A DNA stretch of 64,000 bases, from positions 231,012,001 to 231,076,000 of the forward strand of contig OZ024742.1 in assembly GCA_964016885.1 (NCBI GenBank), given 5' to 3'. The position numbers and the translations under genes were made by a program. Positions 1-64,000 of this stretch are shown here, piece after piece. The stretch is from Eledone cirrhosa (Eukaryota). Each line of letters starts with the position of its first letter. Within the stretch, counting starts at the first letter, position 1. The notes under the pieces were generated by a model. The model worked only from the letters and a program-made list of their open reading frames with translations, was not told where the DNA came from and made no database searches.

Positions 1-1634
1 TTTCTTTTTTTATTTGTTGTAATGGAATTGTGTTCGTGAATAGTTTGCAGAAGTGCGACAAAAAATTTAACATCTCGCGAAATAAATGAAAAGCCAAAAT
101 AACTGTCTTTGTATTATAGTCAGTAACTCACTATGTGTTACATTCCATGGCAAATTTTCAACAATTGCAGTGAAATTACGTTAGTAACTAGGTTGAAGCG
201 GTGCGACGAAAATTTTGACACCATAAGATACAAATGAAAAACGAAGATAAAAGTTTTAGTGTTATATTGAGTAACTAATTTTGTGTTGTACTCAGTTACT
301 AACTTAGGTTATTATAGTCATTAATTCCTTCTCCACAATTATTGTCAAATCGTATTACTGGACAGATTTTCAAAGGTGGGACGAACATTTTGACACCACG
401 CAAAATATACGATTGTGTTTTTAGATTGTTAAAATGGCTCTTGTATGATATAATCGCACCAATTCTGTAGTGTCACCTATAATATAATTTCCATAATCTT
501 ACAGGTGATTTACTCTCTAACTAGTCTGCTCTCTTAACTGAACTAACTTTTACACTATGATACACTAATATAATTAGTTTCTGGTATTATACGTTGACAA
601 TACCAATTTTGTTGGTAAGTTTATACGGAGTAAGCTGGTAATTATAGCGTTGATAGCATCAGATGAAACATCTAAGTAGGATTAATGGTTAACAATTTAA
701 CATCTAACATCAAATTGGTACTGAAAATAATGATGAATTCTTGACATTCGCACCAAACTTCCAATTTGTAGATTAAATCTACCCTACTTTATTGCATTGG
801 AGGTACACTTCATTCGAATGTATTAGTACATAATTTTGTTTTTCATTTACGAGATGAAAGAAGCTGAAGGCGTGTAGCTATATGGCTAGAATGTTGTCAG
901 TGCGATCACAATACCATAGGTTCGATTTCTAAACCGGGTGACGCGTTATCCTTGAGCAAAGCACCTCATTTCAGATTTTTTCAGTTCACTCAGCCTGAAA
1001 ATTAATAGTTATTCCTGCGACGAACTGGCACCTCGTCGGTGTAGTTGCAGTCTTATACTCTCAGTCATTTAATTTCTCAATCCACCGAAAATGGTCCTGC
1101 TTAAAAGTAAGTGTTGTGTCCTCTGTTAAATAAACCAAATTTTTAACGAAATATTATACGCTACTTACGATGTTTAAGTAGCGTTTATATTGAAAATGAA
1201 AATGGCATGTAATGCCCAATGTTAATTCGTAAATTTCCTAGAAATCATTAACGTAATCGGAAATTCTTTTCGTCCGCAGCAATGCGAGGGTACTAACTAA
1301 TGTGTGCTGCAAATTTCGAGGAAATCGGCTGGATTATCTTTAAGTTACTCCTCAAAAAAGCTTTAAAATGCCTAAAAAATGCGGATTTTCGGCTAATGCT
1401 AGTCCTAGAGCAGAAAAAGTTCAAATTATGTTAGCCCATTACACTTCAAGAAATATAAGTAACGCATGCGTAAAGTTTGGAAAAGATCGGTCGGGGTACT
1501 TCTCGAGTTTTATATATATATAGATAAAACAATATAAAATAAATTAACAATAAAGACTAATTATATATATATATCCGGTGGTATATTTGTTGTGCAGCAT
1601 TTTAGATATGTTATAGTGTAGTGTGTTGAAACAG

Positions 1635-2122
1635 ATATTGTTATATTTGGGGAGGGTCATGTTGTCCAAATATTGCAAAGATAGTAAAACACGCTCACTG
1701 TTTGGTTTGGTCTGGTTTTCGCTTCAATATATTTTTATATCTAAGTAATTTAGCTGGCAATTAATTGTTTCTACTTTAGGCACAAGGCCAGCAATTACCC
1801 AGTGCATTACTGGTACTTTATTTTATCGACCCCGTAAGGATGAAAGGTAAATTTAGCTGGCAATTAATGTTTATCAAAAACGTTATAGAAGCACAGCGGG
1901 AGGAGAGACAGGGATGACCACTGAAAATGTCACAGAAATGTGTGACGAAAGAACTTTGATAAATTATATTTATATTTTTAACTGTTGGTCAACATTGATT
2001 GCCAGCTAAATTATTTATAAAAATATAAAAATATACTAAAGCGAAAACCAAACCAGACAGTGAGTTTGTTTAAGTATTTTTGGCAATATTAACACAACCT
2101 GAGCCTCCCCAAATATAACAAT
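1635..2122. mobile_element. Inverted-repeat PLE-derived remnant with decayed hammerhead (1921-1958)
   Basis: 1635-1765 is a diverged reverse complement of about 1990-2122. Central CTGAAAAT-GTCACA-loop-TGTGAC-GAAA is also seen at 46927 as TGAAGAGGTCACAGAATGTGTGACGAAA. Flanked by (TA)n. Confidence 0.55.
1766..1849 (-). mobile_element. 5'-truncated Nin-domain SINE with 19-bp TSD
   Basis: SINE 3' half flanked by AATTTAGCTGGCAATTAAT at 1747-1765 and 1850-1868. Confidence 0.9.
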
Positions 2123-2583
2123 ATATATATAACAGAAACCTGTATTAGCAAGTTATATTTTATTATATTTTATGTATTTTCATTTCTTATACAAATGTTA
2201 GGCTTGGTATAAAATTTCAATCAATCCCCCTGAGTAGTTCCCTTGCCTCCCCCCCCCCTCCCTGGTGGCCCTAAACTACGATGACTGGTAACATTTAAAC
2301 ACAAAACGTATAGTAAAAGGAAAGGGAATGATCGTCCGCACGGACCAAAGAAACAATACTTCTATTACTAATACACAACGCCTGGCAAAAGGGAGCGGGG
2401 TTTGATATACCGCAAAGAATCCCGTCTGAGTATTCTAACAAGTCCACGAGTCCTTCGCCTTTAGACTGGTACATCATTGTTCGACTTTCACAATATCTGA
2501 ACTCAGTAATTCGGAACAAATACCGAGGCTTGAATCCGATGCCCTAACGACCCGTATAGAAATAAAACTAAATACTGTAACTC

Positions 2584-2793
2584 TGGCAGTATCAGTAGAG
2601 AGTCTGACGCAATGCTTTGCAGCAAGAGTTACGGCCCTGTATGGTCTGAGTTCAAATCCCGCCGAGGTTAACTTTGCCTTTCATCCTTACGGCGTCGATA
2701 AAATAAAGTACCAGTCATGCACTGGGGTCGATTTAATCAACTTCCCCCTCCCCCAAAGTTGCTGGCCTTGTGACAAAAGTAGAAACAATTATT
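2584..2793 (+). mobile_element. tRNA-derived Nin-domain SINE (octopus OR-type)
   Basis: A box TGGCAGTATCAG, B box GAGTTCAAATCC, GCCTTTCATCCTTAC-GTCGATAAAATAAAGTACCAG core, AGAAACAATTATT tail; multicopy in the window. Confidence 0.9.
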
Positions 2794-3449
2794 AAGTCTT
2801 GTGCTCTACAGTTTTTGGTACTGACATTCTGTCATCTTTGTACAGAATATATTATTTAAATTTCATCATTATTGCCAGTTATAAAAAAAATAATTTTACA
2901 TACAGAAATGTTTTCAACAACGATAGATTGATAATGTTAACATGAAAGGAAAAATGTTCATGTTTATTTACGCCTACAAGTTTATTCAGGCACACACATA
3001 CGAATATAAATGTGTGAATGTGTGTAAATGTCAGTGTGATTGTGTATGCTATACATTCATTATGTGTGTATATGTGTCGGCATGTGTGCGTTTGCAATTG
3101 TGTGTAATTGCTCCTAAATCCGTTTTCATGAAATATTGATGAACATTTTCGAATAAAATTATTTAAATCGTTAGATTTTAATCCTTTGGTGAATGATTAG
3201 TAGCTTCCGAAGTTCCCCTATAATAATGCGATAAAAATGTTCATTTTATATTGTTAAAATGTTGACAGTAATCTATAAAATGTTATTAATGGTAGCCGTC
3301 CTTACTTGTCTTCAGTGAAATATAGTTCTGATGTCACGTACGTATTTCATTTGAAAGGAATTTCTTTTTAAATGCAATCGATATTTCCTAAATAAATAAA
3401 CTTACAACTCTTCCGTCACTATTTCGGTATGATGTGGTTGTTATTGTTG

Positions 3450-3750
3450 GGCCACCGTCAGTTTCGACGATGAATATTCCAATTTATCGATCAATAAACC
3501 TACCTTCTCGTGAAACTAAACTACAAGTGACTGAGCATTCCGCAGAACGAGGAGATTTGGCGTGAAACTGTGTGTGACAAGACTGACCCTTTGAATTGCA
3601 GGTACAAATCGATAAAGCTCATTTTGCCAAATGAATGAACTGAGGTATTGTGAAATAAAGTGTCTTGCTCGCAGATATAAAATGTTGTCAGGGATCGAAA
3701 TGACGACTTACCGATTGTAAATCGAGCACACTAACCATTTCATCACGCTC
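3450..3750 (-). mobile_element. Diverged second SINE family (same as 27940-28268)
   Basis: Reverse-complement similarity (CTCGTGAAACTAA, GACTGAGCATTCC, AAAGTGTCTTGCTC). Confidence 0.7.
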
Positions 3751-3871
3751 TTTTATAATCACGTACGTATTTCGTTTGAAAAGAATTAACTTTGAAACGC
3801 ATCATTTTCAGTTTTAAAAAAAACCTACATCTCTTTCGTAACTGTTTCAGTAAGGAAGGCAAGAAAACTGA

Positions 3872-4061
3872 TAATAATTGTTTCTATTTTTGGCACAAGG
3901 CCAGCAATTACCCAGTGTATTACTGGTACTTTATTTTATCGACCCCGTAAGGATCAAAGGCAAAGTTAACCTCGGCGGGATTTGAACTCAGAATGGCAAG
4001 GGCCGTAACTCTATCCGTCAAAGCATGGCGTTCGACCCTCTACCAATACTGCCAATCCACC
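3872..4061 (-). mobile_element. Nin-domain SINE
   Basis: Full-length reverse copy of the 2584 family. Confidence 0.9.
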
Positions 4062-4670
4062 TGATCATTTGCTTCAGACTGACTAGGAGCAGCTAATTGT
4101 CTGAGGAAATGTTAGGTTAGCTTATCACAAAAAAAAAAGATCCAGTGTATTTTATCATTGATAACTTGCGTTACAATTATCGGAATAATAATTTTGGTGA
4201 GCCTTTATTTAGATAATATCGACTCCAGAGACTACTTTATATCAATAATCTCGATTGTAAAGTATAGGATCGCGACTTCCCCCAGTAGTTAAGTGGCTCT
4301 CATGGGAATTCTTCTTTTAGAAGATGACTGAAAGATATTTCTAGAAACGTTGATCGTCTATTGTATTTGGTTGTTTCCTTTTCCCTATTATAGTATATCA
4401 GGAAAAGCAATCATTAGATTTATAGTAAACAGATAAATAGAAGATGGTTGAATTGATTCAACTTCTGCCGGCAAATCTTCAGTCAGATACTCATCAGCGA
4501 AATACATCAAGACATATATTTCACAGGGAATTGAATGGCTGAAGGTTGATGATCTTGAGGATATGTTGCTGAAGATTGTGAATTCTCGATATATTTCGAT
4601 CTGATCGAGAAATATTTAGTTTATTTATATCTCTAAACATTGTTATTAAATAAGTAGCTGATAAGCCTGT

Positions 4671-4960
4671 TACACACACACACACACACATACACACACA
4701 CACACACACAAACACACATTTACACACAAACACACATTTACACACAAACACACATTTACACACAAACACACATTTACACACAAACACACAAACACACATT
4801 TACATACAAACACACATACACGCACACAAACACACAAACACGCACACACACATACACACACAGATACATACACACAACACACACAAACACACACATACAT
4901 GCACACACATACGCACGCACACACACACGCAACACACACAAACACACACAGACACACACA
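4671..4960. repeat. (CA)n microsatellite with 18-bp higher-order unit
   Basis: CACACAAACACACATTTA repeated about 4 times within a CA tract. Confidence 0.9.
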
Positions 4961-5760
4961 TTGCTGCATATATATACTATCAGTTTGACATATATATCCA
5001 CATTACTAGCGGTTTCAATACGTAAACACGTGTCTCATTGGTGCATGGAAAATAAAACTTATTTTCCACACATCTTGTGAGATAGGAGTGTTTAAGTCTC
5101 GAAACCTATGGTAATGCGGGAACAAGTCAAATTGTTCGCATAAATACTATCAATTTACACATTATGTGTTGATTGCCTTTTTACTTCATTAGTATCACAC
5201 TTGCATATATTGGTTCGTCAAGTATGAAATTTGTAAAAATTTGTAAAGAAAATACAAATTTCTACAAATTTCATAACTGACGACCCAGTATATTAGGTTG
5301 TAACAAAAGTTCGTAGCGTTTTTTACTATTGGTTGCGTTTAATTACGTGATTTAGTTGATCATGTGACATATGACATATATATATGTATATTCTAAAAGA
5401 GGAGATCTTAATGCATTCCCTCTATCTGAATATTGTGTGTGTGTGTGTGTGTGTGTGTGTTTGTGTGAGTGTGTGTTTAATCTGTTTTCTGTATTTGTTT
5501 ATGCTTTATTGACATGACATAGCGATGTGGCTAAAAGAGATCGATAAAATAAGTAGTAGGATCGATATGACCCTTCAACTTTTTATGCCAAACGGCCTAA
5601 AACTGCCCCTGGTTCTATGACAAAAAAGCACTTTATGTTAAGGCATTTGTATTTATCTAAAAACCTTCCATTCTATTTCTATGTAAAAACCTTTGTTATG
5701 TTATTCTCCAAACGCCAGCTTGATAATGAGAAAATTAGTTACATTATTAAATCTCTAGTG

Positions 5761-5950
5761 TTGGATTAGCAGTATCGGTAGAGCCTCAGACACCATGCTT
5801 TGTAGCATGGAGTTATGGCCCTTTACGTTCTGAGTTCAAATCCCGCCGAGTTTAACTTTGCCTTTCATGCTTACGGAGTCGACAGAATAAAGCACCAGTA
5901 ATGCACTGGGGTATTTGCTGGCCTTATGCCAAAAATGGAAACACTTATTA
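5761..5950 (+). mobile_element. Nin-domain SINE
   Basis: A/B boxes and core of the same family. Confidence 0.9.
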
Positions 5951-6135
5951 AATCTCTCCAACTTCTTGATTATTTTCAAAAGTTTCTGAAGGCCATAGAT
6001 ATAATCTTCGATTAGAAATGTGGTAACGAAAGGATTAAGGCGGTGCCCCAGTATGACCGTAGTCTAATGATTGAAACATGGAAAAAATAACGACCATATT
6101 TGTAGATGATAGAAGTTTATTGGACGAGGTTATAT

Positions 6136-6325
6136 ATTGTTTCAACGTTTGGCACAAGGCCAGCAATTATCCCAGTGATTTACTGGTACTTTATTTTATC
6201 GACACCGTAAGGATGAAAGGCAAAGTTAACCTCGGCGGGATTTGAACTCAGAAGGTCAGATGCCATAACTCTATGCTGCAAAGCATGGCGTCCAACCCTC
6301 TACCGATACCACCAATCCACCGTCA
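6136..6325 (-). mobile_element. Nin-domain SINE
   Basis: Full-length reverse copy; TTATATATTG on both flanks. Confidence 0.9.
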
Positions 6326-6886
6326 GTTTATATATTGCTGAAATGTTTGACATGGTTGTGAACGAGTTTAAATGGTGGAGGAAGGTATTGTTATTAGATA
6401 TATTATATTAGCAGTTGTAATTCCACTTTTATATTTATTATTCAAATATTTAAGAATATGGTTACTTGTAAAGATTCTTGGATAACGTGTTGTGGCTGTT
6501 TCTATGTATGCTTGAATGTTTGTCTGTACGCATGTATAGCTGTCTTTATCAATGCATGTTTGAATGTATATACGTTTATAAATATATGTTTTTGAATGTG
6601 TGTGCGTGTGTGTGAGTGTGTGTGTGTATGTGAGTGTGTGTGTATGAATGTTTATATATACACATATAGCTATTTATATACGTTTATGAATGTATGTTTT
6701 CGTGTATCCGTCTGTCTGTATATGTATATATATATATATATGTGTGTGTGTGAGTGTGTGTGTGTGTGTGTTTTTATTTGTGTGTGTGTGTATGTGGTGT
6801 GTGTATGAATTTTGTATATACGTATATAGTTATATACGGTTATGAATGTATGCGTTCGTGTATCTGTCTATGTGTATAGGTATATG

Positions 6887-6920
<34 letters not shown>

Positions 6921-7366
6921 CGTGTGTATGTGGACGCGCATGTGTGTGGGCGTTGGTGTGTGTGCGTATGTATGTGTGTGTGAGTGCTTGTTATTGCTCA
7001 AAATTGTAGAAATTCACCACCTAAATTATACGCAAATGCATAACCAGTTGGATCCTTTTTTAAATATTTATATATAGATTAACTTGTATAGTTATAATTA
7101 TAATTATACTTCACTTATTTTATGTTTAATTTTATGTTTCAGTTAGTTTAAACAAGATCACTCTTTCATTTCATGCTTTCGAAGAAACTAAAATAAACAA
7201 TCAATTTGTATAAAATTATAATTTTTAATATGGAAATGATATTTTACAAAAACAATCCATGTCAAAATTATTGATTACCCTCTTCATAAACATGCAATAT
7301 TCTTGTTTTGTGTTATTGTTTATTTATTCTTTCACTGGTTTCAGTCGTTAGACTAAGGTCGTATTG

Positions 7367-7757
7367 CACACCTGCCAACCTCTTAAAACCAAAACGGGGA
7401 GTACCATGAAAAAAAGTACTCCAAAACGGGGAGAAAGGAGGCAAAATGGGGAGATTTTACATAATTGTTTCTACGTTAGGCACAAGGCCAGCAATTACCC
7501 AGTGCATTACTGGTACTTTATTTTATCGACCCCGTAAGGATGAAAGGCAAAGTAAACCTCGGCGGGATTTGAACTCAGACCGTAAAGGGACGTAACTATG
7601 CTGGAAAGCATGGCGTCCAATTCTCTACCGATACTGCCAATCCACCGGGGAGATTTTACATAATGAAAGATATACCCATTTTCACAAAAAACATCTCTTA
7701 CCAACCCCAAAGTGGGTGGAAGATTTATCCATCGGACTGGGAGAATTGACAGGTCTG
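7367..7757 (+). mobile_element. MITE (CAGACCTGYCAAC-type TIR) interrupted by a SINE
   Basis: Ends CACACCTGCCAAC / ATTGACAGGTCTG. Homologous to 33530-33942 and to the empty copy 55684-55872. Confidence 0.8.
7466..7646 (-). mobile_element. Nin-domain SINE with 18-bp TSD
   Basis: GGGGAGATTTTACATAAT at 7448-7465 and 7647-7664. Confidence 0.92.
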
Positions 7758-8442
7758 ATATTGGGACAACGCCTTGAAAAGATCTCCTTGGCCATATCGA
7801 CCCCAGTACTAATTTTTCTTCTTTTTTTTCAAATCCCGTGCTTATTTTATCGATGACTTTATATCAGACCGGTCGTTACGGGACGTAAAAATAAGTACAC
7901 ACACATGCAAATACACACATACATATATGTGTGCATGTGTGTAAATATATATATATATATATTTGTGTGTATGGCTGGCTTCTGCAGTTTCTGTCACCTA
8001 ATTCCACTTATAAGGTATTGGTCAACCTGATATATATTAATTTCTTATCTAAGCACAATACCTACAAGTCAATTATATCGACCCCAGCATTTAACTGGTT
8101 CTTTATATCCACCCGTGAAAAGAGGAAAGGTCAAGTTGACCTCAGCAGAATTTGAACATCGAATGATGCAAAGAATTTTGTCCAACGCTCTACCGATTCA
8201 TCCAATCCGGCCGTGATAGAAGACATGTTTAATGAATACTTTACTCCATGTTCCCTTACGTCAATCCTGCGCTTTATTTTGTTATATAATGATATATTTT
8301 GTTAATGATATATAAACATATATCATTAAATCCCTCCAGATATTTTTTTTATATTTTCAAATTGTTTGAAAAATTATAGGCTGCGTCTTTCATTGGAAAT
8401 ATGGCCACAGTTTAAATACTGAAACAAGTAAAATATAAAAAT

Positions 8443-8553
8443 AATTGTTTCTACTTTTGACACAAGGCCAGAAATTACCCAGTGCATTACTGGTACTTTA
8501 TTTTATCGACCCCGTAAGGATGAAAAGCAAAGTTAACCTCGGCGGGATTTGAA
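8443..8553 (-). mobile_element. Truncated Nin-domain SINE
   Basis: 3' half up to the B box. Confidence 0.85.
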
Positions 8554-9146
8554 CAAATATCCTTCTTCTTCCTTTGCTTCTCGCTGTGGTTCCCTGTATC
8601 TCTTTCACAACCTACCCACAAGGCACTTCAACCTGTTTCCTCACTTCCTGTCATACACTGTTCTCCTGTCTTTTCCTTCAATGCTCCGGGCCTAGCTGCT
8701 CACGTATCCCACTACTACTTACCTTCCTCCTCCTTCTAAAACAATGTCTACAAACTTGTCAAGTGTTGTTTTTTGTGTATAACTGCCCCTGATTTTTTAA
8801 GTTGCTTTCTTTTTCAGTCAAAAAAAGTCAATGTAAGTCTGGTTTTTCTTTACACTTAATATCTGTTTGATATTGACTCTCTTTACTTTGTTTGTGTATC
8901 AGTCGAACGACATTGATACTTTTATCTACCTCATTCTCTGGAAGCTATTTTATACCTTTTGACGTCACTTAAGCTAGCGGCCCTATTGTTTGGTTGCCAA
9001 ACCCGCAACGATTACTAGATGATAGCTATGAAAGGAAATTTCTGTGTTTTTATTCGTCCTTATTGTCTTTTTTGTTAATATTCTTAATCTCCACTCCTGT
9101 TGTGCAATATTTTTCATATCATTATCACTAACCCTCTGCATACATC

Positions 9147-9239
<93 letters not shown>

Positions 9240-9265
9240 TGTAATAAACAACATAAGATAATTAT

Positions 9266-9326
9266 TTCATTTACCAGTGGTTTCTTAAAAGCAGATATTG
9301 TATCTGTTTTCAGTCGTCAGAATGAA
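9266..9326 (-). ncRNA. Type-I hammerhead ribozyme (inverted pLTR copy)
   Basis: Minus strand: TTCATT-CTGACGA-stem II-GAAA-CCACTGG-TA-AATGAA. Confidence 0.85.
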
Positions 9327-9632
9327 TTTAAAAAATTGTGTTTTTATTAAATATGGATTTGAAAACAAAATTTAAGAGTGAGGTTGAAATTTAAAAGTGA
9401 GGCTGAAAAAACGGGCGAAAAGGGAGAGGGGGGAAAATATATATATATATAAACAATAAATATCCAGAACGTAAACATACACACACTAAACCACGCGCAT
9501 ATACTAAAAAGTACGTAGACGGATACTTTCTCACATAAGCGTATTAGCGTCTACAGACATGGACATAAATACATACGCATACATACATACACACGCACAT
9601 GCACATATACAAGCATAGATAATCATACACAC

Positions 9633-10165
9633 AGTGAAGACTAAAATTACCAACTCTAATCGTACGAGCGTAAATCCAGGATGCAGTTGCAGGAAGCCGA
9701 AAAAATGCCCATTACAGGGTAAATGTAATACCAAATCCATTGTGTATGAGGCTAAATTGATACCTAAATTGATACTAAATTGATACGCACCAGCCAGCCA
9801 GGAGTGAACGATATGTTGGCATGACTCAGGACAGATTCAAAACCAGGTATTATGCACATGTCGCTTCTTTCAAACACCTTGAAAAAAGAACAGCAATGGT
9901 GCTGGCAAATAAAGTGTGGGAGTTCAAAGACAAAAACATTCCGTACACTATTGATTGGTCTATTTTAGACCATTCAAGAGAATACCAAATGGGCACAAAC
10001 AAATGTTCTTTGTGCACCACGGAAAAATTTAGAATTCTCCAAAACTTGAAAGCCCCTTCCACTTGCCTCAACTCTAAGACCGAGATCTTTAGATGTTGTC
10101 CGCATCTGAAATCGCATCTACTTTTTAACTGGATTAACATTCCTACGATTACTCAACCACCTTGA
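9633..10165 (+). pseudogene. PLE GIY-YIG endonuclease (frameshifted)
   Basis: GCSCRKPKKCPLQGKCNTKSIVYEAK, then a triplicated CTAAATTGATA and frameshift, then YVGMTQDRFKTRYYAH...KCSLCTTEK...LNSKTEIFRCCPH. IVY/YVG motif with catalytic R, E, N and a Cys cluster. Confidence 0.85.
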
Positions 10166-11763
10166 GCTTCTTCTTTACTCATCACGCCTTCCACTCACCA
10201 CGAATATTATTACCTTATGAACTCATACATATATACTTTTTCTCCCTCATCTCCTTCTATATATCTCTTTATTTTTATCTTTTTATTTTTATTTTTATTT
10301 TTATCATTTTTTCCAGTTGACTTATAATCCCCCCCTACTTTCTACCTTACCTTTTACACATACACACCCACCACCTTTATCCGTTACTAAGTTCACTTTT
10401 TAACCAGATACTCTTATCTAGATCTCATCATAAACCTTTTACAACACTTTTTTCCCTTACCTGTACTTAATAATTGTGTTTATTATTGTTTATTATTTTA
10501 TTTCAATTTTACTCCCCTGTTGTCCTTACTTACCCACTGTTTTTTATAATGTACTTACATAGGGTTGTGTGCGGGCGCATATGCAGAGAGGGTTATGTGT
10601 ACATACATTTAATTGTACGTGTGTGTGTATGTGTGTGTGTATATATGTGCGTGTATATATATATATATATATATATGTCTGTATATGTATATATATATAT
10701 GTATGGATGTATGTATATATATGTATGTGCATATTTATATATGTGTATGTATGTATGTATATATATGTATGTGCATATATATATATGTGTATGTATATAT
10801 ATGTATATATATATATATGTATGTGTTTGTGCATATATATATGTGTGTGTGTTTGTATATGTTTATATTATATTTATATATGGTTATATGTATGTGTTTA
10901 CGTATATGTGGGTGTATGCGGCTGTATATATGCTTTCGTATATATGGGTTATTTAGTATGTATGGATTTTCGTATAGGGTTTTTGTATGCGATTTTCGTA
11001 TGGGGATTTTGTATGCGTGTACCTTTATGCGTATGTATGTGGATGTGTGTGTAATATGGTTGTATGCATGTTTTTATATATACGTGTGTATGCGTGTGGT
11101 TGTGTATGTGTATATGGTTTTTTTGCTCGCATGTGTATGTTTATGTGTACGTATGTTTATTCTATATTTTTGTGTATATATATATATATACATGCATATG
11201 TGTGTGTGTTTTTATACGTGTGTATGATTATCTATGCTTGTATATGTGTGTGTGCGTGTTTATGTATGTGTATATTTTTATATATATATATATATTTATG
11301 TATATGCACATCTCTTGTATTGGTTTATTTTTAAGTTGTTTTTAAATTGTTCCCCCTCCCTTCACACACTCATACTTATCGTTGTCAACACGTCTCCTTT
11401 TTGTCATTATTTTGTTTTTGACTTTGTATATTTTTTATTTTTTGTTTTTTTTTATTTATTACTTCTTGTATATGTATGTGTATGTATTTATGTCCCTGTC
11501 TGTAGACGCTAATACGCTTATGTGAGAAAGTATCCGTCTACGTACTTTTTAGTATATGCGCGTGTTTTAGTGTGTGTATGTATACGTTCTGGATATTATA
11601 ACCGCGTGGTTTAGTGTGTGTATGTTTACGTTCTGGATATTTATTGTTTATATATATATACATTTTTTCCCCTCTTTTTTCGCCCGTTTTTTTCAACCTC
11701 ACTTTCATATTTCTTAAATTTTGTTTTCAAATCCATATTTAATAAAAACACCATTTTTTTAAA

Positions 11764-11824
11764 TTCATTCTGACGACTGAAAACAGATACAATATCTGCT
11801 TTCAAGAAACCACTGGTAAATGAA
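11764..11824 (+). ncRNA. Type-I hammerhead ribozyme
   Basis: Stem I TTCATT/AATGAA, CTGACGA, stem II TGAAA.CAGATA/TATCTG.TTTCA, GAAA, stem III ACCACTGGT. Predicted cut after GUA at 11818. Confidence 0.88.
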
Positions 11825-11897
11825 ATAATTATCTTATGTTGTTTATTACATAGAGCACTCTTTTTTCCTGTACCTTTCCGACGGAATTACTTCATTT

Positions 11898-12047
<150 letters not shown>

Positions 12048-12128
12048 GAATTTTATATCAGAGACAACAAACAGAGGTACAAAAAGTCTTAATAGTTTCA
12101 AGTTTTATATTGGAAAGAGGAAAGAAAG

Positions 12129-12163
12129 TTCGACGTGTCGGGCTTAAGCCCTTCTTCGGGAGT
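12129..12163 (-). ncRNA. Decayed minimal hammerhead
   Basis: CCGAAGA-A-GGGC-TTAA-GCCC-GACA-CG-TC; two core substitutions. Confidence 0.55.
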
Positions 12164-12527
12164 ACAAATTAGAAACTGGATGACAAAGGATAAACAGAAA
12201 AAAATTCCAAGTAAAGATATAAAAATCAAAAATGGAGAGTGAAAACAGGACAACCGTAAAGTAGTCTTGGTAACGAGTTGGAACGCAAAGTGGAGTGGGT
12301 GTATGTGTTAATGTCGTTATATGTGTGAGAGTAAGTGTATGTTTAAACGTGTGTGATTTTAAAAAGTATATGGTGTAAAGTATCAAAGATAGTGTGGGTA
12401 TACATATATCCATGTGGTAGTGGTAGTGGACATGCATGTGTGAGTGAATGTAAGTTTGAATGTATGTACTGTATATGTGCGTTGAAGTAATTTTGTGCGT
12501 GTGTAAATTATCTGGCATTGTTAACGT

Positions 12528-12568
<41 letters not shown>

Positions 12569-12702
12569 TATTAGGGGTGCAAATTAATTGCGTCCATAGG
12601 CAGTATGCCAAGGTGAGCACTCAATGCTCGTGGGGAGCAGAGTATCAATGATAATATATAAGGGAACAAATAGTCAGTGTTGCATCATATACATATTTAA
12701 TT

Positions 12703-12794
12703 ACATATTACATATGTTTCACTGTTGATCAGCTCGAGGAACGATCGATTAATGATCGATCCTGACTCTGGAATCGGAAGCTCCTCAGATATGT
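12703..12794 (-). ncRNA. Type-I hammerhead with long stem II
   Basis: ACATAT-CTGAGGA-about 60 nt-GAAA-CATATG-TA-ATATGT; palindromic stem III ACATATGT. Confidence 0.75.
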
Positions 12795-13039
12795 GTACAG
12801 ATATGTGTACACAGACTCTGTAGACTTGCGCCTATGCATTTTGGCTGTTCAACGTGTCACGCTGTATATGTAACAAATAAGTATAATCTATACGAAACGT
12901 ATTGGTTATATAGCAATATATATATATATACATACATACATATATATATACATATATATATACATATATATATACATATATATATATATACACACACACA
13001 TATATATATATATACATTTATATATATATATATATATAT

Positions 13040-13231
13040 ATAGGAACAAGTAAGACCCCGGCGGCTGAGCTCAGGCCGTTTCGACGGCTAATTCTGGACT
13101 GAATTAGCCGTCGAAACGGCTTGAGCTCAGCCGTCGGGGTCTTACTTGTTCCTATTACCCACTCTACTACCGTAAGTATTGAGTACTTTGGTGCGTTATG
13201 GTCCACCTAGTTCCTTACCACATTTCCTTCG

Positions 13232-13234
<3 letters not shown>
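13040..13234 (+). mobile_element. Palindromic PLE-end element (half-hammerhead hairpin)
   Basis: Hairpin 13040-13155 with loop TGGACT. Family also at 17690-17893, 48397-48580 and 50264-50323. Between (TA)n tracts. Confidence 0.8.
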
Positions 13235-13298
<64 letters not shown>

Positions 13299-13315
13299 TA
13301 TACATATATATATAT

Positions 13316-13358
13316 AGTATAAAAGAGAAAACACAGGTAAGCATTAAGAGAAGGATTT

Positions 13359-13405
<47 letters not shown>

Positions 13406-13487
13406 ATATATGTATGTATATATATATATGTATGTATGTATATAAAATCCTTCTCTTAATGCTTACCTGTGTTTTCTCTTTTATACT
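13316..13487. repeat. Perfect ~46-bp inverted repeat flanking a TA/TG microsatellite
   Basis: AGTATAAAAGAGAAAACACAGGTAAGCATTAAGAGAAGGATTTTA and its reverse complement. Confidence 0.9.
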
Positions 13488-13641
13488 TTATACTCCAAGA
13501 TTGAACGGAATTCTTACAAACTTGTGGAGTCGCCCCTAACCGTACGTTGAAACCGTCCATAAACTGGCTTTCTTAACCACGAACTGGATCACAATAAGCA
13601 ATTTCTTGCTTCTCTAACTAGATATATATATATATATATAC

Positions 13642-13786
<145 letters not shown>

Positions 13787-13809
13787 CAAATATATATACA
13801 TACACACAT

Positions 13810-13886
<77 letters not shown>

Positions 13887-13903
13887 CATACATATACATA
13901 CAT

Positions 13904-13972
<69 letters not shown>

Positions 13973-13983
13973 CATATACATAC

Positions 13984-14049
<66 letters not shown>

Positions 14050-14217
14050 AATATTGAGTAAAATCGAAGTTGCAGCTGCGATTAGCATTTTTCGAAATTA
14101 ATTTTCTGAGGCTGGTACAAATCACTCAATGGGGTGCTAACGATAAATCGATAAATTATAGCTCAGAGTAATAACAATACGTTAGGGCCGTGACAAGGAA
14201 AAACTAAAAACAAAAGA

Positions 14218-14264
<47 letters not shown>

Positions 14265-14324
14265 ATATAAGACGAATCTCACTCTCTCACACACGCACAC
14301 TATATATATATATATATATAAACC

Positions 14325-14330
14325 CATCTC

Positions 14331-14397
<67 letters not shown>

Positions 14398-14763
14398 CTC
14401 TAGATCTCTAGTTCTCTCTCTTTCTCTCACTCTCTCTCTCTCGCTCTCTTTCTCTCTCTCTCTCTATCTATCTAGATCTCTCTCTCTCTCTCTAGATCCC
14501 TCGATCTCTAGATCTCTAGTTTTCTCTCTCTCACTCTCTCTCTCTCTCTCTCGATCTCTAGATCTCTAGATCTCTAGTTCTCTCTCTTTCTCTCACTCTC
14601 TCTCTCGCTCTCTTTCTCTCTCTCTCTCTATCTATCTAGATCTCTCTCTCTCTCTCTAGATCCCTCGATCTCTAGATCTCTAGTTTTCTCTCTCGCTCTC
14701 TCTCGATCTCTCTCCTCTCTCTCTCTCGATCTCGATCTCTCTCTCTCTCGATCTCTAGATCTT

Positions 14764-14797
<34 letters not shown>

Positions 14798-14799
14798 GA

Positions 14800-14838
<39 letters not shown>

Positions 14839-14851
14839 CTCTCGATCTCTA
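14325..14851. repeat. (CT)n tract with TCTAGATC/TCGATC interruptions and a ~166-bp duplication
   Basis: Unit at about 14403 recurs at about 14569. Confidence 0.85.
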
Positions 14852-15431
14852 TATTGATGTATAAATGTGTAATTGTAACAATAATATATTTGATGGAGTC
14901 ATGAGTATTTTTACAGTGCTATCTTCTATGGTAGCATTTGTGGTAGCATTTGTCTGCATTTAGTTGGCAGCACAGGATATGAAATATTAACAAGTAGTTA
15001 TGATGGACATTTTTTAATGTTCTTAAACGAAAAATGTCTGATGTTGAAGTTATTTGTCCGTGAAGTGGTTTACGTTTCGATGGACTTCATCGTAAAAATT
15101 CCTAAACCGTCTTCATATAACAAAAAGTAATTTTCATGATCTTTTCGATAGCACTGCGAGGTCTGCACTGGGACCAATGTATATATATATATATTTATAT
15201 ATAATATTATATATATATATATTATGTATATATATTATATATATTATATATATGTATGTATGTATATATATATATGTGTGTGTGTGTGCGTGTGTGTGTG
15301 TGTGTGTAAATATATATATATATATAAAAACATTGGTACATATATATATATATATGTACATATATATATATGTGTGTGTGTTTGTGCGTATATATATATA
15401 TATATAAATGTAATCGGAGTCGCTTTTTTAT

Positions 15432-15497
<66 letters not shown>

Positions 15498-15594
15498 CGC
15501 ACAAACGCACACATCCTTTGCGTGACCATATCTTCCTCTATCTCTATCTGTTTATATATCAATATATATATATATGTGAGTGAGTGAGAGTGTA

Positions 15595-15654
<60 letters not shown>

Positions 15655-16204
15655 ATTAAAGTTTTATTTTACTTTGGATAGGTACGATCATCCGACCGGA
15701 ATCGATAAATCTGTGTGAGTGTGTGTGTGTGTGTGTGTGCGCGCGCGCGTGTGCAAAGACCACGTAGCGTGAGAAGAATACTTACGCCATGTTGAACATC
15801 TCCAAGAATCTGTAACACTGCCGTAACTGGTGCTAATGTTATTATCAGTGTCAATCGTGATTTTTGAATCGAAATTCAACGTTGTGAGAATCATTTTATA
15901 GAATCACGATCTGAATAGCGATAACTTTTGAGTACATCGCCTCTCTTTATTTATTTATTTCTCTCTTCACAGTCCAGTCTCTATCTATTTCGTAAATATA
16001 TATGTATATATATATATATGTGTATACATATATATGTGTATACATATATATGTGTATACATAATATGTGTATACATATATATATTTACGAAATAGATAGA
16101 GACTGGACATATATATATATGTATGTGTATATATATATATATTGTTATACTTTGGGAGGGTCATGATAAACAAATTCAGAAACGAATATATATATATACA
16201 TATA

Positions 16205-16284
<80 letters not shown>

Positions 16285-16334
16285 ATATATGTATATATAT
16301 ATATACATATATGTATGTATATATATATATATAC

Positions 16335-16390
<56 letters not shown>

Positions 16391-16423
16391 ATATATATAT
16401 GTATACATATATATGTATGTATA

Positions 16424-16475
<52 letters not shown>

Positions 16476-16651
16476 TATAGATATAGATAGGTAAATATAC
16501 ACGGGTGTGTATGATTGTGTATAGAAGATTATATTAATAAGAGGAATTCCAACTTTGTCTGATTTACTCGTTTTATTTACAATCCTTTAAAATATATATA
16601 ATGGTATTATAATGAAATAGTATGATAGAATATTAAATTCTAAGTGTTAAT

Positions 16652-16690
16652 TGAACAAGTACTTTCATGCTTTCGCAATCTTCAGGTTCA
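16652..16690 (-). ncRNA. Minimal type-I hammerhead (left arm)
   Basis: Reverse complement of 16779-16817. Confidence 0.75.
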
Positions 16691-16778
16691 TAATATGTGG
16701 TGACAGTCGAGTTTGCAATTTTCAACTGTCTTTTTTATACACACTGAAAATTGCAAACTCGACTGTCACCACATATTA

Positions 16779-16817
16779 TGAACCTGAAGATTGCGAAAGC
16801 ATGAAAGTACTTGTTCA
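16779..16817 (+). ncRNA. Minimal type-I hammerhead
   Basis: TGAAC-CTGAAGA-T-TGC-GAAA-GCA-T-GAAA-GTAC-TT-GTTCA; stem III AGTACT, CUU triplet. Confidence 0.75.
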
Positions 16818-17150
16818 ATTAACACTTAGAATTTAATATTCTATCATACTATTTCATTATAATACCATTATATATATTTTAAAGGATTGTAAATAAAACG
16901 AGTAAATCAGACAAAGTTGGAATTCCTCTTATTAATATATATATATATGTATATATATATATGTATATATATGTACATATATGTATATATATATATGTAT
17001 ATATATATATGTATATATATATATGTATATATATATGTATATAAAAAAAAATCAAAAAAATCAAAAAAATTGTTTAGAATTACAAGTTAAGTCATTCTTC
17101 TCCTTTATATATATATATATATATATATATACATTATATCTATCTATCTA

Positions 17151-17302
<152 letters not shown>

Positions 17303-17657
17303 TATTTACGAAATAGATAGAGACTGGACTGTGAAGAGAGAAATATATATATAAAAGGAAAAGAATTACTTTTCATGTACTTCTAAACAATCTCATTTAA
17401 TTTTATGATATGATTTTACAGTTTGGTTTAGTAAGTTCTCTGTTACCTTCGGTGGGGAGATTTTTAAAAATTCCTGGTTAACTTTCCTGGAGAACCTTTT
17501 CACATTCATCGGTTATGATGTCTGGCTTTATATATAAGAGAGATTTGGGTGTGTCTGAAGGAGGGGGTGGGTTAATGAGTATATATATCTATATATATCT
17601 ATATTTATATATATATATATATATATATATTTATTTATATTTATATTTATTTATTTA

Positions 17658-17689
<32 letters not shown>

Positions 17690-17693
<4 letters not shown>

Positions 17694-17893
17694 AACCAGT
17701 AAGACCCCGACGGCTGAGCTCAAGCCGTTGCGACGGCTAGTTCTGGACTGAATTAGTCCAGAATTAGCCGTCGAAACGGCTTGAGCTCAGCCGTCGGGGT
17801 CTTACTGGTTCCTATTACCCACTCTACTACCCCAAGTATTGAGTACTTTGGTGTGTTATGGTCCACCTGGTTCCTTACCACATTTCCCTCGTT
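17690..17893 (+). mobile_element. Palindromic PLE-end element
   Basis: Hairpin 17690-17814 with loop GAATT (17750-17754); same family as 13040. Confidence 0.8.
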
Positions 17894-17946
17894 ATATATA
17901 TATATATATATATATATGTGATTGTGTGTGTGTGTGTGTGTGTGTT

Positions 17947-17979
<33 letters not shown>

Positions 17980-18099
17980 TGATTTAATATGTTCTGGCTT
18001 GTTCATTTATTAACTCGCCATTGAACCACACTTCCATACGGTCGGACTATACTTGTATCCCTATGTGTATTATTTACATGTAGGAACACATACTTTTAT

Positions 18100-18207
<108 letters not shown>

Positions 18208-18212
18208 CATAT

Positions 18213-18620
18213 AGAGATGACCCCTTAGCCTTTGTCAAGGCAGAATTCTAGGAGAAGGAAAACTCTGATATAACACCTGCAACTCTAATGGTATCCAATG
18301 ATGTTGACTTGTTCTTCTTTTTGGTAAATATCATCTTGGTTAAGAGAGTCGGACTGGCTTTGTGCAGTGCCTTCGCTCACTGTAAAAGCTTCACGGCACA
18401 GGCATTACTTTATATCTGGAGATCTCTCTGCACTTGTCACCACAGGGTACAATGGGCCCAACAATATGTGTCAGTAATTGTCACAAGTGTAGTGTTTGTA
18501 CCAGAGTTTTCAAGTCGCTGGCTGGACTAAAAAGTCACACTCGTTCAGCGCATCGGTAGGGGTTTTCCTACATAGATATAAAGTAGTGGCCGTACTCGAA
18601 AACGAGTTGGCAGCCACCAT
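18213..18620 (+). mobile_element. Non-autonomous RTE-like element, 5'-truncated
   Basis: Near-identical to the reverse complement of 61787-62190. Encodes a CSVCTRVFKSLAGLKSH zinc-finger remnant. Confidence 0.7.
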
Positions 18621-18838
18621 ACATATATATATACATACATATATGTATATATATATATAGGTTATTAGGTGGGTAACTCATAGTTACTAGAGGCGACGCT
18701 GGGTGAAGCACTCGATGCTGTTACTGTGTCTGTCTCTCGGTAGATTGTTCTCCAAGTTTAAGGCGGCCGAGTGTATATAAAATGACTATAAGCATTGCAG
18801 CTTTTTGTAAACTTTATTTCATATTACAAATTGTTTCT

Positions 18839-18923
18839 ATATCTGAAGAAGTGTCGATTAAGTGTCGGGATTCGATCGCATGATCAAACCCTAGCTGATC
18901 AATATTGAAACAAATTGTAATAT
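18839..18923 (+). ncRNA. Type-I hammerhead with long stem II
   Basis: ATAT-CTGAAGA-AGTGTCGATT...GATCAATATT-GAAA-CAAATTG-TA-ATAT. An inverted copy of 18907-18950 lies at 18794-18837. Confidence 0.75.
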
Positions 18924-19252
18924 GAAATAAAGTTTACAAAAGGCTGCAATTATTGTCATCAGTGGCTGGTGCAGAAATGGAGTAAAGTATTCATTAAAAC
19001 AACAACAGAAGGCCGGACTGGAAAATTTACTATATATATATGTGTTTGTGTGAGTTTGTGTGGCGCGTGTGTGTGTGTTTGTGTATACAGGTGTTTTTCA
19101 AGAGAGCAATGTTAGCTGCGTAAGCCATTTAAGGTAGAACTTCCGCCGGATGTCGGCTGATTTGTCACCTTTTCATTATTATTCCGTCTGGTGGTGCAAG
19201 GGCATCACGCAATCAAGGCATATCATAGAAAGAAAAGGAACCAGATGATTCT

Positions 19253-19500
19253 CTAGTGGATTCCGGTATCAATGGAGAATAGGTCTAAGTTTACCTCAGG
19301 TGTCATTCCAAGGGCTGAAGTATTCTCATACATGACTTTGAGCATATTCTTTCGGTCGATCGAATCAAAAGCCTTTTTGAAATCTATAAATACAATCGCT
19401 GTCTCCTTCTTGAGAATCCGTACCTCTTCAACAATCCTTCTTAGAGCCAAAATGTGTGATGCAGTAGATCTAAATGCAATGTCAAACAAACAATAAACTT
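19253..19500 (-). pseudogene. RTE-type reverse transcriptase fragment
   Basis: HILALRRIVEE...IVFIDFKKAFDSIDR. Confidence 0.8.
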
Positions 19501-19806
19501 TTTGTATCTTGGCAGTTTTATGAAAACTGAGTACACCAGGATAGGCAATGTAAAACTCTATCAAAGCTTATAAAGATTTAGTCATGCATATAGGAGATAG
19601 GTAGAGCGTTTATATTCAGAATTAAAAGGAGGAGAATCAAATAACACTCATTAAAGAAGATTATTCACTCACAATTGCTTATATTAATTCTGCAAATAAG
19701 GACTGATGAAATCGCTTACTTTGGCATCATAATCGGATGATAGAGATGGGCCATAGAAATGTGTATAGTGCTCTTGCGGAATTAAAATTCTAAAGGGAAA
19801 TTGTCA

Positions 19807-19846
19807 GCCCTGATGATTTCCTTCGAATAAAACAGTTCTGGTCGCG
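19807..19846 (+). ncRNA. Decayed hammerhead (parent of the 47291 palindrome)
   Basis: CTGATGA-TTTC-CTTC-GAAT-AAAA-CAGTTCTGG-TC; G12 lost. Confidence 0.5.
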
Positions 19847-19957
19847 TAGAAACCATTCTATATCAAATTTGACGCTTACATTAATGTATTGAGTACCTTA
19901 CTAACTGCGGTTATCCCAGATTGAACCCGGGACTCTCTCTCACACACACACACACAG

Positions 19958-20096
<139 letters not shown>

Positions 20097-20378
20097 TTCA
20101 TATATATATATATCATATATATATACATATGTATATATACATCATATATATATAACAAGTAAGCATGTTTTGATTACGGTAGAGCGTCGGACAGAATGCA
20201 AGTTGTAGTCACACCGACGTAAACTTTACCTTTATTCCTTCCTAGATCGATAAAATAAAGTACCTAATCGACTTTCTCTTCCCCCATAAATTCTATTTTG
20301 CCAAAATTCTATATATGAGAAATATTTCTTTTAAGATTTGTCCCATAGCAGTCCTTTTCAGTTTAATTTTTAACATCA

Positions 20379-20463
<85 letters not shown>

Positions 20464-20585
20464 CCTAAAGATATATGGTATGTTAATGAATAAACGAATA
20501 CATATTTTGAAAGCCCAGCTATGAAAACTGAAAGGCTGACGGCCAACACATTCTCGTGGATTCCAGCAGAATCAGTAAGGGACAT

Positions 20586-20627
20586 CTGTCTATGCGTATT
20601 TCGAGCTATTGGCTCTCATCATGACAG
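20586..20627 (-). ncRNA. Decayed hammerhead
   Basis: CTGTC-ATGATGA-GAGC-CAATA-GCTC-GAAA-TACGCA-TA-GACAG; C3 changed to A. Confidence 0.7.
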
Positions 20628-20799
20628 TGCTTCACTGCTCTCTGGTGGGACTTGAAAACAGGCGTAAGTATTTTTGCCTGTGTAGGTGGGCTGATTAACC
20701 TCATTTGCATACGATGCTGTATAAGTTGGCTCAACTTAAAAGTCGAATTCAAATTTAGCTTCGGCATATATGTATACAGCTATGCTGAAGCTAAATTTC

Positions 20800-20852
<53 letters not shown>

Positions 20853-21039
20853 TAGTAAAGTGTAATTTTATAAAATACATCTAAAGCTCGGGGCGTACTT
20901 AATCCCTGAGATGAGTTGTGATTTATAAATATTCATTAAACTAACTATGCGATCATTTACGTAGAATTGTGCAGGTTTCGCTCAAGAAACGCTGTATTGC
21001 GCAACTGTTCCCCTACAACTTCGTAAGAAGTTATGCGTC

Positions 21040-21139
<100 letters not shown>

Positions 21140-21145
21140 AATGGA

Positions 21146-21693
21146 AAAGAATGAAACGAAATTTCATTTCTCACTCTTAGTACGGCTGGTACTTAAATGT
21201 AAGTATGTATGTATACGTACATACATATATGTATACAGACGTACAGTAGTATGTATATATGTACATACATGCACACATATATATATGTACGTATGGGTTT
21301 ACCGAACATTTATATTATAATGCTCGTGGATTGGCAGTATCGGTAGAGGGTCGGACGCCATGCTTTCCAGCATAGTTAGGTCCCTTTACGATCTGAGTTC
21401 AAATCCCGCCAAGGTTGACTTTGCCTTTCATCCTTACGGGGTCGATAAATTAAAGTACCAGTAATGCACTGGGTAATTGCTGGCCTTGTGCCTAAAGTAG
21501 AAACATTTATATTATAATGCTCGGTTTCTTTGTAAACAAACAGCCCGAATTACGTCGTACAGTGTTCAGGCAACCATCGTCACCTTTTTGTTCAACATAT
21601 ATACGTACATATATATATATGTGTGCATGTATGTGTATATATACATACTACTGTACGTCTGTATACATATATGTATGTACGTATACATACATA

Positions 21694-21697
<4 letters not shown>
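21146..21697. mobile_element. Inverted-repeat PLE-derived element (family of 57318-57760)
   Basis: About 21200-21293 is inverted relative to about 21602-21697; (TA)n flanks. Confidence 0.7.
21327..21501 (+). mobile_element. Nin-domain SINE with 22-bp TSD
   Basis: AACATTTATATTATAATGCTCG at 21305-21326 and 21502-21523. Confidence 0.92.
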
Positions 21698-21751
<54 letters not shown>

Positions 21752-21777
21752 GTATAATAAACAATACAATATAATTA

Positions 21778-21844
21778 CCTCATTACCAGAGGTTTCCCGA
21801 ATAAGACGATGGGAAAAACGTCCTCATTCGTTCATCGGACAAGG
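21778..21844 (-). ncRNA. Hammerhead with U4C change
   Basis: CCTTGT-CCGATGA-long stem II-GAAA-CCTCTGG-TA-ATGAGG. Confidence 0.65.
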
Positions 21845-22177
21845 CAATTTAAAACATAGTGAAATATTTGAAAAATCTCCTCAAGAAAGGCAAGAGTTTA
21901 ACGGGCAAAAAAAAACAAAACAAGAGATATATAAAAAAAAATAAGGAAATATAGTTAGGGTATGTGTATAAATGTGTTTATATTCACTCACAAATGTACA
22001 TATGTGTGTATGTACAAATGCATGTGTATAGTGAAAATGTGTGTGTGCGTAAGTGCGTATATGAGGGCAAGCATAATAGTGTATGTGTGACCAATACGTA
22101 TATAATATAAGTTGTACGTATTCATATATATATATTTTTTATATGTATGTGTGCGTACGTGCGAACCTATTTACACT

Positions 22178-22337
22178 GTAAGACCTCATAATTCGTTGTG
22201 TATCTTATTAAATTTAATTTTTAAAAATTAAAACAAAATACCTGATAACGATCAAATATGTTTGATCGTTATCAGGTATTTTGTTTAAATTTTTTTATTA
22301 AATTTAATAAGATAAACAACGAATTATGTGGTCTTAC
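22178..22337. repeat. Imperfect ~78-bp-arm palindrome
   Basis: Centred on CCTGATAACGATCAAA-TATG-TTTGATCGTTATCAGG. Confidence 0.85.
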
Positions 22338-22576
22338 TTTCAGTGTAGATTGTCTCTAGTTCTATGTTTTGATATGTCTTAGTGCACACTTATCTGTGTA
22401 TGAATATATTTCAATCACTTTCTTTTAATGATTAAGGCTCGATTTTATTCTCTGAATTCTATCTTGAGCTGTTTATAGAAATAAGACATGTTTGATTTTC
22501 TATCAGTCATGACACCCTTTGCTTTGAAAGTAATAATAATAATTTACATATTATATATATATGTGTGTATGAGTGT

Positions 22577-22633
<57 letters not shown>

Positions 22634-22634
22634 T

Positions 22635-22665
<31 letters not shown>

Positions 22666-23175
22666 GTTATATATATATATATAACTTAGCAATCGACAAA
22701 AAGCAGTTGGTAAATTGGTAAGTACTACGCTTGAAAAATAGGCACTAGGGGTCAATATTATCAACGAAAATGCAGTTATGATGGTGCTTCAGCATGGCCG
22801 CAGTCTAATGACAGAAACTAGTGAAAGAATAAAAGAATACAGTCAGTTGTATTTTAACAACTGATAACATAATCTAAAATACTCTATTTTCTACATCAAA
22901 ATCATCAATATTTACTATATTTATATCATTTGTTCAAAATGTACTTATTTTAACAGCAAAGATGCTTGCAATCTTCTGGGTACCGATTGGCAAACTTTCA
23001 GATATAAACTAAGTGTCAAGCACTAGAAGGAAATTCATATACACAGCTGGAACATCTTTGATTGTATGTGTTTAATTTAGCTAACCTGGTACTAAACAAC
23101 AACTACACATCTGTATATACCAATGTACTACAGTGAACCAACGATTGTAGCAGCTATATCTTCTTTTGGTGCAGT

Positions 23176-23782
23176 AATAATTGTTTCTACTTTTGGCACA
23201 AGGCTAGCAAATATCCAGTGTATTACTGGTACTTTATTTTATCGACCCCATACGGATGAAAGGCAAAGTTAACCTCGGCGGCATTTGAACTCAGAATGGC
23301 AAGGGCCGTAACTCTATGCGTCAAAGCATGGCGTCCGACCCTCTACCGATACTGCCAATGCACCCATTTTGATGCATTAATGATTTCTAGTATAGGCACA
23401 AGGCCAGTAATTTGGGAGAGTGGGGAAAGTCGATTAAATCGACCCCAGTACGTTATTTTATCGACCCCGTAATGATGCAAGGCAAAGTTAACCTCGGCGA
23501 GATTTGAACTCAAACCGTAATGGGCCGTAGCTCTATGTTGCAAAGCATGGTGTCCGACTCTCTAACGATACTGTCAATCCACCGGTCTTTTTGATGCAGT
23601 AATAATTGTTTGTACTTTTGGCACAAGGCCAGCAATTATGCCAGTGTATTACTGGTACTTTATTTTATCGACCCCGTAAGGATGAAATGCAAAGTTAACC
23701 TCGGCGGAATTTGAACTCAGACCATAAAGGGCGGTAACTCTTTGCTGCAAAGCATGGCGTCTGACCGTCTACCGATACTGCC
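23176..23782 (-). mobile_element. Three tandem Nin-domain SINEs
   Basis: Copies 23176-23364, 23378-23583 and 23601-23782, each preceded by a TTTTGATGCAGTAAT-like spacer. Confidence 0.9.
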
Positions 23783-24372
23783 TAGCAGTGAACTATCTCT
23801 CAAGAGGATAAAGATATATTATATCCTCAATGGAATTATATGATCTACGTCAATTTTAACAATGAGTGTTCCAGTTGTTCGTGAAATTAACGTTCATGTG
23901 GCTGAGCTTTCTACAAACACATATGCCGCTTAACATAATTCTGGGGGCGCTTCAGCGCGACAGTGTGTGTGAGAAGGCTAGCTCTTTAAATTCAAGGTAC
24001 ACTTCAGACAATTTTCTTCTACTGAATTTCACGCACAAAGCTAGGGTCAACCCAAGGCTATAGCAAAAGACACTTGCCCCAGATGCTACGCAGTAAGATT
24101 GAGCCTGGAGCTTTATGACGGCGAGGCGAGCTGTTTAAGCATGCAGCCAAGCTGTGTCAGTAAATAAATATATGTCTCTCACAATACAACTCATTAGTTA
24201 TTTTAAAATATTATAGTCTAAAAAAATAGTGGCATGCCTTGATATATTTCTGCTTTCATGTTTGTGTGGGCTGACTGATAGAATCAGTTGTATTGATTGA
24301 TTGCCGAGAGAGTGGATGTTATCTATGTGTGTGTACATATATACATCAGAAGAACTGATATATCTCCGACCG

Positions 24373-24524
<152 letters not shown>

Positions 24525-24596
24525 TGCTATTCCAAGCATTAAACTAATATATTTCTTCCATGTACTGTGTTGTTTGTTTTGTTATTTTTGTTATTA

Positions 24597-24652
<56 letters not shown>

Positions 24653-24653
<1 letters not shown>

Positions 24654-25281
24654 GTATGGATATTCCAACAGGCACTAGGTACCCACAGAAATATGCATGG
24701 TGTTTATAATAGTTGTGGTTCGATGGTACTAATTTGAGATACCAGAACTATAAAAATGACCGGAGCAAGTAATTATCAAACAATCTTTTAAATAAATTTA
24801 AAAACGATCTAAATATTCACCTGTTCTATTGCTGTTACCGACGGTTTCACTAATCAAAAGATTGGAAATCCAAAGAATTTCCAATGGAAAGAATTATATC
24901 TTCAGACAGCTGTTTCCATACTATAAGGGTGCAAAACCTCATAGTAAGTCAATATTTCGCTTACTGCCCGATGCATGCGGTCAAGCCGTTGAAGTGACGC
25001 ACACGCAAAATTAGGCCACAAGTAAAAGCGGGTTATTATAAACTTGCTGATCATGCCGCTAAAAATAGCAGCGCGATACAATGTTTTGTTCTCTACATAA
25101 GGAGGAAAATTATAAAAGGGTATGGATATTCCAACAGGCACTAGGTACCCACAGAAATATGCATGGTGTTTATAATAGTTGTGGTTCGATGGTACTAATT
25201 TGAGATACCAGAACTATAAAAATGAGCGGAGCAAGCAATTATCAAACAATCTTTTAAATAAATTAAAAAACGATTTAAATA
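24653..25281 (-). mobile_element. Partial-tandem pLTR/retrozyme-like element, 466-bp period
   Basis: 24653-24815 is repeated at 25119-25281; HHR inside; (TA)n flanks; no credible ORF. Confidence 0.8.
24831..24910 (-). ncRNA. Type-I hammerhead
   Basis: GCTGT-CTGAAGA-stem II (ATTGGAAAT/ATTTCCAAT)-GAAA-CCGTCGG-TA-ACAGC. Confidence 0.85.
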
Positions 25282-25500
25282 CATACATTATATATATATA
25301 TCAAGTAAGTATGTTTTGAAACAGTGAGCAGGTTTGAAATTAGAAAATAGAATAGCTTTCGTCGTATTTTTTACTAAAGGAATTTTAGCCTGATAATGGG
25401 GTTTAGAACCCTCAGATAAATGGGAAAAAATGAGTATTGACGTGCATGGGAGTCGAACCCACATCTTTGGTTATCGCGGCCACTGTGCTACACATGACCC

Positions 25501-25572
<72 letters not shown>

Positions 25573-25574
<2 letters not shown>

Positions 25575-25749
25575 TAGTATCGGTAGAGGGTCGGACGCCA
25601 TGCTTTGGCGTATAGAGTTACGGCCCTTGCTATTCTGAGTTCAAATCCTGCCGAGGTTAATTTTGCCTTTCATCCTTACGGGGTCGATAAAATAAAGTAC
25701 CAGTAATGCACTGGGTAATTGCTGGCCTTGTGCCAAAAGTAGAAACAAT
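25573..25749 (+). mobile_element. Nin-domain SINE
   Basis: Family consensus match. Confidence 0.9.
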
Positions 25750-26956
25750 CATATATATATATATATATATACGTGCAGGCCTGAGCTCGCGGTCGGATCT
25801 TCACCTCATTAATATATATATATAGGATAGGTCAATCATTGTTTAAACTGTCAGATGGATCTGAGTAGGATATCTACTATTTATGATTCCTTTTAATGTC
25901 TGAACAACTAAGAACTTTCAATAGAATATATACACTCACTATTCATTTGAAATAAATAAAATAATATAGATAAGATTTGCATTGCACGACAGCTGGACAT
26001 TAAGTCTCATTTACATTTACAGCAGATTTTCCAGCCAGAAAAATGTACAAATGAGTTTATTTCCTGTCTCGATTTACCAATCAATCTAACCCCACTTACG
26101 ACCCACAACTACACCTTACTACCGACAACTTTCATGTCATTCCGTACATACTCCTCATCTACTCCCTCCATTTAACTTATTCACTTTATTTCACTTCTGC
26201 CGATGGCCATTAACCTCACAGTCATGTCAAATGACTTCTGTTCGAAGCTTTAAGATGTGTTTTCACTCTTGACGGCAATCAAACGTATGATGCGCATAGA
26301 GTATTCCTACTAAATCTCTGCTTTTGTGTATATAGAATGGACCCCCTGGTTGGAACCTCCGTCGCTTTCGGAGATATGTTCCTGTTGTTCGATTAACGGA
26401 ATAGCCTACTTATGAAATAAATGTGTAATTGAACATTCCACAAACACATGTACCCTTACTGTAATTCTCAGGGAGATTCAACAAGACACGGCTGACCCTT
26501 TGAATTACAGGTTCAGTCGATTCGACGGGCTTTCACATAGTTTTCGTCTACCAAGTTTCACTCAGAACGTATTAATCGAGCCGAAACTGTAGTAAATGAC
26601 ACTTGCCCAAGATGCAACGCATTAGCATCGACCTTGAGACCTAATGATTGCGAAACGATCCTCTTATCTATTCGGCCATGCTGCGTCCCTATATGTGTAA
26701 GGTGACAAACGATAATGGCATGAATCCTCTAATGGAAAGTTTTCATGATCTTTCATTCGCTCGTTTTGTCTCTTTGAGTGCCAAACCCCAGATCTATGTT
26801 GGTCACGGAGTACAGAATTGCAACGGTGTCACTTACTTATACTCGACACTCATATAAAAGTTCTGCTATCATTGTTGGACACTATAGGTTACAATTGATG
26901 ATGTATTAATTTAAGTAACACTTATTTTATTGATCTCATTTTTTGAACCACTAAGT

Positions 26957-27666
26957 CAGGGTTCGGCAACTTCTTTGCCTCCACGGGCCGGATCGAGTAT
27001 TAATGACGGATAGCGGGTCGGGAGAAGGCCATAAAATAATTATTATTTCTACTTTTGGCACAAGGCCAGCAATTACCCCAGTGTAAGTTAACCTCGGCGG
27101 GATTTGAGCTCAGACCATAAAGGGCCGTAACTCTTTGCTGCATAGCATGGTGTCTGACCCTCAACCGATACTGCTAATCCACCCAATAAAAGAATAATTG
27201 TTTCTACTTTTGGCACAAGGCCAGCAATTAACCAGTATATTACTGGTACTTTATTTTATCGACCCCATAAGGATGAAAGGCAAAGTTGACCTCGACGGGA
27301 TTTGAACTCAGACCGTAAAAGGACGTAACTATGCTAGAAAGCATGTCGTCCAAACCTCTACCGGTACTACCAATCCACAAGCTAAAATTTAATCACGAAT
27401 GTTGACTATACTTTAAAATAATTTGTATTAACCAGAGATGAATATAGTAATGCGACGAATTGTTAATTGTGTTTTTGCTGTCAAAGTGTTCACATCCGGT
27501 TGGTGGTGGACATTAGGTAGAGTGAATCAAAAGATTTATGGAAGAGTGTAACAGCGGGCCTTTTATTCTATTCGAAAGTCTCGTCTTTCATATTACAATA
27601 AATTTAAATTTTAAATAAACAACTTATTGGGCATCAGTTCTCGCGGGCCGTAGGTTGCCGACCCTG
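26957..27666. mobile_element. hAT MITE with two nested SINEs (27038-27184, 27193-27378, minus)
   Basis: TIR CAGGGTTCGGCAAC / GTTGCCGACCCTG; 8-bp TSD CACTAAGT / TACTAAGT. Confidence 0.85.
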
Positions 27667-27939
27667 TACTAAGTTATGGAAGAATTTCAGAAACTAAGAT
27701 GTGTTAATTTACATTATGGGAAGGTGTGAGGTTTAAAGATTAGGGTGTTCGTCTCACGATCGTAAGATCAGGTTTTCGAATGCCAACGATGCGTTGTATC
27801 TTTCGTTGTATCTGTCACTTTCTTTCATGTTGTTGCAATCAGCAGGTAAAAGTAAGTTGTATCTATAATTCAGCCTTGTCACGCAAAGTTTCACGCTGAA
27901 TCTCTTTGTGAGTTAAGTTAGGGTTACACCTGTCCACGT

Positions 27940-28268
27940 GAAGGCGCATGGCTTTGTGGTTAGGGTATTCGGCTCACAGCCGTATGGTCGGGAGTTCGAT
28001 TCCCGGTGGCGCGTTGTGTCCTTGAGCCTTGAGCAAGACACTTCATTTCACGTTTCTCCAGTTCACTCAGCGGGCAAAAATGAGTTGTACCTGTAATGAG
28101 AAGGGCCAGCCTTGTTACGTTCGGTCTCATGCTGAATCTTCCAGAGAACTATGTTGAGGGTACGCCTCTCTGTGGAATGCTCAGCCACTTGCACGTTAAT
28201 TTCACGAGCAGGCTGTTCTGTTGATCGGATCAATTGGAACACACGTCTTTGTAACAGTCGGAGTGCCA
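27940..28268 (+). mobile_element. tRNA-derived SINE, second family (CORE-like)
   Basis: A box TGGCTTTGTGG, B box GAGTTCGATTCC, GTGTCCTTGAGC-AAGACACTT core. Diverged relatives near 866, 26340, 27720, 33230, 39945, 52125 and 55355. Confidence 0.8.
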
Positions 28269-28660
28269 GTAAAAAATGACACCTATCCATGTAATTCGCA
28301 GCAATGTACTGTACCTGTAATTCAAAAGACGGGCCTTGTCACACGGTGTCGGGCTGATTAACCATAACAACTACGTTAAGGTTATACAAGTCTATTGAGA
28401 TCTCAGCCATTTACCCGTCGATTCGCATTAGATAAAACATTCTTCAGCGGAACCCACAGAGGTCCAACAATAACAACTTTATCGCCAATATTTAAACATC
28501 TCTGGTTTAAAATGTCTGACACTATACGTTACAAATCAGATATGTTAATTTCCTAAATATTGCTTATACATTCTTTTATTCTTTCATTGGTTTCAGTAAT
28601 TAGACTGTCACAATTTTGAAGTACCACCTTCAAAGTTTTAGTCGTGAAAGTACATTCATG

Positions 28661-28741
<81 letters not shown>

Positions 28742-28797
28742 TAATAAAAATAATGAATAAAAACAAAGAAACAGTTCCTTATATTAAAAAATTCATC

Positions 28798-28921
28798 ATT
28801 TTACGATCGTTTCTAGGATATATATGTGTGTGTTGGTATGTATATCATATAGATCTATGTAAAGTTTTTACAAACTATCAGAGGGAATATACATACCTAC
28901 ACATATATATGCTGTCTTCAG

Positions 28922-28925
<4 letters not shown>
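28798..28925 (-). ncRNA. Type-I hammerhead with ~100-nt stem II
   Basis: ATTT-CTGAAGA-long hairpin-GAAA-CGATCG-TA-AAAT. Confidence 0.75.
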
Positions 28926-28963
<38 letters not shown>

Positions 28964-29187
28964 TAATCATAATGGAATATTTCACAATCAATTATGGTAA
29001 GGTGTGAAAAGCTCGATGTGCGCTTGAGGGCTACAGCCAGTAGGGATTCAAAACAATCGAAAGAGTCTTCCGAAGGTTAAAGTTCTTGCTGTTAAAGACG
29101 ATGAGGGCGGCAGAGCATATATATTTAAATTGAAGAAGCCAAGTATTTTTGTTTTTAGAATCCAAATTCAATAAACAAACCAGGATT

Positions 29188-29247
29188 TTTCATTCTGAGG
29201 ATTGAAAGCAAAACCTTTTTCTTTTAAGAAACCACTGGTAAATGGAA
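29188..29247 (+). ncRNA. Type-I hammerhead (paralog of 11764)
   Basis: TTTCATT-CTGAGGA-TTGAAAG/CTTTTAA-GAAA-CCACTGG-TA-AATGGAA. The element ends at the same TTACTTCA (29347) as the 11894 end. Confidence 0.88.
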
Positions 29248-30332
29248 TAATTGCCTTATGTTGTTTATTACATAATAATAATAATTTAGCTCTGTTGCCT
29301 ACATAGAGCACTCTTTTTTCCTGGACTTTTCCGATGGAATTACTTCACATATATATATATATACTTAAATGTACTTACACCCAGTTTGGCTGGTTATACT
29401 AACTTCGATTGACATTTGTGCTAACAAATATACCTGCTCTGAATATACTATGTCTCTATCGAGGATATAGGTGATACATCATGTAAGAAGTATAAAAACC
29501 TTTGTTCTAACGACTTGCGACTCCTACATTTATTCATTTTGCTTATATATATATATGTGTGTGTGTGTGTCTAAACAATGTATAAATCAGTTGTAATTAA
29601 TTCATAATTATTTAGATAGTATATAAACATGTAAACATATAAACCTGCAGATCATCAAGAGCATTTAGAAGGATTAAATTCAACAAACATGTATCAAGAA
29701 CATTAGCAAGTAATAAATATAGGCAAGCAATGGAAAAAAAAACACAGGCAAAGCAGATGCAAGTAGTGCGTGGCAGTTACAGCGAAGTAGTGTTTTGTAG
29801 GCTTATGAAACATAAAGCCGAGGAGTTCGTTCGTGCGAAAGTTGAATATATATATATATATATATATAGGTGCGTATGTGCGTATGTATATATATATGTG
29901 TGTGTGTGTATGTATGTGTGTGTGTCTTTATATTTGTGTGTGTGTGTGTGTGTGTATACGACGAGATTTTGCAGAGATTCCGTCTCTCAAATTCCACTCA
30001 TAAGGCATTGATCAATCCAAATCTCTTGTAGAAGACACCTACTTATAGTGTCATGCAGTGATATTGAATCCGAAATCACATGTTAGCGAAGCAAATTCCT
30101 TAACCACACAATCCGATATACACAGCTAATATCTATAATTATTCTAGCCAAACCTGAAACACTTTTGATGTTACAATTTATTGTATTTTAATCTACTAAA
30201 TACTGTTTATATATGTAGATTCGATATCAGATATCGAAACCGTTCCTGTCATACTTCAGATTATTTGATAGTATATCGAAATATTTAGTATCATATATCG
30301 ATATCGAAAATATTTTCCACCAATGATGTATA

Positions 30333-30400
<68 letters not shown>

Positions 30401-30429
30401 TTATATATATATATACACACATATGTATG

Positions 30430-30464
<35 letters not shown>

Positions 30465-30524
30465 TATATATATTTATATATATATGTGTGTGTATTTATA
30501 TATATATATACACACATATGTATG

Positions 30525-30558
<34 letters not shown>

Positions 30559-31127
30559 CTATGCACCATGTACTTGTCTAGTATTACAACATATATTCAA
30601 CCTTAAGTGAATATTACATCACGATATTTAAGAAGTATTATTGATGCTATCTCTTGGTTTGTGTAAGCTGAAATATAAAATTTATCTAACCTGCTCTGTG
30701 GCACAGGTTTAACAAGTACACATTTCTGAAGATCTCCGTTTTCACCAGATGTGTCGTATTATGTTTCAAATGTATATTTTTTATAATTTCATCTTTTTCT
30801 TTTTTTCGATTTCTCAACGCAACATTTCATGCTAAGCTCACTTCTCGATCGAAATATTTAAATAATATAAAGGCGTGGGCATTTCTGTGTGATTAAATAG
30901 TTCGCTTCGTATGCTCAATCGGAATGCGTAACATTACAAGCTTGTGTCTCTTATAGAGTGTCAAGTTGACCAATGCCTTGAGTATAGCATTCGCTAAACA
31001 GAATCTATGCAGAATATCGTCGTGTATGTGTTATGCACTATCGATGTGCTGAGAGATTTGAAATTTGAAAATATGGGATCCTAAACATTCAAAGTAACTC
31101 TAACAAGTGTCGCTTGCTACAAATAAT

Positions 31128-31310
31128 TGTTTCTACTTTTGGCACAAGGCCAGCAATTATCTCAGTACATTACTGGTACTTTATTTTATCGACCCCGTAA
31201 GGATGAAAGGCAAAGTGAACCTCGGCGGGATTTGAACTCAGTCTATAAAGGGGCGTAACTGTATGCTGCAAAGCATGGAGTCCGACCTTCTACCGATACT
31301 GCCAATCCCC
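31128..31310 (-). mobile_element. Nin-domain SINE with 17-bp TSD
   Basis: CGCTTGCTAYAAATAAT at 31111-31127 and 31311-31327. Confidence 0.92.
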
Positions 31311-31844
31311 CGCTTGCTATAAATAATGCCTCAGAAATCAGGTAAAATACCCAGATTGACGGGGTAAAGGGACCACTTTTCAAATATATATATATATACG
31401 TGAGTGTATATATATGTATATACTTTTACTTTTTGTTTATGTCTCGTAACGGTTCAACAAAGGAAAATCAATAAATAAGTACTAGACTTTACAAGCACTA
31501 AGATTGATATGGTCGGCAAAATCCATTGAAGGCAGTACTCCAGCACAGCCACAGTCAAATATCTGAAACCAGTAAAAGAATAAAAGAATACCAAACCCCC
31601 TTTTACCATAGAGCTGTCAGCCCATCAGACTGTGACGGTGATGTTTTGTTATGGAAGTATTGGTTTATGGCATCTTTCTATGGGTATTTATTTATTTATT
31701 TAATCAATTTAGACGTTCGTATAGAGCCAGAAAGCCATGACCGACTAGAAGAAGTATATAATATCTCTGACTACTAAAAACAAAAACGAGAGACAACGAG
31801 TAGAAAGAGAAAGAGAAAAGAAAGCAAAGAAAGGAAAAATATGG

Positions 31845-32010
31845 TTTCTGATTTAGGCAGAAGGCTAACAATTTGGGGGTAGGGGAAATCGATTAAATCG
31901 ACCCCAGTACATTACTTGGTGGGATTAGAACTCAGAAGTTAAAGGGTCGTAACTCTATGCCGCAAAGCCTGTTGCGCGACGCTCTACCGATGCTGCGAAT
32001 CCACCGCCCT
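31845..32010 (-). mobile_element. Internally deleted Nin-domain SINE
   Basis: Head and tail of the family present; core missing. Confidence 0.75.
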
Positions 32011-32634
32011 AAAGAAAGCAAAAATAATGGTTTCTTATAAGAAACCATTATTTTTGCTTTATTCGGTTTATTTTCTTTACATATTGTCCAGGCATGCAGT
32101 TTTTCCACGATTAGGTCAGTTGGCGGCCCACGTTCCAAAATACCTTATCTCGTGCAACGCCGGGTACCACTGCTAGTGGTTAATAAGTGTTATCATGACA
32201 CATGTTTACATAAACACAGTTTAGATCTCTACTTTCGTATCTAAGTAACACATTAGCAGCATATGATAGCAAGTACAGGCTCTTGACGTCAGCGTCTTGT
32301 CTTTCAATGAAATAATTGCATAAACCAGCTGAACCCGTGGAGATTTCAAGGTTTAATTAGAAACAACCACTAAGTATTAAAGATTGATATGACATTTTAA
32401 ATGTTGTACTCATAAGTTATATACAGATATGCAAGTAATAAATATACAGTACTTAATTACATATAAATTGAATAGATTTAACAAATGACTGAAGTTACCA
32501 AAATGAAATAATTTACTCATTATAATTTGAGTATAAATATTATATTTTCCTACACCATAGGTTTTTAAACATTACGCACCACCGCCACCACTCTATCAAT
32601 CTGTATATCTATCTCTATCTAGCTGTCTCTAGCA

Positions 32635-32715
<81 letters not shown>

Positions 32716-32999
32716 CATCCCGTGTCCATAAATATGAGATTAAAAAATATAACACTTCCGTATTGCTTATACCTTTGCCACCACCACCACCACCACACCC
32801 AAAGCCCTCTATCAAACATCTTTCCACGTCATGACATACTTTTTATGCTACAGATACACAAACTTTGTTATAATAGATGAAATAAAATACAGAAATTTGA
32901 GAAGTGTATTTGTTGCTGCTACTGCTACTCGAGTTTATAGTTCAAAATGCAAGAACCTATATATAAACTGCTTAAAAACCTTTAAAATTATTTCAATAT

Positions 33000-33000
33000 T

Positions 33001-33082
<82 letters not shown>

Positions 33083-33094
33083 CAGCAGCCGCAA

Positions 33095-33165
<71 letters not shown>
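33000..33165. repeat. (TAG)n/(CAG)n microsatellite
   Basis: Visible directly in the sequence. Confidence 0.95.
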
Positions 33166-33529
33166 CAGTGCGTGATCGGTGTGTTTATCTCAAATCAATT
33201 ATTTTAATTAAATAGACGTTTGACGATGAGTGTTCTATTTGTGCAGTTGATGGCACGACTTAATAATTAAATTAACGTCTAGGTGGCTGAGTATTCCACA
33301 GACATGTGTACCCTTGACACAATTCGCAGGGAGATTCTGTGTAACATTATGTGTGACGAAGTTGGTCTTTTGAATCACAGGTAACGACCATTCAACAGAC
33401 TTCCATACAGTTTCCGTCTACACTATGCATTTGTTGACCCGAGGATATGGTAGACAAAACTTAGCTAGTGGAATCGAACCTGAGGCCTAATGATAGCGAA
33501 GCGAACGTTTTAACCATTCAGCCATACTG

Positions 33530-33942
33530 CACACCTGTCAACTCTCCCCATCCGATGGGGAGATCTCCCACCCACTTAAGGGTGGGTGAGAGATGTCTTC
33601 CCTTGTGAAAATGTGTGTAGCTTTCATTATGTAAAATCTCCCTCCTAGAGCGGTGGATTGGCAGTATTGGGAGAGGCTCGGACGCCATGCTTTGACGTAT
33701 AGAGTTACGGCCCTTGCCATTCTTTACAGTCTGAGTTCAAATCCCGCCGAAGTTAACTTTACCTTTCATCCTTACGGGGTCGATAAAATAAAGTACCAGT
33801 AATGCACTGGGTAATTGCTGGCCTTGTGCCAAAAAGTGGAAACAATTATGTAAAATCTCCCGATTTTGCTTCATTTCTCCCCGTTTGGGGGCACTTTTTT
33901 CATGGTACTCCTTGTTTAGGTGTTTAGGGGTTGGCAGATCTG
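33530..33942 (-). mobile_element. MITE (7367 family) interrupted by a plus-strand SINE (~33650-33844)
   Basis: Ends CACACCTGTCAAC / GTTGGCAGATCTG. SINE TSD ATTATGTAAAATCTCCC at 33626-33642 and 33845-33861. Confidence 0.85.
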
Positions 33943-34501
33943 GTACTGCAACCATGGTAGCAAGATAGACTACCAAATACATGTCATCAAATTCAGCTTT
34001 CTCTCTATCAATAAATGAAATAATTGCATTTGTTATCCTGCAACTCGAGTTTACTGTTCAAAATGCAAGACAGAAATTACAAATTGCTTGTATTTCTTTA
34101 TAATTCTTTAAACATACTTCAAGTGTTATATTTTATAGATATTAAAGGCACAAATGAGATACGAATTTTCTTTACAACGCTATTTATAACACATGTGTTA
34201 CAACGAGAGTGTTTGTTAGAAATAAATGATAATGAATGCTATAAGAGGCTCATTAAGTACGATCTGATGTTTTTGTTTTATAATCATATTTAGATCTGTG
34301 TGTGTGTATGTATATATATATATATATATAATTAATATTAATACAATAACAGAGATAGTTTAAAGCTAATCTCCGACTGGTAACCATCTCACTCAACAAA
34401 CATTAGGTTATATTTTAATATAAACCCAATTTAATTGTTTGGGGTGCTAACAATATGTATTATGTGGAAAATCCTGTTGTATTATTTTGTATATATGGCC
34501 A

Positions 34502-34688
34502 GTGGATTGGCAGTATCGGTAGAGGCTCGGACGCCATGCTTTGACGCATAGAGTTACGGCCCTTGCCATTCTGAGTTCAAATCCCGCCGAGGTTAAATTT
34601 GCCTTTCATCCTTATGGGGTCGATAAAATAAAGTACCAGTAATACACTGGGTAATTGGTGGCCTTGTGCCAAAAGTAGAAACAATTAT
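34502..34688 (+). mobile_element. Nin-domain SINE
   Basis: Family consensus match. Confidence 0.9.
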
Positions 34689-34714
34689 TTTATATATATA
34701 TATGTATATATATG

Positions 34715-34889
<175 letters not shown>

Positions 34890-35135
34890 ATTAATATATA
34901 TATATATATATTAATATATATATATGTGTATGCATACTATGTTAAGGTATCGATGCATATGTAATATGTGTGGTGATCATGTTCCTCAATGAATAAGTAC
35001 AATAGATCTTAGTTCAGAGCATCAATTTAAAAGATATATGTAGAGAGAACGAAGCATATATCGTTTGACACGTACCATTTTGTACTCATATATAGAGCAA
35101 ATAATTTACAGGAAAATAAACCTACTTTAAGATGG

Positions 35136-35185
<50 letters not shown>

Positions 35186-35469
35186 ACATAGGCCTATTGA
35201 ATGCTCAACTAATTGCGCCGACAGTTCGAATAAATTGAACAATCGTCGTCAGAACAGACGGAGGTCCAACAACAGTATGCATGAGTATGTATGTGTATAT
35301 GTGATATGTGTGTGTGGATGTGTGTGTGTTTGTATGTGTGTGTTTATATATGTGTGTGTGTGTGCAACAAGGGTAGTTAAAAAACGAGCGAAACGAAATA
35401 GGGAACCGGACGAAAAGCAACAATTTTCAATTATCGACAATAATTCGAATCTTACTGGTTCTGTTTTGG

Positions 35470-35770
35470 TAATGAGATTGTCGTAAATGAAGTCCATCTT
35501 CTTTTCTAAAGAACACATAACTCAAATCTATCCCCATTTAGCAATATTTAGCGGGGCCTTTTTCGCCCATTGGTTAACAGCAAATAGATCCGTTTGAAAG
35601 GATGTCTGGTATCCCATTTCGTTGATGACCTTCTGGCGCTTGGACTCATCTGCGAAGATTTTTATTTCACTCTGCTTAAAGACGTCTATAATGTTCTTGA
35701 TGTAAATAAGGAACAGATATGCTCTCAACTCACTAATGAATATAGCCTGTTGACAGTAAGCCCGTCCAGA
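35470..35770 (-). pseudogene. CR1/L2-type RT fragment
   Basis: LFLIYIKNI...IKIFADESK...QTDL...QWA. Confidence 0.65.
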
Positions 35771-36045
35771 GATTAGCTAGGCAGGGTAGAATTTGATATC
35801 GCTACTAGCGGGGAACTTATCGGTGTCTACTGCTGAACTGTACTCAATTTTGTTTATTGTCGCTCAGATATCAAAGGCGCCAGATATTGTATGTTGGTGG
35901 TTAACTTCATTGACACTGTCCAGACCAACCATATCAAGATTGCTCAAACTAGCGGTCTTGTTTCTGTAGTATCTCACTCATGGTTTTAGCATCATGATGG
36001 AGAATGTTATTTATTTATCAATCAGAAAGAGACAGGGATCTTGTG

Positions 36046-36126
<81 letters not shown>

Positions 36127-36321
36127 TTTTATATATATATTTAATGCGATGAAATACCAATGATCGTTGGCAAATCTCTCATGAGGGACTCATTTTATAA
36201 CATGTAATCCATGTGCAACCATGCAGTATTCTTCTCCCCATATTTTTCATATATATATATATATATAAAATAAAATAATTAAGTCAAATATTTAAAATTT
36301 GGCTTCGTTTATTAAAGATGT

Positions 36322-36376
36322 ACTGCTATATATATTTCGGTGACAGCAATCATTGGCTGTGACCTCTTCAGGCAGT
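36322..36376 (-). ncRNA. Type-I hammerhead
   Basis: ACTGC-CTGAAGA-GGTCACAGC/GCTGTCACC-GAAA-TATATA-TA-GCAGT. Confidence 0.88.
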
Positions 36377-36633
36377 CCGAATTGATGTGGTAGAGACAGG
36401 TACACATGTTGTTAAAGTGTTTTACTCCGTCAATACTGCGATATGTGCAGCTCCTGGTTGAGTTGTTATTTCTCTGAGCAACTGGAATCATATATCTTGT
36501 AGTTGATATATATATATATATATATATTTATTAAAATAACAGATTAAAGTTTAAGCAAAGGATCGCTGCTTTCACCCTGAACGGGATCTTCTGAAACTAA
36601 CAAAGTCAATCTGTGAACGCAGAAGTGAATATT

Positions 36634-36741
<108 letters not shown>

Positions 36742-36974
36742 ACTACAAACTTCTGAGAGTAGAACAGCTTACCCATTAAATTAATGTGTATAGGTAGTTA
36801 GATTCAAATGACAATTCTCTGTGATGTCTCTGCTCTCCATCATCATCATGAATACGATGAACCAACGACAATATTGTTAACGAAATAGAATTAAGAAAAG
36901 CTGGTATGGCATTTCATATTGATATACTTTCGTTCGTATCCAACCTCTATTGGTTATGAGTTATATATGCACCG

Positions 36975-37202
36975 ATACTTTCTGCCCCTCCTTACTCACC
37001 ACCATAGGCGCTGAGCTGGCCAGCCGCAGGTGTGAGCCCCGCGAGTTGGAGTGGCTTTTCCAGCGCGTCTCCCTTGCCGTCCTCCTGAGAAACGCCTTCT
37101 CCATTCTGTCCGCCGGGGCTGTGGGTGTGCCCCATCGCGTATCAGGCCGATAAATAAAGTACCAATCCGACATTGGTGTCGATTCTAAAAAAAAAAAAAA
37201 AA
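36975..37202 (+). mobile_element. 3' end of a CRE-clade non-LTR retrotransposon
   Basis: GC-rich WLFQRVSLAVLLRNA (QRxSxAxxRxNA motif), then AATAAA and poly(A). Confidence 0.7.
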
Positions 37203-37248
37203 GTTATAGATGTGTGTGTGTGTGTGTGTGTATGTGTGTGTGTGTGTC

Positions 37249-37351
<103 letters not shown>

Positions 37352-37520
37352 ATAGAACGGTACCCCTTACGTAAATGTAGCAAACCTAAGAAGAAACAAA
37401 GTCTCGAAGCTCGAGTTTAGAAACACATGTTGAATGTACTTCTAAATAGAGGTCTATAACAAAATACATTAAAGCTCTTTTCACAAGTTTGTGTTCTCTC
37501 AACACCTTTAGATATTCTAA

Positions 37521-37600
<80 letters not shown>

Positions 37601-37639
37601 GATATTAACAAATGGAAACTATATTTATAAAACCATATT

Positions 37640-37704
37640 TATTTCATTATACATATTTCAAGGATACCAAGTTAAATTATGGTATGCCTTCATCAGACAA
37701 AATA
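37640..37704 (-). ncRNA. Type-I hammerhead (left arm)
   Basis: Reverse complement of 37838-37902. Confidence 0.85.
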
Positions 37705-37837
37705 CAATATATACCAGTTTTATAAATAAACATTGACGTACCTTTTCAAAATGCAACCGTTACTTTTGGAAGACAAAAGTAACGGTTGCATTTTGAAAGG
37801 GTACGTCAATGTTTATTTATAAAACTGGTATATATTG

Positions 37838-37902
37838 TATTTTGTCTGATGAAGGCATACCATAATTTAACTTGGTATCCTTGAAATATGTATAATGAAA
37901 TA
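37838..37902 (+). ncRNA. Type-I hammerhead
   Basis: TATTTTGT-CTGATGA-AGG.ATACCA/TGGTAT.CCT-T-GAAA-TATGTA-TA-ATGAAATA. Confidence 0.85.
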
Positions 37903-37941
37903 AATATGGTTTTATAAATATAGTTTCCATTTGTTAATATC

Positions 37942-38020
<79 letters not shown>

Positions 38021-38029
38021 CATTTATAC

Positions 38030-38067
<38 letters not shown>

Positions 38068-38235
38068 ATTCTACTGACATGGCTTAAAGAGGGTGTTTGC
38101 ATAATTGCAAACGAATCGAAAGTACCAGTAATGCACTGGAATAATTGCTGGCCTTGTAGAATCATTATTAATATTCGAAAAACTCAGATTACATTTATTG
38201 CATTCAGCCATGTAGGGCGATAAACTATTTCTTAG

Positions 38236-38272
<37 letters not shown>

Positions 38273-38310
38273 AATAAAAGTCAAATGATTAAAATTTAGC
38301 TTCGTTTATT

Positions 38311-38365
38311 ACTGCTATATATATTTCAGTGACAGCCATCTTTGGCTGTGACCTCTTTAGGCAGT
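38311..38365 (-). ncRNA. Inactivated hammerhead (paralog of 36322)
   Basis: Same stems; core CTAAAGA (G5A). Confidence 0.75.
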
Positions 38366-38543
38366 TTGAATTAGTATGGTATAGACAAGTACATATGTTT
38401 TTAATCATTTGACTTTTAATCATTTGACTTTTATCTAACTTTATTTTACACTACTCCGGAGTAACCAAACCAACCTGCGCACTTCGTCGAGTGCTCCAGC
38501 CTGCATACTGAGGTGTTGGTATACAACCAACATAAACTCAAAA

Positions 38544-38614
<71 letters not shown>

Positions 38615-38672
38615 TCAGCGAGAATCGCATTTCGGCGGGTAGAAAAAGCGTATGTATATATATATATATATA

Positions 38673-38979
38673 TATATATTGGTAAACGGAATAGAAAATG
38701 CTGACAAATTGTTCACAGTTGAAAAATGGTTTAATTAGGAATAAAAGAGTATTAGTGATTGTATGGGTTAGTATTCAGTTGTGGTTTTAAATTTTTCACT
38801 CTATCTCAAAATTATTTTTGAAAAGCATTTAGATATGCGCAACCGGTAAAAACTTAAAAACTTAAAACCACAACTGAATACTAACCCATACAATCACTAA
38901 TACTCTTTTATTCCTAATTAAACCATTTTTCAACTGTGAACAATTTGTCAGCATTTTCTATTCCGTTTACCAATATATA
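38673..38979. mobile_element. ~118-bp-arm palindrome with a decayed U3-A8 hammerhead in its spacer (38815-38851)
   Basis: Arms 38673-38790 and 38862-38979. Spacer reads TTT-TTGAAAA-GCAT-loop-ATGC-GCAA-CCGG-TA-AAA. Confidence 0.8.
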
Positions 38980-41304
38980 ATAACTTGTGTGTTACACATC
39001 TATTCTTTTAACTATATATATATATATATATATATACATATTGAACATAGTACTAAATTGCTGCGAAGCGAACTTTTTAACCACACAGCCATTTCACCAT
39101 GTCATCACTCACATGTTTTATATATATATATTTCAGTTAACTTCAACACTCCAATATGTAGTTTACAACCGTTTCAAGTATCACCATATCTGGATAACCA
39201 TCGCATTATAATTTAATACTGACATTATCAAATATCTAAATACGATAGCATATAAAGCCCTTAGTGTATTTCGTCTTAGCTCTCACAAATATTAATTATG
39301 AAGAGAAAATATTTTATACTCCGATGAACGACGATATTATGTCAAATAATTCCCTGCCTGATGACGTCATATGTCGGTTCGTCATGCAATTGTATGCTGT
39401 TGGTTGTTTTCTATATAGTTTAATACTTTTATTGTTTGTTCGCATATATAACGCCATTTTTAACTCTCGCGAGGCTTCTGCTGTTACATTTACATAGTGG
39501 CTCATTTTAATACAGTTTACGTTGTTAATATATATCTTTAGTTCTTGTTTCTATTGTTATTGCCGTGTCAAATTTATTCTCGCCTCGTCTCTGGTATGTT
39601 TCAACTTTCTCTCTTCTCCACTACCTCCTAATTCATCTGCTAGCTTGGCAAATCTGTAGTAATCCTGTTTGGCCAATGTAACACTACACCACAATTCTAT
39701 ACATCTAGTGAATATGGACAGTGTGGCCTTGCATGGACAGACTTTCCTGATAAAAGAGGACAAGAATAGGAAGACCACAAAAGGGATGGATGAGCAGCAT
39801 CAATGAATAGACTATGGGGAGAATGTGAAGGAGGAAGTTGAGGTTTACTGATGATTTAGAAAGATGAATGGAAGAGGTTAGGTTTCTTCCAATGAACATA
39901 CCACCTACCTGTGTTATGGATTCTCATCTACTGTAACTCTTCTTACATTAGGTTGTGCCGCTTATGATTCCAAGTTTCTGAGTTCGATTCCCGGTGGCCC
40001 ATTCTGGCAAGACACTCTATTTTACGCTGTTTCCGTCCGTTCAGCTGTATTTGAAAAGTACAAACCTTACCACATATTGTGTCACGCTCAATCTCCCTGA
40101 GAACAACGTTAAGGGTGCATGTGTCTATTGAATGCTCAGTCTCTTGCATGTTAATTTCACGAGAAGTCTCTTCCATATTTTCGAACAATTGTAACACATG
40201 TCGGAACGGAGGAAGTTCCATCACACAACACGGATAACACCTCTTTGTTTTTCAGTAACATTGATGTTAACTCGTGTAACTGCTTCGTTTCTCTCTACTG
40301 AAAATTGCCAGCTCAGTAAAACATATTATGTTGGTGCCCGAAAACAAAAACAAAAAAACATAAAAACACCATGACTACCTGTTGTGTCAGTTTTAATATA
40401 ATATGGAATTTGACATCACTCACTGTTGATCCATAAAAGAATCCTCCACCTGGTTACTAGAACTGCTAAAAATAGCATCCAAATTGCCATTTTCATTTTT
40501 CTTATGCACTCACTCTATTTTAAGTCTGCCCAGTTCTTAATGATAATAATAATTTTAATTCTGGGTTTTCCTATCCATCTTCTTTTCTTATTCATCTCAC
40601 CTTCTCATAACAGTTTCTCAAATCCATTTGTTTTTTTTTAAATAAGTGCCCGCATAGTTCTCTTGGTTCGATCTGATGATTGGGTGCTTCTCCTATTTTT
40701 TTCTTTTATCATGGTTATCTAATGTTTTTTTCTTCACTACTTGCCATTCCAATTTTCATTGAATTTATTGCCTTTCTACATTTAATGTTGTCTCTGTTAG
40801 CTGGAAACTGGACATAGGGGGTGGGGGGAGGGGGGTGTCAAGGGGTCAGTTTTCATACTCGTACGTTCTTTTATATATTCAAACTCATCTAGATAGACTT
40901 TGCTTGTGATCAAACCACATGTTTCTATTGCAGCACTTTATCTACGCATGCATTTGTTGTCTACGATCTCATTTATTTTATCAAATATATCTTTAAGCTT
41001 ACGCTGGTTATCCAGTATTTCCAATTTTTTTATGTAGGGGGACATTTATCATAATGCTATGATTTTTTTTTGATTTTTATTGAGAGAGGGGTTTCTACAT
41101 TCAAAGTAAATCCTTATTTCAGCTGTTATGTCAAATCTAGCTTGATCTTTGTTCTTTCCTCCATTTTTTAAAAAGAATTTCATAAGTCATCCATTTTTCT
41201 TTCCTTTTGTCTTTGGCTCACTGCTTTCTCTTATAATGTTTACATTCAAGTTTTAATTTAGTCCCTTGTCTCTTCTATTATTTGTTTGTATCTTTTGTGT
41301 GTGC

Positions 41305-41390
<86 letters not shown>

Positions 41391-41891
41391 GTGTATTTTT
41401 CTAAATTCTGTAAATATTCCTAATTGTTTCCTATTTCTCTACATTATATTTCGTTTTGTATACTGTGTGTTTGTTTCATTTTTCTTGTCTTTTCGCTATT
41501 TACATTGTCTTAAGTTTTATTTGTAATTTAATTACCTTGGGTTATCGCTTGAAGTGATATCTGCTCCAGAGTATGTATTTCCCAAGTTTCCCATTTATAA
41601 TATATTGGTTGAACAAAAGATATATTTCACTGGCGAAGCTAGTATATATTGGTGAAGGAAGAGAGGAGTGAATGGACACTAACAGCACCTCAAATTGGTA
41701 ATATTAGTAGCAGACCTCAAGCTTCTAAAGTAATCAACAGCAGATATAGAATTTAGATAAGAAAGTATATTCAAATGATGTATTTAATTGCAAGTTTAAT
41801 TTTGATTTTAAATTCTTGTCTAACCACAGATAAGCGCCTATTACGGAAGTTCTATTTCCATTATCTGTCGAGGATTGGGGTGATGTTTCTG

Positions 41892-41932
<41 letters not shown>

Positions 41933-42340
41933 CTCTCTCTCTCTCTCTTCCCTCTCTCTCTCTCTCGCGCTCTCACGCTCTCTCTCTCTCTCTCCCCCCT
42001 CTCTCTCTCTCTCTCCTCTTTCGCTCTCTCTCTCGCTCTCGCTCTCTCTCACACACACACACACTCTCTCTCTCTCTCCCTCTCTGTCTCTCTCTCTCTT
42101 CTTTCTTTCTTTCTTTGTCTCTCTCTTTCACTTTCCCTCTTTCGTATCTCTCTTTCTCTTTGGAAGAAATCGTCTGTGTTCAGATCTCGAAAGGGATGGG
42201 CTCCGCCAGGTTTAAAGTGGCCAAAACACGTCATATGTCCCAACTGCCTCCCTACAAAATTCGGTAGCCATGCCTGGGTACATGAATGCAAACCTTTCTT
42301 TGTTATATTTGTTTCGTACATGATCAACTTTTATGTAGAC

Positions 42341-42506
42341 CAGTGTTTCTCAACCTTTTTTCGTCCCACACACCATTTTGATTTTCAAAAACTACGAGAG
42401 TCCCATAATAATCGGACAACGTTAGTAGATACCATGTTATATACGCCCCATTCTAAAGTCCCAATTTCCATCAAAATATTGCTACATCACACCTTGAGAA
42501 ACACTG
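42341..42506. mobile_element. hAT MITE
   Basis: TIR CAGTGTTTCTCAA / TTGAGAAACACTG; decayed 8-bp TSD ATGTAGAC / ATTTAGAG. Confidence 0.75.
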
Positions 42507-45500
42507 ATTTAGAGCGTGTATAGTAGTTTTGTTGAATATTAACGGACATTTTACATAATTTCTCTTTATAGTTGACAGCAGAGTAAATGTTGATGGTGTG
42601 AGCTGTATTTTGAAGCTGACCATGACACACTAAACCTGCTGAAATGAAGTGGTAACTCGAAATAAACCGCTGTGAAAACAAGCGGTATATTAGATTGAAT
42701 TTTCGGGAAAAGGTAAAGTTCGTTTCATAATACCTTGGTTTTTATCAAAAGCAATCACATCACAGCCCTAGATGAAATATTAGCTACTATAAATGAGTTT
42801 AATGTTAATAAGTTGTAAAGGCGCTTGGCCTGGTGGTAACTTGAAGTAAACCGCTATGAAAATAAGCGATACGCTGGTTTGAATTTTCAGGAAAAGGTAA
42901 CGTTCGTTTCATAACTGCTTGAATTTAACAATAGAAATATCATATGTTTAACTGTCTTACTGCAAGCAGTGTTTTGATATTACATGTACTTAGGGCAGTA
43001 GATTAGCGGAATTGGTAAAGCGTTGGATAAAATACATTTGCCGTATTTGTTCGGGCTCTTCAAATCCTCTACTGAGATCATTTTCGCCTTTCATCCTTCC
43101 GGTGTCGATACAATAAAACATCGGTCAATTGTTTGCTGTGTTCCTTAATTAGAAACTGTAGAATATGGACCCGAAACTCCTGGTGGATTATTTACGATTC
43201 TTGGGTACTTTTAAACCTGGCAGAGTACACCCCTCTCCAGGTCTAAACATAGAAGGAAGATAGTTAGAGAGAGAAGTGATAAAGAGATATAGAGCAAGAA
43301 TCGACTCAGTACAGAACTGGTACCTTTTTATTGACCTTGAAAGGTTGAAACGCAAAGTTGACCAAGGCGGGATTTGAACTCGGAGAGTGCGGAGAGCCGG
43401 AAACGAATACCGCAAATCATTCTATTCAATGTTCTAATGATTCCACCAATTCGCCGCCTAAATTAGAAACTAATATCATATATACTTGCAGTTTTTTCTT
43501 TTTCAAATAATATTATTTTACACATCTGAACATACATATACACGTGGATGTGGAGCATGAGATACTTCGAACTTATCAAGTGATACATTAGCAGATTAGA
43601 AAACTGAAAGATAAAAAAAGAATATGTCTAGTATTTACATTGTTGATTACTTTGTCATCTGATTAAACAATGTTTCAATTTTATAGTATAATAATATCCT
43701 ACTGTAGTGTATGATGTTGTTAGGGTGAGGCGTACTTATAGTATTATCAGCTGGTGAATGTTGTTGTATCAGTGAGAGGGAGTGAAGGAGCGAGGTGGGG
43801 AGCACATGTCGAATGTGTGTTGGTTGTATTTATTCAGCTATTTTTTCATTTATTTAATTCAACTATTCATCTAAATAATCTCTTTTCTAATCTCTGATAT
43901 TCCAATACATACATTCATACATAAATATATAGAGGAAAATAACAGATCCATTCATATATATATGTGTGTGTGAATGGATCTGCTATTTTTCTCTAAAATA
44001 ATTTGTTTCCGATTACCCCTTTAACAAAACGTATAAAAGAAGAGTATTCCTTATATATATATATATATATATACATGAAAAATATGAAAACATGGCGTGC
44101 TGCGTGGTTGCAAATGGGTTACATATGAATAAAGTTAGTCCTTCATCAGTGATCTTCCAACCTTCATTGGTAGTTCATCGCTTTAAAGACCATATACCTC
44201 TGGTTGGTGCGAGCAACGGCTAAAGAAAGTCGTTGTTGGGACACGTAAATAGGGGGAACGAGCGAGACAGTAAACAAACAAAGATGGTAATGCAACGAAA
44301 AGTGAGGAAGAAGGAGTCAAGTCCCTGAAATCGATGAACATAAGTTCTGTGAAATCGTGGACGAGAGAGAATAAAGACCCTCCGACCTGGTCGAAGTGTG
44401 AGTGAGGAAAGAATATATATATATATTATCCCTATACAATAACAATCAGTCAACTCAATGAGCTTCCATATAAGTGTATCATTGTTCCTTGTCAAAGTAA
44501 ATATATATGTTAGGTTTGTTAGGTTACTCAGATGATTTTTTCTGTTCGTGTAGACATCATTCATATAAGAAAACAGTTGAAGGCAATGAGAAATGGTGAT
44601 AATAAATGTGAGTTTATAGTATTATATTTCTATTTGTGAGTAAGCGTGTACATCTGCAAATTCAGAATTTACATCAGATTAGGATTTTGTAGAAATAACA
44701 TGGACCTAATATGGCTGAAAGTGTGCAGTGTAATTACAAGGTTCCTTGTTTCATCCCACTTCCTGGCATCTTGAGCAACTGTTTTATTTTTTAACTTAGT
44801 CTCGGGTTGCCCCAAGCCTTGGCAGTAAGGTTTGTTTGATAGAAAATTTGCTGAAGACTGGATTTAATTCAAACGTCCAGCTTTGCCACGTACATTAACG
44901 GTGCAAAGTTCATTTGATCGAACAACCGAATACTTAGCATCGAAACTGACTGAGATTTAAAATCCTATAACTATAGTATATATGAAATTCTATGATGATG
45001 GATTTGGTTATTATTAAAGTGTAACTATCACTTACTAAATTATATCCTAATGTATGTTTCATTTTCATAACTACATATCAAGATATTTCATGGCTCAAAT
45101 TAAATTTCTCGATATTCCGATCAATTTATCTTTTGGTAAGCAAAAGCAAAACCACGGTTGACTATCATAAAGATTATTTCTTTAGTAGACTATAATGTCA
45201 TTCTGTAACAGTTTCGCAATTTTCTGTATTATATAGAAAAGTAGATAGTAGAGGAGAGAGATGAAAAGTTATGAATAGTTGGCATGGAAAATAGTAGAAA
45301 TAATATCATAGATATAATAGGAAAGATAGATTTATAGACATAAATAAATGTAATGTAATTTACTGGACGAGAAGAGAATGTGAAAAGGTGAGATATGATG
45401 GAAGATGTTGAAGAAGTGGAGATACAAAAGGAAGATTATAGTATGGTAGCAAAAAATATAGACAGATAAATGGATATCAGATGATATTTAAAGTAGAAGG

Positions 45501-45696
45501 TTGAAACATTCACTAAATAGATAAGGAATACATAATTTCTACTAATCAGTTAAAACATAGCATATAATATGCAAATTGCACTGATATATTTCCACTACGT
45601 TATAACATATGCTGCCATTTAATACAGTATTACATTGATTTGGGGGGAAGAGGTATATATATAGAGAGAGATATATACATACATATATATTGTATA

Positions 45697-46610
45697 CTAG
45701 CAGTAAAGCCCGGCGTTGCTCGGGGTCGCTCAGTAGCTGTGTTAAAGTTACAATGTTAAGTTTCTTTCTTGGCTTAAAAACTGTAGTGTCTACTGTGCAG
45801 ACTTGCATGTGGTGTTTTTGATTAATATTCCCTCAACCAACAATATGCCTTATGAAGTTAAGAAAACATAACGATAACCCGAATGTTATAACAAAAGAGG
45901 TTGCTGGGGATAGAAACTGCACTGGTTATTTATTAACAAAGATCGAAAATGTAAACACTGCAACGCAGAGAAAAACATTAGCGTAACCAAATTATCAGTT
46001 ATGTCTGTCTGCACGCCTATATCACCTCTCTGCACGACTATCTGTCTGCACGCCTATATCATCTCTCTGCACGACTGTCTGTCTGCACGCCTATATCACC
46101 TCTCTGCACAACTGTCTGTCTGCACGCCTATATCACCTCTCTGCACGAATATCTGTCTGCACGCGTATATCACCTCTCTGCACGACTGTCTGTCTGCACG
46201 CCTAACGACGAAATATTTGCTTGTTTTATGTAGTCTTTAAATAGACTTGTTTTCAAGTAAAAATATTGTTTTAAAATGCTTTTAAATGGAAATGAAGCAA
46301 AACGGAAGCTTCGTGTATTGTGTTAATGTCATTTTAAACGCTGAGAAAGCCAGCATAATTTTTTACGTAAGACGCTCAATGTAAACAGAACAAAGGGAAA
46401 TAACTGATAACTTACGCTCAAAAATCGATACATTATATTCGATTTCGTCACATAGGGCGGGTCAATTTGAAATTTTTTTTTTCCGATGTCTTCGCTAGGG
46501 CTCAATGTACAAGTATAGCAATTTCGGTGCAATTCCGTGAGAGATTCTAAGAGGAGATGTGTGCCAAAAATCGATAGACAGACAGACAACCACAGTTTTA
46601 TATATATAGA
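45697..46610 (-). mobile_element. Non-autonomous Helitron
   Basis: Minus strand starts A|TC and ends with hairpin CCCGAGCAACGCCGGG followed by CTAG|T. Another 3' end at about 32148-32177 (+). Confidence 0.8.
46004..46204. repeat. 37-bp minisatellite, ~5.4 copies
   Basis: Unit TCTGTCTGCACGCCTATATCACCTCTCTGCACGACTR. Confidence 0.95.
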
Positions 46611-46612
46611 TA

Positions 46613-46714
<102 letters not shown>

Positions 46715-46776
46715 AAGGGAAAAAAGATGAAATCGAAAATGCAACTGGAGTCTTTTTAAGAATATTTTTTTGGTTC

Positions 46777-46812
46777 CTTTACCGGTTTCGCAGTTCTTGT
46801 GCTTTTCAAAAG
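46777..46812 (-). ncRNA. Minimal hammerhead, U3-A8 core variant
   Basis: CTT-TTGAAAA-GCA-CAAGAAC-TGC-GAAA-CCGG-TA-AAG. Confidence 0.65.
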
Positions 46813-46846
46813 TAGAATTGAGATGGAGGGTTTGCGGTTTTCTCGC

Positions 46847-46930
<84 letters not shown>

Positions 46931-47290
46931 GAGGTCACAGAATGTGTGACGAAAGAACTTTGACAATATATGAACAATCGTCTGGTTGTGAAACCAACCA
47001 ACCAATCGGAAATTTATAAATTCCTAAATCTATAAATTTAATTTATAATAAATTGAAGTGAAAGCAACTGGTGCGTGTGTTTCTTATTGGCAACATGACC
47101 CTCCCAAAGCATAACAATATCGGTTTCAACACACGTTTTCAGATAAAGAATCTTGCTAAACAAATTCAGAAACGAAATATATATATATATATGGGGGGGG
47201 GGGGGGTATGTGCGTGTATATATAAGTTTATCCCGGGTTCAATCGATAAGTAAGGTACTCAATACATACCACAGTATAAATATTTAATAT

Positions 47291-47370
47291 AGAAATGGCT
47301 TCTATAGGACTAGAACTGTTTCATTTAGGATCCTGAATGAAACAGTTCTAGTCCTGTAGAAGCCATTTCT
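47291..47370. repeat. 80-bp spacerless palindrome (half-hammerhead)
   Basis: Centre GGA|TCC at 47330/47331; two G-T mismatches. Confidence 0.9.
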
Positions 47371-47980
47371 TCTTTATATATATATATATATATATATATA
47401 TTCGACATAAGGTCTGATTAAGTAATGACATGAACTCTTATCTCTTGTGTCAAGACGGCCATTTTGATGCAAGCGTCATATTTTACCTTAACCTATAAGC
47501 AATGATTTTTGTGCTACTATTTAAGCCAGTTAACCAGTTCAATTTTATTATCTCTGGATATACAATAAATCAATGGAATAGGCTATAAGTTTGTAATATT
47601 TGTTTATTAACATATTAGCATAATATTGCCGTTCGTAACATTACTTCTCCTGAATATCCATTATATTATTCATATAGTCAGTTAAAACTGTAATCTATAG
47701 TATAACATTTAAAACATTTATAAATCGTAATGTGTATCAACAGCGATTTAAATATTTTCTGTCATTAGTATTGTTACACTATACGTTTTAGTATGTTCGT
47801 CGTCGTTTTTGTTGTTGTTAACAATCACGTATTTTTGTATACTCTGAAATATATTAACCAATATGTCCTTCCTGAAAAATATTATCCAAGATGCTAAGTT
47901 GTGATAATGGAGAAGATTTTCATGCTGTTTTTAATAGAGTTATTGACTACATATAAGTTTTATCCATATATGGATGAACA

Positions 47981-48021
<41 letters not shown>

Positions 48022-48024
<3 letters not shown>

Positions 48025-48199
48025 GTAAAATTCCGTTATAACGAATACCATTATAACGAACGCCATTATAACGAATTTTTCAGTATAACGAAATTTTTTT
48101 CACACGCTAGATGTGTTAGATCGATCTCGTTATAAAAATGTTTTCCTTACAACGAATTTTTTTATACCACGTGAATTTCATTATAACGAATTGTCATTG
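48022..48199. mobile_element. pogo/Tigger-like MITE
   Basis: TA-flanked CAGGTAAAATTCCGTTATAACGAA end with repeated TTATAACGAA. A relative lies at about 49331-49450. Confidence 0.6.
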
Positions 48200-48359
48200 T
48201 ATGTATGCATATACAAATGTATATATATATATATATATATATACAACGAAATTCCGTTATAATGAAATTCATGGCTATGAAAAAAATTATTTGTAATGAA
48301 AACTAATAACATTATGTACTATTGGACTGCTGCGTTTGTTTATTTGTCCTTTTGAACTA

Positions 48360-48397
<38 letters not shown>

Positions 48398-48478
48398 CGA
48401 AGGAAGTGTGGTAAGGAACCAGATGAACCACAACGCATCAGAGTACTCAATGCTTAGGATAGTAGGAAAATGTTCAAG

Positions 48479-48572
48479 ACCCCGACGGCAGAGCTCAAGC
48501 CGTTTCGACGGCTATTTCTGGACTAAATTAGAATGTTTACCGTGGTAATAAATAGCCGACACTTTCAGGGGT
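48479..48572 (-). ncRNA. Decayed hammerhead, non-palindromic parent of the 13040/17690 family
   Basis: ACCC-CTGAAAGT-GTCGGCTATTT...AAATAGCCGTC-GAAA-CGGC-TTGAGCTCT-GCCG-TC-GGGGT. Confidence 0.7.
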
Positions 48573-49029
48573 AATTCCTCTTATGGGAAGATTGTAGTTG
48601 CCAAAAGGGTTGGTCAAAATTTCTTGTAAACACAATTAAATCTTTCATGGCGGTGGGTGGGAGGTGAGGGTGGCTGAACTTGCCTATAGAACAATGAGCG
48701 AGTGGGTGGAGCCGGTCAAGCGTTGAAAGTGAATTCTATACAGCAAAACTAAGGAGTGTGTAAGAAATTAGGCTAGTTATAAAGCAGGCGAAAAAAGAGT
48801 TCTGGAGTAATCTGGGAGTGGGAAGTTATAAAATTAAATGGTTAATAAATTGAGATTAAAAAATTAAAAAATAATAGATAAAAAAATAATAATATTAAAA
48901 AATTAAATAATAAAAAAAATAAAGAATAATAAAAAGAACTAGAGTCTAAAGCAGCTGCTATATTTTTAGCTGGTATTGCGTTTTTGGCCAGTGCTATATA
49001 AAATTTACTATAAGAATCAACCATTCATG

Positions 49030-49125
49030 ATTTTCAGCAGACAGGTGGAGTACTTAGCTTTGATAAGTACCAAATAGTACGAAACAGAGCTCTGTCAGCT
49101 TTATCTCCCCCTGTTTGCTGAAAAT
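49030..49125 (+). ncRNA. Type-I hammerhead, U3-A8 variant with extended stem I
   Basis: AGCT-TTGATAA-GTAC-CAAATA-GTAC-GAAA-CAGAGCTCTG-TC-AGCT, closed by ATTTTCAGCAGACAGG/CCTGTTTGCTGAAAAT. Confidence 0.88.
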
Positions 49126-49270
49126 TTAAAGTAAGTTAGCCTGTCACTACTCTAAAACAATAGCGTAAGGTCTTCAAAATGCTTTTAATTAAGCATACAG
49201 TGTATTGCAAAATACACTATATATACATTTATATATATATCGCTATTTCAGAGCACCAATTCTAATTTTA

Positions 49271-49333
<63 letters not shown>

Positions 49334-49451
49334 TGAAATACCGTTGTAATGAAAACATTTTGTAACGCCATCGACCTAACACATAGAGCGTGTGGCTGGA
49401 GATTGAAAACATTTTCGTTATAATGGTGTTTGTTATAACGGAATTTTACAC

Positions 49452-49568
<117 letters not shown>

Positions 49569-49571
49569 TGC

Positions 49572-49614
<43 letters not shown>

Positions 49615-49615
<1 letters not shown>

Positions 49616-49885
49616 ACCCCAGCTTTTTAATAAGCCGCCAAAAATTCTGAGATATCCACATGGTGTGCAATGTAGATGTTTTCAAGAGCCGCCTCGATAT
49701 CCTACTGACCAAGACCCTGGATGAAACCACACCACGAGTCGAACCGCAAGAGCATCAACAACAATATCACTTTCGCATCAATGGCCAACCAGATAACGCT
49801 GTCTATAGAAAGTGTAGCATCAATGGTGATGCCCCACCATGTCCTCAGAACCTCTCGGCTGGAACACGTAATAGAATAATAAAAT
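49615..49885 (+). mobile_element. CR1-like LINE 3' end remnant
   Basis: VDVFKSRLDILL..LDE C-terminal motif plus 3' UTR. Confidence 0.55.
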
Positions 49886-50071
49886 AATATATATATCATA
49901 ACAGAAGGAATGTTTGATAATATCTAGGAAAAATGACCTGGCAACATTCGTGCATGCGTAACAACCATCTTAGAAGATTTGATGATAAACTATCTTATCT
50001 GATAATAAATACCACCACGTACTGAGGCGAGAAAGCTATATTTTATTATATTTTAAACAGACCAAATCTCG

Positions 50072-50160
<89 letters not shown>

Positions 50161-50181
50161 GGGAAGTAAGGTTTCACCTTT

Positions 50182-50267
<86 letters not shown>

Positions 50268-50319
50268 AACGAGTAGGACCCCGACGGCTGAGCTCAAGCC
50301 GTTTCGACGGCTAATTCTG

Positions 50320-50372
<53 letters not shown>

Positions 50373-50379
50373 TACATAT

Positions 50380-50484
<105 letters not shown>

Positions 50485-51126
50485 TGCGATTGAGACCGAT
50501 ACGACCACTAATTATGTGAGTACTCGATACATAGGGAGATGTATAGAGATATGTAAAATACCGACCGCGGCACCAAGCGGTTTTGTCCTGTGTGTTCAGC
50601 AAGTTTTTTTAATATCTGTAGGGTATGGAAAAATAGGTCACTGATCTTGGTAGTGCTTTGGATGAGTTTATCAAAGTAGTAGACTAGTTCCTTGGAGGAA
50701 GTGGGTTTGGCAGAGAGTGGTAAGTTCGGGATCAGGCTGTTCTGTTGATCGGATCAACTGGAACACTGGTCGTAGTTCACATATATATATAATCTCTTAC
50801 AGCTTTATATGTTTAAACCATTTCATGTACGGTCTCCGTTAAATGCTTGCCACACGTCCAACATTTGATATAGCATTTTAGAATTTGAATTTGGTTAAAC
50901 TGTATTATTTTTTGTAATTCCTAGTGATATGCAGATTTTATATGTATTATGTTTTGTGTAAATAATTGCTAATTAACTGTTTCTCATTAACTAATTGTTT
51001 GCATTTGCATGTACCATCATCACCTTATAGAAACGTACGTAGACATTAAAGAATGGATTTAGGTTAACCTTGGTTTTTCTTCATTTCTATAAAAAGTATC
51101 CCTCCTTAACAATGTATAAACTATGA

Positions 51127-51176
<50 letters not shown>

Positions 51177-51547
51177 TCTCTCTCAGTTTCTCTCTCTTGC
51201 TTTTGCTTCTTTCTCACTCTCTCAATATGTAATTCTCCCTCCTCTAATACACCTCCTAATACAATAATAGTATTGATCTATTTAAGATCAAGGCTCTCTC
51301 TATCTGTTAATAAATCTTCAGCCTATTCCTTGCCTTCCAGCTGTGTTTTGCTCTCTTTGTCTTCAATCTCTTTACTACCGTATTTATGATTCTATTCAAG
51401 CAATGATTGAACGCTCTGTCGAAGCCCACATAATAAAACATATTATTAGTAACTACATTTCTCTGTATATCTATCTTTCTATGTATCTATCTCCATTGAT
51501 TTATCTTTCTACCGATCTATCTATCTATCTATCTATCTCTCTATCTC

Positions 51548-51635
<88 letters not shown>

Positions 51636-53289
51636 TCTTGTGATCTTTCTATCTCTCTTGATGTATGTATCTATCTTTGTTGGTTCATTTACTTATCTAT
51701 CTATCTGTGGGAGTTAAATATCTATCTATCTATTAATAGATCTTCTATCTATATATTAATCTATCTACCTCTGGTGATTTATATACCTATGATGATCTCT
51801 CTATCTCTCGTTATTTATTTTTTTATCTATCTAGCTAGCTAGCTATCTTTATGTGATAATCTATCTATTTCCCTCGAACCAGTAATGGGGTCTCGAGGCG
51901 ATCGCTCGATCTACTAGAAATACCAGCCTCTCACTAATAAACACTGATGAAATAACTTTGTCTATTATATAACAGAATAAATAAAAACTATGTACTTCGC
52001 TTCTCAGTGATTAGATCCTGGTTGGCATCTTGGGCAAGGATATTTTACCATAGGATCGGATCGTCCTAAGCCTAAGCAGTAAAATTGTTAAAGTGTTTTC
52101 TTTATATCTTATATGTGTGTTAGAACTCCATCGGATCCAACGACGAGTTTTCCATTTCTTTGATCAATGGAACAGATTGCTTGTGAAATTAATTTGCACG
52201 TGGTTGAGCATTCCACAAACACCTGTACCCGTAACATGATTTTCAGATTCAGTGTCATTTCGTGTTAATTGTATATATAACTTATTTTGCCTGCGTAGTA
52301 GATTGGAGCAACAAAGTGTCTGACTGGAGGATATAGCGTTCTGTCATGAATCGAACTCATGACCCAAACAATTTAACCACTAAGCCATGCGCCTTCGCAA
52401 CTCTTATTGTGTAAAATGCAAAGGAAATCCGGGCATGCCATGAGAATGCTTTGTGGTCATGGTAGAGAAAATGCTGGATACATTAGCTCGAAGGATGGTA
52501 GAGAAGGAGCGTTGAAAGCCTCCATTCTTGTGGGTGGTCATCTTCTAATGGTGTATTGTGAACGGGCCACAGGTGGGGTTGTCCTGAGTACAAAATTCTT
52601 AGAGGCGCAAAATTTTCAACAAAAAATAATAAAGTCGTAATAATAAATTAAATATATAGCCCACCATTCCCTTTACACAGAAATCGCAGGGCCACCGTCT
52701 TGATACGCGGTGTTCTTGAATATTTTAATCATGACGGAGCCCAACAATCTCTTGGTCTGAAATAGCCGATTTATTTCAGAGAAGTAGAGAGTGAGTAAGG
52801 AGATACAGAAGAATATGAAAAGATAAAAGGTAAAGTTTACCTCGGCAAGATTTGAGCGTGAAGAAAGCCGAAAGGAGTACTATAAAGCATTCTTTCCGAC
52901 ATTCTAACGATTTACTGCAAATTCAAGTTAACAAGCGTTAAATGCATTTTAATTAAATTACATCAGTATTTTCTTTGAAAATACTATACATGTGCTTGAG
53001 GGTACAGGGTTTACCACGGGACTGATGAAAGAAACTTGGGGAGTGCTCACAACCCACGGGTTAGGGAGAGTAATATTTTCTTTACCCCGGGCACAGGTAA
53101 CCACTGCCATTTCCATCCCGATAGAAAGAAATGAATAGGGAGGCAGTTTGGAGTCCCAGGATGTCAACTTGAATTATATTAAGCTCTTCCTTTATGAAAT
53201 GTTTTTTTTTAACAATAATCTTGACTACACAATCTTTATGCGTCCATCCCACACCTTCCATGACATGTCGCAAACCCATCGCCAGTTTT

Positions 53290-53843
53290 TGCAGCATGAA
53301 ATGGAGACTGCAATATATTTTTCGAACAGGCCTCTATATTCAATTTGGTATTCGTGTTAACCCTTACCTATGTTCATGAATCTTGGGTAATGACCGAAAG
53401 AATACGACCGCGAATACAAGCGGCCGAAATAGGGTTTCTCCGAAGAGTCTTTGGAGTAACGTTACTCCATTGAGTGCATATCTCGGAGATCAGAATATCA
53501 TTCCAGGTAGAGTCGCTACTTCTCTAAATTGCGAGATCATCACAGCTCCGATACTATGGGCATAGTTTAGAATGTCTCAGGAAAGAATCGCTGAACAGAA
53601 ATTAATGGCAAAACCAACCACCAGGAGACCCAGGAGTAGACCCCGAGCAAGATGGCTGGATAACATCCATGAGGTTGGATGGTCTTGCTTTGGGATTCAG
53701 CCGGATCAGTTGGAGACGGTTGCTTCTGACAGGACCTGCTGGAAGGAGTGTTTGAAGACTCTGCCTCCACGACCCTCTCAGGAAGAAGTGGGCGAAGAAG
53801 AAGAAGAAGAAGAAGAAGAAGAAGAAGAAGAAGAAGAAGAAGA
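53290..53843 (+). pseudogene. RTE-clade LINE 3' end with (GAA)n tail
   Basis: LTYVHESWVMT and RMSQERIA...RPRSRPRARWLD...DRTCW, then (GAA)n. Confidence 0.8.
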
Positions 53844-55683
53844 ATCTTGAAAAATAATTTCGTGATCTCTACATATTTTTACTGTGATTACTGTTTTCCG
53901 ACGGCCTTCCACGCAGTTTCCGCCTACAAATTTCACTCACACCGAGCCGACTCTCAGTATAAGACATTTGCTCATGGTGTGACACGCAGATGGACAACCC
54001 TAAACCACGAGGTTGCGAGACAAATTCCTTAACCTCACATGCCGGCATTTAGTTCCTTTAGTAAGGAAACCTGAAAAAAACCACTTCAAAACAATATTCA
54101 TTGTAAAAAATTACTGTAATCTAATTTGTTTTCATATGACGTTGACATTTAAAATACGAAGTGACTTAGAAGTGACTTAAAAGTGATTGTTAAAGGAAAG
54201 TAACAACATTTCTTTTCTTCCCGACGTCTTAACTGTTGCAACTGACTTCATAAGGTTTCAAAGATGAAAGCAAGAGATGTTAAAAAATTATTTTGTGAAA
54301 TTAAAAATAGAATACTCGACTGTTAAATATTCATTTGTTTTATATATTTAACGTGATATAATTATTTAGTCATTTTTTGTTTTTAATTTTAATTTTTTTT
54401 TTTCTACTTGGCATTTATGATGAAAGAAAAGATTAAAAACGTCAACAGCTTTTTCTCTTTTATTTTGGTATTTTATTTTATTTATTTATTTACTGGATTC
54501 TTCGCCAAACTGACATTTCAGCAGCTAAGAAGATTTATGAAAAGGTGACAAAATAAAAAAAAATATTCTCGTTGGTTAACTCAATCGAATGCACATGGTT
54601 AAAAGGTGGTTTTCACACCCCGTATTCGAGTAAACTTGTCTGAAATATTTATTTCGTTTTATATAATATTTCACCCCATCAAAGGCAATCGAGTTACCCA
54701 TGAAGTAATGTAAGGTGATACCCAAAAATACAACTGAATTTATCCGCAAATCGTATTAACGATATTTAATTAACAACATGCTTCAACAGAAATTGTTAAA
54801 ACGTAAAACGTGTAGAATCTTCTGAAAAGTCTCAATCGATTTTCTGACATAAAGCTGAGCTAGATTCAAGAGACTACATCAAAAGAGAAAATAAGAAAAA
54901 CGTGTATAGTAGATATAGAAAATTATTTCTCAGCATAGGGAAGAAATGAAGGTGTAACTACTGAATGCATATCTAATGGAGAGTGTAGGGAAATGTATAG
55001 TTATTAGAGATTTATAAGTAAATGTATCAATACATGTGCAACAGTACAGTTACTAGAAGCTGGTGAGTTGGCAGTATTGTCGGACTGAATGTTTTGCAGT
55101 ATTCATTCCGGCTCTCTGTTCTCTTAGTTCAAATCCAACGGAAGTCAAGTTTGCCTTTTGAAGTCTATAAATAAAATATCAGTCTTGTACTGGGGTAGAT
55201 TATTTCTAACTCATTCTCTATCCTTCTCTAAAAGAAATCAGCTCTGCCAGATTTAAAAGAACCCAAGCCACACTCATACAACTCCATCAGCAGCTACAGA
55301 TCCATGCAGACGTACACAGTTACTACAGATGTGTAAGTGAATATAGCAAAATACGCGCGGCTTAGTGGTTAGGGGGCTAGGTTTACAGTCTAAGATCGTG
55401 AGTTCAATTCCCCGGGCGGGGTATAGTATCCTTGAATAACACTCTTTAGTCCAGATAGCCGGAAAAAATTAGATTCGATGACACTGGTGCTAAACAGTAT
55501 TGTTCTTTGCTGTTGCCTCAACATCGTTTCAAATGTGGAAGCTGAATTCAGCTACGGGTCTTATCCGTGCTTTATAGAGAGTTACTAAATGTTGGGGTGA
55601 AGTAATGTTCTGGTTGTTTCAAAGAAGAGTAGTCTTTGTGTTGCACGCATTGCTGCATTGTTATGTTGAAGATGTACGTTCAT

Positions 55684-55872
55684 CAGACCTGCTAACTTCT
55701 AAAAACCCAAACGGGGAGTACCATAAAAGAAACTGCCCTAAAAATGAGGCAAAATTCGGAGATTTTACATAATGAAAACTATACCCATTTTCGCAAGAGA
55801 AGACATCACTCACCCACCCCAAAGTGGGTGTGGGAGATCTCCACGTGGGGACGGGGAGAGTTGACAAGTCTG
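55684..55872 (+). mobile_element. MITE, empty copy of the 7367/33530 family
   Basis: CAGACCTGCTAAC / GTTGACAAGTCTG ends; a single GGAGATTTTACATAAT site. Confidence 0.85.
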
Positions 55873-56106
55873 GTTAACAAAGAAAGTTATTCTTTGATGA
55901 TGAGGCCTGATTTGAGACGACCAGTGTTTAACTATTGTAAAAAACAACATGCAGTGTGATACTATTAAGCTTGTAGGTAAAGGTCGTCATAAAATGACAC
56001 ATCCTCTAATGACACATGGACTTAACATATTCTATACGTTCTATTAACGGTATTTTGCAGACGCTGACCATTACTCGAGTCTTGAGAATATAGTTTTTCT
56101 TTCAAT

Positions 56107-56711
56107 ATTGGCAGTATCGGTAGAGGGTCGGACGCCATGCTTTCCAGCATAGTTACGTCCCTTTACGATCTGAGTTCAAATCCCGCCGAGGTTGACTTTG
56201 CGTTTCATCCTTACGGGGTCGATAAAATAAAGTACCAGTAATGCACTGGGTATTTGCTGGCCTTGTGCCTAACGTAGAAACAATTATTATTTAACGCTTA
56301 GGGTGGTGGATTGGCAGTATCGGTAGAGGGTCGGACGCCATGCTTTCCAGCATAGTTACGTCCCTTTACGGTCTGAGTTCAAATCCCGCCGAGGTTGACT
56401 TTGCGTTTCATCCTTACGGGGTTGATAAAATAAAGTACCAGTAATGCACTGGGTAATTGCTGGCCTTGTGCCTAAAGTAGAAACAATTATTATTTAACGC
56501 CTATTATTTATTAGTGGTGGATTGGAAGTATCGGTAGAGTATCAGACACCATGCTTTGTAGCATAGAGTTATGGCCCTTTACTTCTGTGTACAAATCCCG
56601 CCGGGGTTCGCTTTGCCTTTCATCCTTACGAGGTCGATAAAATAAAGTACCAGTAATACACTGGGATAATTGCTAGCTCAGTGCCAAGAGTAGAAACAAT
56701 TATTATTTAAC
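56107..56711 (+). mobile_element. Three tandem Nin-domain SINEs
   Basis: Starts at about 56107, 56302 and 56514; each ends AACAATTATTATTTAAC. Confidence 0.92.
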
Positions 56712-57177
56712 TTCTTGCTAAGTATCAGGCAATGCTTAGTCGCACAAATACCGGCGATAATGCCGAGAATGCCTTAGGTAACCTCAAAGAGCTTTTGAGA
56801 GAAATTCCAGCATTCCTTGTTATAGTGAGTAATTGCCTGTTTTTCTTGATTTATTTAATACTATAATCTTAATTATTATATTAATTGTTTTTATATGTAC
56901 CATATTTCAGCTAAATTCATGTAGAACACATTCGTTTATTGTTTCTTAAAACATTCAAAATAGTTTTCTATTCACAATGTCATTAAACAATTAAGGAAAG
57001 ACTAGAATCTGAGAAATCTAGTATTGGCCAGCAGCAGTAAAAGACAGACAGTTAATAGAATATATTAATAGAATATATGTGAAGTAGCATGAAGGAAATA
57101 AATTATATGAAGATGTTTACACACACACAAATATATATATATGTGTATATATGTATATCTATATATGTATTTATATG

Positions 57178-57310
<133 letters not shown>

Positions 57311-57575
57311 CTAGAATAGAATGAAACGAAATTTCATTTCTCACTCTTAGTACGGCACTTACTTAAATGTAAGTATGTATGTATACGTACATAGATATAT
57401 GTATACAGACGTACAGTAGTATGTATATATATACACACATGCACACATATATATATGCACGTATCTGTTTACCGAACATTTATTATAATGCTTGTTTGTT
57501 TAAACAAACAGCCCGAATTACGCCGTACAGTGTTTAGGCAACCACGTCACCTCTTTGTTCAACACTGACACAGGA

Positions 57576-57618
57576 ACGATGTACTAGTTTCAATCTTATT
57601 TGCTATCGTCAGCATCGT
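57576..57618 (-). ncRNA. Type-I hammerhead inside inverted-repeat element 57318-57760
   Basis: ACGATG-CTGACGA-weak stem II-GAAA-CTAG-TA-CATCGT, with a CAGGA/TCCTG stem I extension. Confidence 0.75.
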
Positions 57619-57756
57619 ATACCTTCCTGCCAGATGGTTGAACGTCTGAAAGTATATACTTTCCTTATGCATATTAACGGTGTGCATGTGTGTATATATA
57701 TATACATACTACTGTACGTCTGTATACATATATGTATGTACGTATACATACATACT

Positions 57757-57797
<41 letters not shown>

Positions 57798-59304
57798 CAA
57801 TAGCAATCATTCTTTATAAACACACCCATGTTGTGTTATATTTATATAATTAAATTCATACAGAAATTATTTTAATCTTGAAAATCAATATTAACAATGA
57901 AAGAAACTAATATATCGATCGATGATCGACTGCTCTGTACAGTTTAGAATAAAGTGGTGTCAATGGAGATGATACGACTATCAAAAGGAAGCAATAGTTA
58001 AGATGTAGCTATTAATGTCATATATTCGTTATTTCTTTACAATAAGAACCAAACTTCATTTAAGTAACATTATCATGGCGTTAGTACTAAATACAACTGC
58101 TGACATTTGCGGCCTTTCTACACGATATAACTTCGCTAATAATGCATAAACTGTGTACAAGACAGCTGTTGTGTCAAGGTTAAACGTAATAAGTTCATCG
58201 TTCTCGGATTAATTCAACCTTCCAGAATAACCCAAGTTTAATACTAGCTCACTAGCGTCAATTTATCATTGTATCATTTGTATCCGTATCAAAACCTGTT
58301 TCGTCATATGATCGGTGAAATGTGTGGTGTTCGATAATTTCAACCATAGCGGATTTACGTGTTTACAGCTCGAGTTTTGAAAATAGGATTAGTAAAGACG
58401 TAATTATTAAGTCATTAGCATGGATTCTTTCTGCAACGCTATAATGTTACGCGGTCTTTTAGAAATACTTTTACATTTTGTAAGGAAGATTCACACCAAC
58501 TTTCTCTTCCACCATTTCTCTTTTTTCCTCTTTATCGCTCAATCTCACTCTTCCCCTCTCTTTCTCTTTTCTCTCTTTTTTCCTCTTCCCTCTTTACTCT
58601 AACACATTGTTCATCGCTATCTTTCTCATATTTCCACCATTTTCCTTCTTTGTTCTCTATCTTTTTCTCCTCTTTCTTCTCTCTCTTCTTTCTCTTTTTC
58701 ATCACTCTTCCCGTTTTACTCTATTTCATTGTTTATTTCCTCTGTCTTTTCTCTTCCTCATTGTTCATTTCTTCTGTCTTTCTCACACATAAGCTAGTCA
58801 TTAACAGTGAACTGGAAGGTCGGCAAAGTAAAGATGTATTGGTTAACGAGGTGGAAGGTTAGCTACAGCAATCCCTTTAAAATTAACAGAAAAGATTTAA
58901 AACCCCAGAACTAATTCTCCACATTCACGTAGAATGAAATAAGTAGTACCTCAATAAAATAAACCGAGCTACAATAAAATATGTAGGGCCACGATAAAAT
59001 AGGTAGAACCATGAGGAAATAAGCAAAGTCGCAATGAAATAAACAGAGTCATAATTGGTTGGTTTCAAGTTCGCTAAAACGTTGATGTGGTTTTCATGGG
59101 GATATTTTATATTAATATCTTCGTAAAGTTTAGCTTATTAAACAACATTTAGAGTGACGGGCCCCTTCACATCATTTTAGATATTCTATTAATCACACAC
59201 TTGTGTATTTATGCATTATTCGTGGCTACGTTTCTTACACGATAAATAGTTAGATAGATATATTAGATAGACACACGGAAAACAGACAGATAGATAGATA
59301 GATA

Positions 59305-61253
59305 TGTTTCTTTTATTTGCCACCAGGGCATCAAAAGCGGGACAAGTACAATGGGGGGAGTTTACAAAACAAGGCGTCCTCAATAAGGAGGTGGCAATAA
59401 CAATATATAAAAATAAAATAAAATATAACAAAAAATAAAATTTATAACAAAGTCCTCAATAGAGAGGAGGCGCCTTGGGGGGTCGCACACACCCCCGAAA
59501 AAAAGTGTGCAACCCTTTTCCTCTGGAGCACAGAGAAGGGGTGCTCCCTTGGTCTTTCATCTTCCTCACCTATAGTCTGATGTAGAGTGAAGGCCCATTC
59601 ACACGGGCCATTCTCGCCACTTTCACCCATCTTTCATAAAAACGGCTGGGGTGCAGCACCTCTCTCTCCATCCTGATCCTTCTTCCGAAATGATATCGGA
59701 AGAAACGGACCAGTTGTTGGCCAGAGAGAAAGGTGTCTGACCTCAGTCCTTTCAGACGCGTCCACCATACAACCTCTTTCGCCATGGCTATTACGCACAG
59801 AAACACCGCCTCTTCTTCGTTTTTGAAGAGGGGAGGCGGCTTGATCGTTACAATAGACTCGGTGGTCAACCGGATCGGTCCCACCCTTGACAGCAGTTGT
59901 TCGACATAGCCCCACAGATCGGCAATGCCCGAGCACTGTACCAATGCGTGTGCAACGGTTTCCTCGTCGCACACACATCTGGGACAGATCTTTTTCGAGG
60001 GGTCCCTACCCGGGCGCCCGTGTCTGTAGAGCCTTTCTCGAACGGGCAGAGCCCTTCTGTAACATTGCCAGGCCAGGGGCCTCTGGAAGTTATCCATGGG
60101 TCCCGGGCTGAATGTCCTACCGAACAGGTTTGCCAGTTCGTCTTCCTCCATGCCTAGGGCTTCTCCGAGGGCGTCGTCGCACCTGCTAACCACCAGCCCT
60201 CTATAGAATGACGAGGTGGATTCTCCACTGACAGCCGGGTCCGCCTGCCAGAGAGCCGTGAGCGCCTGGGCACACTCGGTGTGCCAGGCGCCCAGTTTTC
60301 TCGGTCTTTGCTTGACCCAGGATTGCAGCTCGGTGAGTGAGACGAGTCTGGGAAAGGCTCGCCTCACAAACGGGGCCCACACCGGTTGACCGGAGAGGAA
60401 TACCTGAAGGTGCCGTAGCCTTAATGCGTGTTTACGTATCATTAGCCACGGCATCCCCAGCCCTCCTTTCGAAGGGTGTTGACAGCAGATGGATCTTCTC
60501 ACCATAGGAGCCCGCTTCTTCCAAAGGAATTGGAAGAGTGCGCGCTCCATTTTGGCGAGCGCTTCCCTTGGGCAAGGCACGACGGTCAGGCGGTAGTAGA
60601 TGACAGACGCTATATAAGTGTTCGCCACCTCCGCCCGACCTTTCAGGGACAGTTTGCACTCGGCCCACTTCTGGGTCAGTGCAAACACCCTGTTCGTTAC
60701 CTCACCCCAGTTCTTCTCCACCTGGAGGTCTGGTCCGAACCAGACCCCGAGCAACTTCACCGGGCCCTCCGTCCAGCGCCCGACGACGCCATCGGAGGGC
60801 ATCGATCTGCCCCTCCACGTGCCGAGTTGCAGACCGATCGACTTGTCCCGGTTCAGCTTAGCCCCTGTAAACCTTTCGTACTCCTCCAGTAAGGTGCCGA
60901 TCGCCCCGATTTCCGAGGCCGTCGACACCATTACTGTTACGTCATCGGCGTAGGCTGACACCACTTTCCGCAATCCCGGTTCCAACGGGATGCCCTGCAA
61001 CAACTCCAACTTCCGCAGCAGTGGCTCTTGAGTCATTACATGCAGAAGGGAGGAGAGAGGGCACCCCTGTCGGATGGACCGCGCGATTTCGAACGGCTCC
61101 GAGACGTAGCCGTTCACCTTGACCCTAGAGCAGATGCGGCTGCTGTGCATGGCATTGATCCAGCCCCTGAAAACGGGTCCGAAGCCTGCCGCCGCTAGCA
61201 CCGCATCCAGGTAACCATGGTCGACCCTATCGAATGCCTTAGATTGATCCAAA
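59305..61253 (-). mobile_element. 5'-truncated Tx1/L1-clade non-LTR retrotransposon
   Basis: GC-rich block; 3' UTR ends AATAAAAGAAACA into (TATC)n; AGATAG at the 5' junction. Confidence 0.9.
59570..61252 (-). CDS. ORF2 fragment: reverse transcriptase plus C-terminal CCHC zinc finger (no native start)
   Basis: LDQSKAFDRV, IRQGCPLS, AYADDV, KLLGVWF, LSLKGR and CPRC...ETVAHALVQC; about 560 codons without a stop. Confidence 0.92.
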   Translation of the reverse strand: MDQSKAFDRVDHGYLDAVLAAAGFGPVFRGWINAMHSSRICSRVKVNGYVSEPFEIARSIRQGCPLSSLLHVMTQEPLLRKLELLQGIPLEPGLRKVVSAYADDVTVMVSTASEIGAIGTLLEEYERFTGAKLNRDKSIGLQLGTWRGRSMPSDGVVGRWTEGPVKLLGVWFGPDLQVEKNWGEVTNRVFALTQKWAECKLSLKGRAEVANTYIASVIYYRLTVVPCPREALAKMERALFQFLWKKRAPMVRRSICCQHPSKGGLGMPWLMIRKHALRLRHLQVFLSGQPVWAPFVRRAFPRLVSLTELQSWVKQRPRKLGAWHTECAQALTALWQADPAVSGESTSSFYRGLVVSRCDDALGEALGMEEDELANLFGRTFSPGPMDNFQRPLAWQCYRRALPVRERLYRHGRPGRDPSKKICPRCVCDEETVAHALVQCSGIADLWGYVEQLLSRVGPIRLTTESIVTIKPPPLFKNEEEAVFLCVIAMAKEVVWWTRLKGLRSDTFLSGQQLVRFFRYHFGRRIRMEREVLHPSRFYERWVKVARMARVNGPSLYIRL

Positions 61254-61272
61254 TAGATAGATACATACATAC

Positions 61273-61741
61273 ATGGTGGCTGCCAACTCGTTTTCGAGTA
61301 CGGCCACTACTTTATATCCATGTAGGAGAACCCCTACCGATGCACTGAACGAGTGTGACTTTTTAGTCCAGCCAGCGACTTGAAAACTCTGGTACAAACA
61401 CTACACTTGTGACAATTATTGACACATAGTGCTGGGCCCATGGTACCATGTGACGACAAGTGCAGAGAGATCTCCAGATATAAAGCAATGCCTGTGCCGT
61501 GGAGCTTTTATAGTGAGCAAAGGCACTGCACAAAGCCAGTCCCACTCTCTTAACCAAGATGATATTTACCAAAAAGAATAACAAATCAACATCATTGGAT
61601 ACCATCAGGGTTGCAGGTGTTATATTAGAGTTTTCCTTCTCCTAGAATTCTGCCTTGACAAAGACTAAGGGGTCATCTCTCCCGGTGATTTTGGATGGCC
61701 ATTGACTCTTAAGAGCTCCTTTGCCCTTTGACAGGTTTTGA
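61273..61741 (-). mobile_element. Non-autonomous RTE-like element, 5'-truncated
   Basis: Near-identical to 61787-62250; (CATA)n on both sides. Confidence 0.75.
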
Positions 61742-61786
61742 CATACATACATACATACATACATACATACATACATACATACATAC

Positions 61787-62393
61787 ATGGTGGCTGCCAA
61801 CTCGTTTTCGAGTACGGCCACTACTTTATATCCATGTAGGAGAACCCCTACCGATGCGCTGAACGAGTGACTTTTTAGTCCAGCCAGCGACTTGAAAACT
61901 CTGGTACAAACACTACACTTGTGACAATTATTGACACATAGTGCTTTGCCTTTGGTACCATGTGACGACAAGTGCAGAGAGATCTCCAGATACAAAGCAA
62001 TGCCTGTGCCGTGAAGCTTTTATAGTGAGCAAAGGCACTGCACAAAGCCAGTCCCACTCTCTTAACCAAGATGATATTTACCAAAAAGAAGAACAAGTCA
62101 ACATCATTGGATACCATCAGGGTTGCAGGTGTTATATCAGAGTTTTCCTTCTCCTAGAATTCTGCCTTGACAAAGGCTAAGGGGTCATCTCTCCCACTGA
62201 TTTTGGATGGCCATTGACTCTTAAGAGCTCCTTTGCCCTTTGACAGGTTTTGTTTTTAGTCCTGCAGGATGTCCAAAGTCACCCTCCTCACCAAGAAACC
62301 TTGGTGGGGTTGCCAGTTTAGTCGCCAACGACCCGACCATGAGACAGGTTGTACTGGGATACATGTTACCAGTAGCACCAAGTGGTGACCTGA
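61787..62393 (-). mobile_element. Non-autonomous RTE-like bipartite element, apparently full length
   Basis: 5' leader shared with 63218-63713, zinc-finger 3' remnant, (CATA)n flanks. Confidence 0.7.
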
Positions 62394-62418
62394 CATACAT
62401 ACATACATACATACATAC

Positions 62419-62950
62419 AGCTGTCCAAAGATGTCATCGCGGTACTATCTACCTATGAGGCATGATGTAGTGGCCAAAACACTGTACAATGCAATCCGTA
62501 GAAAACATAGCCCCGATAATAAACACATTAAAAACTACAGCAATGTGGAAGACATACATATACATAATATGAAAGAGTACTGGTGGAATGTCCCAGTAAA
62601 AACCCCAATAAAATTCAAGCATAACAGACCAGATGTAATGATATAGGACAGGGAAAAGAAGGCTCGCACAGTAGTGGAAGTTAGCTCCCCAACAGATGCC
62701 AATATAATATGAAATATTAGCGAAAAGGAGAATATGTATGCAGAAATTATGAGCAGTCTGTAGATACTCCACCCTGATTACACCTTCAGATTTATGCCTG
62801 TGATTATTGGGGCACTGGGGTATGTTAGTAACTGCCTCGATACAAATCTTGAGAAGCTAGGCTTCACAGGAACAGAAAGAACACAACTAGTTAGGAAATT
62901 ACAAGTACAGTAAAAATATGTAAAACATTCCAAAAATTCTGCATCTAATA
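62419..62950 (+). pseudogene. Restriction-like endonuclease domain of an R4/Dong/NeSL-type element
   Basis: CPK...RHDVVA...WWN...HNRPDVMI*D...VVEVS.P...EKENMY...PVIIGALG, with stop codons. Confidence 0.8.
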
Positions 62951-63217
62951 ACTGCATATACTCACGTACAGATACAAAGCATATGCACATGCACACATAC
63001 AACTCAAAATATACACATCCACACATACAATAACATCCATAGCTGCACACACATGCACGCATGCAGGCATGCAGCTATATCTACCTAGTTAATGTTGTGT
63101 AAATTCCAATGAGAGAGTCTTGTGTCTATGTTAGAAACCGGCTCTCTCTTGGAAAAAATTTGTGAAATTATAAAACCAGAAGAACATACATATGTAAGTA
63201 CGTACGTACGTACATAC

Positions 63218-63713
63218 GTGATGGCTGCAAACTCTGCTAAGGGTACTGCAATCGCTTGTCAGATTATAGAGTTTGGTGCACTTTTAGGTTACGGCCAGCC
63301 ACACAAACCTGTAATATATCCTGAACAAGCAATATCTGTGCTTTGAAGATTTTTTAAGTGGGGAAAGGCCTTGCCCTCGACCAATCCCACTCTCTGAGTA
63401 TCGAAAACACTACCCGAAAAGGAGAACTGGTCAACATCATCGGATGCTTCCGAAGCCGCAGGGCTTTTTTTTCAGAGTTTCCATCTTAGAAAGGTGATGT
63501 GACAACAACTGGGGGGTCTTTCACTCCCAGGTGAAAAGCAAAGTACTATTTGGATGGCCGTTGACTCTGCTGATTTCCTCCGCCCTTAGCCGGGTCTTGT
63601 ATTTCATCCACCAGGCAAGCTTGGTGGGGTTGCCGGTTTAGTCACCGACGACCCGATCATGAGACAGGCTGTACTGGGTTACATGTTACCAGTAACACTC
63701 AAGAGCGACCTGA
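63218..63713 (-). mobile_element. Diverged relative of the 61787 element
   Basis: Same 5' leader and the same TATGTCAGGTC junction. Confidence 0.65.
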
Positions 63714-64000
63714 CATACATACATTCCTGCATGTATGTTCTTTCTAATGACTCGGAGTCCGATAAAATAACTACCAGAAATATAGTGGAACCAATTCCTT
63801 GACTAGTTTACATGTCTATAGAATATTGGATTTGTTTCTCTTTAAAAGAAACCTATAACATTGTTCTTTATATATATATATATATATATACATATAGAGT
63901 ATATAGAGTATACTGTATTATGTAGAGCCCAGTAATTATACCTTGAGCTCATGAAATTACAGGGGATTAACGCGAGTCTTTAACTCCGTTTTTGCATTTG

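Follow-up and report, generated by a model that had tools for sequence, protein, structure and literature searches.

Penelope-like elements (PLEs) of the Hydra clade (Craig et al. 2021, PMC8557442) have a single ORF that joins a reverse transcriptase (RT) to a C-terminal GIY-YIG endonuclease (EN), with RW[K/R], DKT, CxCX5C, CxxC and CxH motifs, a hammerhead ribozyme in the pseudo-LTR (pLTR), (TA)n targets, an inverted 5'-truncated copy and a tail on one end. The family described here is alike in all of these traits, although most of its insertions are two-armed stubs of ~200 nt, with a tail of 79 nt versus 30 to 40 nt; inversion points and transcription starts are not mapped in the parts of that work drawn on here. 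In the Poseidon PLE of Anolis, studied in vitro (Frangieh et al. 2024, PMC11167929), two internal RT starts bound the tail, both target strands are cut and extended, the hammerhead lies upstream of the starts and the template is uncleaved RNA, and each of these has a counterpart in our reading of the present family. Neither head-to-head products nor run-off at a start site is described in the sections of that study that we cite, whereas here both putative RT start sites are found in one insertion, on opposite strands. Adineta Penelope junctions (Arkhipova et al. 2013, PMC3846280) also show head-to-head inverted pLTRs, junction palindromes and TATA and Inr-like pLTR motifs; self-priming on an antisense template was proposed for them, while our junction statistics favor two sense-templated cDNAs ending at a start site.

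Both the promoter and the start site of the Drosophila virilis Penelope element likewise lie within the pLTR (Schostak et al. 2008, PMC2377424). Its 5'-UTR intron ends at helix I, so that the start lies upstream of the ribozyme; the start predicted here instead splits the ribozyme. PLE hammerheads (Cervera and de la Peña 2014, PMC4209133) share with ours a U3-A8 core, an extra base before stem II and a self-complementary loop III, except that stem III is 5 to 6 bp here, unlike in the minimal forms, and opposite-strand hammerhead pairs were noted there in Schistosoma. In L1 twin priming (PMC11702581), as here, a second RT is primed from the other target end, the inversion junction is end-joined and an extra G is found at full-length 5' ends, although the second priming of L1 uses microhomology and that of this family two fixed sites. 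Inverted ends, tails and pLTR promoters have all been described for PLEs before, and twin priming is likewise known. How the inverted ends form and what the hammerhead does are given as open in the passages we cite from PMC8557442, PMC3846280 and PMC11167929, and in the literature searched, a partial coverage that leaves room for an earlier mention, PLE inversion points were nowhere tied to a start site or a cap G.

We analyzed a window of 64,000 nt, part of the 3.0-Gb assembly of Eledone cirrhosa. Element positions are counted from +1, the A of T(C/T)AGT(C/T) in hammerhead loop II, a point picked post hoc from the data; the stem II 3' strand spans +8 to +18, GAAA begins at +19 and the predicted ribozyme cut follows +41. 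Hammerhead positions follow the conventional numbering. The features are as follows.

13040..13104, minus strand: short arm, subfamily B, element +60 to -4; +1 is the A of TCAGTC at 13100.
13095..13104, no strand: junction of this insertion, loop TGGACT (13095-13100, +6 to +1, antisense) plus overlap.
13101..13233, plus strand: long arm of the same insertion, +7 to +139.
13113..13139, plus strand: hammerhead 3' half, with GAAAC, stem III, GUC and the start of the stem I 3' strand (sequence, alignment, pair counts).
13155..13233, plus strand: PLE "tail," +61 to +139, in the long arm only; in PMC11167929 the tail is the stretch between two RT start sites, as outlined there.
17689..17753, minus strand: short arm of the second insertion, +60 to -4.
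17755..17893, plus strand: long arm of the second insertion, +1 (17755) to +139.
47206..47370, no strand: control, a palindrome of hammerhead family D inserted in (TA)n; the core is a canonical CUGAUGA, and the boundary lies upstream of it.
48396..49008, minus strand: subfamily A read-through copy, PLE 3' region with a whole (decayed) hammerhead at 48476-48572.
48521..48526, minus strand: TTAGTC, predicted Initiator, +1 at 48524, within loop II.
48548..48554, minus strand: TATTTAT at -30, predicted TATA-like box, overlapping the stem II 5' strand.
50263..50323, minus strand: short arm without a partner, flanked by (TA)n runs; it ends at +1 (50323).

A first-pass annotation had described palindromes at 13040 and 17690 with loops TGGACT and GAATT that retain only the GAAA...GTC half of a hammerhead, together with a copy at 50264-50323 halting at the same place, and these observations hold. 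A palindrome scan of the window returned 13040-13155 (55-nt arms, loop TGGACT) and 17689-17815 (61-nt arms, loop GAATT), both embedded in (TA)n, with the GAAA...GUC half as their only hammerhead part and followed by the 79-nt tail, to 13233 and 17893, respectively; the third copy is the lone inverted arm. The layout at 13040-13233 is an inverted arm of 65 nt followed by a forward arm of 133 nt, with (TA)n on both sides. Its two arms have in common the 4-nt overlap GAAT (13101-13104), and its junction register was seen again in two other loci (L052 and L080); in the second insertion, 17753-17754 can be assigned to either arm. The stem III loop of the half hammerhead is a self-complementary GAGCTC, and the predicted cut follows 13135. 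The copy at 48479, which the annotation had treated as the intact reference, does contain a whole hammerhead, but its "CTGA" is a decayed TTGAAAA minus one base, and it belongs to subfamily A, whereas both palindromes belong to subfamily B. Two further statements had to be corrected: CTGAATTAG, taken for a site of the element, is in fact the junction, and subfamily B naturally has a different upstream sequence; the turn, placed inside stem II, lies within the 7 nt of loop II that immediately precede the stem II 3' strand.

The window also holds other AT-rich inverted repeats (22178-22337, 32015-32060 and 18782-18959), the first with sequence in common with L097:7632-7822 and the last with L151:5404-5578. 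Dispersed repeats are found at 18213-18632, 61261-61680 and 61867-62192, including a 420-nt inverted pair 43 kb apart, and families of 150 to 190 nt with 6 to 9 copies at 3872-4061 and 21330-21523.

Long copies of the element were retrieved by genome searches. On the minus strand of locus L232, hammerhead repeats at 1545 and 5179 flank an open frame of 682 aa that contains YRDD and YIGLT, the N-terminal part sitting in another frame, which gives the RT plus GIY-YIG endonuclease ORF between pLTRs expected of an EN+ PLE. The optional 3' tail and inverted 5'-truncated copy are found as well: ends are fixed, and 115 of 119 arm pairs consist of a tail-less short arm and a tailed long arm, which supports the earlier view of the insertions as PLE inverted 5' ends. 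The L232 frames contain RWR, DKT, CNCPDRSSC, CNLC and CKH, and the target is (TA)n; the set outlined for the Hydra clade in PMC8557442 is RWK, DKT, a CxCX5C linker, CxxC and CxH in EN, and a (TA)n target. By motifs and target, the element thus matches a Hydra-clade PLE, in favor of which the Neptune clade was set aside, and the palindromes are real 3' stubs of it. A Pfam search of the element ORF gave no match and a PDB search nothing useful, while its Atlas neighbors at 0.96 to 0.99 carried PF26215, some with PF01541 or PF00078. The first ATG of the L232 ORF lies ~230 nt past +1 (minus strand, 1533-1764), so the predicted promoter would yield a 5' UTR with both RT start sites.

Three subfamilies, A, B and C, have the hammerhead in common. 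The first-pass annotation had assumed a CUGA core; among pattern matches in untruncated copies (one of them a mis-parse), we found TTGAnAA in 35 of 42, CTGAnAA in 4 and TAGATAA in 3. In RNA, UUGAnAA corresponds to the U3-A8 variant described in PMC4209133, and the 3-8 pair, GAAA and UH of a type I hammerhead are present, but not in the decayed 48479 copy or in the half copies. Across 13 copies, the three helices of the type I fold had 90% of cells paired and 14 two-sided changes, mostly in stem II, a level that none of 500 shuffles attained. By its predicted fold and core, the hammerhead is of type I. Minimum-energy folds were not always hammerheads, a competing AGCCGU-CGAA-ACGGCU hairpin being seen, and an Rfam scan of the window gave no hammerhead among the matches listed (150 of 236), solely microsatellite-driven miRNA matches. 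Non-LTR retrozymes, which are defined in the description we cite as tandem repeats with a whole type I hammerhead each (10.64898/2026.07.22.740005), were rejected, the copies here being head-to-head half-ribozymes rather than such tandems.

In order to sample the genome evenly, we took 140 evenly spaced 10-kb stretches (1.4 Mb), which held 74 units (53 per Mb), extrapolating from this 1.4-Mb sample to a genome total of ~1.6e5. Among 112 scorable arms, 5' ends fell at +1 to +8 in 51, at -4 to -1 in 10 and at -25 to -5 in 2, with 6 read-through arms and 43 ending downstream of +8. Thus, a window of 12 nt in loop II (-4 to +8) takes 61 of 112 arm ends, and only 8 go beyond it, which agrees with the breakpoint enrichment at stem/loop II anticipated by the annotation. 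The stop rate per base rose from 0.001 to 0.023 downstream to 0.14 to 0.20 at +8 to -4, and the rise was the same for long and short arms although their starts are 79 nt apart; against a uniform null chosen to be conservative, binomial p values for the clustering were 2e-12 and 2e-9.

A larger set gave 183 of 308 arms ending at -4 to +8, with the mode at +1 (37/308) and all three subfamilies represented. It consists of the systematic 112 arms and 196 from loci picked with downstream queries that began at ~+28 (B), ~+30 (A) and ~+9 (C), that is, within the arms, so that early stops of long arms are undercounted in the added part. Thirteen duplicate loci, arms at locus edges and loci picked with upstream sequence (L002-L030, L231-L246) were left out. 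The near-identical loci L020, L021 and L022 (74.3 to 74.6 Mb of the window's contig) were counted once, as were L219 and L226; both sets are probably segmental duplications. Among arms with 5' ends up to +30, short arms reach (TA)n at +58 to +62 in 98 of 129 cases and long arms at +139 to +141 in 106 of 131. Lone tails (+61 to +139), or tails parted from the body by (TA)n, occur at L027:559-628, L041:1278-1348, L024:1873-1931 and L080:6250-6370; these could reflect cDNAs that stopped very early, or insertions made later at the inner start site. Four loci (L060, L161, L194 and L219) have short arms with internal duplications between two AGCCGTCG direct repeats flanking stem III, which look like slippage or repeated priming. 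Summed short-read contig depth dropped more than 20-fold across +1 in two runs; this depth is not a copy number, and the upstream sequence diverges between subfamilies.

The boundary has features suggestive of a transcription start. TYAGTY is found at +1 in all three subfamilies, and TxAGT is invariant while the remainder of loop II diverges. We take TYAGTY to resemble the consensus of a Pol II Initiator and TATTTA to be TATA-like. TATTTA(A/T) is present at -29 to -31 in all 19 A copies, in 12 of the 14 B copies and in none of the 7 C copies, although in A and B TATTT doubles as a stem II strand, so its place is set by structure anyway. Counting only arms whose preceding base is not supplied by the partner arm, a G preceded the arm end in 15 of 25 cases at +1 versus 18 of 97 at +2 to +60 (Fisher p = 9e-5), whereas the natural -1 letter is T or C in 40 of 40. 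The excess persisted in the systematic sample alone (5/7 versus 6/38, p = 0.006) and without two doubtful cases (p = 5e-4). In L1-made insertions, a G of this kind is the sign of a copied cap (PMC11702581). Counted against a start site were the width of the peak of arm ends, which is 8 to 12 nt and not a single base, and the presence of G before the end in 7 of 19 arms ending at +2. From these sequence features, we infer that +1 is a capped Pol II start inside loop II, with a second start at -4 in subfamily B; the start site of Penelope lies in its pLTR as well (PMC2377424, in the part cited above).

Taken together, we consider it likely, with a probability of roughly 0.75, that each stub consists of two cDNAs copied off the capped RNA 5' end in loop II and joined head to head. 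The pLTR promoter would start the RNA at +1, and the element enzyme would prime one cDNA from each end of the cut (TA)n target. By analogy with the two tail sites of the anole PLE in vitro, we infer internal RT starts, one per target end, at +60 and +139; in the 13040 insertion, 13040..13104 would be the cDNA primed at the inner start site and 13101..13233 that primed at the outer one. Both would run off at the capped 5' end of the transcript and, being of the same polarity, could not anneal, so they would be joined end to end, either by template jumping or by end-joining repair, in some cases following a brief snap-back (as at 13040 and L050). The inverted piece of an L1 insertion derives from further 5'; here, two fixed sites would give rise to two cDNAs of one and the same 5' RNA segment, hence the palindrome. 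An RNA starting at +1 has neither the UUGA strand nor the stem II 5' strand, so its hammerhead could not fold, and the whole ribozyme would be present solely in read-through transcripts from upstream, the source of the rarer long copies. The CUGA-side strand, which the first-pass annotation held to be deleted at a stall, would thus be missing from the stubs because it was never in the template.

The junctions bear on whether one cDNA or two made each stub. Among the 115 pairs, the short arm reaches further 5' in 58, the long arm in 42 and neither in 15; in the systematic sample, the short arm goes further in 24 pairs and the long arm in 9, an asymmetry that the two-cDNA model does not explain. 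Inserted letters mark 62 of the 115 junctions, 29 are blunt or share 1 nt and 10 overlap without a loop. At four subfamily C loci (L208, L174, L222 and L225), a recurrent junction directly links an arm end at +1 to one at +2, too tight a join for a hairpin. Long read-through copies have scattered inversion points. Chimeric pairs were considered and rejected, since the 8 apparent subfamily mismatches among 119 pairs look like misassigned short or old arms.

An alternative, which we consider unlikely, is a single cDNA that, having run off the 5' end of the RNA, snaps back and serves as its own template; the endonuclease would then cut one arm back to the ATT at +60, and the center would be rearranged later by loop inversion or repair. 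There are precedents, since R2 shows snap-back after full-length cDNA (PMC11371274), self-priming was already proposed for PLE palindromes (PMC3846280), and ATT, the cut motif of the anole PLE (PMC11167929), is present at +60 to +62, as far as these sources are drawn on here. Paired arms are also more alike than arms of different insertions (93% versus 90%, p = 1e-8), although such likeness is expected equally from fold-back and from one RNA or one source locus templating both cDNAs. Under snap-back, however, the copied arm should never lie further 5', and a loop of at least 3 nt and a paired primer are needed, and the data show otherwise: fold-back of the long arm fits only 5 of 115 junctions and that of the short arm 9, and eight pairs leave no room for a hairpin loop. 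The 58 pairs in which the short arm goes further conflict with a short arm copied from the long cDNA, and a tail on the long arm that is absent from the short one calls for two cDNAs. In addition, L126 has an extra G on both arms, and the sample contains lone short arms (11 truncated, 4 read-through). The 13040 insertion illustrates both sides of the earlier proposal. Its short arm extends to -4 and its long arm to +7, so the short arm is not a copy of the long cDNA, and the idea that one nascent cDNA primed its own second strand fails here. Even so, a brief fold-back of the short cDNA probably lies behind this junction, the tail then coming from a second cDNA, although the computed pairing is weak (-0.4 kcal/mol); snap-back thus probably made some junctions but not the generality of them. 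In L050, 8 nt of snap-back are followed by a jump to the other arm.

The mechanism put forward in the first-pass annotation, that RT stalls on hammerhead stem/loop II and the nascent cDNA folds back to prime the second strand, now appears quite unlikely. The stops do fall inside the hammerhead, the fold is conserved, with its 14 two-sided changes, and 14 of 115 junctions are compatible with a hairpin. Nevertheless, the stops come after the stem II 3' strand has been copied, once this stem is unwound, and not at the 3' foot of the helix, and at stems I and III the rate is 0.003 to 0.01 per base. A stall would not add an extra G and should leak, yet just 8 of 112 arms pass -5. Family D, sampled like the main family (86 arms), with a boundary set by eye, has the same short- and long-arm layout, with TATAAATA 30 nt before its boundary. 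There, 41 arms end at -3 to +7 of the boundary, 10 pass it and 35 stop at +8 to +26; the boundary is 6 nt upstream of CUGA, which is kept in 51 of 86 arms, so that the stop lies upstream of the catalytic core. In 5 of 5 ungapped read-through copies, TATAAATA or CATAAATA was found at -29 to -31, a spacing that suggests that the boundary tracks the promoter and not a hammerhead helix. The extra-G test was confounded in family D, and no linked PLE ORF was found in the loci sampled. A near-perfect palindrome at 37551-37991, also in (TA)n, corresponds to the 3' end of another PLE, found in L233 (34 to 41% protein identity to L232). Each of its 218-nt arms contains CTGATGA...GAAA, and the palindrome turns upstream of this hammerhead-like motif, again at odds with a stall.

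It is also very unlikely that the +1 end was made by a nuclease cut in loop II (by a host RNase, piRNA slicing or the PLE protein), with two cDNAs then running off. Such a cut would explain the sharp boundary and the two arms equally well, and loop II is largely unpaired; it leaves unexplained the extra G, the fixed Initiator-like motif in a diverging loop II and the TATA spacing in family D. The cleavage site of the ribozyme itself (+41/+42) was ruled out as the stop, since ends are not concentrated there (1 of 55 long arms, counting +40 to +44). Finally, amplification of a few ancestral palindromes as MITE-like units, or assembly artefact, is scarcely credible: outer ends are alike in nearly all copies and a few registers recur, but the 115 pairs have 104 distinct registers over three subfamilies, pointing to independent events, point changes separate the two arms of one copy, and the junctions are present in short-read contigs.

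This read support, asked for by the first-pass annotation, is partial at 13040 itself. The 13040-type junction was found in 16 short-read contigs of another run, with a loose end at -4 and fold-back letters, so that a long-read artefact can be dismissed for this junction type, and one contig crosses 13054-13139, but none spanned the whole locus when contigs were compared with it, the (TA)n flanks being skipped. The contigs also have joints from 13097-13104 (+4 to -4) to many downstream places.

Joining two cDNAs off a capped 5' end may be part of a broader picture, for which we see the odds as even: symmetric double priming would be PLE-wide, the head-to-head join would be the origin of inverted ends, the promoter would be written into the hammerhead as an RNA-class switch, and ~1e5 stubs would record the transcription start. 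One enzyme dimer would start a cDNA per target end at the two tail sites. With the TATA-like box in stem II and the Initiator in loop II, promoter-born RNA would be unable to self-cleave and read-through RNA able to do so. The family provides a large natural data set that separates models of PLE inverted-end formation, the two-cDNA model specifies exactly which products the in vitro PLE assay already in use should yield, and the boundary offers a route to PLE promoters from DNA alone. It also cautions against taking the "half hammerheads" and short palindromes of such genomes, which are by-products, for new RNA motifs or MITEs. The ~1.6e5 hairpin-forming units, an extrapolated number, would be a sizeable share of the repeat landscape of this genome and, if the reading is true, palindromic stubs could be read as a record of transcription starts in any PLE-rich genome without RNA data.

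Follow-up and report, generated by a model that had tools for sequence, protein, structure and literature searches.

Metazoan non-LTR retrozymes, as described from coral, mussel and axolotl (Cervera and de la Pena 2020, PMC7229834; Li, Clavereau and Pollet 2026, 10.64898/2026.07.22.740005), are non-coding units in the range of 170-400 nt with a GC content below 50%, which carry one canonical type I hammerhead per unit and occur as tandem and dispersed copies in genomes that also possess Penelope-like elements (PLEs). Mobilisation by PLEs has been proposed for them (PMC7229834; 10.64898/2026.07.22.740005), as has ligation of their circles by RtcB (PMC7229834). According to PMC7229834, most metazoan circles, with the exception of some from mussel, are predicted to leave the hammerhead free, so that the block to their cleavage must differ from self-pairing. 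Dimer cleavage via a palindromic loop III is also on record: in the double hammerheads of the newt/axolotl satellite, ASBVd and the PLE pLTRs (PMC6155905, PMC6765202, PMC3088659, PMC4209133) a palindromic helix and loop III pair between tandem copies, and the dimer is needed because helix III is too short. In the hammerhead core, C3-G8 is a confirmed pair (PMC3884650), and natural U3-A8 versions have already been described (Perreault 2011, PMC3088659; PMC4209133), including about 1,300 minimal motifs in the Cercyon-related PLEs of Schistosoma mansoni (PMC4209133). EN+ Penelope-like elements of the Hydra clade, of which a CxCX5C linker is a motif (Craig et al. 2021, 10.1101/2021.04.23.441226), show 5' truncation, partial tandems, an inverted 5'-truncated arm, a tail at one end and (TA)n targets.

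The window analysed here, a stretch of 64,000 nucleotides from Eledone cirrhosa, is animal DNA rich in (TA)n. On its plus strand, at 49030-49125, lies a motif in which stem I, the core, stem II, GAA, helix III, C17 and the 3' strand of stem I follow one another in the 5' to 3' direction. We conclude that this hammerhead is real, that the retrozyme family carrying it is new, and that its core variant was already known. The parts of the locus are as follows:

48363-48396, no strand: (TA)n target, left side.
48397-49009, minus: 3' non-coding end of a Penelope-like element of the RT + GIY-YIG type (Hydra-like CxCX5C linker).
49008-49275, plus: copy of the 321-nt unit with a truncated 5' end, covering unit positions of about 233-321 and then 1-179.
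49030-49045, plus: 5' strand of distal stem I, 16 bp with 49110-49125, one of them G-U.
49047-49055, plus: 4 bp (49047-49050 with 49105-49108), then the internal loop of stem I on its 5' side, a candidate for a tertiary contact with loop II.
49056-49059, plus: 5' strand of proximal stem I, AGCT, paired with AGCT 49097-49100 in the active fold and with 49088-49091 in the predicted off fold.
49060-49066, plus: catalytic core TTGATAA (U3-U4-G5-A6-U7-A8-A9), with U3 at 49060 and A8 at 49065; in the predicted off fold U3-G5 are sequestered by 49085-49087.
49067-49080, plus: stem II (4 bp, GTAC 49067-49070 with GTAC 49077-49080, pair probability above 0.98) and loop II, CAAATA.
49081-49083, plus: core G12-A13-A14 (GAA); GAA..TC is found in 211 of 240 copies.
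49084-49095, plus: helix III, ACAGAGCTCTGT, a 12-nt palindrome that makes a 4-bp hairpin alone and a 12-bp duplex between two copies.
49096-49097, plus: C17 (49096) and the scissile bond GUC|A, as predicted from the sequence.
49097-49125, plus: 3' strands of stem I, the internal loop and the distal stem.
49218-49240, plus: TA-like patch whose end, unit position 144, is the first fixed 3' end; putative priming site on nicked (TA)n.
49241-49269, plus: tail of 25-29 nt, ending at unit position 169-173, the second fixed 3' end, as in PLE insertions.
49269-49330, no strand: (TA)n target, right side.

Stem I (AGCT/AGCT), the core TTGATAA, stem II (GTAC/GTAC), ACAGAGCTCTGT, the GUC site with its cut after 49096 and the 16-bp distal stem all lie where the first-pass annotation had put them; the extra 4 bp of 49047-49050 with 49105-49108 sit between the distal stem and the internal loop. 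The elements Y3-U-G-A-N-R8-A, GAAA and NUH and the paired positions 3 and 8 are all present, and the three helices with an open end at helix I, backed by covariation, are those of a type I architecture. A strict descriptor finds one motif in the 64-kb window and none in 300 Markov-simulated, composition-matched windows, with both strands counted, and the motif region folds with a z of -7.34. A search of the motif against Rfam gave no match at the gathering score; the match with the best E among 11 was Hammerhead_HH9 (20.2 bits, E 0.02, gathering score 52). Judged by its core, stems and cut site, the motif is a real hammerhead, and self-cleavage is predicted for it. A tertiary contact between loop I and loop II is plausible; the first base of loop II is C in 226 and its last base A in 234 of 240 copies, and the loop aligns to the Hammerhead_HH9 model.

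Other features of the window include a fold-back pair of another hammerhead family at 37600-37930, with CTGATGA cores at 37846 (plus) and 37696 (minus). Its helix II is long, its helix III is short and palindromic, and its stem I has 8 bp; the pair ends at (TA)n and looks like inverted PLE ends. A relaxed scan gave further loose hammerhead-like cores at 29195 (plus, with 7-bp stems I and II), 36371 (minus), 2928 (plus) and 46809 (minus). The window also contains a 578-aa open frame for a LINE-type reverse transcriptase in a GC-rich stretch (59570-61306, minus) and tandem repeats of 203 bp (56107-56711) and 37 bp (46002-46204).

What the first-pass annotation overlooked is that the motif belongs to a mobile unit of 321 nt, and that a single copy of it is predicted to be locked. 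The length of the unit is taken from direct tandem pairs, its GC content is 0.35, its longest ATG-initiated ORF has 28 aa, and position 1 is defined as the first base 3' of the predicted cut; the copy in the window is shorter than one unit. With its single type I hammerhead the unit falls in the 150-450 bp range of non-LTR retrozymes, and it resembles the metazoan ones in its non-coding nature, length, low GC content, single canonical hammerhead, tandem and dispersed copies and the presence of PLEs in the same genome. It differs from them, as far as they have been described in the sources cited, in being mostly U3-A8, with a C3-G8 sister subfamily. An ORF check found no RT + GIY-YIG ORF in the unit, which is thus not an autonomous PLE, and a search of the unit for Pol III A and B box motifs found none.

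A DNA search of the 3.0-Gb genome yielded 2,725 candidates, of which 40 were scored. In exact-pattern searches of the genome, a first pattern matched 362 times, a word near the 3' end 3,808 times, the core of U3-A8 type together with stem II 1,799 times and helix III 1,440 times, as against 0 for the reversed-pattern controls; the motif is one of thousands of copies and not a singular locus. The 268 segments that we mapped are spread over 139 distinct regions, in which no LTR architecture was seen. Tandem arrays extend to 18 units, a second array has 15, and the hammerhead recurs in consecutive units (26 tandem pairs). The 18-unit array (G000:C1:82390200-82395900; L143, L135, L144) contains diverged units and several damaged cores, in the 15-unit array (L154) two steps of 320 nt and one of 515 nt make up a higher-order period, and at L114:508-1110 a 165-nt sub-unit (positions 57-221) without the hammerhead is repeated in tandem. 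One degenerate hammerhead pattern had 0 matches in metagenome and viral contigs, and the contigs from three sequencing runs that carry the family (one study, kind unrecorded) behave like genomic repeat collections; no run listed with the family was an RNA run. The literature searched, mostly open-access, contained no description of the 321-nt family or of such a lock; the supplement of PMC7229834 may list this family or a similar one.

The insertions of the family carry all the marks of the PLE type, namely fixed 3' ends, a tail on one arm, an inverted 5'-truncated arm and a microsatellite target, and they share with the Hydra-clade elements the 5' truncation, partial tandems, inverted arm, one-ended tail and (TA)n targets (10.1101/2021.04.23.441226). 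The 3' ends fall at unit position 144 or 169-173, and TA comes next in 179 of 205 such ends (two arrays excluded); 20 of 25 letters of the internal TA-like patch fit (TA)n. Inverted arm pairs (n=92) combine one end of each type in 60 cases, like ends in 2 and another end in 30. In 59 regions picked only by the 3' word, with one array excluded, an inverted arm is present in 36, arms longer than one unit number 31 of 87, and of 66 arms extending as far as the cut site 62 continue past it. Only 4 of 66 arms have their 5' end within 3 nt of the cut, where there is no pile-up; exact starts at the cut site occur in 5 arms from 4 regions (L021, L046, L065 twice, L112), and other positions peak similarly. 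The read-through of the cut site fits uncleaved tandem transcripts as well as circles. At L065:1480-1779 and L112:920-1230 both arms start at the cut or at most 2 nt away and fold back at the palindromic AGCT, and they look like the product of cDNA synthesis that ran off the end of a cleaved RNA. On these sequence grounds we assign the 321-nt family to the metazoan non-LTR retrozymes with PLE insertion marks, for which RNA circles are presumed.

In the window the PLE piece and the retrozyme copy are joined 5'-to-5' at 49008-49009 with no TA run between them, and (TA)n bounds the pair. An older inverted-repeat element (48017-48243 and 49275-49457, 66% alike) surrounds them, whose inner (TA)n took the PLE-retrozyme pair. 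The Pfam GIY-YIG match for the neighbouring PLE family (E 0.0078) is below the cut-off, and DKT is present in nearby fragments that may belong to another family. An ORF fragment resembling a PLE GIY-YIG endonuclease is located at 9779-10165 (plus), with no Pfam match at E 0.1. The hairpin-forming terminal word of the Hydra-like PLE family is repeated at 13077-13118, 17726-17778, 48500-48530 and 50300-50327, partly in fold-backs, and is very abundant in the contigs of the three sequencing runs.

Fusions of the 5'-to-5' kind with Hydra-like PLEs make up 3 of the 56 non-self 5' junctions (the window; L016, which equals L184; and L039). As three other 5' junctions have PLE pieces in the same orientation (L055, L103) or behind a TA run (L121), the fusions are only suggestive of a partnership, and nested insertion into shared targets may be the source of such neighbours. 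A clean chimeric two-armed insertion was seen at L184:78-2215 (G000:C3:328052600-328056500), in which the retrozyme arm stands 5'-to-5' with about 1.7 kb of a second Hydra-like PLE and (TA)n lies at both outer ends. Apart from the TA patch, the 321-nt unit has no sequence in common with the 15 PLE loci compared, and none of the 56 non-self 5' junctions joins a retrozyme copy in register to an ORF. Unlike the EN+ elements of the Hydra clade (10.1101/2021.04.23.441226), the unit lacks an ORF, and its tail measures 25-29 nt as against the 30-40 nt described for them.

The evidence for selection on the RNA comes from covariation. Positions 3 and 8 are U-A in 206, C-G in 23 and otherwise in 11 of 240 ribozyme copies, a set biased by the choice of loci, and U-A in 80, C-G in 3 and otherwise in 7 of the 90 copies picked by the 3' word. 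These counts, together with the natural occurrence of the pair elsewhere (PMC3088659, PMC4209133), bear out the earlier suggestion that U3-A8 is a tolerated compensatory variant, and the family has the same core covariation as those published hammerheads. Unlike them, to the extent that these sources describe them, it combines U3-A8 with a full-size ribozyme that has a stem I loop and loop II, and it holds both 3-8 states in one family with a common non-ribozyme body. The C3-G8 sister subfamily has at least 227 matches and the rest of its unit in common with the U3-A8 copies; from these sequences, we take the two states to be a natural compensatory swap within one family. C3-G8 in the stem II background of U3-A8 has 0 exact matches versus 1,799 for U3-A8, for which a single evolutionary event could be an alternative cause. 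In the listed part of a tree of the non-ribozyme flanks (188 of 240 copies), the C3-G8 copies cluster among U3-A8 copies with a 6-bp stem I; the tree is unrooted and poorly resolved, and therefore gives no direction for the swap.

In 18 chosen copies, changes on both sides affect 2 of 6 pairs of stem I, 3 of 4 of stem II, 1 of 4 of stem III and 6 of 20 of the distal stem, in addition to the 3-8 pair, these being few events counted many times. The covariation score of the same copies was reached by 0 of 500 shuffles, by a statistic that ignores kinship. Stem II exists as GTAC/GTAC, GCAC/GTGC, GCAT/ATGC and ATAC/GTAT, and is fully paired in 97 of 100 matches listed for three versions (hand count), while stem I is AGCT, GGCT or AGTT/AACT. 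The palindromy of every helix in the first-pass description is thus in part accidental: it applies to helix III, which is self-complementary across subfamilies with its loop included, and not to helices I and II, which lose their palindromes in the sister subfamilies while keeping their pairs and so are conserved as pairs. By hand count, 87 of 100 matches listed for helix III are perfect palindromes (of three kinds) and 99 are self-complementary with G-U, under a pattern that fixed the inner GC and allowed transitions only; the outer loop pair in 100 matches listed is A-T in 67, G-C in 24, G-T in 8 and A-C in 1 (also by hand). Since a hairpin cannot pair its loop bases, their covariation points to pairing between copies. 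The exception is the C3-G8 subfamily, where loop III reads AGAT in 99 of 100 matches listed.

Folding of 49030-49125 gives as its energy minimum not the hammerhead but a structure in which 49056-49062 (the 5' strand of stem I with U3, U4 and G5) pair with 49085-49091. In this monomer the active fold lies 2.9 kcal/mol above the off fold, under a folding model that ignores tertiary contacts and Mg2+. The off-fold probability is 0.988-1.0 at 15-37 C in three contexts, with that of stem I at most 0.01, and in two other subfamily copies the gap is 7.0 and 5.1 kcal/mol. With 17 gapped copies skipped, the off fold is the minimum in 86 and the active fold in 7 of the palindromic U3-A8 copies (n=112); among non-palindromic U3-A8 copies the off fold is the minimum in 52 of 83, and among C3-G8 copies it prevails in 9 and the active fold in 14 of 23. 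The off fold is also present in two natural units folded as circles, and circular folding of the unit is stable (z -4.4). For the 7 pairs of the off helix, pairing is preserved in 94% of cells, and there are two changes on both sides; this helix partly follows from the palindrome itself and may be its by-product. Two molecules fold exactly into a double hammerhead, with -92.5 vs -81.8 kcal/mol (2 x -40.9). Among the 26 natural tandem pairs, helix III forms between the units in 21, and both stems I have at least 3 bp in only 7.

Taken together, we think it probable, though well short of certain, that this type I hammerhead belongs to a non-LTR retrozyme, a mobile, non-coding repeat of 321 nt present in thousands of copies, and that a lone copy, predicted to hold itself shut, likely cuts only once two neighbouring copies build a double hammerhead. 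In a single copy or circle, the palindrome of helix III would pair through its 5' half with the 5' strand of stem I and U3-U4-G5; in a tandem transcript, two palindromes would form the 12-bp helix and thereby free stem I. Tandem transcripts would then be cut after C17 into 321-nt monomers, which might be ligated into locked circles. A PLE protein would nick (TA)n, the nicked strand would prime on the internal TA-like patch, and reverse transcription would proceed around the circle from either side of the break. Such a dimer resembles the known double hammerheads in the palindromic pairing of helix and loop III between tandem copies. Unlike those, going by the sources cited for them, it has a helix III of 4 bp, and a competing helix, which takes in core nucleotides, is predicted to keep its monomer closed. 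From the metazoan circles of PMC7229834, as that source presents them, the family, known here from its DNA, differs in the predicted short lock inside the ribozyme.

Alternatively, the same retrozyme could have an ordinary type I hammerhead active as a monomer, in which the 4-bp helix III and a contact between loops I and II prevail over the alternative fold, with no more than a helping role for the palindrome. We consider this unlikely. A 4-bp helix with a tetraloop does exceed the 1-2 bp of the dimer-dependent newt/axolotl motifs (PMC7229834, PMC4209133), the gap of the window copy is just 2.9 kcal/mol, the ends of loop II are conserved, and the C3-G8 subfamily favours the active fold. However, loop III covaries as a palindrome, for which a monomer would have no need, the gap is wider in the two other subfamily copies, and, from the order of the sequence, the off helix can form co-transcriptionally before the 3' strand of stem I exists.

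It is more improbable still that we are dealing with a SINE-like passenger or an orphan terminal repeat of a PLE, copied from uncut tandem transcripts and spread without cutting or circles. The arms that cross the cut site, together with 5' ends that are not clearly enriched there, agree with such a passenger, as do the poor cleavage in vitro of PLE hammerheads (PMC4209133) and the proposed origin of retrozymes from PLE pLTRs (10.64898/2026.07.22.740005). On the other hand, compensatory changes have preserved the core and every helix across the subfamilies, a pattern that requires selection on the RNA fold; among the 56 junctions no copy is linked in register to an ORF, and the unit folds stably as a circle. 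Finally, we give hardly any credence to the idea that the palindromes arose by fold-back and template switching at the DNA or cDNA level, with the hammerhead likeness a dead relic or chance: fold-back junctions are indeed many, the Rfam score is far below gathering and template switching can perfect quasi-palindromes, but it cannot account for the 3-8 swap, for swaps in stem I and the distal stem over 40-90 nt or for an invariant single-stranded core, and the simulated windows contain no such motif.

Returning to the retrozyme shut as a single copy, it is tempting to go one step further and to consider it a natural allosteric hammerhead, in which the helix III palindrome would be both the lock (in the monomer or circle) and the key (with the next copy, as a double hammerhead), and the 3-8 pair would co-evolve with the lock. 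U3 would turn a C-G pair of the off helix into U-G, so that the dimer could open it, and the C3-G8 subfamily would have broken the lock by a change of loop III from AGCT to AGAT. In folding predictions, C at position 3 stabilises the off fold by 2.6-2.7 kcal/mol. We put this reading forward tentatively, as a possibility that we ourselves rather doubt. With the monomer predicted to be 99% off and C3 expected to lock it harder, neither a failure of the monomer to cleave nor a failure of the double mutant to rescue it would refute the ribozyme; the assay of U3C and A8G mutants in the monomer, suggested in the first-pass annotation, would thus be a weak one, and monomer assays can wrongly reject a genomic hammerhead.

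U3-A8, the palindromic loop III and the link with PLEs have each been published before, which limits the surprise; what sets the family apart, and lends itself to a test, is the lock-and-dimer switch predicted for it, with natural subfamilies, locked and unlocked, as controls. By the anatomy of its insertions, this family further extends the genomic case for the copying of retrozymes by PLE enzymes. A lock would give a reason for U3-A8 instead of C3-G8 in a hammerhead, and the lock-and-key reading, if true, would mean that locked and unlocked alleles of one retrozyme exist in nature. How animal retrozyme circles avoid re-cutting is left open in PMC7229834; the predicted self-locking of the single copy would explain how a probable small RNA circle avoids cutting itself, and the 321-nt family thus offers a concrete candidate answer.
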